Shown piece after piece: positions 1 to 38,307 of a stretch of DNA of 38,307 bases (positions are counted from its first letter, which is position 1; each line of letters starts with the position of its first letter). The stretch is from assembly GCA_038207085.1 (NCBI GenBank), contig JBBRAE010000027.1, forward strand, positions 1 through 38,307, written 5' to 3'. Position numbers and translations under genes: made by a program. The DNA comes from Armatimonadota bacterium (GTDB lineage Bacteria > Armatimonadota > UBA5829 > DTLH01). The notes below the pieces were generated by a model. The model had not been told where the DNA came from, made no database searches, and saw only the letters and a program-made list of their open reading frames with translations.

Positions 1-22
1 TTGGTCTGTTTTCCGGTCTCAT
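1..22 (-). CDS. 5' end of a gene running off the window edge (MRPENRP...), possibly ribonuclease PH
   Basis: ATG at 22-20 reads M-R-P-E-N-R-P, resembling the MRxxxR N-terminus of RNase PH. Only 7 codons are visible. Confidence 0.3.
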
Positions 23-167
23 TGAGTATATTATCCACAGCCTCTGCCGGGAAAGTTTTTGCAATCACGCCCAAATTGACATAATCAGCTATCCTTGCCC
101 CGCCAGGCATTTTACTTGATGTTCGAGCCATCCTCATATACCTCCAACGATACTGCTAAATATAGGA

Positions 168-183
168 TGGCACAAAAAGTGCT
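168..183 (+). promoter_or_regulatory. sigma54 (RpoN) -24/-12 promoter candidate
   Basis: TGGCACAAAAAGTGCT has GG (169-170) and GC (181-182) at the exact spacing of the TGGCACN5TTGCW consensus. Predicted +1 is about 194. Confidence 0.6.
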
Positions 184-193
184 AATATGAACC

Positions 194-268
194 GTATTGA
201 GGCTAGGGCGGTGGCTCCGGGCCTTCGGCAGGTGATGCTCGGGCCCCACGAGGGGGCCGGTTTCTCTA
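194..268 (+). ncRNA. candidate small RNA downstream of the sigma54 promoter
   Basis: Hairpin CCGGGC...GCTCGG (217-242), then a GC hairpin GGCCCC-ACGAG-GGGGCC (242-258) followed by TTTCTCT. A separate sigma70 promoter lies downstream. Confidence 0.4.
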
Positions 269-297
269 TGCTGGCAACAATCACCCGTCAAGTGTTC

Positions 298-327
298 TTG
301 ACGATATTGCCCGATCTCGGCTATACT
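298..327 (+). promoter_or_regulatory. sigma70-type promoter for the mlaEFD operon
   Basis: TTGACG (298-303), 18-nt spacer, TATACT (322-327). Confidence 0.55.
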
Positions 328-354
328 GACTTGTCCCGGAGATACTTCGGTTGG

Positions 355-432
355 GTAGCCCGCTTTATTCGCTTCACGAATAAAGCTACTGCTAGCGGAG
401 CATTATTCGCGATACTTGCGAATAATGCGGGG
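355..432. repeat. double-hairpin REP-like element (family A)
   Basis: Palindromes GCTTTATTCG...CGAATAAAGC and GCATTATTCGC...GCGAATAATGC. Related copies at 7089-7168 and 37341-37398. Confidence 0.75.
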
Positions 433-444
433 TAGGTTTGTCGG

Positions 445-1329
445 ATGAGACGGTATGGTCCAGAGGAAGAGCGTTCGCCTCGTAGTGAGGCCGTCAGTGA
501 GATCATTCAAGAAGTTGGAGATGAGATCGCGGCGGCTGTCGCCGTCCCAGGAGAGATCACCTACCGGACGATGGACCGGTTCTTCACCTTCATCGGCGGC
601 ACATCCGAGCTTCTCTGGAGAGCTATCGCCTGGATCTTCCGTGGTGGCGTCGAACTGAGAGAGACGTTTGTGCAGATGGCCACCATCGGCGTTGCGTCAC
701 TTCCTATCGTCCTCGTAACCGTTACTTTTTCCGGAATGGTGCTCGCGCTCTACTCTGCGCAGACGCTCGTTGCCTTTGGCTTCGGCGGCCAGTTCGTCGG
801 AGGCGGGGTGGGGCTTTCGATCGCTCGTGAGATCGGCCCCGTGCTTACGGCCGTAGTCGTCGCTGCCCGGGCTGGGTCTGCGATGGCGGCTGAGATCGGG
901 AGCATGAAAACGACCGAACAGGTCGATGCTCTGCGCGCTCTTGCGGTCGACCCTGTGCAATATTTGGTCGTCCCGCGGCTCCTGGCATCGGTTGTGATGC
1001 TGCCCGCGATCACGATTCTTGCCGATCTTGTCGGCATATTTGGCGGGTATCTCGTCGCGATTGTGAACGGCGTCCCAAGTGGCGCTTTTGTGTCGAGCCT
1101 GCAGTATATGGCATCAAGCGAGGATGTTATTCTCGGGCTTGTGAAGACCGTTTTTTTCGGTGCGATGATCGCGATCGTCGGCTGCCACGAAGGTTTGAGG
1201 ACCAAGGGCGGCGCGACCGGGGTCGGTCAATCGACGACACGCGCGGTGGTGCTTTCGATAGTCCTTATATATGTAAGCAACTTTTTCCTGGCCTACGTGC
1301 TCTTCGGCGGCCGAACTTCGGGGCCATAG
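445..1329 (+). CDS. mlaE: MlaE-family lipid ABC transporter permease
   Basis: Motifs REIGPVLTAVVVAARAGSAMAAEIGSMKTTEQVDALRALAVDPVQYLVVPR and GGATGVGQSTTRAVV. Start codon may be further downstream. Confidence 0.93.
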   Translation: MRRYGPEEERSPRSEAVSEIIQEVGDEIAAAVAVPGEITYRTMDRFFTFIGGTSELLWRAIAWIFRGGVELRETFVQMATIGVASLPIVLVTVTFSGMVLALYSAQTLVAFGFGGQFVGGGVGLSIAREIGPVLTAVVVAARAGSAMAAEIGSMKTTEQVDALRALAVDPVQYLVVPRLLASVVMLPAITILADLVGIFGGYLVAIVNGVPSGAFVSSLQYMASSEDVILGLVKTVFFGAMIAIVGCHEGLRTKGGATGVGQSTTRAVVLSIVLIYVSNFFLAYVLFGGRTSGP

Positions 1330-1331
1330 AC

Positions 1332-2075
1332 GTGATAACCGTAGAACAGCTATCCTATAGAATAGACAGCAAGTCGATCCTGCGGCGGCTCGATGTTCAG
1401 GTGGAGACGGGTGAGACGTTCGCGGTGATGGGGCTATCGGGCGTAGGCAAGAGCACGCTTTTGAAGTGCATCGGCGGGCTGATCAAGGCCACGTCCGGTA
1501 AGATATTTATCGATGGGGCCGATATTGTCCCGATGCACGAGTCACAGCTCCGGGAAGTGCGCAAGAAGATCGGGATGGTCTTCCAGTATGCTGCGCTTTT
1601 TGATTCGATGACAGTATTTGAAAACGTAGCCTTCGGCGTGCGTCGCTTGAGAAAGCTCGAAGAGGACGAACTCCGGGATATCGTCACCAGTAAGCTCGCG
1701 CTCGTTGGGCTGTCGAACACCGAGAGCCTGATGACTTCGCAGCTTTCGGGCGGGATGCAGAAACGAGTCGGCCTTGCGCGGGCGCTTGCGCTCGATCCGC
1801 CGGTATTGCTATACGACGAGCCGACGAGTGGCCTTGACCCGATCACAGCCGCGACAATCGGTGAGTTGATCGTTCGGATGCGTGACAAGCTCGGCGTGAC
1901 ATCGGTGGTCGTGTCGCACGATATCGCGCTTATCAAACAGGTTTCGAACCGAATGGGGATGCTCTACCGGGGCAAAATAGTGTCCGCCGGTACGCGCGAG
2001 GAGATGGAAAACTCCGACAATCCCCTCGTCCGACAGTTTATGGAAGGCAGCACGGAAGGGCCGATCAAGTTATAG
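1332..2075 (+). CDS. mlaF: MlaF/Mkl-family ABC transporter ATP-binding protein
   Basis: Walker A GLSGVGKS, signature LSGGMQKRVGLARAL, YDEPTSGLDPI. GTG start, located between mlaE and mlaD. Confidence 0.92.
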   Translation: MITVEQLSYRIDSKSILRRLDVQVETGETFAVMGLSGVGKSTLLKCIGGLIKATSGKIFIDGADIVPMHESQLREVRKKIGMVFQYAALFDSMTVFENVAFGVRRLRKLEEDELRDIVTSKLALVGLSNTESLMTSQLSGGMQKRVGLARALALDPPVLLYDEPTSGLDPITAATIGELIVRMRDKLGVTSVVVSHDIALIKQVSNRMGMLYRGKIVSAGTREEMENSDNPLVRQFMEGSTEGPIKL

Positions 2076-2228
2076 CTGTTAGCTTTTAGCTTTTAGCAAT
2101 TAGCTTGAGATCGCGCTGGGTCTCCAGACCCGGTGCGGATATTCCCAGGGTCTCTGACCCCGCAGTGCACGGATCGGGGTCAGAAACCCATCAAATATGC
2201 GTTCCGCGTCTGGAGACACGGCACGATC
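2071..2228. repeat. 7-bp tandem arm (TTAGCTN-like) plus nested REP cassette (family B)
   Basis: tagctgt-tagcttt-tagcttt-tagcaat-tagc, followed by GATCGCGC...GCACGATC. 2191-2228 matches 33550-33587 at 37/38 nt. Confidence 0.8.
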
Positions 2229-2243
2229 AGATCAGTTACTCAC

Positions 2244-3566
2244 ATGAGATTAAGACCTGAAGCAAGAGTAGGTTTAATAGTATTTCTGTCGCTCCTGTCG
2301 CTTGGAGTGGTCTACTGGTTTTTTGGTGGACTGGGCGGCGGCGGGTATCTGGTCAACGCCGTCTTCCCGAGCGCTGAGCGGCTGCAGACCAAGGCCGAAG
2401 TGCGTATGGCGGGTGTGTTGATCGGCAAGGTCAACGACATCGTGCTGACCAGGGGCAACCGGGCCAAAGTCGTCATGCGAATAAGCAGCAGGTACGAGGG
2501 CAAGATTCCGAAGGACTCCATCGCCCAAATCACGACGGGTGGTGTTGTGAGTGTTGGTGATTATTTCATCGACATCCTGCCGGGCAAAAGCTCCGAGGCT
2601 CTGAAGGACGGCGCATATCTGAATACTGTCCAGCAGGTGCAGCTTGAGGACATGATCGGCGACGTGAAGGACCTGATCACGGGGCTAAAGACTACCGTCA
2701 GCTCGGTGAACGAAATCGTTGCCGACCCGAGGATGAAGTCGTCGCTGCGCCGGATCGTCGAAAATGTCGAGTTCACGACGGCAAGGACGTCCGCTCTGAC
2801 TAACCAGATTCAGGCGGTGCTTGCCGAGAACGCTTCCGACATCGACGGGATTCTGGCAAACGTCGCGTCGGCGAGTCAGGATTTTGCCACTGTGTCGGGT
2901 GACATCCGTTCAGGGCTCGAAAACGGCGGCATGGACCGCGTTCAGGCGGCTCTGGATAACGCTGTGCGGGCGTCGGAAAACCTTGAGGCGGCGAGCTTGA
3001 AGCTTCGCCAGCTTGCCGAAGACCCGAACGTAAACGCCCAGCTCAGACAAACGGTGAAGGACGCAAGCGAGGTCGCGGCGGGCGCAAATCAGATCGTGAC
3101 CAAGATCAACAAGGTGGTTAACCCGGGCAAGGGTGAGAAAAATGAGCCATCTGTGCCAAGATCGAGCATTCCAGGGCTCGGTTCGAGGTTCGACGGGTAT
3201 GTGGTAGGAGCCGCCGACAGTTATCGTTTTGATTACAACTACACGTTCCCAACCAAGGGCGACAACTTCGTGAGACTCGGGCTTTTCGACATAGGCGAGG
3301 GCACCAGCCTGAATCTTCAGGGCGGTGATGTGCTAAACGACCACAGCGCGGCGCGTTACGGGCTCTACGCAGGCAAAATAGGCGTCGGCTACGATCGAAA
3401 ACTGAAAAGCGACCTGAACCTTAGTCTGGACCTGTATGACCCGAACGACATCACGCTTGAGGCGAAAATGCGCTACAATATCGACCGAAACTGGGGCGCG
3501 TGGCTCGGTGTGAACAACGTTTTCGACGGTGGGAAGTCGCTCATCGGCGTGCAGTACCATAGGTAG
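2244..3566 (+). CDS. mlaD: MlaD/MCE-family protein with long helical region and C-terminal beta-barrel-like domain
   Basis: N-terminal TM (EARVGLIVFLSLL), MCE domain (AERLQTKAEVRMAGVLIGKV...YFIDILPG), coiled region, and amphipathic beta-strands ending GVQYHR. ATG 2244 chosen because the longer ORF start lies within a repeat. Confidence 0.88.
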   Translation: MRLRPEARVGLIVFLSLLSLGVVYWFFGGLGGGGYLVNAVFPSAERLQTKAEVRMAGVLIGKVNDIVLTRGNRAKVVMRISSRYEGKIPKDSIAQITTGGVVSVGDYFIDILPGKSSEALKDGAYLNTVQQVQLEDMIGDVKDLITGLKTTVSSVNEIVADPRMKSSLRRIVENVEFTTARTSALTNQIQAVLAENASDIDGILANVASASQDFATVSGDIRSGLENGGMDRVQAALDNAVRASENLEAASLKLRQLAEDPNVNAQLRQTVKDASEVAAGANQIVTKINKVVNPGKGEKNEPSVPRSSIPGLGSRFDGYVVGAADSYRFDYNYTFPTKGDNFVRLGLFDIGEGTSLNLQGGDVLNDHSAARYGLYAGKIGVGYDRKLKSDLNLSLDLYDPNDITLEAKMRYNIDRNWGAWLGVNNVFDGGKSLIGVQYHR

Positions 3567-3645
3567 TGGCCGATCGCCGCGCCGGCCTGAACCACTTTAC
3601 ACTACACACTGAACTTTGAACTCTTAACTTAGAGAAGGAGATGAT

Positions 3646-4092
3646 ATGAAAATCATTCTTAAGCAGGACATCAAGGGAGTCGGCAAGGCCGACGAGGTGA
3701 TAAACGTTTCGGCTGGCTACGCGAGGAACTTCCTGTTCCCCAAGGGCCTTGCGATTGACGCCGACGCCACCAACCTGAAAGAGCGCCAGAAGCGACACGA
3801 CGTTATAGACGCCAAAGGCGAGAAGATCCTTACCGCCGCTCAGGAGGTTGCGAGTAAGATTTCTGACAAGACGTTCAAGATCAATGCAAAAGCCGGGGCC
3901 GCCAACAAGCTTTACGGCAGCATCACCTCCCAGGACATCGCCGACGCGATCAAGGCGCAGGCCGGGGTAGACATCGACAAGCGCAAGATCCACATTGTCG
4001 ACCCGATCAAGACCGCCGGGAGCCACACCGTTCCCGTAAGGCTCCATCGCGACCTTGGCGTCGATGTCACTGTCGAGGTAGTCACGGAATAG
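3646..4092 (+). CDS. rplI: 50S ribosomal protein L9
   Basis: [14 protein letters not shown]...[13 protein letters not shown]...KLYGSIT. AAGGAG RBS. Confidence 0.98.
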
Positions 4093-4096
4093 AGAA

Positions 4097-4183
4097 CTAT
4101 TAGCTATTAGCAGTTAGCTGTTAGCAGTCTCGGGGAGCACAAATCCGATTGCTAACAGCTAATAGCTAACGGCTAACTGCTGG
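4097..4183. repeat. inverted pair of 7-bp tandem-repeat arms forming a long hairpin
   Basis: Left arm (TTAGCTR-like)n at 4097-4127, right arm (GCTAAYR)n at 4149-4183. Confidence 0.8.
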
Positions 4184-4189
4184 TTGTAT

Positions 4190-5614
4190 ATGGAACATAT
4201 TTCGAAGTTAGAGCGGCTGCCGCCGCAGAATATCGAGGCTGAGCAGTCGACTCTTGGGTCGATGATGCTTGACCGTACCGCCATCGAAAAAGGCGCGGAT
4301 ATCCTGAAGGAACCGGACTTTTACAGGCCTAGCCACGGGGTCATCTTCGACGCAATCTGTTCGCTGAACGAGCGCGACGAGCCGGTCGACCTCATCACCC
4401 TGCAGGAAGAACTGAGAAGCAGAGGCAGGCTTGAGGACGTCGGCGGGACGGAGTATCTGATGGCGCTCTTGTCGCAGGTGCCGTCGGCCTCACGCATTGA
4501 GCACTACGCGAAAATCGTCGAGGAGAAATCCATCCTCAGGCGGCTCCTTGGCGCGTCTGCCGAGATCGGCGGGCTCGTCTACGAAGAAACACAGGACATC
4601 GAAACGCTCACCGACCGGGCCGAGCAGGCGATCTTTAGGGTCTCGCAGCGGCGGATGGGGAAGTATTTCTCCCCGCTTGCGCCGGTCGTTATGGAGGCCT
4701 GGGACAGGCTAAACGCGCAGTGGGAGCAGGGGAGCACCATCTCCGGGCTCGAAACTGGGTTCAGAGATATCGACCTGATGACTTCGGGGTTCCAGCCCGG
4801 CGACTTGATCATCGTAGCCGCCCGACCGTCGATGGGAAAAACCGCCTATTCCATGAACATCGCGACCTTCGCCTCGGTGAAGAAGAAACTGCCCGTTGCG
4901 GTGTTCAGTATAGAAATGTCAAAGGAACAGCTCGCATTGAGGATGCTTTCGAGCTACTCGCGGATCGAGAACCAGCGCCTGCGCTCCGGGTTCCTGCATG
5001 ATGAAGAGTTTGTCCGCATCTCACACGTCACCAACGAGCTTTACCAGGCCCCGATGTTCATCGATGACTCGACAGACATCACCCCGATGGGTATGCGAGC
5101 CAAGTGCAGGCGTCTAAAAGCCGAGCACGGCGGCCTCGCGTTGGTCGTGGTCGACTACCTCCAGCTTTTGAAATGGCACAGGAACATCGACAACCGTGTC
5201 CAGGAGATTTCTGAGATCGCCCGAGCCCTGAAGAGCCTCGCGAGAGAGCTAAAAGTCCCCGTGGTCGCGCTTTCCCAGCTTTCGAGGCGAGTTGAGCAGC
5301 GAGACGACAAGCGGCCTATTCTTTCCGACCTCAGGGAGTCAGGCTCCATCGAAGCTGAAGCCGACGTGGTTATGCTCCTCTTCCGCCCGAAGTATTATGA
5401 GCGAAAAGAGATGGTGGACGCCGAGGAAATTGCTGGAATCGACTCTTCGACAGGCAAACCCAAGTTGCGCGAGGTAGGGGTAACCAATATCGAGGACGTT
5501 GAGATTATCATCGCCAAACAACGAAACGGTCCTACCGGCACGGTTCTCCTAGGGTTTGAATCGAACTACGCCAACTTCGTCAACATCGACAAACAGCATC
5601 GCGACGAGTATTAG
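4190..5614 (+). CDS. dnaB: replicative DNA helicase
   Basis: PPQNIEAEQSTLG, AARPSMGKT, VDYLQL, LSDLRESGSIEAEAD, IIAKQRNGPTG. Confidence 0.97.
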   Translation: MEHISKLERLPPQNIEAEQSTLGSMMLDRTAIEKGADILKEPDFYRPSHGVIFDAICSLNERDEPVDLITLQEELRSRGRLEDVGGTEYLMALLSQVPSASRIEHYAKIVEEKSILRRLLGASAEIGGLVYEETQDIETLTDRAEQAIFRVSQRRMGKYFSPLAPVVMEAWDRLNAQWEQGSTISGLETGFRDIDLMTSGFQPGDLIIVAARPSMGKTAYSMNIATFASVKKKLPVAVFSIEMSKEQLALRMLSSYSRIENQRLRSGFLHDEEFVRISHVTNELYQAPMFIDDSTDITPMGMRAKCRRLKAEHGGLALVVVDYLQLLKWHRNIDNRVQEISEIARALKSLARELKVPVVALSQLSRRVEQRDDKRPILSDLRESGSIEAEADVVMLLFRPKYYERKEMVDAEEIAGIDSSTGKPKLREVGVTNIEDVEIIIAKQRNGPTGTVLLGFESNYANFVNIDKQHRDEY

Positions 5615-5730
5615 GGGAAGTCGCTAGTTGTTAGTGTTTGTGGCGGGCCTTAGGTCCGCAAAGAGGGGTCCGGGATATCAAGTCTCGGACCATTGTTTAC
5701 GTACATTTAACTCTATACCAAAGGAAAACG

Positions 5731-7026
5731 ATGCGTAAAGATAATCTGAAGGTGCTAATCATCGGCGGCGGTGGGAGAGAACACGCGCTTGCCTGGAAGT
5801 TTTCGCAGAGCCCGCGCGTGGCGGAAGTGTTCTGCGCGCCGGGGAACGCCGGAACGGCGATGGTCGGGACGAACCTCAACCTGAAAGTCACCGATTTCGA
5901 GCAGTTGATCGGCTTCGCCAAGGCCGAAGGGATCGACTTCACAGTCGTCGGCCCCGAAACTCCGCTGATCGCCGGAATCGTCGACGCCTTTGAGGCCGAA
6001 GGGCTACTCGCGTTCGGTCCGAGCAAAGACGCCGCGCAGCTTGAGGGGAGCAAGGTCTTCACCAAGGAGATTCTCTTTGACAACGGCATCCCGACCGGCA
6101 CCGCCGTCGCAGTCGACACCGCAGACGAGGCGATCGAGGAGATCAAAGCCCACTTCGCAGAGAAATCTGTCCCGATCGTCATCAAGGCCGACGGCGAAGC
6201 CGCCGGGAAGGGTGTCATCATCGCGGAGACTGAGGCTGCCGCGCTTGAGGCGATCGACCAGATTATGGTCAAGAAGGTCTTCGGTAAGTCCGGCGACCGG
6301 GTGCTCTTAGAAGAGTTCTTGGTGGGTCAGGAAGCGTCGCTGATGTGTTTTGTCGACGGCAACGCCATCGCCCCGATGGTTCCCGCGCAGGACTACAAGC
6401 GCGCCTACGACGCCGATCAGGGTCCGAACACCGGCGGGATGGGGTGTTATTCCCCAGTTCCGGTTGTGACCGAAGAGATCTACGACGAGGTGCTCGCAAG
6501 GATCATCTGCCCGACCATTTCAGGGCTTGCCAAGAAGGGCATCCGATACAGAGGCATTCTTTACGCAGGGATCATTCTGACCGAAGACGGGCCGAAATTG
6601 ATCGAGTACAACTGCCGATTCGGCGACCCTGAAACCCAGGTAGTGCTCCCTCGGCTTGAGACGGACCTTGTGGATATCATCGAAGCATCCTTCGAGAACC
6701 GGCTCGACGATATCGATATTAAATGGTACAATAGTAAGGCAGTTTGTGTGGTTTTGGCATCTGGTGGTTACCCCGGAGATTATGACAGCGGCGTCCCGAT
6801 CAGCGGACTTGCCGATGCCGAGTCTGCCGGGGTTATTGCATTTCAAGCAGGCACAAAGCACCAGGGCGAAGACGTCGTAACCGCCGGTGGCCGGGTGTTG
6901 GGCGTCACCGCGACGGGCGACACCTTCAAAGACGCGATCGACCTCGCATACACCGGCGTGAAGAAGATTCACTTCGACAAAATGCACTTTAGAAACGACA
7001 TTGGGGAGAGAGTGGCTAGTAGCTAG
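5731..7026 (+). CDS. purD: phosphoribosylamine--glycine ligase
   Basis: GGGGREHALAW, APGNAG, LEGSK, GPNTGGMG, EYNCRFGDPE, GGRVLGV. ATG 5731 with AAGGA RBS. Confidence 0.97.
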   Translation: MRKDNLKVLIIGGGGREHALAWKFSQSPRVAEVFCAPGNAGTAMVGTNLNLKVTDFEQLIGFAKAEGIDFTVVGPETPLIAGIVDAFEAEGLLAFGPSKDAAQLEGSKVFTKEILFDNGIPTGTAVAVDTADEAIEEIKAHFAEKSVPIVIKADGEAAGKGVIIAETEAAALEAIDQIMVKKVFGKSGDRVLLEEFLVGQEASLMCFVDGNAIAPMVPAQDYKRAYDADQGPNTGGMGCYSPVPVVTEEIYDEVLARIICPTISGLAKKGIRYRGILYAGIILTEDGPKLIEYNCRFGDPETQVVLPRLETDLVDIIEASFENRLDDIDIKWYNSKAVCVVLASGGYPGDYDSGVPISGLADAESAGVIAFQAGTKHQGEDVVTAGGRVLGVTATGDTFKDAIDLAYTGVKKIHFDKMHFRNDIGERVASS

Positions 7027-7182
7027 TCGTTAGTAGCTCGCAACCGCCATCCCCAAATATCGTCAGTCCCAAGCTAGCGACTAGCGACTAGCCCGCTTTA
7101 TTCGTGAAGCGAATAAAGCTCTCGCTAGCAAAGCATTATTCACGCTCCTCGTGAATAATGCAGGCTAGTCACTAGCGACTAC
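7015..7182. repeat. composite repeat: 7-bp arms (GCTAGTM/GCGACTA variants) plus family A double hairpin
   Basis: gctagta-gctagtc-gttagta and ctagcga-ctagcga-ctagc. 7089-7168 resembles 355-432 with the first hairpin flipped. Confidence 0.72.
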
Positions 7183-7194
7183 TCGGAGAATAAA

Positions 7195-7662
7195 TTGAGT
7201 CATAAAGTTGCAATTCTGATGGGCAGCAAGTCCGACATGGGCGTCATGCAGCCCGCCGCCGATGTGCTCATAAACGAGTTTGGCATAGTGGCCGACGTGA
7301 TGGTTATGTCGGCTCATCGCACGCCAAAAGCCGTCGCAGAACTCGCCGAAGGTGCAGTTGATGCGGGTTACGATGTGATCATCGCCGGCGCGGGTGGGGC
7401 AGCTCACCTGGCCGGAGTGATCGCCGCGCTGACGCCGCTTCCTGTGATCGCGGTGCCCGTAAAAAGCGCCGCCCTAAACGGCCTTGATTCGCTTCTCTCG
7501 ATGGTGCAGATGCCCTCCGGCGTCCCCGTCGCCACAGTTGCGATCGATGGCGCGAAAAACGCCGGAATCCTAGCCGCCCAGATCATCGGAGTCGGTGACA
7601 AGGGCGTTCAGAAGAAAGTTGTAGAGTTCAAGGAGAATATGGCAGCGGCGCTTGGCAAGTAG
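7195..7662 (+). CDS. purE: N5-CAIR mutase / AIR carboxylase catalytic subunit
   Basis: MGSKSD, SAHRTP, AGGAAHLAG, SMVQMPSGVPVATV. TTG start with GGAG RBS. Confidence 0.96.
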   Translation: MSHKVAILMGSKSDMGVMQPAADVLINEFGIVADVMVMSAHRTPKAVAELAEGAVDAGYDVIIAGAGGAAHLAGVIAALTPLPVIAVPVKSAALNGLDSLLSMVQMPSGVPVATVAIDGAKNAGILAAQIIGVGDKGVQKKVVEFKENMAAALGK

Positions 7663-7697
7663 CTGAGAGAGCGCGTGTAGTCGCTTTTTTTGGGGTT

Positions 7698-9212
7698 ATG
7701 GTGGCTTGGCTTAGAAGAATCGGCTCGGTAAACCGGGCGTTCATCGCGATACTGGTGCTGGTGCTCGTCTACCAGTTGTTTGTCACGCCTATTGTCGGGC
7801 TTTCGGATAGCGGGGACTTTAGTCGCCTAGTTGACTGGTTCGGTATATCCTGTCCGGACAAGGTTTGGGCGGAGAACCAGTATTTGTTCGTCAATACGAA
7901 GTGGAATATCGACCCGAGGATCGAGTTGCACTATCCGTCAACCGAGCTTTTGATGCTCGGCGGGGCGGTTGGGGTGAACTCGGTGCTCTCCAAAGACGGC
8001 ATGTTCGACATGCGCGCGCAAGGGGCCGCTAATGCGGTCGCTCTTGTGCTTGTGGCGATGATATTTGTCGGCTGGGCCCGGACGATCTCCGTCCTGCGGC
8101 GCGCGCTGCTCTATGGGTTGACTCTGCTGGTGTTTGCCGATGTGGGCTATATCGCCTACTTCAACTCGTTTTACTCCGAACCGTCGGTGTTTGTGTTCGG
8201 CCTGGCGGTTGTGGCGGTGTTGCTCGCTATTGTCGCGCGTGGGAAGTCGATCGAGCGGCCGGGGCTTTGGCTGCTCGGGTTTTATATCGCGTGTGGGCTT
8301 TTCGTGTTCGCCAAGGTGCAAAACGCGATCCTTGGCCTGCCGCTTGCCTATATCGGCTATCGGGTCTACAGGCTGATGAACTCGGGTGAGCCGACTCGCA
8401 AGATCAAGCCAGTGATCGGGTTGGGGCTCGCACTTGTGCTTGTCGTGATCTCGGGCGGCTACTACGTCGCGTCGAGCAAGTTCTCGGACAAGATGCGCTA
8501 TCAGAACATGTATAAGACCGTGTTCTACGAGATTCTCGGGCACTCGCAGGATGTAATGGGCGACGCGGCGACCCTGGGGCTTGATATGAACTACATCAGC
8601 CTCGCAGGGACGACGCCCGATCAGATCGGCGACAACCCGCAGGTGCAGGCGTATCTTTTGCACGAGATGGGTTACTCGAAGGTGCTGAAGTTCTACGTGA
8701 AGAACCCCGGCAGGCTCGTAAGCCTCGTCCAGAGATGCAGCGAGGGGGGTTTTACGCTCAGGCCGACCTATCTTGGGAACTTTACGATGAAAGACGCCGA
8801 GAAGCGCGGAGTGATACACATCCAACCGATGATGTACCTGCCCTCGGAGTATAAGAGTTACAAGTTTGCGCTTTGGAGCAGTCTGAAAGACAAGGTCGTT
8901 CCCAAATCGGTTTGGGTGCTGGTTGGGTTTGTGCTCGTGAATGTTCTCGCGGTCGTCATCAAGCGAGTGAAGTTCGACCGGACGCCGTCGGACAAGCTCA
9001 TCACCGATTTTCACGCGGTGATTGTGATAATGGCGCTTATGCAGTTCCTGACCTCGATCATCGGCGAGGGGGACTACGATATCGTTAAACACCTGTTTGC
9101 GTTCAATATGCTGTGTGAGGTCGCGTTTGTGTTTCTTGCGGCTTATGTGTACACTATGATAGGGGGGCTGCGGAAAAAGAAGGTCGCAGCTCCGGTGGAG
9201 ATGGTTGCCTAA
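7698..9212 (+). CDS. polytopic membrane protein, probable GT-C-fold glycosyltransferase (WsfD-like)
   Basis: About 11-12 hydrophobic segments. Loop motif GLSDSGDFSRL (cf. DNGDF), YFNSFYSEP, and C-terminal GEGDYDIVKHLFAFN resemble WsfD-type hexosyltransferases, recalled from memory. Confidence 0.6.
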   Translation: MVAWLRRIGSVNRAFIAILVLVLVYQLFVTPIVGLSDSGDFSRLVDWFGISCPDKVWAENQYLFVNTKWNIDPRIELHYPSTELLMLGGAVGVNSVLSKDGMFDMRAQGAANAVALVLVAMIFVGWARTISVLRRALLYGLTLLVFADVGYIAYFNSFYSEPSVFVFGLAVVAVLLAIVARGKSIERPGLWLLGFYIACGLFVFAKVQNAILGLPLAYIGYRVYRLMNSGEPTRKIKPVIGLGLALVLVVISGGYYVASSKFSDKMRYQNMYKTVFYEILGHSQDVMGDAATLGLDMNYISLAGTTPDQIGDNPQVQAYLLHEMGYSKVLKFYVKNPGRLVSLVQRCSEGGFTLRPTYLGNFTMKDAEKRGVIHIQPMMYLPSEYKSYKFALWSSLKDKVVPKSVWVLVGFVLVNVLAVVIKRVKFDRTPSDKLITDFHAVIVIMALMQFLTSIIGEGDYDIVKHLFAFNMLCEVAFVFLAAYVYTMIGGLRKKKVAAPVEMVA

Positions 9213-10514
9213 ATGATTGAAAGATACTCGATGCCGAAGATGAGGGCCATCTGGAACGAGGAATCCAAGTTCCAGAGCTGGCTCGATGTTGAAATCGCCG
9301 TTTGCGAGGCGCAGGAGCACTTTGGGAATATCCCCAAGGGCGTTACAGAGAAGATTAGGGCCGGAGCGAAGTTCTCAGTCGCCAGGATCGAAGAGATCGA
9401 GGCAGAGACCGCACACGACCTGATCGCTTTCGTAAAGTGCGTCACCGAAAACCTGGGCGATGAAGGCAAATACGTCCATTACGGCGTCACAAGCTACGAC
9501 ATCGAGGACACCGCGATGGCGCTTCGCCTGCGCGCGTCGGCTGAGCTCGTCATCGAAGATTTGAAGGGGCTCGCCGAGGTCGTTGGCAAGCTTGCACGCG
9601 AGCACAAGATGACGGTGATGATCGGGCGCACGCACGGAGTCCACGCGGAGCCGATCACCTTCGGGTTCAAGATGGCTGTTTGGTATTCTGCGCTGCAGCG
9701 CGATATCGAGCGCCTTGTGGCTGCCCGCGACGCAATCGCCGTCGGCAAGATTTCTGGTGCGGTCGGTATCTTCGGCAACATCGACCCCAAAGTCGAGGCG
9801 AGAGTCTGCGATAGCCTGGGGCTTGGCGTTGCGCCTGTTTCGACCCAGATCATCCAGCGCGACCGCCACGCACAGCTGCTCTCAGCGCTCGCGATAGCCG
9901 TGTCGACCGCCGAAAACTGGGCGACTGAGATGCGAAACCTGCAGCGCACCGAGATTCTTGAGGTCCAGGAGATGTTCCTGCCCGGCCAGCGTGGGTCGTC
10001 CGCGATGCCGCACAAGCGCAACCCGTGGAGATTTGAAACGATCGTCGGCCTCGCAAGAGTCGTCCGCACAAACGTGATCCCGGCGATGGAGAACATCACG
10101 AGCTGGCACGAGCGCGACAACACCAACTCCGCCTGCGAGCGCGTGATCATCCCTGACAGCTGCCTTGCGACCGATTTTCTCTTGCAGTCGCTCACAAAGC
10201 TCGTCACCCGTCTTGAGATCAACACCGACAACATGGCGCAGAACCTTGAGAAGATGGGCCAGCTGGTCTTTAGCGAGCACGTGCTCCTCGCGCTTGTCCA
10301 GAAGGGCGTCACCCGCGAGGATGGCTACAAAATCTGCCAGCGCAACGCCGCCAAGTGCTGGGACGACGGGGTGTCGTTCCGCCAAGCGCTTGAGAAGGAT
10401 GAAGCCGTGACAGCCGCGCTAAGCGCCGAAGAGCTCGCCGAGTGTTTCAATCTGGAGCATCATCTCAGAAACGTTGACACGATCCTCGACAGGCTCGGGG
10501 TGCCGAAGAATTAG
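9213..10514 (+). CDS. purB: adenylosuccinate lyase
   Basis: MIERYS, HYGVTSYD, GRTHGVHAEP, signature GSSAMPHKRNP. Confidence 0.97.
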   Translation: MIERYSMPKMRAIWNEESKFQSWLDVEIAVCEAQEHFGNIPKGVTEKIRAGAKFSVARIEEIEAETAHDLIAFVKCVTENLGDEGKYVHYGVTSYDIEDTAMALRLRASAELVIEDLKGLAEVVGKLAREHKMTVMIGRTHGVHAEPITFGFKMAVWYSALQRDIERLVAARDAIAVGKISGAVGIFGNIDPKVEARVCDSLGLGVAPVSTQIIQRDRHAQLLSALAIAVSTAENWATEMRNLQRTEILEVQEMFLPGQRGSSAMPHKRNPWRFETIVGLARVVRTNVIPAMENITSWHERDNTNSACERVIIPDSCLATDFLLQSLTKLVTRLEINTDNMAQNLEKMGQLVFSEHVLLALVQKGVTREDGYKICQRNAAKCWDDGVSFRQALEKDEAVTAALSAEELAECFNLEHHLRNVDTILDRLGVPKN

Positions 10515-10577
10515 CTTTTCGTATATGCCAGCTCCGGAGCCTCCGGGGCCTGCAACTTGAAACTTAGGAGTTTTGGA

Positions 10578-10820
10578 TTGGCAAAGGTAAAAGTCTACGT
10601 ATCACTCAAGCCGACTCTGCTCGACACGCAGGGCCGGGTGGTTCAAACTGCTCTTGAGAGCATGGGCTACGACAACATCGAGAACGTGCGGATCGGCAAG
10701 TATATCGAGGTCGAGGTCGCGGAGAACGGCACGAACATCAACGATCAGATGGACGAAATGTGCCGCAAACTCCTCGCTAACCCCGTGATTGAGAACTACC
10801 GGTTCGAGGTATCCGAATAG
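10578..10820 (+). CDS. purS: FGAM synthase subunit PurS
   Basis: LKPTLLDTQG...VRIGKYIE...MCRKLLANPVIENY. TTG start 10578 after AGGAG. Confidence 0.95.
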   Translation: MAKVKVYVSLKPTLLDTQGRVVQTALESMGYDNIENVRIGKYIEVEVAENGTNINDQMDEMCRKLLANPVIENYRFEVSE

Positions 10821-10883
10821 GGAAAATCTCAACTACGTTGTTCATGTGAAGATCAAATCCTTCTCCTATGGGAGGTGACGACA

Positions 10884-11066
10884 GTGTCCAAGGAAGCTGA
10901 AAACAGTCCCAAAAGGACCAGTGTGCGGCCTAGACGTCGCATAACAAAAGAATACGTCGAGCAGTGCAAGGCTCTCCAAGAGAAGATACTAGTGTCAAGA
11001 GGCGGAGAACCCTTGCCGAGCAGCGTAGAAGAAATTCGGCAGATGCGCGAAGGTCTGATCCGATGA
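10884..11066 (+). CDS. putative VapB-like antitoxin
   Basis: About 60 aa with GGAGG RBS. C-terminal SSVEEIRQMRE motif. Stop overlaps the PIN gene start (ATGA at 11063-11066). Confidence 0.65.
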   Translation: MSKEAENSPKRTSVRPRRRITKEYVEQCKALQEKILVSRGGEPLPSSVEEIRQMREGLIR

Positions 11067-11512
11067 ACCTCGAACTGTGCATTGACGCGAATCTGGTTGT
11101 AACCTGGTATGCGCCCGAAGAATGGAGAACGCAGTCCATTGCGCTTCTTGATGAGTGTTCGTCACTAGGAGCGAGCGTATTGGCTCCGGACTTCATCTTC
11201 GCTGAGGTGGCATCTTCCCTTCGTCGTAAGGTGTATCGGGGGCTTATGCAGCCTGAGGACGGGTTGGTGGGAGCAATGCTGCTGACTAAAGCGGCTATTG
11301 AACCAGTGGAGGTCCGTTTGTTGATTCCACACGCTTGGCGCATTGCAGAGACACATGGGTTGCCTACTGTCTACGATGCATGTTACCTGGCTTTGGCCGA
11401 AGAGCGTGGGTGCGATTTCTGGACTGCCGACGAGCGGCTGATAAATGCTACCGGCAATCTACCTTATATCAAACACATAAAGGGCTATGTTCCGGGTTCG
11501 CTCGGTGCGTGA
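11063..11512 (+). CDS. vapC: PIN-domain VapC-family toxin
   Basis: PIN acidic motifs CIDANLVV, APDFIFAEV, VYDACYLALAE, WTADERL. Confidence 0.9.
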   Translation: MNLELCIDANLVVTWYAPEEWRTQSIALLDECSSLGASVLAPDFIFAEVASSLRRKVYRGLMQPEDGLVGAMLLTKAAIEPVEVRLLIPHAWRIAETHGLPTVYDACYLALAEERGCDFWTADERLINATGNLPYIKHIKGYVPGSLGA

Positions 11513-11538
11513 TTTCGTGATTTAGGGATGCTAACAAT

Positions 11539-12231
11539 ATGAAATTTGGAGTAGTAGTCTTTCCGGGCTCGAACTGCGACCAGGACGCGTACTGCGCTAT
11601 CCGGGACGTTTTGGGGCAGCCTGTGGAATACATCTGGCATCAGGACAAGGACCTGCACGGCGTTGACTGCGTCATCCTGCCCGGCGGGTTTTCTTATGGC
11701 GACTACCTGAGGACAGGGGCGATCGCGAGGTTTTCGCCGGTGATGGAGGCCGTCCAGAAGCACGCCGCCGACGGCGGGTATGTGATCGGAATCTGCAACG
11801 GGTTCCAGGTGCTCTGCGAGGCGCATCTTCTGCCCGGCGCGCTGGTCACAAACAACGGGCTGAAGTTCATCTGCGAGTATGTGGACCTCAAAGTAGAGAA
11901 CACAAAGACCCCCTGGACCAATCAGTGCAAGTCGGGTGATGTCCTAAGCATCCCGATCGCTCACCACGGAGGACGCTACGTGTGCGACGCAGACGTGCTC
12001 GCTGACCTCGAAGCCTCGGGCCAGGTGATCCTTCGTTACTGCGACGCGGCTGGCGACGCAAACGAGGCGGGGAACCCCAACGGCTCGCTTAACAACATCG
12101 CGGGGATCGTCAACAAAGCCGGGAACGTCGCGGGGATGATGCCTCACCCCGAGCGCGCGGTGGAAGACTGCCTCGGAAGCACCGACGGAATCGCAATTTT
12201 TCGATCGTTACTTGAGTGGACGAAGAGATAA
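11539..12231 (+). CDS. purQ: FGAM synthase glutaminase subunit PurQ
   Basis: [34 protein letters not shown]. Confidence 0.97.
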
Positions 12232-14504
12232 TGGCTATAACTGAACCTGGAAGCAAGACAATTGAGCGCACTATGCCCATCAGCCCTGAAATCTACAGGG
12301 AAATGGGCCTCACCGACGAAGAATACGGCAAAGTCGTAGAAGTGCTCGGACGCCACCCGTCCTATACCGAAGTCGGTATGTACGCGGTTATGTGGAGCGA
12401 GCACTGCGGCTACAAGTATTCCCGCCCGGTGCTTAGACTCTTCAAGAAATACCGCGAGGCGCTCGACGGCGCAGGGCTTGAAAACGCTGGAGTGATCGAC
12501 ATCGGCGACGGTCAGGGGATCGTCATGAAGATGGAGACGCACAACCACCCATCGGCTGTTGAGCCGTTTCAGGGCGCGGCGACCGGCGTCGGCGGGATTT
12601 TGCGCGACATCTTCACGATGGGCGCGCGCCCGATCGCATGCCTCAATTCGCTTAGATTCGGCGAACTCGACGACCCGCACACTAGGTATCTCTTTGAGAA
12701 CGTCGTATCGGGGATCGCCTTCTACGGCAACTGCGTTGGCGTTCCGACCATCGGCGGCGAGGTCGTTTTTGAAGACTGCTACGCCGGAAACTGCATCGTA
12801 AGCGCGATGAGCGCGGGGATCGTCAACACCGACGAGATCGCACTCGCCTGCGCGAAGGGCACCGGAAACTCCGTTATGTATGTCGGCTCGAGGACCGGGC
12901 GCGACGGCATCCACGGCGCGACGTTTGCGTCCGTTGAGCTTACCGAGGAGTCCGAGTCAAGACGTTCGAACGTCCAGGTCGGCGACCCGTTCCAGGAGAA
13001 ACTCCTGATCGAGGCGACCCTTGAGGCGCTGAAGACCGGCTTTATCGTCGGTATCCAGGACATGGGCGCGGCTGGGATCACCTGCGGCACCTGCGAAACC
13101 GCCGCCAAGGGCGACTCCGGTATGGAAGTCGACGTGCTCAAAGTCCCGCGCCGTGAGCAGGGGATGACCCCCTACGAAGTTATGCTTTCTGAGAGCCAGG
13201 AGCGTATGCTGGCGATCGTAGAGAAGGGACGCGAGCCCGAGGTCGAGGCGGTCTTCCGAAAGTGGGGCCTGCAGGCGGTCGTGATCGGCCACGTGACCGA
13301 CGACGGGCTTGTGCGGGTCTTTGAAGGCGACGAGATCGTTGCTGAGATCCCTGCCAAGTCGCTTGCCGACGAAGCTCCAACCTACTATCTTGAGACAGAG
13401 GAGCCGGATTATCTCATCGATGCCCGCGCGTTTGACTTCGCGAAGCTCCCTGAGCCCGGCGACTACAACGAAGTGCTTTCGAAGCTGCTTGATGCCTCCA
13501 CAATCGCGAGCAAGGAGTGGGTCTACCGCCAGTATGACCATATGGTTCAGACCAACACGGTCATCATGCCCGGTTCCGACGCCGCCGCGCTTCGCATCCG
13601 TGGCACCAAGAAGGCGATTGCGCTCGTTGCCGACTGCAACGGCCGCTACTGCTACCTTGACCCGTTTGTGGGCGCTCAGATTGCGGTTGCCGAGTCGGCG
13701 CGAAACCTCGCCTGCACCGGCGCGCGTCCGATGGGCGTCACCGACTGTGTAAGCTTCGGCAACCCCGAGAAACCGCAAATATTCTGGCAGTTCCGCCGAG
13801 CGATCGAGGGACTATCCGAGGCCTGCGAGTTCTTTGGTACTCCCGTAATCTCAGGAAACGTCAGTTTCTACAACGAGACCCCCGAGACTGCGATCTACCC
13901 GACGCCGGTCATCGGCATGCTCGGTCTGATCGACGACGCCGAGAAGCACTGCACGATGGACTTCAAAGCCGCGGGCGACACAGTCGTCATGCTGTCGGGT
14001 CGCAAAGCCGAAGAAAACGTGCTTGGTGGCAGCGAATATCTGAAAGTCATTCATGGCGCGGTTGCGGGCGCTCCGCCTGTCATCGATATGGCGGCTGAGA
14101 AGAGGCTCGACTCCTGCGTGATCGAGGCGATCGGCGCTGGGCTTGTGAACTCTGCGCACGACTGCTCGGACGGCGGACTCGCCGTTGCGCTTGCCGAAAG
14201 CTGTATCTCGGGCAAAATCGGCGCAGACATCGCCATTGCTTCAGACGTGGCTGCATCGGTCGCGCTATTTGGCGAGGCGCAGTCCCGGATCGTCGTATCG
14301 CTTGCTGAGGCGAATATACCGGAGCTTGCAAAGCTGGTCTATAAGCACGGTATCATCTGTGAGAGGCTCGGAAAAGTCGGCGGTGACGCTTTGAGAGTGG
14401 CAGTAAACGGCTCGGTTGCGATCGATCACAGCGTCGAAACGATCGCCGACACCTGGAAGAACTCAATTGCAAGAAAAATGGAAGGTCCCGAGAGTCGGGA
14501 ATAG
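12231..14504 (+). CDS. purL: FGAM synthase subunit PurL
   Basis: MWSEHCGYK, ETHNHPSAVEPFQGAATGVGG, DMGAAG, MLSESQERM, SAHDCSDGGL. TAATG coupling with purQ. Confidence 0.97.
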   Translation: MAITEPGSKTIERTMPISPEIYREMGLTDEEYGKVVEVLGRHPSYTEVGMYAVMWSEHCGYKYSRPVLRLFKKYREALDGAGLENAGVIDIGDGQGIVMKMETHNHPSAVEPFQGAATGVGGILRDIFTMGARPIACLNSLRFGELDDPHTRYLFENVVSGIAFYGNCVGVPTIGGEVVFEDCYAGNCIVSAMSAGIVNTDEIALACAKGTGNSVMYVGSRTGRDGIHGATFASVELTEESESRRSNVQVGDPFQEKLLIEATLEALKTGFIVGIQDMGAAGITCGTCETAAKGDSGMEVDVLKVPRREQGMTPYEVMLSESQERMLAIVEKGREPEVEAVFRKWGLQAVVIGHVTDDGLVRVFEGDEIVAEIPAKSLADEAPTYYLETEEPDYLIDARAFDFAKLPEPGDYNEVLSKLLDASTIASKEWVYRQYDHMVQTNTVIMPGSDAAALRIRGTKKAIALVADCNGRYCYLDPFVGAQIAVAESARNLACTGARPMGVTDCVSFGNPEKPQIFWQFRRAIEGLSEACEFFGTPVISGNVSFYNETPETAIYPTPVIGMLGLIDDAEKHCTMDFKAAGDTVVMLSGRKAEENVLGGSEYLKVIHGAVAGAPPVIDMAAEKRLDSCVIEAIGAGLVNSAHDCSDGGLAVALAESCISGKIGADIAIASDVAASVALFGEAQSRIVVSLAEANIPELAKLVYKHGIICERLGKVGGDALRVAVNGSVAIDHSVETIADTWKNSIARKMEGPESRE

Positions 14505-14525
14505 AAATATAGTGTTGTGACGTGT

Positions 14526-14694
14526 GTTGGGTGGCGATTTCCGAATCGTCACCCCAAAGCCAATGCCGGATCTCCGAATCCGGCAGCACAAACGATTGAT
14601 TGGAGCACTGGATTCGGAAATCCTGATCTAGCTTTTGGGGTAGGGATTCGGAAATCCCTACCCAACGTAGGCTAATAGCTAACAGCTAATAGCT
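14526..14694. repeat. BIME/REPIN-like cluster of four GATTTCCGAATC-core hairpins plus a 7-bp tandem arm
   Basis: Hairpins at 14527-14557 and 14564-14585 in one orientation, 14610-14623 and 14635-14665 in the opposite one. Followed by gctaata-gctaaca-gctaata-gct. Confidence 0.8.
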
Positions 14695-14700
14695 CCCAAA

Positions 14701-16164
14701 ATGGAAGGCTTGAAGTTGTCAGACGAAAACATACGAGAAGAATGTGGAGTATGTGGGGTTTATGCCCCTGGTGAGGATGCCGCGAGGCTGGCGTTTTTTT
14801 CGCTCTTCGCGCTTCAGCACCGTGGCCAGGAGAGTGCCGGGATCGCCGTAACTGACGGCGCAGGCATCAATCTCCACAAGGACATGGGTCTTGTCACCCA
14901 GGTCTTCAAGGAGAACGTCCTTGCAGAGCTCAAGGGCGGCATAGCCATCGGCCACACCCGTTATTCGACTACTGGGTCGAGCGTGCTTCGTAACGTTCAG
15001 CCGATCCAGTGCTACGGACGCCACGGCGCGGCCGCGATTGCCCACAACGGGGACCTGATCAACGCAGCCGAATTGCGCCGCGAGATGGAGAAGGACGGCG
15101 TCGTCTTTGAGACTACAAACGACAGCGAGGTTATCGCCAAACTGATCGCCCGAAGCACTGCCGATACCATCGAAGGCGCCATCTCTGAGGCGATGAACCG
15201 GATAAAGGGCGGTTATGCGGTTGTCATCCTGACGGCAGATAAGCTGATCGGTATGCGCGACCCCTACGGCATCAGACCGCTCTGTCTTGGTCGCTGGAAC
15301 GGAAAAGGCTCTATCTTCGCCTCTGAGACATGCGCGCTAAACGTGATCGGCGCGGAGTTCATCCGTGAAGTGGAGCCCGGTGAGATCGTATCGATCGATA
15401 AGAACGGCATCCACGAGAGCCGTGGGGTCGATATGGAGCGTCATGCGCTCTGCGTGTTCGAGTTTATCTATTTCGCGAGGCCGGACAGTATGATGTATGG
15501 CCACAGCCTGCACGAAGCGCGCCGCAGGATGGGGCATCAGCTGGCAAAAGAGCATCCGGTGCCAAATGCGCACATCGTTTTCCCGATCCCCGACACCGGC
15601 ACCCCAGCCGCGATCGGTTTTGCCGAAGCCTCCCGCATTCCATACGCCGAAGGCGTCATCAAAAACCGCTACATCCACCGAACATTCATCCAGCCCGACC
15701 AGCGAATGCGCGACCTCGGCGTGCGGATGAAACTGACGCCGCTCAAGGAAGTCCTTGCGGGTAGACGTGTCGTTATGGTGGAGGACAGCATCGTTCGCGG
15801 GACGACCACCGGCCCGACAGTTCGCATGATCCGCGAGGCGGGTGCGACCGAGGTGCATGTTCGCATCGCATCACCGCCGTACCGCTTCCCGTGCTTCTAC
15901 GGCATCGACACGGCCGCCCAGAAGGACCTGATCGCCTCGCAGATGAGCGTTGAGGAGATCAGAAAGCACATCGGAGCCGACAGCCTTGGGTATTTGAGTA
16001 TGAACGGCCTGATGAAGGCGATTGGCGTGAAAAAAGAGTATTTCTGCCGTGCTTGCCTTGATGGCAAGTATCCGATTCCTATCCCAGACGAGGCCAGGGC
16101 CCAGAAGTGTGTCTTCGAGACCTGCAAGCCGTCAGCCGAATGGGAAGAACCGATCGGTCAGTAA
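14701..16164 (+). CDS. purF: amidophosphoribosyltransferase
   Basis: EECGVCG, QHRGQESAG, HTRYST, EDSIVRGTT, CFYGID, and 4Fe-4S cysteines CRACLDG. Confidence 0.97.
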   Translation: MEGLKLSDENIREECGVCGVYAPGEDAARLAFFSLFALQHRGQESAGIAVTDGAGINLHKDMGLVTQVFKENVLAELKGGIAIGHTRYSTTGSSVLRNVQPIQCYGRHGAAAIAHNGDLINAAELRREMEKDGVVFETTNDSEVIAKLIARSTADTIEGAISEAMNRIKGGYAVVILTADKLIGMRDPYGIRPLCLGRWNGKGSIFASETCALNVIGAEFIREVEPGEIVSIDKNGIHESRGVDMERHALCVFEFIYFARPDSMMYGHSLHEARRRMGHQLAKEHPVPNAHIVFPIPDTGTPAAIGFAEASRIPYAEGVIKNRYIHRTFIQPDQRMRDLGVRMKLTPLKEVLAGRRVVMVEDSIVRGTTTGPTVRMIREAGATEVHVRIASPPYRFPCFYGIDTAAQKDLIASQMSVEEIRKHIGADSLGYLSMNGLMKAIGVKKEYFCRACLDGKYPIPIPDEARAQKCVFETCKPSAEWEEPIGQ

Positions 16165-16173
16165 GGAGGAGCT

Positions 16174-17205
16174 ATGACTGAGGAGATTACCTACCGCGAC
16201 GCGGGGGTCAATATAGACGCAGGCATCGAGGCTGTGCGCCGGATGAAGGAAAGCGTTCGCGAGACATATACCGATTCGGTGCTGACCGACCTCGGGAGTT
16301 TCGGCGGGATGTTCCGCCTCGGCGGCGACATGGAGGACCCCGTGCTCGTTTCGAGCATCGATGGGGTGGGGACCAAGGTTACGATCGCCGCCGCGATGGG
16401 GCGGTTCCACACCGTCGGGGGCGACCTCGTCAACCACTCGATCAACGATATTTTGGTCCAGGGCGCAAGGCCGCTGTTTTTCCTCGATTACTACGCGACC
16501 CCCAAGCTCGACCCGTTCGCCGCTTCTGAAGTGGTTCGCGGCGCGGCTGAGGCTTGCAAAGAGGCCGGATGCGTCCTGATCGGTGGAGAGACCGCTGAGA
16601 TGCCCGGCGTCTACTGTGAGGGCGAGTTTGACCTTGCGGGTGCTATCGTCGGTGTGGTTGACCGAAAAGACATCGTCGACGGAAGCAAAGTTAGACCAGG
16701 GGACCTCGCGATCGGCCTTGCCTCAAGTGGGTTGCACACCAACGGCTATTCGCTTGCCCGAAAGGTGCTCCTCGACCACGCTGGCCTGAAGCTCGACCAG
16801 TATATGCCGGAGATCGGCAAGGTGCTTGGCGACGACCTGCTTGAGCAGCACCGCTGCTACGCAAACCCCGTGCTGGCACTGATGAAGGACTATGAGATCC
16901 ACGCGATGGCCCACATCACCGGCGGCGGGTTCTACGACAATATCCCGAGGGTGCTTCCGGCGGGATGCCAGATTCAGATCGAGCGCCGCAGTTGGCCCGC
17001 GTCTCCAATATTTAGCCTTATCCAGGAAAACGGCGGAATCTCCGACTACGAGATGCACCGCACGTTCAATATGGGCATCGGTTTCATCCTGATCGTCGCG
17101 AACCATGACGCGGTCGAGGTCGTCGCAAAGCTTGAGGAGATGGGCGAGCGCGCGTATGTGATCGGTGAGGTCCGCGCGGGCGACAGAGAGGTATCTGTGC
17201 TGTGA
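16174..17205 (+). CDS. purM: AIR synthase
   Basis: TYRDAGVNI, DGVGTK, GGETAEMPG, SSGLHTNGYSL, AHITGGG, TFNMGIG. Confidence 0.97.
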   Translation: MTEEITYRDAGVNIDAGIEAVRRMKESVRETYTDSVLTDLGSFGGMFRLGGDMEDPVLVSSIDGVGTKVTIAAAMGRFHTVGGDLVNHSINDILVQGARPLFFLDYYATPKLDPFAASEVVRGAAEACKEAGCVLIGGETAEMPGVYCEGEFDLAGAIVGVVDRKDIVDGSKVRPGDLAIGLASSGLHTNGYSLARKVLLDHAGLKLDQYMPEIGKVLGDDLLEQHRCYANPVLALMKDYEIHAMAHITGGGFYDNIPRVLPAGCQIQIERRSWPASPIFSLIQENGGISDYEMHRTFNMGIGFILIVANHDAVEVVAKLEEMGERAYVIGEVRAGDREVSVL

Positions 17206-17828
17206 GCATAAAGATTGCAGTGCTAGTCTCCGGCCACGGCAGGGGCTCCAACATGCAGTCGATCATAGACGCCTGCGCGTCAGACCAGATCGACGGCGAG
17301 GTGTCGGTTGTGATCGGCGTGACTGAAGAGGCCCCAGCGATGGAGCGCGCCACCTCTGCTGGCGTTGAAACGGTCGTAGTCGACCCCAGGGACTTTGATG
17401 GCGTCGACGACTACAACGACGCGCTCCTTGACGTCTTGCAGAGCCGGGAGATCGACCTCGTCTGCCTAGCCGGCTACATGAGGATGCTCGGGCAGACGAT
17501 CATCGACGCCTTCCGCAACCGCATCATGAACGTCCACCCCGCGCTCGTTCCCTGTTTTGCGGGCAAGGGTATGTACGGCCATCACGTCCACGAGGCTGCG
17601 ATCAAGCGCGGCGTCAAGGTCTCCGGCTGCACAGTCCACTTCGTCGACGAGCACTACGACGAGGGGCCAATCATCCTGCAGAGCGTCGTCTCGGTAGAAG
17701 ACGACGACGCCCCCGACGACCTCGCCGCAAGGATCCTTCCCGAGGAGCACAAGACCTACGTCCGCGCGATCGCGCTGTTTGCAGAGGGCAAGCTTGAGGT
17801 AGTGGACCGTAGGGTTCGAATAAAGTAA
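17202..17828 (+). CDS. purN: GAR transformylase
   Basis: SGHGRGSNMQ, LAGYMR, NVHPAL, GCTVHFVDEHYDEGPII. Confidence 0.96.
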   Translation: MSIKIAVLVSGHGRGSNMQSIIDACASDQIDGEVSVVIGVTEEAPAMERATSAGVETVVVDPRDFDGVDDYNDALLDVLQSREIDLVCLAGYMRMLGQTIIDAFRNRIMNVHPALVPCFAGKGMYGHHVHEAAIKRGVKVSGCTVHFVDEHYDEGPIILQSVVSVEDDDAPDDLAARILPEEHKTYVRAIALFAEGKLEVVDRRVRIK

Positions 17829-17839
17829 TTTGATATTAT

Positions 17840-17887
17840 GTCGCCGGGTCTCCCGACCCGGTGACTGCTTTAGAGAGTCGGGAGACC
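17840..17887. repeat. family B REP-like hairpin between convergent purN and ywbE-like gene
   Basis: GTCGCCGGGTCTCCCGACCCGGTGAC plus inverted GTCGGGAGACC. Core resembles GGGTCTCCAGACCCGG at about 2118-2133. Confidence 0.6.
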
Positions 17888-17889
17888 AG

Positions 17890-18093
17890 TTAACTCCCTG
17901 TTCCCACAATCTCCTGAACGCGGCCCACTCGGCCATCATCGAGCATCACTTTGATGCCGTGGGGATGGTTGGGGCTCTTGGTCAACAGCCGCGCTACGAC
18001 CCCCTCTGTAAGCTTTCCCGTCGGCTGGTTCTGCTTTTCGACTATTCTCACCCGCAGTCCGGGCGATATCTCACTTCTGTTTGGCACTGGCAT
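17890..18093 (-). CDS. YwbE (DUF2196) family protein
   Basis: PGLRVRIVEKQNQPTGKLTEGVV...LLTKSPNHPHGIKVMLDDGRVGRV matches the family pattern. Confidence 0.88.
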   Translation of the reverse strand: MPVPNRSEISPGLRVRIVEKQNQPTGKLTEGVVARLLTKSPNHPHGIKVMLDDGRVGRVQEIVGTGS

Positions 18094-18119
18094 AGATTAT
18101 AATCCTTTCATTCAAACCG

Positions 18120-18155
18120 AAAAAGGGCCCGCACCGAAAGAGTCGATGCGGGCCC
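18120..18155 (-). terminator. intrinsic terminator of the Ig-repeat gene
   Basis: Stem GGGCCCGCA..TGCGGGCCC, followed on the minus strand by TTTTT. Confidence 0.75.
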
Positions 18156-18179
18156 GTGTTGTTCATTTACCCATTAGCC

Positions 18180-21100
18180 TTACGGAGCAGGGACTATGAG
18201 GTTGCAGTTAATCATTGCCTTGACCCAGTAAGCCTGCCACGGCATAAGGTTCGGCGTGGCAGATGTGTCGTTCACCAGATAGTAATCGCCTGCAGCCGCG
18301 TCCCATCCCCAGGCGAAGTTCTTGACAGCGTCATTCGCGCTCACAAGCGGTCTTCGCACTGCTCCGGTTTCGACCTGGATGGCAGCCGAGTTCCATCTCA
18401 CGGACGATATGAACGGCGTTCCGATAAGGTTCCATCCTGGCCTCAGCTTGATGACGCCTTCTGCAGACTGCGAAGGTATCGTGCCGCATGGTGTATCGAC
18501 AGTTCCGGAGAATCTTGCCCAGAATCCTCTGCCGATCGCGCTCGTCACCGGCGCGAACCAGGTAGAGCTGTTCGGATAGACCGAGTAGGTTCCGGAATCC
18601 GGCACGAAGCTGACCCAGCCGTTGCTGTCGAAGTCGACAACGTCTTTGGGGTCAGTGCTGTCCGGGATGATCGGAATCGACACCATTGCAAGGCCCGACC
18701 AGGCGCTTCCGGGTGAGGTTGCCACCACGTTTACAACGAGCGTATCGGTGGAAGTATTCCCCACAGCGTCTGTGGCTGTAACTGTGATCGTGTCGGATAT
18801 CCCATTGATCGTGATCGATCCAGACCAGGCGCTGGTCCCGGTCAGGGTTCCTTCGCCGCTGTGGCCGGTGGAGTAGGTGACCTCAGAGAGCCCGCTTGAA
18901 TCAGATGCGGTTCCCGATATACTTATCGCCGCGCAGTTCCGGTTGATGGAAGTGCCGGCGGTCGGTGCAGTTATTGCAACAGTCGGCGCGACATTGTCGA
19001 AGGCGACTGTTCTGCTTGATACGAGGTTGGCGTCGCCGTCGGCGTTGGTGGCGCATCCTGCCGGGATCGTCACGATGACGGTTCCAGAGGAAGTCATACC
19101 GACTACGGCGATGTTATAGGTAGAGCCGCTTCCTGTGACGGTTGCAGCTTTGGTGCCGCCGGATGTTCCGGTGACGACTACGTCGCTTGATACGAAGTCA
19201 GAGACCGCGCTTGAGAATACAGCCGTCAGATTGATGGTTGTATTCTTTGTCGGGTTGGTCAGTCCTGGTGCAAGCGAGATTGCGACGCTCGGGCCGACGC
19301 GCTCATAGTTGACCACAACAGAGGCCGATGCGGTGCTCTGGTTGCCGACGCCGTCTTGGGCGGAGTCAGCAGGGATCGTCGCGACGATTGTGCCGGACTG
19401 GTTCATACCGCTCACTGCGACGTTGTAGGTCGTTCCGCTGCCGGTTATGGCGGCAATGGTTGGGTTCGCCGTGCCTTGTAGGAGAACGTCACTGGCCGTG
19501 AAGCCGGTAACCGTCTCGCTGAAGGTAGCCGTGAAGTTCACGGGGGAGCCTTGAGCCGGACTGGCTTGCGAAGCGGCTCTTGCAAACGTGACAGTCGGCT
19601 TGACGATGTCGTAGTTTACGGTGTTGTCGGTCGCTGTTGATGCGACGTTTGCGTTGTTCGCGGCGTCGTGGGCCCTGCCTGCGGCGATCGACGCGATGAC
19701 TGTTCCCTGTCCAACCGCACCGTTGACGGCTATGTTGTAGGTGGTGCCGCTTCCGGTGACGGTGGCAGTCTTGATACCGCCCGCAGTACCGGAGATGGTA
19801 ACGTCACCCGACGCGAAGTCACTGACCGCAGCGTTGAAGACCACCGTGAAGTTAATCGGTAACTGGTTAGTCGGGTCGCTCTGAGTATCAGCCTGATTGA
19901 CAGTGACTCTAAGCGTTGAGTTGTTGTAACCGACGCTTGCCGTTTCAGAGGCAGTGTTGCCGTTGCCTGCACCGTCTATGACGGCTCCGGCTGGGATAAT
20001 CGCGGTTAGCGTTCCGGACTGGGTCATCCCGGTAACGGAGACGGTGAACTCCGTGTGGTCTCCGCTGTCTATGACTCGCACTATCGTTGTTCCGGTTCCT
20101 CCTCCGATTACAACATCGCTTGGGCCGAATCCTGTGATCGGTTCGCTAAATGTTGCAGTGAAGACGATGGTGCTGCCGTTTGTAGGATCGGACTGACCGT
20201 TCGCCTTTTCGAGTAGAACTGTAGGAGCCTGATTGTCGAATGTGACCGTATTGTCGGTATTAGTCGAGGCAAGGTTGCCGTCGTTGTTGGAGTTGTGCGC
20301 CGCATCAGCAGGGATGTCCACAATGACCGTTCCGGGCTGAGTCATGCCGGTGACGGCGATCTCATAGGACTTGCCGCTTCCGGTGACGGTGACGCTAGTC
20401 GCTCCAGCGGTTCCATCGATGAGTACGTCGTTTGCATCGAAGTCGCTCACTGGCTCACCGAACGAAGCTTTGAAGCGAATGGTCGACTGGTTGCTGGGGT
20501 CAGCCTGACCTACGGCCTGAGTTATGATTACACCAAGCGGTATAGTGACGCTGTTGTCAGAGCTTGTGGATGCAATGCTCAAGTTTCCTGTCAGGTCAGT
20601 GACCGCGCCTACACGGATGGAGGCTGAAAGCGTTCCGCCTGCCGAAATCCCAGTGACTGACACTGTGTATCTGGTCTTGTTGAACGGCACGATCTCAGTG
20701 ACTGTAGTTGTTGCTGCGCTGGCTGTTCCACTGAGTACCACGTCAGCTGAGGTGAATCCCAAAACCGGTTCGCTAAAGACAGCGGTGAAGTTGATGGGCT
20801 CCGCGGTTGTCGGGTCAGCCTGGCCTGACGCCTGGTTGATCGTAACGGTAGGCGATGTGGCGTCGTAAGCGACGGTGTTGTCGACGCTTGTCGACGCTGT
20901 GTTGCTGATAAGGGTGCTGTCGATCGCCGCGTTTTCGGGAACGTTTACGATGACCGTTCCTGAAGACGTCATTCCGCTTACGGCGACGTTATAGGTGGTG
21001 CCGCTTCCGGTGACAGTTGCGGTCTTGGTTCCACCCGCAGTGCCGGTTATCAGTACGTCACTTGCGGTGAACCCGGTGACAGCTACACTGAACGTGACCC

Positions 21101-23570
21101 TAAAGTCGATAGAGGCTTCATTGGTCGGGTCGGTCTGATCGGCGGACTGTTCCACTGTGACAGTAGGCTGAACGGGTTGATAAGTTACGGTGTTGTCGGT
21201 GCTGGTGCTATCGGATGTCAAGAATCCAAGGGAGGCGTCTCTAGCAGCACCGGCGTTGATGCTTGCGATGACGGTTCCCGGCGTTATCATGCCGTAGACG
21301 GACACCGCGTAGGTCTTGTAGTCGCCGCTGTTGGTGATGAATATGAGTTTTGTATCAAACCCCGCTGTGCCGGTTATTATCACGTCTTCTTCGGTGAACC
21401 CGTCAACCGGTTTGCTGAAGACTGCAGTGAAGTTGATCGGCTGGGTCAGAGCGGGATCCAGCTGGCCTGAGGCTTGATTGATCGTAACCGTTGGACTGGG
21501 CACGTATGTGACCGTGTTGTCGGTAGAGGTCGATGCCGTGTTGCCGTTGCCAACAACGTCGACTGCAACGCCTGCGGGAATGCTTATGGAAACGACTCCA
21601 GGATTGATCATTCCCGTAACCGAAACGTTGTACGACGTTCCTGCTCCGGTCAATGAAACGGCATTGGCTCCCGTGGTTCCAGAAACAGTAACATCAGTTG
21701 CTGCGAACCCAGTAACGGGCTCACTGAAAGTCACTGAGAAGTTGACCTGAGCTACGTTGGTGGGGTCTATCTGGGTTGCAGGCTGCGACACAACAATCGT
21801 GGGTGGGGTAACATCATAGGACACTGTCGCCTGGCCTGAGGCCGGGTTGGTGTTACCCGCCGGGTCACTGACTGTGCTTGCGGCGATGGACGCGACAACC
21901 GAGCCCGATGAAGACATTCCGGTTACAGCGAGGTCGTAGGTCGTTCCATCAAAAGGTGCTACCTCAGTAACTGTAGCGGTCTTTACTCCCGGGGCTGTGC
22001 CTGATATGACCACGTCGCCGCCATCAAAGCCGTTAACAGACTCACTGAAAACTACTCTGAAAGTGATTGGCTTGGAGTTGGTCGGGCTTGCCTGTGCAGG
22101 TCCTCTTGTGAGACTTGATATAAAAGGAACCACGTTGTCGTAGGACACGATGTTGTCGGAGTCTATAGACGGCAGGTTCCCTTCAGTGACCGCATCCGCA
22201 GGAATCTTGATAATGACAGTTCCTGCCTTGGGCACTGAGTTGATTGCGATGTTGTAGAGTGATCCGCTCCCGCTTACGGTAGCAGACGTCGCTCCTGCGC
22301 TTCCGCTGACGACTACGTCACTTGAGTCAAAACCGGAAACGCTGGATGTGAACTGTGCTCGGAAGTTGATGGGTAGTGCGCCAGTGGGATCAGCCTGGCC
22401 CGTGGCCTGGGTGATCGTGACTGAGCGGGCGGTTGGCTTATAGGTGACCGTGTCATCTACTGATGATGATGCAAGGCCGGAGTTTCCGACGCGGTCCGTC
22501 ACTTTGTCGGCATCGACCGATATGGTGACATCTCCTGCTGAGGAAACCCCTGATACTGCAATAGAGAACTTCGTGCCGTCAAACGGGTTGACCTCAGTTA
22601 AAGTCACGGTGCCCGTGTTGACTGTAATATCATCAGCGGTAAAGCCCACGACAGGTTCGCTGAACAGTGCCGTGAAGTATATCGGCTGAGTATTGGTAGG
22701 GTCCTGCTGCCCCTGGGCCTGGTTGACCGTCATGCTCGGGCTCTTGAAGTCGAGGACAACGGTGTTATCTTGACCCGTAGAAGCTGTGCTGGTGTTGCCG
22801 GCAAGGTCAGTGCCAGCGCCTGTGACGGTGTTGACGGTTATGGTTGACTGCTCCGGTTTGTCGAGCTTTGCGGGGTCGATTGTGATAGAAAGCCGGTACT
22901 GGGCCCCTGCGCCAGTGAATGTTGTCTTAGTTGCATCTATTCCAGTGGTGCCCGATCCCGAGATATTCACGATCGCATTGAGATCGGCCACATCTGGGCC
23001 GTCATCGGCGGTGCCGGCCTCTCCATCGGGTCCAGGATCTTTCTTGGTAGCAGTAACGACAAACTCACTGAATATTATGTTGAAAGTAAAAGATGTTTCA
23101 TTGGTAGGGCCTGGCGGACTGTTCTCAAGGTTGACCACGGACGTAGGCATGGTAACATCGTAGGTGACCGTGTTGTCCGTGCTTACCGACGCCAAGTTCT
23201 TTTCGCCAGCGCCGTTTTCAGCTCTGTTGGCCGGGATCGACACCGAGACCATCCCACTTGCCGAAAACGTTCCACTTACAACCACATCATAGGTGGTGCC
23301 ATCGTTATCGTTGCCGCCGGGTGGTGGGACTTCGGTGACTGTGACGGTCTTGGCACCTGGTATATTGCTCGTTACAACGACATCACCTGCAGTGAAGTCG
23401 AAAACGGGCTGGGTGAAGACCGCCCTGAACTTGACAGGCGCTACCCTGACAGGGTCCTGTTGTCCAGACCACTGGTTGATAGTGACGCCGGGTTGCGACC
23501 CGTACGAAGCCGATGCCGTCACGATTGTGATCAGCAGAAGGGTCATTAGGATGACCGAGGTCCTCTTCAT
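18180..23570 (-). CDS. large secreted/surface protein with about 15 tandem Ig-like (Big-type) domains and a C-terminal GWNLIG-type domain
   Basis: Signal peptide MKRTSVILMTLLLITIVTASA after a GGAGGT RBS. About 14 repeats of PTVTINQAxGQxDPTN...FTAVFSEPVxGFxxxDV...GTTYNVAVSG...DxxGN...DNTVTYD, one further Ig-like unit, then a ~170-aa terminal domain. Confidence 0.85.
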   Translation of the reverse strand: MKRTSVILMTLLLITIVTASASYGSQPGVTINQWSGQQDPVRVAPVKFRAVFTQPVFDFTAGDVVVTSNIPGAKTVTVTEVPPPGGNDNDGTTYDVVVSGTFSASGMVSVSIPANRAENGAGEKNLASVSTDNTVTYDVTMPTSVVNLENSPPGPTNETSFTFNIIFSEFVVTATKKDPGPDGEAGTADDGPDVADLNAIVNISGSGTTGIDATKTTFTGAGAQYRLSITIDPAKLDKPEQSTITVNTVTGAGTDLAGNTSTASTGQDNTVVLDFKSPSMTVNQAQGQQDPTNTQPIYFTALFSEPVVGFTADDITVNTGTVTLTEVNPFDGTKFSIAVSGVSSAGDVTISVDADKVTDRVGNSGLASSSVDDTVTYKPTARSVTITQATGQADPTGALPINFRAQFTSSVSGFDSSDVVVSGSAGATSATVSGSGSLYNIAINSVPKAGTVIIKIPADAVTEGNLPSIDSDNIVSYDNVVPFISSLTRGPAQASPTNSKPITFRVVFSESVNGFDGGDVVISGTAPGVKTATVTEVAPFDGTTYDLAVTGMSSSGSVVASIAASTVSDPAGNTNPASGQATVSYDVTPPTIVVSQPATQIDPTNVAQVNFSVTFSEPVTGFAATDVTVSGTTGANAVSLTGAGTSYNVSVTGMINPGVVSISIPAGVAVDVVGNGNTASTSTDNTVTYVPSPTVTINQASGQLDPALTQPINFTAVFSKPVDGFTEEDVIITGTAGFDTKLIFITNSGDYKTYAVSVYGMITPGTVIASINAGAARDASLGFLTSDSTSTDNTVTYQPVQPTVTVEQSADQTDPTNEASIDFRVTFSVAVTGFTASDVLITGTAGGTKTATVTGSGTTYNVAVSGMTSSGTVIVNVPENAAIDSTLISNTASTSVDNTVAYDATSPTVTINQASGQADPTTAEPINFTAVFSEPVLGFTSADVVLSGTASAATTTVTEIVPFNKTRYTVSVTGISAGGTLSASIRVGAVTDLTGNLSIASTSSDNSVTIPLGVIITQAVGQADPSNQSTIRFKASFGEPVSDFDANDVLIDGTAGATSVTVTGSGKSYEIAVTGMTQPGTVIVDIPADAAHNSNNDGNLASTNTDNTVTFDNQAPTVLLEKANGQSDPTNGSTIVFTATFSEPITGFGPSDVVIGGGTGTTIVRVIDSGDHTEFTVSVTGMTQSGTLTAIIPAGAVIDGAGNGNTASETASVGYNNSTLRVTVNQADTQSDPTNQLPINFTVVFNAAVSDFASGDVTISGTAGGIKTATVTGSGTTYNIAVNGAVGQGTVIASIAAGRAHDAANNANVASTATDNTVNYDIVKPTVTFARAASQASPAQGSPVNFTATFSETVTGFTASDVLLQGTANPTIAAITGSGTTYNVAVSGMNQSGTIVATIPADSAQDGVGNQSTASASVVVNYERVGPSVAISLAPGLTNPTKNTTINLTAVFSSAVSDFVSSDVVVTGTSGGTKAATVTGSGSTYNIAVVGMTSSGTVIVTIPAGCATNADGDANLVSSRTVAFDNVAPTVAITAPTAGTSINRNCAAISISGTASDSSGLSEVTYSTGHSGEGTLTGTSAWSGSITINGISDTITVTATDAVGNTSTDTLVVNVVATSPGSAWSGLAMVSIPIIPDSTDPKDVVDFDSNGWVSFVPDSGTYSVYPNSSTWFAPVTSAIGRGFWARFSGTVDTPCGTIPSQSAEGVIKLRPGWNLIGTPFISSVRWNSAAIQVETGAVRRPLVSANDAVKNFAWGWDAAAGDYYLVNDTSATPNLMPWQAYWVKAMINCNLIVPAP

Positions 23571-24044
23571 TTGCGCTTGCACCTCCAACGGTTGTTTCTC
23601 CCGCGTGCACCTATTTACCCGCGGAAGCGGTCACATGCTACAGCATTGCGTGACTCTTATTCGTATCCATATGGCTGATGATTGTAGTGTGGGGTTTGTG
23701 ACCGCCGAACCGGTTCTTAGGCAGAAGAACCTGGCTGATCTGCGAATCATCCCCCCTGACCGACAGATCAGGTTGCAAACAATCGGCTAAAGATCTCATT
23801 TCTTGATCGGTAGCCAACTTACCTGGTAGCCTACATTACAAGAAACAGCAGTCTTTTCTACGTCTGCAGCTCATCCGAACTGACACAGCATCATTCTAGC
23901 AGACCGACGAGAGATTGTCTATGGTTCCACAGGAAACTCTGAAGTGAAATATTTGTGCAGACAGGCCATCCTATAATATATGGATATAACGGCGTTGTGA
24001 TCGGGCAGGAGCAGCAGCCCTCCGTCACTAACATATATACTGTA

Positions 24045-25388
24045 ATGCGCATTGAAACTCTTGATAGTTCCATAAGCCCGCTCTGTGCTGCTCTGCTGCT
24101 TGCAGATGAGCCGTGCCTGTGTTTTCTCGATAGCTCCGGCGACGGTCCGCGTGGTCGGTGGTCGTTTGTCGGCGTTCGCCCGGATTTCGTCATTGGGCAC
24201 GAGGTTGGCGTTGATTTCTTCGACGTGCTCGACGGCGTGTTGTCAGATAGAGCTGTCACGAGCTCTGACGGGCCTCCGTTTGGCTGCGGGCTTATGGGGT
24301 ATCTGTCATACGACCTGTGCCGTGATCTTGAGGACGTTTGCGGGGCGGCCGTCGATGATCTGCCGACTCCCAGGGCATGCTTCGGGTTCTATGACTGCGT
24401 TTTTGCCTTTGATAAGGTGACGGGCGGTGCGTATATATGTTATCTTGAAACGGCAAAGCGAAAGGTCGATGATCTGCGGCGCAAGCTTGCGGGGTCTCTG
24501 CCCGCGCGGGCGATTGTCGAGCCGATTGGGCCTGGCGAAGTGGTTGACTGGTCGGCTGTGCGGCGCGACATCAGCCGGGACGAGTATCTGGGCATGGTCG
24601 AGCGGGTGAAGGACTACATCGCGGCAGGGGACGTCTACCAGATCAACCTCTCGCAGCGGTTTAGCGCGCCTCTTGAAACTGGCGGCTGGGAGCTTTATCA
24701 GGCGCTTCGGTCGGTCAACCCATCGCCGTTTGGCTGTTACCTCGATATGCCCGGGCTTGAGCTTGCGAGCGCGAGCCCTGAACGGCTTGTTCGGCTGGAC
24801 GGCAGGACCCGCGAGGTCGAGACGCGCCCGATCAAAGGCACGAGGCCCAGGGGCGCGACTCCCGAGGAAGACCTGCGCCTGGCACGGGAGCTTGCGGCAA
24901 GCGAGAAAGACCGCGCGGAGAACCTGATGATCGTCGATATGGCGCGAAACGATCTTGGCAGGGTCTGTGAGTACGGCTCGGTCATCGTGCCTGAGCTCTG
25001 GGAGATCGAGGAGCACCCAAACGTCTGGCAGATGGTCTCGACCGTTCGTGGGACGCTCGCAAAAGAGCGTTCGGTTGGGGATATGCTTCGTGCGCTGTTC
25101 CCTGGTGGCTCGATCACCGGTGCGCCAAAGGTCCGGGCGATGAGGCTGATCGACGAGATCGAGCCAGTCAGGCGTGGTATCTATACTGGCTCAGTCGGCT
25201 ACATCGACATCCGGGGAAACGCAGATTTCAATATTTGCATCAGAAGCGTCGTCATCCGGGACGGCCGGGCGTGGTTTCAAGGCGGCGGAGGGATCGTCGC
25301 CGACTCCGTGCCTGTGCAGGAATATCAGGAAACCTTAGACAAAGTTGGCGGCATCGTCGCCGCGATCGATCGAGCAGGAGGAGACTAG
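24045..25388 (+). CDS. pabB: aminodeoxychorismate synthase component I (PabB/TrpE family)
   Basis: GYLSYDL, IAAGDVYQINLSQR, SASPERL, RPIKGTRPRG, KDRAENLMIVDMARNDLGR, FPGGSITGAPK. The PIKGT motif favours PabB. Confidence 0.88.
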   Translation: MRIETLDSSISPLCAALLLADEPCLCFLDSSGDGPRGRWSFVGVRPDFVIGHEVGVDFFDVLDGVLSDRAVTSSDGPPFGCGLMGYLSYDLCRDLEDVCGAAVDDLPTPRACFGFYDCVFAFDKVTGGAYICYLETAKRKVDDLRRKLAGSLPARAIVEPIGPGEVVDWSAVRRDISRDEYLGMVERVKDYIAAGDVYQINLSQRFSAPLETGGWELYQALRSVNPSPFGCYLDMPGLELASASPERLVRLDGRTREVETRPIKGTRPRGATPEEDLRLARELAASEKDRAENLMIVDMARNDLGRVCEYGSVIVPELWEIEEHPNVWQMVSTVRGTLAKERSVGDMLRALFPGGSITGAPKVRAMRLIDEIEPVRRGIYTGSVGYIDIRGNADFNICIRSVVIRDGRAWFQGGGGIVADSVPVQEYQETLDKVGGIVAAIDRAGGD

Positions 25389-26236
25389 TGGCGGAACCTT
25401 ACCTTCCCGTATACCTAAACGGCGAGATCATAACCGCGGACCAGGCGCGGGTGTCGGTATTTGACCGGGGATTTATGCGCGGCGACGGGCTCTTTGAGAC
25501 GCTTCGATCCTACGGCGGCAGACTTTTCAGGCTCGACGACCACCTCGCGCGCCTCGACCACGGCATGGAAATCCTTCACTACGATATGACCAGTGCCGAC
25601 CTCGATCTCAAAGCGGCCTGTGAGACGACTCTCAGGGCAAGCGCCGTGCAGGACGCCCGGGTGCGGGTGCAGGTGACGCGCGGCGTTGGTTCGACCGAGT
25701 TCAACGCGCATAATGAAGGCGTGCCCACGGTGCTGATTACCGTCCACCCGATCGTATCCAAAACCAGCAAGCCGCTTGACGTGATCGTCGCTTCGATCAG
25801 GCGCGATCAGATGTCGCCGTTCGCCTCTATCAAGACGATCAACTACCTGCCAAGCATTCTAGCGCGCAGGGAGGCTGAGGTCGCCGGGGTTGACGACGCG
25901 ATCCTCTTGAACTACGCTGGAAACGTCGCCGAGGGCTGCGCGAGCAACGTGTTTCTCGTGAAAGACGGCGTGCTTGTCACTCCAGACATCGCGTCAGGTG
26001 CGCTTCCTGGGATTATCAGGGTCACGATCCTTGAGATCGCTCGCGACCTTGGTATCCCGGCTTTTGAGCGAACGGTCGCGCCGGGCGAGCTCGAACGCGC
26101 CGACGAGATCTTTCTGACAAGCTCCGCCCGTGAGGTCGCGCCGGTTGAGACGATTGATGCCAAGCGGGTGGGGCACGGCTCACACGAAATTGCCGAGAAG
26201 CTTGAGCGGGAATATCGAGCGAGGGCCGAAGCTTAA
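25388..26236 (+). CDS. class IV PLP aminotransferase-fold protein (PabC/IlvE/D-AAT family)
   Basis: DRGFMRGDGLFET, HLARL, IKTINY, EGCASNVF, LPGIIR, ADEIFLTSS. GTG overlaps the pabB stop. Context favours ADC lyase. Confidence 0.85.
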   Translation: MAEPYLPVYLNGEIITADQARVSVFDRGFMRGDGLFETLRSYGGRLFRLDDHLARLDHGMEILHYDMTSADLDLKAACETTLRASAVQDARVRVQVTRGVGSTEFNAHNEGVPTVLITVHPIVSKTSKPLDVIVASIRRDQMSPFASIKTINYLPSILARREAEVAGVDDAILLNYAGNVAEGCASNVFLVKDGVLVTPDIASGALPGIIRVTILEIARDLGIPAFERTVAPGELERADEIFLTSSAREVAPVETIDAKRVGHGSHEIAEKLEREYRARAEA

Positions 26237-26237
26237 G

Positions 26238-26261
26238 TGGGCGGACTCTCGGGCCCGCCCC
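26238..26261. terminator. hairpin between convergent genes
   Basis: TGGGCGG-ACTCTCGGGC-CCGCCCA. Similar to the hairpin at 29019-29042. Confidence 0.55.
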
Positions 26262-26266
26262 AACCG

Positions 26267-26536
26267 TTAACTACGGCTGTTTTTGTGGCTTTCTTTGTGA
26301 GATGGAAAGCAGACGTTGTCGACGCGGTCGACGAGTTTTCTGCCGCGCCTTGTGCGCCCGATTCCGATTATCGACACAATCGCCGACACCGCCGCAATCA
26401 CGATCACATCATGGTGTCGAGAGATGACCCCCCACACAATCGCCGCAAGGTTGATCAGCCACAGCCATCGAAAAGTCCATATGTCGGTATCCATTTCCTC
26501 GCGCAGTCGGTCCATCTGCGTCTCGCACTCGTTCAT
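26267..26536 (-). CDS. small hypothetical membrane protein (2 predicted TM)
   Basis: GAGGAG RBS ahead of ATG 26536. Hydrophobic segments WLWLINLAAIVWGVI and VIVIAAVSAIVSIIGIG. Confidence 0.6.
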   Translation of the reverse strand: MNECETQMDRLREEMDTDIWTFRWLWLINLAAIVWGVISRHHDVIVIAAVSAIVSIIGIGRTRRGRKLVDRVDNVCFPSHKESHKNSRS

Positions 26537-26655
26537 TGTCATTCTCCTCGTTTTCGGGCATCCAATTGCTAATTACCCTTCTGTGAGGGTTACGAAGTTG
26601 TCTAACTATTTTGCGGGTTCTTGAAGGCTTGGACAGCGGGAGGATCTCTGCATAC

Positions 26656-26985
26656 TCATTCGCCGATCGCCGCGTCGAGCTTCTTCGCGATATCTTCTTT
26701 GGGATGCGCTCCGATGATTCTGTCGACCGCTTCGCCTGCTTTGAAGATGACGAGCGTCGGGATTCCCTGCACACCGTATTTGGCGGCGAGTGGCTGGTTT
26801 TCGTCGACGTTTACCTTGACGATCTTGGCCTTGCCTGCGTAGTCAGTGGCGAGCTCATCTATTGTCGGCCCAAGCATCCGACAGGGCATACACCACGGTG
26901 CCCAGAAGTCCACGAGCACCGCAGACTCAGATTCCATTACCTCGGACTCAAAAGTAGTCACTGTCACAGCAGCAGCTTCGCTCAT
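26656..26985 (-). CDS. trxA: thioredoxin (WCMPC active site)
   Basis: LVDFWAPWCMPCRML, KVNVDEN, YGVQGIPTL. AAAGGA RBS. Confidence 0.96.
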   Translation of the reverse strand: MSEAAAVTVTTFESEVMESESAVLVDFWAPWCMPCRMLGPTIDELATDYAGKAKIVKVNVDENQPLAAKYGVQGIPTLVIFKAGEAVDRIIGAHPKEDIAKKLDAAIGE

Positions 26986-26998
26986 AGTTGTAATCCTT

Positions 26999-27108
26999 TC
27001 CTAAGGCGCTATGTGCGCCGTCCTAAGGCGCTATGTGCGCCGTCCCAAGGCGCTATGCGCGCCGTCCCAAGGCGCTATGTGCGCCGTCCCAAGGCGCTAC
27101 GTGCGCCG
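26999..27108. repeat. 5 x 22-bp tandem repeat, each unit a GGCGC-N5-GCGCC hairpin
   Basis: Units start at 27001, 27023, 27045, 27067 and 27089. Consensus CYAAGGCGCTATGTGCGCCGTC, with no spacers. Confidence 0.95.
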
Positions 27109-27124
27109 CATCGCCTTTATCGTG

Positions 27125-27385
27125 TCACGCGAGCGTCAGAAACAGCTTCATAGCCTCTTCCATTTCATTCTGACATTGGTCCTGTCCCTGTTTTGCGATG
27201 CACTCCTGCATCCGGTGGGTGAGGATGAGGAACCCGACTTTGTCCAGCGCCTTTCGGGCGGCGGCTAGTTGATGGACGACCTGTGTGCAGTCCTGTCCTT
27301 CTTCGACAAGCCTTTGAAGTCCGCGAACCTGCCCTTCGATGCGCCTCAGTCGGTTGATTACATCATTTTGCACGTCAGTGCTCAC
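27125..27385 (-). CDS. CsoR/RcnR/CstR-family transcriptional repressor
   Basis: NRLRRIEGQVRGLQRLVEEGQDCTQVVHQLAAARKAL...ECI. GTG 27385 follows a GGAGG RBS. Confidence 0.92.
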   Translation of the reverse strand: MSTDVQNDVINRLRRIEGQVRGLQRLVEEGQDCTQVVHQLAAARKALDKVGFLILTHRMQECIAKQGQDQCQNEMEEAMKLFLTLA

Positions 27386-27396
27386 GTCAGCCTCCG

Positions 27397-27414
27397 AATA
27401 CCCCAGGGGGTATT
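27397..27414. promoter_or_regulatory. CsoR/CstR-type operator
   Basis: Perfect inverted repeat AATACCCC-AG-GGGGTATT immediately upstream of the repressor RBS. The ATAC-C/G tract-GTAT layout is typical of this family. Confidence 0.85.
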
Positions 27415-27499
27415 TATCCAACACCTTGTTTATTCCACCAGGCAGACGAGTCTAATCCTCGATTTTTCGTCCAGCCTGCTTGTCGTGTTTTGTGGAATC

Positions 27500-27508
27500 T
27501 GCTATAAT
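27500..27508 (+). promoter_or_regulatory. extended -10 promoter of tRNA-Glu
   Basis: TGCTATAAT, 16 nt upstream of the tRNA 5' end. Confidence 0.6.
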
Positions 27509-27524
27509 ATCCCAGTCGCGATAT

Positions 27525-27599
27525 GGCGCCATGGTCTATCGGTTAGGACACGTCTCTTTCAAGGACGTAGGACGGGTTCGACTCCCGTTGGCGCTACCA
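27525..27599 (+). tRNA. tRNA-Glu (anticodon TTC)
   Basis: Acceptor GGCGCCA/TGGCGCT, D arm GGTC..GGAC region, anticodon arm CGTCT-CTTTCAA-GGACG, T arm ACGGG-TTCGACT-CCCGT, encoded CCA. 75 nt. Confidence 0.96.
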
Positions 27600-27707
27600 G
27601 AGACAGGGCGGGGAACTGGACTTGACTTCCGTTTGGATGTGTCGGTTTGGTTTCCCTTACCCCAATGCCTCATGAAGAGCTTTTTGGGCATCAGCCTGAA
27701 ATAGTTG

Positions 27708-27735
27708 TTGACTGCTTGATGAAGTGAGGTATAAT
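27708..27735 (+). promoter_or_regulatory. strong sigma70-type promoter pointing into the DUF3800-like gene 3' end
   Basis: TTGACT (27708-27713), 16-nt spacer, TATAAT (27730-27735). Predicted +1 about 27742. Confidence 0.7.
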
Positions 27736-27741
27736 AAACTT

Positions 27742-27815
27742 GCTGAGGACAAAAATCGGCTCCATGCCGTGTGGTTCTGATTTATTCAGAAGACCCCATA
27801 TCCTCGGCGTTTCTT
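27742..27815 (+). ncRNA. candidate DUF3800-associated structured RNA (three-way junction)
   Basis: Closing stem GCTGAGGA/TCCTCGGC. Inner hairpins CGGC-TCCAT-GCCG and TTCTGA-TTTAT-TCAGAA. Followed by GTTTCTT. Begins at the predicted +1. Confidence 0.6.
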
Positions 27816-28627
27816 GAATAACTGGCCGCGTTGAGCGGCCTTTTCTGTGTGTAATGCACTCCTCCGTCGCCATCGCGCTGGTCGTCAAGGTCTCTCACAC
27901 ACTCCACCTTCGGCCACAGCATTGATATAAACCGGTCTTCGCCGCGTTCATAGAACATCTGCAGCGCCCAAAGAAAATAGTCTGCCGCCTGCAGCCCACT
28001 GTTTACCATCGAACTTGCCGCGCTGACAACAACCGGAGGCGGACACGCGCTTATGCCGTGAGTCGTGCAGTATTTTGTTCGAGCGTTTTCGAGAGCTGTC
28101 TTTAGAGCGGCACTGCGGTCCGACGCACCTCGTTTTGCAAACACTACGTTGTATGATTCCCCCGTGTGGAGCTTATCGAATAGGAGTGAACGCGCCAGGC
28201 CATCATACAAATGGTTTTCACTGTATCTGTAGTCGGGATTGATCTTCTGCCAGTTATTGACGACCTCAATTGCGGAAGGCTTGTTTCTTACCACCGCGTG
28301 GAATCTCACATCCTGTTGAAGCAAGACACGAAATACTTCTCAGCGCACCTCTGGCAGGTCATCTTTGGCATGGAAGAAAACGGCGGTCTTTCCTTCACTA
28401 ATCTGCATGGAAGGGACATTGTTGAAGTAGGGATCTCGAAGCAGTTCGCCGCGTAAATGATCAAGAGCCTGATCCAACGCTGATCGGTTGCCTATGTGAG
28501 CCAGGCCAATTATGAAGTATTGAAAGCAACCCTCTGTGCCGATGATGACCCGGCCTCTTCGTCCCCATAGGGTGCTGTCTCCCGCTTCATCCAGACAATA
28601 TGTGATCTGCTGATTGGTTATTGGCGT
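27782..28627 (-). pseudogene. DUF3800-like (RNase H-like fold) gene with in-frame TGA and ACG in start position
   Basis: Manual translation upstream of the listed ORF stays in frame: ...YCLDEAGDSTLWGRRGRVIIGTEGCFQYFIIG...DPYFNNVPSMQ...FFHAKDDLPEVR*EVFRVLLQQDVRF...LQAADYFLWALQ. Carries the DE(A/S)G, FHA and QxADY hallmarks. TGA at 28342-28340. GGAG RBS then ACG at 28627-28625. Confidence 0.8.
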
Positions 28628-28695
28628 TTATGCTCCGGTTTTGCGACCCTTGGCCACGGTTAGTGAGATTTGTATCTCAGTGCATGGACTTTACA

Positions 28696-28725
28696 ATATT
28701 ACGGACGTCCCATCTATTATGTCAA
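28696..28725 (-). promoter_or_regulatory. sigma70-type promoter of the DUF3800-like gene
   Basis: On the minus strand: TTGACA (28725-28720), 18-nt spacer, TAATAT (28701-28696). Confidence 0.6.
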
Positions 28726-28840
28726 CCCGCTCGTCGTTTTCTATTCATATCTGTGGTCGTCCGGTTTTGGGAGGGTTCGCGTTGGGTACAACGCATCGGG
28801 CTAGAATGTAGAAACAATTAATGCCCCGGAGGTGACCCCA

Positions 28841-29014
28841 ATGCCTATGGACCCCGTTTGCGGGATGCGAGTGGATGAACAGGACGCCATCACGACGACC
28901 TACCACGGGCAGACATTTTACTTTGATTCCGAAGATTGCAGAGAGGAATTCCTAGAGGCTCCTGAAGACTACGTATTGGATGAAGTCGGAATCGTATCCG
29001 AGGATGAGTTCTGA
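28841..29014 (+). CDS. stand-alone YHS-domain miniprotein
   Basis: DPVCGMRVD...YHGQTFYFDSEDCREEFLEAPEDY. GGAGGTG RBS. Confidence 0.88.
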   Translation: MPMDPVCGMRVDEQDAITTTYHGQTFYFDSEDCREEFLEAPEDYVLDEVGIVSEDEF

Positions 29015-29018
29015 AGCT

Positions 29019-29042
29019 GGGGCGGGCCCTCGGGCCCGCCCC
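29019..29042. terminator. strong GC hairpin between convergent genes
   Basis: Perfect inverted repeat GGGGCGGGCCC-TC-GGGCCCGCCCC. Confidence 0.7.
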
Positions 29043-29050
29043 GATAACTT

Positions 29051-29836
29051 TTAATCCATTTGCTGTCCGCCGGTGACGTTGATCGCCTGACCGGTCATGT
29101 AGATTGATTCGTCGCTTGCAAGGAACGTGACCACGTTTGCGACATCGTCGTAGCTGCATCCTCGCCCCAGCGGAACCTGGTCGAGGTACTTCTGGCGCAC
29201 CTGCTCGATGGTCATATTGAACCGCTTGGCGTACTGCTCATACAGACTGTCGACCCAGAGTGGGGAGTCCAGCAGGTTGCCGGGGCAGACGGAATTCACG
29301 CGGATCTGATAGGGCGCAAGCTCCATCGCGAGGCTCTGGGTGAGCCCGATGCCGCCGAATTTGCTCGCGGCGTAGGCGGAGTTCCTGAAGCTGCCCTTTT
29401 TGCCCGATTTCGAGTTGATCTGCACGATCGCGCCGCTCTTCTGCTCAGCCATGATCTTCGCCGCCTCTTTGGCGCAGATGAAGTAGCCGACGAGGTTGAC
29501 GTCGATCACCTTCTGCCACTTTGCGACCTCGAACTCGGTCACTTCGCCCGCGATCAGAATGCCAGCGTTTGCGACCATCACGTCGAGCCTGCCGAAGCTG
29601 CTCTTTATCTCACCAAAACAGGCTGTGACGCTCTCTTCGCTTGTGACATCCATCGCAAGCCCGAGGGTTTTGACCCCATACTCTTCGGCGATTTTTGCTG
29701 CCACAGCTTTTGCACCGTCGGCATTGATATCGGCCGTTATGACGTGCGCGCCTTCGCGCGCCATTCTCTCTGCAAGTGCCAGTCCGAGCCCCTGAGCGCT
29801 GCCTGTAACCAGCGCGACCCTGTCCTTAAGACGCAT
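29051..29836 (-). CDS. srlD: sorbitol-6-phosphate 2-dehydrogenase-like SDR
   Basis: TGSAQGLG, QINSKSGKKGS, YAASKFGGIGLTQSLA, PGNLLDSP, VPLGRGC, GQAINVTGGQ are characteristic of the SrlD subgroup. Confidence 0.82.
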   Translation of the reverse strand: MRLKDRVALVTGSAQGLGLALAERMAREGAHVITADINADGAKAVAAKIAEEYGVKTLGLAMDVTSEESVTACFGEIKSSFGRLDVMVANAGILIAGEVTEFEVAKWQKVIDVNLVGYFICAKEAAKIMAEQKSGAIVQINSKSGKKGSFRNSAYAASKFGGIGLTQSLAMELAPYQIRVNSVCPGNLLDSPLWVDSLYEQYAKRFNMTIEQVRQKYLDQVPLGRGCSYDDVANVVTFLASDESIYMTGQAINVTGGQQMD

Positions 29837-29951
29837 TTCTTTGCTGTGCCTCCAAGATTGTTTCCCCAGGCAATATCGCCCGAGCCAAAGTACTACTTAG
29901 ACAGTGAACGCTGGTGTCCCTTCATGGGGGGAGACGATAAGGGGAAAAGCG

Positions 29952-30413
29952 CTAATCTCGCTCGGATACGGCTCTTTGTCGTTCTCGCTCGACATCGCGG
30001 TCGGCGAGCGCCTGCCGCTTATCGTAAAGCTTTTTGCCTCGACCGATGCCGACGACCATCTTCGCGAACCCTCTTTGGAAGAATATCCTCAAGGGAACGA
30101 TGGTGAGCCCCTTCTGTTCGGCTTTCACTTTGAGCTGTTCGATCTCATTTTTGTGGAGGAGCAGTTTACGTTTGCGCAGCGGCTCGACAGCCCATCGGTT
30201 GGCGAATTCGTAGGGGGTGACGTTCATCTGATACAGCCACACCTCGCCGTTTTCGACGCGGCAGTAGGCGTCCTGCATGTTGACCTTGCCGGTGCGGATC
30301 GATTTAACCTCGGTCCCCACAAGCTCGATACCTGCCTCGAACTCGTCTTCGATCGTATATTCATGCCAAGCCTTGCGGTTGACTATTGTTGGGCTGTTCG
30401 TCTTCTTTTCCAT
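29952..30413 (-). CDS. smpB: SsrA-binding protein
   Basis: NRKAWHEY, EAGIELVGTEVKSIR, RKLLLHK, GKKLYDKR. Confidence 0.98.
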   Translation of the reverse strand: MEKKTNSPTIVNRKAWHEYTIEDEFEAGIELVGTEVKSIRTGKVNMQDAYCRVENGEVWLYQMNVTPYEFANRWAVEPLRKRKLLLHKNEIEQLKVKAEQKGLTIVPLRIFFQRGFAKMVVGIGRGKKLYDKRQALADRDVERERQRAVSERD

Positions 30414-30483
30414 AGCGGGATATTATATCAGTTTTTGACGACTTAGGGTAGTGGCTGTGATATCCCTCTGGCGCACGCTAGCC

Positions 30484-31623
30484 CTACAGGGGGTTCACTG
30501 GCCGCCCGTTCACTCGTTTCTCGAAGTGGCAGTGCGGGCCCGTGCTCCAACCGGTGCTGCCGGCACTGGCAATCACCTGACCACGCCTGACCTGCTGACC
30601 GGCTCGGACTATCAGGCGCGAGTTGTGGCCGTAAAGTGTCTGGACGCCGCCACCGTGATCGATGACCACCGCGTTGCCGTAAGCGCCCATCCATCCCGAA
30701 AGAATCACCTCGCCGTTAGCCGCCGCGTGGATCGCTGTTCCGGTCGGGCAGGCGATGTCGAGTCCGGTGTGGAGCGAACGCACACCCGTGACGGGATGAA
30801 TCCGGTACCCGAAGCGCGACGTAAACCGACCGTTTGCGGGAAGACTGAGTCCGCCCGCGAACCTCTGATGGAAGCGCTTGATACCGCGCGGGGTCGACTG
30901 GTAGCGGCGGATAGTGTCTTCGATCTCCTGGGACTTTGCCATCAGGCCGGCAAGCGCGTGCTCGTACAGCGCCCGGTCGTGTTCGATATCGCGCAGTTCG
31001 CCTTCGCGCTGATCGGCGAGATCGGCGACCGAGTCTCTTTCCTGGATAAGTGACGCCTGAAGCACCGTGATCTGTCTGACTGCAGCCGCCTGGCTCTTCT
31101 TATCCTGCTCGATCTCCAGTCGCTTTCGCTTGATCTCTTTGATCAGGTCGACGTCGCTTGAGACGATCTTCTTGACGTAGTGGCCGCGCGAGAGGAAGGT
31201 GTTCATGTCCTGCGCTCCTAGGAGCACGTCTATGTAGCCGATGTCGTCGCCCTTGTAGATGTCCGCAAGCCTGCCCGAAAGCAGTCGCGCCCTGCGGTCG
31301 AGCTGCCTCTGGTTGCGCACGAGCCTCTCGCTGATGACCTTGAGCTTGCGCTGCGACTGTGCCAGGCGGATCTTGTTATTGGTCAACCTGTCCTGGGTAG
31401 ACATCAGCTTCTGCTCGGTTGCCGCAAGCTCGACTTTCGCCTTGTGAGCCTGCTGCTTCTTCACGCGAATCTGCTTCTGGACGACGTTGATCTGCTTGTT
31501 GACCGTCGAAAGCCTCTGCTTTAGCGCACCCTTGCTCGGCTTTTTTGCCAGAACAGGAGTCGCACATAAGCTTGCGATCACAAACACAGCCGTTATTTTG
31601 AGCCATATCGGTGTTTTAATCAT
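30484..31623 (-). CDS. coiled-coil M23 peptidase / EnvC-like murein hydrolase activator
   Basis: Signal peptide MIKTPIWLKITAVFVIASLCATPVLA, long coiled coil, M23 motifs HTGLDI, YGHNS, STGPHCHFE. Downstream of ftsEX. Real start 31623 rather than 32061. Confidence 0.88.
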   Translation of the reverse strand: MIKTPIWLKITAVFVIASLCATPVLAKKPSKGALKQRLSTVNKQINVVQKQIRVKKQQAHKAKVELAATEQKLMSTQDRLTNNKIRLAQSQRKLKVISERLVRNQRQLDRRARLLSGRLADIYKGDDIGYIDVLLGAQDMNTFLSRGHYVKKIVSSDVDLIKEIKRKRLEIEQDKKSQAAAVRQITVLQASLIQERDSVADLADQREGELRDIEHDRALYEHALAGLMAKSQEIEDTIRRYQSTPRGIKRFHQRFAGGLSLPANGRFTSRFGYRIHPVTGVRSLHTGLDIACPTGTAIHAAANGEVILSGWMGAYGNAVVIDHGGGVQTLYGHNSRLIVRAGQQVRRGQVIASAGSTGWSTGPHCHFEKRVNGRPVNPL

Positions 31624-31632
31624 AATTGAAAT

Positions 31633-31707
31633 GTAGGGGCGGACCAATGTGTCCGCCCTTCGCGGGCGACGGTAGATTCTTGGGCAGACACACTGGTCTG
31701 CCCCTAC
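31633..31707. repeat. GTAG-type REP doublet (REPIN-like)
   Basis: GTAGGGGCGGACCAATGTGTCCGCCC and inverted GGGCAGACACACTGGTCTGCCCCTAC. Confidence 0.85.
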
Positions 31708-31709
31708 GG

Positions 31710-32594
31710 CTAGACTTTCAGGAATCGTCTGATAGAAATATAGCTGCCGAGCGCGCCGATTGCGGCTCCGGTGCAGGTGAGAGTCGTCATAAACTGGGTC
31801 GGCGAGACCCCGCTTGAGATGTCGCGCAGTATAGGCATCACCTGGCGCTGCAGCACCCCTACGGTGTAGTGCGACGACACGCTGATCAGCCCGTAGGCGA
31901 TAAACGCGCCAGCTGCGCCTATGACGATCCCTTCGATTACGAGCGGGATACGGATAAACCAGTTGGTAGCGCCAACGAGCTGCATAATTCTTATCTCGTG
32001 ACGCCTCGCAAACACCGTCAACCTGATCGCGTTGCTGATGATGAACGTCGTTGTCAGGCACAGGATGATCGACGCGGCGAAGCCGAGTATGCGCACCAGG
32101 TCAGCGATCGTCTTCACGCTGCCGTAAATCTTTTTGTAGTCGTTGACGGCGTCGATTCCCTTGATCTTGCCGATCTTGTCGGCGAGTTCACTTGTCCTTC
32201 GCGAGTCGCGGCTCTCGACATTCAGCGCGTAGGGCAGGGGGTTGTTGGCGATCCCGCCAAGGTCGATGTTGGTGTTAAGCTTGAGCTTTAGCTTGTTCCA
32301 CTCCGCGTCGCGGGACAACAGGTCGACCTTGCTCGTAAGCGGCAGGGACTTGATCTCGTCGCGCACGCGGTTGGCGTCGGCCAAATCAGCACCGACCGGG
32401 AGGTACACCGCGATCTCGAAGCGCTCGAGCTGACGTTCGGCGAACCTGTGGCTGCCGAGGACCATCAGAATAAACGTTCCGAGAATCGCCATTGAAAGCG
32501 CAACCGTAGAGATCGACGCAAGGGCCATAATGCCGTTACGCCAAATCCCTACAAATGCTTCCTGTAATAGATACTCAATATTCCGTAAGTTCAC
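31710..32594 (-). CDS. ftsX: cell division permease FtsX
   Basis: EAFVGIWRNGIMALASI, NPLP, ISNAIRLTVFARRHEIRIMQLVGATNWFIRIPLVIEG. GTG 32594 overlaps the ftsE end. Confidence 0.93.
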   Translation of the reverse strand: MNLRNIEYLLQEAFVGIWRNGIMALASISTVALSMAILGTFILMVLGSHRFAERQLERFEIAVYLPVGADLADANRVRDEIKSLPLTSKVDLLSRDAEWNKLKLKLNTNIDLGGIANNPLPYALNVESRDSRRTSELADKIGKIKGIDAVNDYKKIYGSVKTIADLVRILGFAASIILCLTTTFIISNAIRLTVFARRHEIRIMQLVGATNWFIRIPLVIEGIVIGAAGAFIAYGLISVSSHYTVGVLQRQVMPILRDISSGVSPTQFMTTLTCTGAAIGALGSYISIRRFLKV

Positions 32595-33306
32595 TTTTAC
32601 AAAGGCTTTCCGGCTCGGAGGCTTCGTCGTGGTACGTGCCTCTGTCCTGGTCTCGAATGATCTTGCCACCTTCCACCGCAACGACGCGGCGCATCATGCG
32701 GTCGACGACCTGGTTGTCGTGCGTTGCAACGACTACGGTCGTTCCCCGGGCGGTGTTGATCCTGGATAGAATCTGCATAATCCCCCACGACGTATCTGGG
32801 TCGAGGTTCCCTGTGGGCTCATCGGCGATAAGTATGGGTGGGTTGTTGACAAGTGCGCGGGCGATGGACGCCCTCTGCTGCTCACCGCCTGAGAGTTCCG
32901 TAGGGAACGAGTCGCAGCGGTGCATCATTCCGACGAGTTCGAGCGCCTCACAGATTCGTTTGCGGATCTCTTTTCTTGGAACCGAGGTCACACGCAAGAC
33001 GAATGCGAGGTTCTCCCAAACCGTCTTCTGAGGAAGCAGCTTGAAATCCTGGTAGACGACACCGATCTTTCGCCGCAGATAAGGCACGGCGGATCGAGCG
33101 GTCTTGGTCACATCTTCCTGTCCGACGAACACTCTTCCCTTGGTCGGCAAGAGTTCTCTATAAGTAAGCTTGAGAAGCGAGGACTTTCCGCTGCCGCTTG
33201 CTCCAACGACAAACAGAAAATCTCCTTTTCCAACGCGCAGGTTCACATCCGACAGTGCTTGCACACCGTTCGGGTAGACCAAAGAGACGTCGCAGTATTC
33301 TATCAT
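32575..33306 (-). CDS. ftsE: cell division ATP-binding protein FtsE
   Basis: GASGSGKS, VPYLRRKIGVVYQDFKLL, LSGGEQQRASIARA, ADEPTGNLDP. Confidence 0.95.
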   Translation of the reverse strand: MIEYCDVSLVYPNGVQALSDVNLRVGKGDFLFVVGASGSGKSSLLKLTYRELLPTKGRVFVGQEDVTKTARSAVPYLRRKIGVVYQDFKLLPQKTVWENLAFVLRVTSVPRKEIRKRICEALELVGMMHRCDSFPTELSGGEQQRASIARALVNNPPILIADEPTGNLDPDTSWGIMQILSRINTARGTTVVVATHDNQVVDRMMRRVVAVEGGKIIRDQDRGTYHDEASEPESLCKSELTEY

Positions 33307-33484
33307 TCCAACTCCAAGTCTCCCTTGGGTTCATCGGGCTCTGGCACGCTTTCTTACAGTCACGCCTTGCACAACGATGAGCTTATTTTTGAATCCGCAG
33401 TAGTCGATCAACAAGATTTGAACATCTCTGCGGCCACTTATGGTAATTATACCTGAACAGTCCTTCCGGCGCAACACTGGGGGA

Positions 33485-33623
33485 AGCTATTGAGCTATTA
33501 GCTGTTAGCTGTTAGCCGTTAGCCTGATCGCGCCGGTTCTCCAGAACCCTCAAATATGCGTGCCGCGTCTGGAGACACGGCACGATCTGCTTGCTAATAG
33601 CTAATGGCTAATAGCTAACAGCT
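33485..33623. repeat. MITE-like element: inverted 7-bp tandem arms enclosing a family B REP cassette
   Basis: Left arm (TTAGCTR)n at 33485-33523, cassette GATCGCGCC...GGCACGATC at 33526-33587, right arm (GCTAAYR)n at 33592-33623. Confidence 0.82.
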
Positions 33624-33664
33624 GTTTTATGCTATAATCTGCTCGGCAGAGGTGGCTATTACTG

Positions 33665-34744
33665 ATGAGGATCCTGGATAAATACGCGCTGAAGGAAATG
33701 ATAGTTCCCACGCTTGCGGGAATGCTGGTTGTGTTCGTCCTCATGATGGGGAACACTCTGTTCTATCTAATCAGCAGTCTCATCAAGGTCCGCGCCGGGT
33801 TTTTCGATGCCGCCGAGTATCTTTTGCTCAAGACCCCCTCATTTGCGTGGATGATCCTGCCTGCCGGAGCGCTCTTTGGGTGCGCCCTTGCGGTGACTCG
33901 GCTGTCACGAGACAGCGAAGTCACCATGATGCGTATGGCCGGGATCAGTGTACGAAGGATTCTTCTGCCGATCTTTGCCGTCGGCATTATGCTATCAGGC
34001 GCTCACTACTGGATTCAGGAGATGGTCGCGCCGTGGTCCGAGACCCGCAGCAAGCGCGTGATCGAGCGCATTTTTGCGACCCCGCAGGCTCCTCCCATTC
34101 AGGCGAATGTGTTCTTCAACGCACAGAATTACTGGTTTTACGTGCAGCGAGTCGAGCACAAGGGCCGCGACACGATTCTTCACCAGGTGATGATATACGA
34201 GCTCACACCCGACACCCAATACCCGTCGATCACCACCGCTGAGTCCGCTATCCAGAAGGGAAACGTCTGGATACTGAAGAACGGCGTCTCGCGAAAGACC
34301 GACAAGAACGGGTTCACCGACTACGAAGCCAAGTTCAAAGAGGCAAGGCTCGACTTGCGCCGCACCGGCGTCGCGCTCCCTGAATACCAAAAGACAAGCG
34401 AAGAAATGACCGCCGCCGAGCTCGCCAAACAGATCAAGACGTTCGGCTCAAGCAACAGCGGGGCGCTCGACGAGTGGCGCACGAACTACTACTTCAAGCT
34501 CTCGATGCCGTTTTCGTGTTTTCTCATTATGCTCTGCGTCGCGCCTCTTTGTCTGAAGTTCGGGCGCACCGGCGGGTTTATGGGCGTCCTGATTGGCATT
34601 CTCGTGCTCGGCGTCTACTGGAACGTGATCGTTTTTGGCAAGGCGCTTGGGGTCGCGGGTCATATTCCCCCCGTAGTTGCGGGCTGGTCTGAGGTTGGGG
34701 TGTTCCTGGTCGCTGGCGCAATTTTGATGTGGAAGGCAGAGTAG
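33665..34744 (+). CDS. LptF/LptG-family permease
   Basis: MRILDKYALKEM, LSRDSEVTMMRMAGISVRRI, periplasmic beta-jellyroll region, KLSMPFSC, six TM pattern. Confidence 0.9.
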   Translation: MRILDKYALKEMIVPTLAGMLVVFVLMMGNTLFYLISSLIKVRAGFFDAAEYLLLKTPSFAWMILPAGALFGCALAVTRLSRDSEVTMMRMAGISVRRILLPIFAVGIMLSGAHYWIQEMVAPWSETRSKRVIERIFATPQAPPIQANVFFNAQNYWFYVQRVEHKGRDTILHQVMIYELTPDTQYPSITTAESAIQKGNVWILKNGVSRKTDKNGFTDYEAKFKEARLDLRRTGVALPEYQKTSEEMTAAELAKQIKTFGSSNSGALDEWRTNYYFKLSMPFSCFLIMLCVAPLCLKFGRTGGFMGVLIGILVLGVYWNVIVFGKALGVAGHIPPVVAGWSEVGVFLVAGAILMWKAE

Positions 34745-34750
34745 AGCAGG

Positions 34751-37180
34751 GTGGTAAGTCGTTTTTGGAGACTAGAGACCGGGTGCTTGGCGCTGGCTGT
34801 CGCCTGCTGTCTGTTGTTCGCCCCCATCGCGCAGGCAGAAGAGCTCGATCAGCCTCCGCAGGCGCCTATTCTTCCCGCGCCCTCGAACGTGGTTCCTCCC
34901 TCGGGGCAGGCTCCGCCGAGCCCCGAGGGTGTGACGCCTCACGAGCCCTCCAAGCCGCCGTCGGATTACGTGCCCGAACCGACTCCCACCGTCAACGTGA
35001 CTGGCGGGGTCGATCTTCCACTCGACGGCGACAGGCTAAGGCTTGACGCAGACTCATGGCGGGTCGATTTCGAGAACGGCGACGCTTCAGTGGTCACTGC
35101 CCGTGGAAACGTTCGGGCGACCTACCGGGATTTCTCAGCCACCGCAAGCACTGCGCAGGTGGATCTTCGCACCAAGGACGCGACCTTTTCGGGGAATGTA
35201 GTTCTTGTCATCGATGGTCAGGAGATCAGGGGCGACGAGGTGGGGATCAACCTCGACACCCGGCAGTGGCGTTTTGAGTCGGCCAAAAGCACAGTTGTTC
35301 CCGAGCGCATCCCTGAGTATATCCACGCTCCCGTGTATCTGTCAGGCGCAGTGATTACCGGTGAGGCGGGCAAGATAATCCACGTAGAGAACGGCGGGTT
35401 TACCACCTGCAACCTCGATCACCCGCACTATTTCATCAACGCCGGTTCGGCTACGGTCTGGACCGACCGCAAGCTCGTCGCCCGTGACACGACGCTCGTC
35501 GCGCTCGGCAGGACGATCCTCAAGCTCTCGCGCCTCGCGATCCCCATCAAACAGCTCAGGAACCGGACGAACTTTATCCCGCTCGTAGGTCAGACCGCGG
35601 CCGAAGGGTTCTACATGAAAGCCGCCTACGGGATAGCCGCGGGCGAGTCAAACAGCGCGAACCTGCTTATCGATCTTATGAGTAAAAAGGGCGTCGGCGT
35701 AGGCGTAAACGATCAGTATAACTTCAAAACGGGCGCAGGAAATCTCAACCTCTATCAGCTCTATGACCAAACGACCGATCAATACTCGCTCACCGGCAGG
35801 CTTGCCCACGAGCAGAGGCTCGGCACGGTCAAGATGAACTTGACCTCGGACTATCGCTCCCACAGCTACCAGTATTCGCCGCAGTCGACCTCGCTTCTAA
35901 ACGAGCTGCGCTTCGACCGTCAGCGTACGGGAGCATCGACTCAGCTTCTGTTGCGGGACTCGCTGGAAACCGGTTTTGGCCGCTACGACAGGATAACCTC
36001 CAACTTGTCGCACTTCCAGCAGTTCGGCGAGAAGTCGCGCGGCACGATCAATCTGGATTATTTCCGCTCGGAGAACCCGTTCTTTGTCGATGGCGCGACG
36101 ATCTCCACCGCAAACTCCCAGCTTACCTCAAGACTCGATTATGAAACCCAGGAGAAGGCCTACGACTGGGCGGTTCGCTATGCGAGAATCGACGACCTGT
36201 CCGACGAAGCATTTATAAGCTCGGTGGGTCCGCAGTTTGCAGGCACCGAGCGGCTGCCAGAGCTTGAGCTGACGAGTACGTCCCAGCGATTGGGCGTTGA
36301 TCTCCCGCTTGGGCTGACTGCGAACACCGGGTTTTCGGTCGGTCGTTACAGAGAAGATTTGGGACGGGTGGAGGACGACCGCGCCGTCGCCGATATCAGC
36401 ATCCCCGGTCAGAAGATAAGGCTCGCCGACAAGCTCGATCTGCGCGCCGGAGCGGGGTTTCGTCAGTATTTCTACAGCGACGGCGCCGCTCAGTATTCGA
36501 TCGACACCGCGCTTGGCATCACGCGCACGATAGGGGAGAAATCAAGCGCCGCCCTGGATTATCGCTACCTGCGCCCGAGGGGGTTCACGCCGTTTCGGTT
36601 CGACTTCATCGGCAAGTATAACACTCTTACGGGCCGGTTCAACCTTCAGGAGACAGAACGCGTAAAGCTCAGCCTCTACAGCGGCTACAACTTCGATCAG
36701 GACACGTTCCCCTGGCAGGATATCACGGCTCGGATGACCTACAAGCCCTCGGAGCGCTATCTGATCTACACCTCCACCGGCTACGACCTGAACCGCTCAC
36801 AGTGGCGATCGCTTGTGAACCAGTTCCGTGTGCGCTACGACAACGACTTCAAGGTCGATCTCGGCACCCGTTATGATATCGTCGAAAGCAAGTTGGCAAG
36901 CGTCCGCGGTCAGCTCGATACTCCGATGGGCAAGCTCTGGCGGCTGCGCGCGAACGCCGGTTACAACGGCTACACCAGCAATTTCGACTACACCAACGTG
37001 CAGATCGTGCGCGACCTGCACTGCTGGGAGGCGACCCTCACCTACGTCAACGAGACCGGGTTCTGGCAGGACAAAGGCATCCGTCTGAACTTCCGAATCA
37101 AAGCCTTCCCACTCTTCGACAGCTTCGGCGTCGGCCAGTTCGGCCAGAGGCTTGATTCGAGCGTCGGAGAGGTGCTTTAG
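34751..37180 (+). CDS. LptD/OstA-like outer-membrane beta-barrel assembly protein
   Basis: Signal peptide, Pro-rich linker, OstA-like ARGNVRATY region, FTTCNLDHPHY motif, long amphipathic beta-strand region, RDLHCWE near the C-terminus. Adjacent to lptF/G. Confidence 0.8.
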   Translation: MVSRFWRLETGCLALAVACCLLFAPIAQAEELDQPPQAPILPAPSNVVPPSGQAPPSPEGVTPHEPSKPPSDYVPEPTPTVNVTGGVDLPLDGDRLRLDADSWRVDFENGDASVVTARGNVRATYRDFSATASTAQVDLRTKDATFSGNVVLVIDGQEIRGDEVGINLDTRQWRFESAKSTVVPERIPEYIHAPVYLSGAVITGEAGKIIHVENGGFTTCNLDHPHYFINAGSATVWTDRKLVARDTTLVALGRTILKLSRLAIPIKQLRNRTNFIPLVGQTAAEGFYMKAAYGIAAGESNSANLLIDLMSKKGVGVGVNDQYNFKTGAGNLNLYQLYDQTTDQYSLTGRLAHEQRLGTVKMNLTSDYRSHSYQYSPQSTSLLNELRFDRQRTGASTQLLLRDSLETGFGRYDRITSNLSHFQQFGEKSRGTINLDYFRSENPFFVDGATISTANSQLTSRLDYETQEKAYDWAVRYARIDDLSDEAFISSVGPQFAGTERLPELELTSTSQRLGVDLPLGLTANTGFSVGRYREDLGRVEDDRAVADISIPGQKIRLADKLDLRAGAGFRQYFYSDGAAQYSIDTALGITRTIGEKSSAALDYRYLRPRGFTPFRFDFIGKYNTLTGRFNLQETERVKLSLYSGYNFDQDTFPWQDITARMTYKPSERYLIYTSTGYDLNRSQWRSLVNQFRVRYDNDFKVDLGTRYDIVESKLASVRGQLDTPMGKLWRLRANAGYNGYTSNFDYTNVQIVRDLHCWEATLTYVNETGFWQDKGIRLNFRIKAFPLFDSFGVGQFGQRLDSSVGEVL

Positions 37181-37591
37181 GGAAGGGTTGGATGTTGGGG
37201 GTTGGAATGGCGAGACTTGGGGGATTTAATAAGCTTCCCTTTGTTGTAGTACGTCGAGAAATTTGTGCATCGCACCCTTCGAGAGCCTCAGGGTGAGGGG
37301 TTGGCTTGGGTGGGGATATGAGAGATTGTGCATCTACCCTAAGCCTGCATTATTCACGAGTAGCGTGAATAATGCTCTGTTAGCGGGCTAAGCCTGCACA
37401 ACCGCCACCCTGAGTCATGCAGAGGCTCTCGAAGCACGAAGGGTGATCGACCACCAATCTCCCATATTTGATCAATCCAAACTATATCACGTTGAGGCTC
37501 TCGAAACGTGCGCTCCACCCAAAGAATCAACACACGCCAATCCCTGGGAGCTAATCCCAAGCCCCCAACCCCTATCCTCCAAACCCTTCCC
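37180..37591. repeat. composite repeat region bounded by inverted arms, with nested REP hairpins
   Basis: Outer arms GGGAAGGGTTGGA.../...TCCAAACCCTTCCC. Inner CCCTTCGAGAGCCTCAGGG-type units near 37274, 37406 and 37492, and a family A hairpin at 37341-37376. Confidence 0.65.
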
Positions 37592-37702
37592 CAAAATTCC
37601 CGTACTTCTGCAGAGTCCGAAAGCTGGAATACGCGGCATAATCATAGTGTAAGTTGAATAAAGACAACTGAATATGGGAAATGTTCATACTGTTTCCAGA
37701 GC

Positions 37703-37841
37703 ACGAAAATGGCAAACTCGTCGAAAGGCGGGGGCGCAAAGCTACAGGGCCTAAACGGTCCGGCGCTCATTATTGAGGTCTTGTTTTTTCGAGAGTTGAA
37801 TAATGGGCGCGAGGGACTGCATTGGCAGCCTGGCCGCCGAA
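37703..37841 (+). promoter_or_regulatory. c-di-GMP-I (GEMM-I) riboswitch aptamer 1, with extended P3
   Basis: GGCAAAC-TCGTC-GAAA-GGCGGG-GGCGCAAAGCTACAGGGCCTAA ... TGGCAGCCTGGCCGCCGAA matches the class I consensus (GNRA tetraloop, receptor, GCAAA junction). Confidence 0.85.
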
Positions 37842-37862
37842 GCTAAACTTCACGCGTGCGAC

Positions 37863-37958
37863 ACCGATAAGGGCAAACCTCGGGAAATCGAGGGACGCAA
37901 TGCCAAGGGACTACGGTTGCTACAATTTGAGCGACTATGTCAGCCTGGCTGCCGAAGG
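37863..37958 (+). promoter_or_regulatory. c-di-GMP-I (GEMM-I) riboswitch aptamer 2
   Basis: GGGCAAACC-TCGG-GAAA-TCGAGG-GACGCAATGCCAAGGGACTAC...ATGTCAGCCTGGCTGCCGAA. Confidence 0.88.
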
Positions 37959-37965
37959 ATCGAGC

Positions 37966-38237
37966 GATCTTTGGCCCCGTCCCTGCTTGTGAGGGTCGGG
38001 TTTCAATAAATGCCTGCCGGTGTCTGGAAAGGATGTGGACCCATGACCCGGCGGGCGGTTACCTGAAGCGCAGTTCGCGCAGCCAGGCCCCAAGGATCAG
38101 AGCACAGGCATCAGTTAAGAGGGACATAACCTCATGATGCCGACTAGACACCAGTCTATAGCCTGTGCCCCTTGGAGTGTGGTGACGTGGACGAGGCCGA
38201 AGGTGGCCGCCTTGCTTCCGTACGGCTTTTCAACTCC
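37966..38237 (+). ncRNA. unassigned multi-domain structured RNA downstream of the tandem riboswitch
   Basis: Four-way junction closed by GATCTTTGG/CCAAGGATC, three-way junction closed by GCACAG/CTGTGC, and a further stem ending CGGCTTTT. No credible ORF. Confidence 0.45.
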
Positions 38238-38283
38238 CCTGTCTTGAAAGTGTCCTCGCGTATCGATTACGCATTCGACGCCG

Positions 38284-38307
38284 TTTGGAGTGCGGCGCTT
38301 GCACGCC
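38284..38307. repeat. start of a TTTGGAGTGCGG-type REP-like element, truncated at the window end
   Basis: TTTGGAGTGCGGCGCTTGCACGCC with a GGCG...CGCC hairpin. Resembles a widespread intergenic palindromic repeat, recalled from memory. Confidence 0.45.

Follow-up and report, generated by a model that had tools for sequence, protein, structure and literature searches.

A putative long expression platform downstream of tandem c-di-GMP-I aptamers in one order of Armatimonadota

Riboswitches of the c-di-GMP-I class are common, and what follows the aptamer in them is poorly understood. Tandem riboswitch architectures are said to be the subject of a review and, to our knowledge, the one well-studied long platform is that of Bc1, which behaves unexpectedly. 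Bc1 belongs to the Bacillus cereus group and is described, in the portion of its report drawn on here, as a c-di-GMP-I riboswitch with a long expression platform that contains two terminators (PMC11218506). Judged by that portion, it is the closest precedent for the locus presented below, sharing with it a long platform behind the aptamer, two terminator-like hairpins in succession and several alternative structures, and in both systems the output is hard to predict from sequence (PMC11218506). Unlike Bc1 as that portion portrays it, our locus lies in another phylum and differs in sequence, has tandem aptamers, a long-range helix that reaches back to the aptamer 5′ flank and a large insert in the second hairpin, and is known from sequence alone.

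Antisense-acting c-di-GMP-I riboswitches have been proposed from genome surveys, according to the excerpted part of a second report (PMC9943018), and offer the nearest parallel for two relatives of the locus (G001 and G002), in which the leader converges with an lptD-like gene 23-30 nt away. Unlike the riboswitches outlined in that part, the leader in the window (the whole stretch of DNA analysed here, 38,307 nt) points away from lptD, and the likeness is one of gene arrangement only. The locus also resembles c-di-GMP-I (GEMM-I) riboswitches with terminator platforms, tandem ones included (RF01051/RF03167), in having two aptamers above the Rfam thresholds, an aptamer-edge strand with two alternative pairings and, in relatives, GC hairpins with U-tracts. 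Here, unlike in the usual platforms of this class, 120-270 nt and an intervening hairpin separate the 5′ flank from the competing strand downstream, which is nearly invariant across the order; a second hairpin of 59-158 nt follows, and several genomes have no terminator U-tract or gene after it. A literature search combining “c-di-GMP riboswitch” with the phylum name “Armatimonadetes” found nothing and, among the matches listed for tandem c-di-GMP-I platforms, this arrangement appears in no title or abstract opening.

The region of interest, 37966-38237, is in our judgement likely to be the 3′ part of one long leader (about 37700-38225) that comprises two c-di-GMP-I aptamers and an unusually long conserved expression platform. 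The structured stretch is conserved in one Armatimonadota order and is best read as a switching and terminator-like part of the riboswitch itself, which a lineage-specific insert enlarges in the window, rather than as an independent ribozyme or large RNA gene.

Tandem aptamers and the downstream region

The window is one whole contig (G000:C27), and its sequence stops 70 nt past 37966-38237. The features recognised at its 3′ end are the following.

37702-37842, + strand: aptamer 1, of the c-di-GMP-I-GGC type, with a large insertion in the second hairpin (Rfam RF03167, 59.1 bits, gathering match)
37860-37866, + strand: 5′ strand of helix P0, GACACCG, directly 5′ of the aptamer 2 core (kept across members)
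37862-37956, + strand: aptamer 2, c-di-GMP-I (Rfam RF01051, 75.1 bits, E 3.9e-13)
37951-37975, + strand: linker hairpin, the aptamer tail CCGAAGGAUC paired with GAUCUUUGG (in the MFE of 37951-38241)
37976-38011, + strand: T1, the hairpin CCCG-U-CCCU / AGGG-U-CGGG (37976-38000) followed by the U-rich tract TTTCAATAAAT (MFE and homologous hairpins)
38012-38056, + strand: hairpin A, GCCUGCCGG / CCGGCGGGC, with inner GUC/GAC and the purine-rich loop UGGAAAGG (BLAST, CM R1, shuffles and pair counts)
38018-38024, + strand: 3′ strand of P0, CGGUGUC, inside hairpin A, the exact complement of GACACCG and about 150 nt downstream of it
38054-38064, + strand: 5′ strand of stem B, GGCGGUUACCU, its first three bases common with hairpin A, pairing with 38201-38211
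38065-38200, + strand: insert of 136 nt within stem B, folding as a long, irregular hairpin with the three-way junction GCACAGGC/GCCUGUGC (38102-38168) at its tip (MFE)
38201-38211, + strand: 3′ strand of stem B, AGGUGGCCGCC (family pair counts and MFE)
38212-38225, + strand: tail UUGCUUCCGUACGG, by eye like the U-tract and UUGUAC tail after terminator B of the sister family
38202-38307, + strand: contig end, in gapless end-to-end alignment with the opening 107 nt of C14, another contig of this genome (74% identity)

Both aptamers exceed the Rfam gathering thresholds (35 bits for RF01051 and 59 bits for RF03167), which confirms the tandem riboswitch placed by an initial annotation 5′ of the structured stretch. 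Besides them, the Rfam scan that this annotation had proposed, run permissively with the 4227 families of Rfam 15, gave no match at E <= 10 in 37600-38307, and 37966-38237 matches no Rfam family. For the downstream domain of seven sister-family loci, nothing related was found at E <= 1, the single match being an unrelated one (mir-974, E 0.11). The description of the region as ORF-less does not hold literally, mechanical ORFs of 30-66 aa overlapping it; these ORFs are not kept in relatives, which differ over 37966-38237 by large, non-triplet indels and whole hairpins when ORF preservation is compared. No open frame conserved as in a protein-coding gene or gene remnant was found in this interval. 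As the initial annotation had noted, the region is not a copy of the local REP families: BLAST against the own genome returned many copies for 37181-37565 only and aptamer-type matches only for 37566-38222, and the core of hairpin A occurs once. The interval 37181-37565, the spacer between the lptD-like gene and the riboswitch, is made up of members of two or more dispersed repeat families, of which dozens of copies are spread over the genome's own contigs.

Several observations concern the aptamers and their surroundings. A candidate closing helix of aptamer 1, GCACG/CGTGC (37701-37705 with 37855-37859), ends exactly where GACACCG starts; by eye, G005 has GCGCG/CGCGC and G002 GUGCG/CGCAC at this place, and the fit is poorer in G001 and M101. 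A possible -10 element, CATACT, is located at 37686-37691 in the aptamer 1 5′ flank. Further upstream in the window, 27525-27596 (+ strand) is a tRNA gene, matched by the Rfam tRNA model with 59.3 bits. Elsewhere in this genome, a further c-di-GMP-I riboswitch (L115, G000:C50:329-416, - strand) has a 5′ flank, GAUACUCC, complementary to GGAGUAUC, which lies 19 nt past the aptamer and overlaps the AAGGAGG just 5′ of an ATG, and this riboswitch looks like one that would control translation via sequestration of the ribosome-binding site.

The leader is partly covered by contigs from RNA libraries, which in one study span 37727-37911, 37891-38172 (3 differences in 282) and 37907-38096, and in a second study 37725-37984. 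The adjacent upstream interval, 37462-37706, is covered by none of three RNA runs and 12x by a DNA run. No RNA contig extends over 38173-38307, where missing cover carries no weight as evidence. This distribution is consistent with transcription from about 37700 that, at least on occasion, continues past T1 into the insert, RNA contigs giving neither the strand, the ends nor the level of an RNA.

Conserved pairing among relatives

Homologues of the downstream region, which the initial annotation had proposed to look for, exist and keep its pairings. BLAST of 37960-38307 against 40 relatives matched only 38004-38058 (hairpin A), in 14 genomes, with the sole exception of a 26-nt match to the window's tail in G039, and c-di-GMP-I aptamers lie directly upstream in 13 of the 14 matched loci scanned with Rfam. 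Exact-pattern scans added 14 genome loci and 14 metagenome loci, of which four of each were dropped because they had no aptamer-like core upstream (the genome loci coming from Coriobacteriia, Thermoanaerobaculia, Proteobacteria and Bacteroidales), leaving 23 distinct sequences. Diverged members (G006, G008, G021, G023, G009, G032 and G012) were added from downstream of other long c-di-GMP-I aptamers in the order. The comparison as a whole drew on ~28 related loci. When matches to the hairpin A core with one mismatch were sought in 400 genomes of the phylum, 0/30 examined loci had a c-di-GMP-like core upstream, and 13 class-level loci were chance or coding matches, the single regex match (L136) not being an aptamer. 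Since the matches outside the order are coincidences in coding sequence, the element belongs to one Armatimonadota order, in all three families of which it occurs. One copy was recognised in each genome having it, seven second matches in genomes of the order remaining outside this count; c-di-GMP-I aptamers number up to seven per genome in the order and are absent from 3/36. In two genomes of the sister genus g9 and one metagenome contig (L011, L012 and L100), a 5S rRNA gene precedes the riboswitch locus at a distance of a few hundred bases.

On the + strand, 37966-38237 folds with -121.7 kcal/mol and z -4.12, none of 200 shuffles being as good, against z -2.40 and 2/200 on the - strand, in line with the earlier choice of the plus strand. 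The MFE of 37951-38241 (-130.6 kcal/mol) consists exactly of the linker hairpin, T1, hairpin A, stem B and the insert, and the proposal of a structured RNA continuous with the aptamers on this strand is borne out. The three domains that had been drawn by eye fared unequally. The strings from which they were built are present, GATCTTTGG at 37966-37974, CCAAGGATC at 38090-38098, GCACAG at 38102-38107 and CTGTGC at 38163-38168. Two arms of the four-way junction (domain i), CCCGTCCCT/AGGGTCGGG and GCCTGCCGG...CCGGCGGGC, are part of the MFE, where they correspond to T1 and hairpin A; the closing helix GATCTTTGG/CCAAGGATC is absent from it. Likewise absent is domain iii (GGAGT/ACTCC), which would form a knot with stem B, a helix backed by comparison. 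Forcing the closing helix together with domain iii yields -115.2 kcal/mol, a cost of ~15 kcal/mol relative to the MFE, and both conflict with stem B or with the linker hairpin. The three-way junction closed by GCACAG/CTGTGC (domain ii) appears in the MFE as a plausible local fold and sits in the insert; BLAST having found the insert in none of the 40 relatives searched, comparison neither supports nor refutes it. The multi-junction part of the earlier drawing (domain ii and half of domain i) is the insert that was not found in the relatives searched.

The linker hairpin uses the strand that the earlier fold had given to its closing helix. The sequence GGATCGAGCG is common to the window, G001, G002 and M110 and has a shorter form, GGATCGAGC, in M101. 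T1 of the window is terminator-like and degenerate, and its homologues in G002, M101 and M110 carry compensatory changes (G-C to A-U). A simple terminator scan accepted T1 of M110 and G002; that of the window fails. T1-like hairpins are also present in G009, G028, G006/G008, G021 and G032, and none was found in G003 and G005, which also have no U-tract after stem B. The T1 5′ strand can pair with GGGAC/GGGUC segments of the aptamer core (-9 to -17 kcal/mol in 5/5 members tested). In the window's family, T1 looks like a working terminator.

Past T1 lies the near-invariant segment GCCUGC-CGGUGUC-UGGAAAGG, and the 5′ half of hairpin A is invariant. With CM R1, built from six family members, hairpin A of the window scores 34.7 bits (E 2e-4), and in all seven family members hairpin A has z between -3.1 and -4.9. 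Its outer six pairs are standard in 24/24 members having a 3′ strand, with alternation of U.G and U-A, and G023 provides one double change, from C-G to U-A. RNAalifold also predicts it from 14 sister-family sequences, with one-sided changes only. The loop, UGGARRGG, is conserved beyond what pairing needs.

Hairpin A contains the strand that can form helix P0 with the edge of the aptamer. The sequence ACACCG borders the adjacent aptamer on its 5′ side in 22/23 distinct members, the exception holding only ~115 nt of upstream sequence. Over 27 members, 189/189 P0 cells are standard pairs, a count in which most members were found through a pattern that contains the P0 3′ strand, the G034 row took a nearer spurious 5′ match (its real GACACCG was seen separately) and G021 was entered as lacking the 5′ strand, though the pair is visible in its sequence. 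The variants GACAUCG (G006 and G008) and GAUACCG (G023) keep the pairing through U.G. Both strands being almost invariant and P0 showing no double compensatory change, its support is conserved complementarity and not covariation. P0 and hairpin A are mutually exclusive, and their forced folds differ by -3.6 to +6.4 kcal/mol in 19 members, the window lying at +6.4 kcal/mol in favour of hairpin A. In these models, the P0/hairpin A pair behaves as a riboswitch switching sequence.

Other roles for hairpin A were considered. A helix between the strand freed in the P0 state (the loop) and the conserved tail after stem B was rejected, being no better than with shuffled tails (below 5% in 1/12 members), as was a leader peptide after the Shine-Dalgarno-like loop, for which start codons and frames were, by eye, not conserved. 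A nested pairing of the aptamer 1 5′ flank with UCUGGAAA of hairpin A was also discarded, being strong in the window alone: the duplex of 37683-37704 with 38019-38040 (the 5′ half of hairpin A and the loop) reaches -23.4 kcal/mol, and six other family members -6.7 to -11.4. It may be due to chance or be a nested closing helix specific to the window.

All 10-11 pairs of stem B are standard in 7/7 family members, which enclose inserts of 35-136 nt, and eight of its pairs also form in the MFE of 37951-38241. The window carries compensatory changes: at pair 8 it has A-U against G-C in the others, and at pair 9 it has C-G in common with M101 and M110, the remaining members having U-G or U-A. Among the six members other than the window, 95.5% of the cells are paired and covariation is not significant, 108/500 shuffles reaching the score; slides of +/-3 columns also pair 71-75% of the stem B cells because of a GGC periodicity. 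CM R1 did not place the distal strand of the window's stem B correctly, and the MAFFT alignment including the window misaligns its 3′ strand. The B domains, with z from -4.3 to -7.9, are every one far more stable than shuffles, vary in length from 59 to 158 nt and have only their base in common. For the window's insert, z is -5.19, with 0/200 shuffles as good. No similarity to it was found in the 40 BLAST-searched relatives or elsewhere in its own genome, and RNA-library contigs from another study carry a nearly identical copy.

The stem B of the sister family is an intrinsic terminator with a U-tract and UUGUAC behind it. Some loci have it as a simple terminator hairpin and others as a long hairpin into which further hairpins are inserted, and some of the long domains have the conserved inner loop GGUGCGAGUYU. 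The window has only UUGCUUCC after stem B and no U-tract. The tails compared by eye were UUGCUUGUACGG in G021 and UUUUCCUUGUACGG in the g9 loci, and no tested pairing accounts for the window's UUGCUUCCGUACGG. In 12/12 sister-family members, terminator B forms in the constrained folds of the P0 state and of the hairpin A state alike; its control by these states was rejected on this ground, and the output of the toggle there is left unexplained. In several g9 loci, a further ~170 nt after terminator B are conserved (GGUCUAGCAAUUAGCGA ... CUUGUAGUUCC ... GCCGCCC), as seen in L013 1110-1369 (-), L011 921-1180, L100 310-569 (-) and L102 345-604 (-), and the leader there may therefore be longer still.

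Gene neighbourhood of the leader

Four relatives from the window's family share the order nfi (divergent), leader, convergent lptD-like gene and lptF/G. Stem B of G001 and G002 is 23-30 nt away from the stop codon of the lptD-like gene, and no same-strand ORF of at least 120 aa follows the leader; in G005, a gene for a PD40-repeat protein is located between the leader and the lptD-like gene. The window has the same ftsEX-lptFG-lptD synteny, but here lptD and the leader are codirectional, and 385 nt of repeats separate the leader from the lptD upstream of it. The leader is beside the 3′ end of lptD in 5/5 family genomes having it, in either orientation. The join between lptD and leader passes through multi-copy sequence (37181-37565) and therefore depends entirely on the assembly.

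Beyond its end, the window probably continues into lipB-tamB, to judge from the alignment with contig C14, on which lipB (189-857) is followed by tamB (867-5462, 1531 aa). In five relatives, lipB is preceded by a TTGACC-N17-TATACT promoter of its own and by no aptamer, 2/5 of these loci holding <300 nt of upstream sequence. When lipB of G000 (L114, G000:C14, 100-190) is compared with these relatives (L123-L127), only GGTATACT, which includes the TATACT part, is kept, and the sequence 5′ of it differs. This suggests a rearrangement breakpoint inside the lipB promoter, next to the riboswitch leader, and since lipB of G000 retains only the TATACT part of its promoter, the leader may now drive lipB-tamB. 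In the sister family, the downstream gene encodes a BadF/BcrA-type ATPase in loci with a downstream ORF listed or scanned (G010, G013, G016, G017, G019 and G034 by N-terminal sequence; G013 and G028 by Pfam). The same-strand downstream gene thus varies, from probable lipB-tamB in the window through the PD40 gene of G005 and the BadF/BcrA-type ATPase gene of the sister family to none in G001 and G002, and these contexts do not agree with the long EPS-type operon that had been expected downstream.

Proposed switch and alternative readings

In the mechanism that we propose, c-di-GMP bound to aptamer 2 would decide whether the 5′ flank GACACCG is free for P0, and the availability of this strand would toggle P0 against hairpin A. 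The simplest relatives (genus g11), in which the P0 3′ strand is directly followed by a terminator and, in G032, the stem GGCGGG can pair with GCCUGCC, suggest how such a toggle could be read out: the 3′ strand of hairpin A would be part of the terminator stem, hairpin A would act as the antiterminator and P0 would lead to termination. In the window's family this logic would be blurred, the upstream T1 serving as terminator and its 5′ strand, paired with the aptamer core, as antiterminator. Stem B, having lost its U-tract in the window, would probably be only a stable structural or 3′-end element ahead of lipB-tamB. Whether the switch is of the ON or OFF sign cannot be told from sequence. Against the platform reading stand the failure of the window's T1 in the terminator scan and the RNA contigs that read through T1. 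The lack of a same-strand gene in G001 and G002 fits an expression platform poorly, and the pairing tested does not explain why the purine-rich loop and the GUAC tail are so strictly conserved.

Part of this evidence bears on a different reading, that the RNA itself is the product: a c-di-GMP-gated non-coding transcript, with no function as a 5′ UTR, which would act in trans or bind a protein through its purine-rich loop or, in relatives, run antisense into lptD. We regard this as unlikely. It would account for the single recognised copy per genome despite up to seven c-di-GMP-I aptamers in each, for downstream neighbours that differ among lineages, for the leader's position beside the 3′ end of lptD in either orientation and for loop conservation beyond the needs of pairing. 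The genome encodes CsrA, and the window's hairpin A loop, AAGGAUGU, may resemble a CsrA site. The leaders of G001 and G002, which end 23-30 nt from a convergent stop codon with no same-strand ORF of at least 120 aa to follow, recall the antisense action proposed from genomics for other c-di-GMP-I riboswitches, as the cited part of that work presents it (PMC9943018). The cover by RNA-library contigs is also in keeping with an RNA product, although such contigs cannot show the ends or the strand of an RNA. However, the BadF/BcrA-type ATPase gene that follows a terminator with a U-tract in the sister family is an ordinary cis arrangement, the leader is probably ahead of lipB-tamB in its own genome and precedes the PD40-repeat protein gene in G005, and its orientation relative to lptD in the window is opposite to that in relatives. 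In a more specific form, which we hold to be quite unlikely, promoter, aptamers, hairpin A and hairpin B would together constitute a c-di-GMP-gated ncRNA gene, a cassette that moves beside envelope genes (lptD and tamB) and acts via a protein such as CsrA or antisense into lptD rather than in cis.

The group I intron controlled by a c-di-GMP-II aptamer provides the model for another possibility, raised in the initial annotation, namely that the riboswitch is joined to a novel large structured RNA or to a ribozyme that cleaves itself. The very stable predicted folds (z -5 to -8) and the lack of an Rfam match would agree with it, as would the invariant nucleotides of hairpin A and the inner loop GGUGCGAGUYU of some long sister-family B domains. 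Yet the multi-junction core of the window was found in no relative searched, the B domains share only their base over lengths of 59-158 nt, the short forms of the sister family are plain terminator hairpins, neither a junction nor a pseudoknot was found to be conserved and the pairing tested between tail and loop is no better than that of shuffles. The conserved parts turned out to be a terminator-like hairpin, a competitor for the 5′ flank of aptamer 2 and the stem of the sister-family terminator, which makes a separate large ncRNA or ribozyme very improbable. The other earlier suggestion, that an EAR- or LoaP-type leader mediates processive antitermination in a long operon downstream, is scarcely credible: the leader is long and structured and a 1531-aa tamB is probably downstream in its own genome, but none of the Rfam families, EAR among them, matches at E <= 10, the contexts examined revealed neither a NusG paralogue nor an EPS operon, two relatives (G001 and G002) are without any downstream operon, and the conserved parts are terminator-like and switching hairpins.

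Read as a platform, the region downstream of the tandem aptamers is an order-wide example of a long form with a clear predicted toggle, in which the aptamer 5′ flank and a strand 120-270 nt downstream compete with a local hairpin, and of which natural variants extend from a simple terminator to a form of 270 nt. In the little-studied Armatimonadota, this leader has genes of outer-membrane biogenesis as neighbours and, in some genomes, no gene to control, a context that raises the possibility of c-di-GMP being linked to envelope assembly through an RNA-only output.
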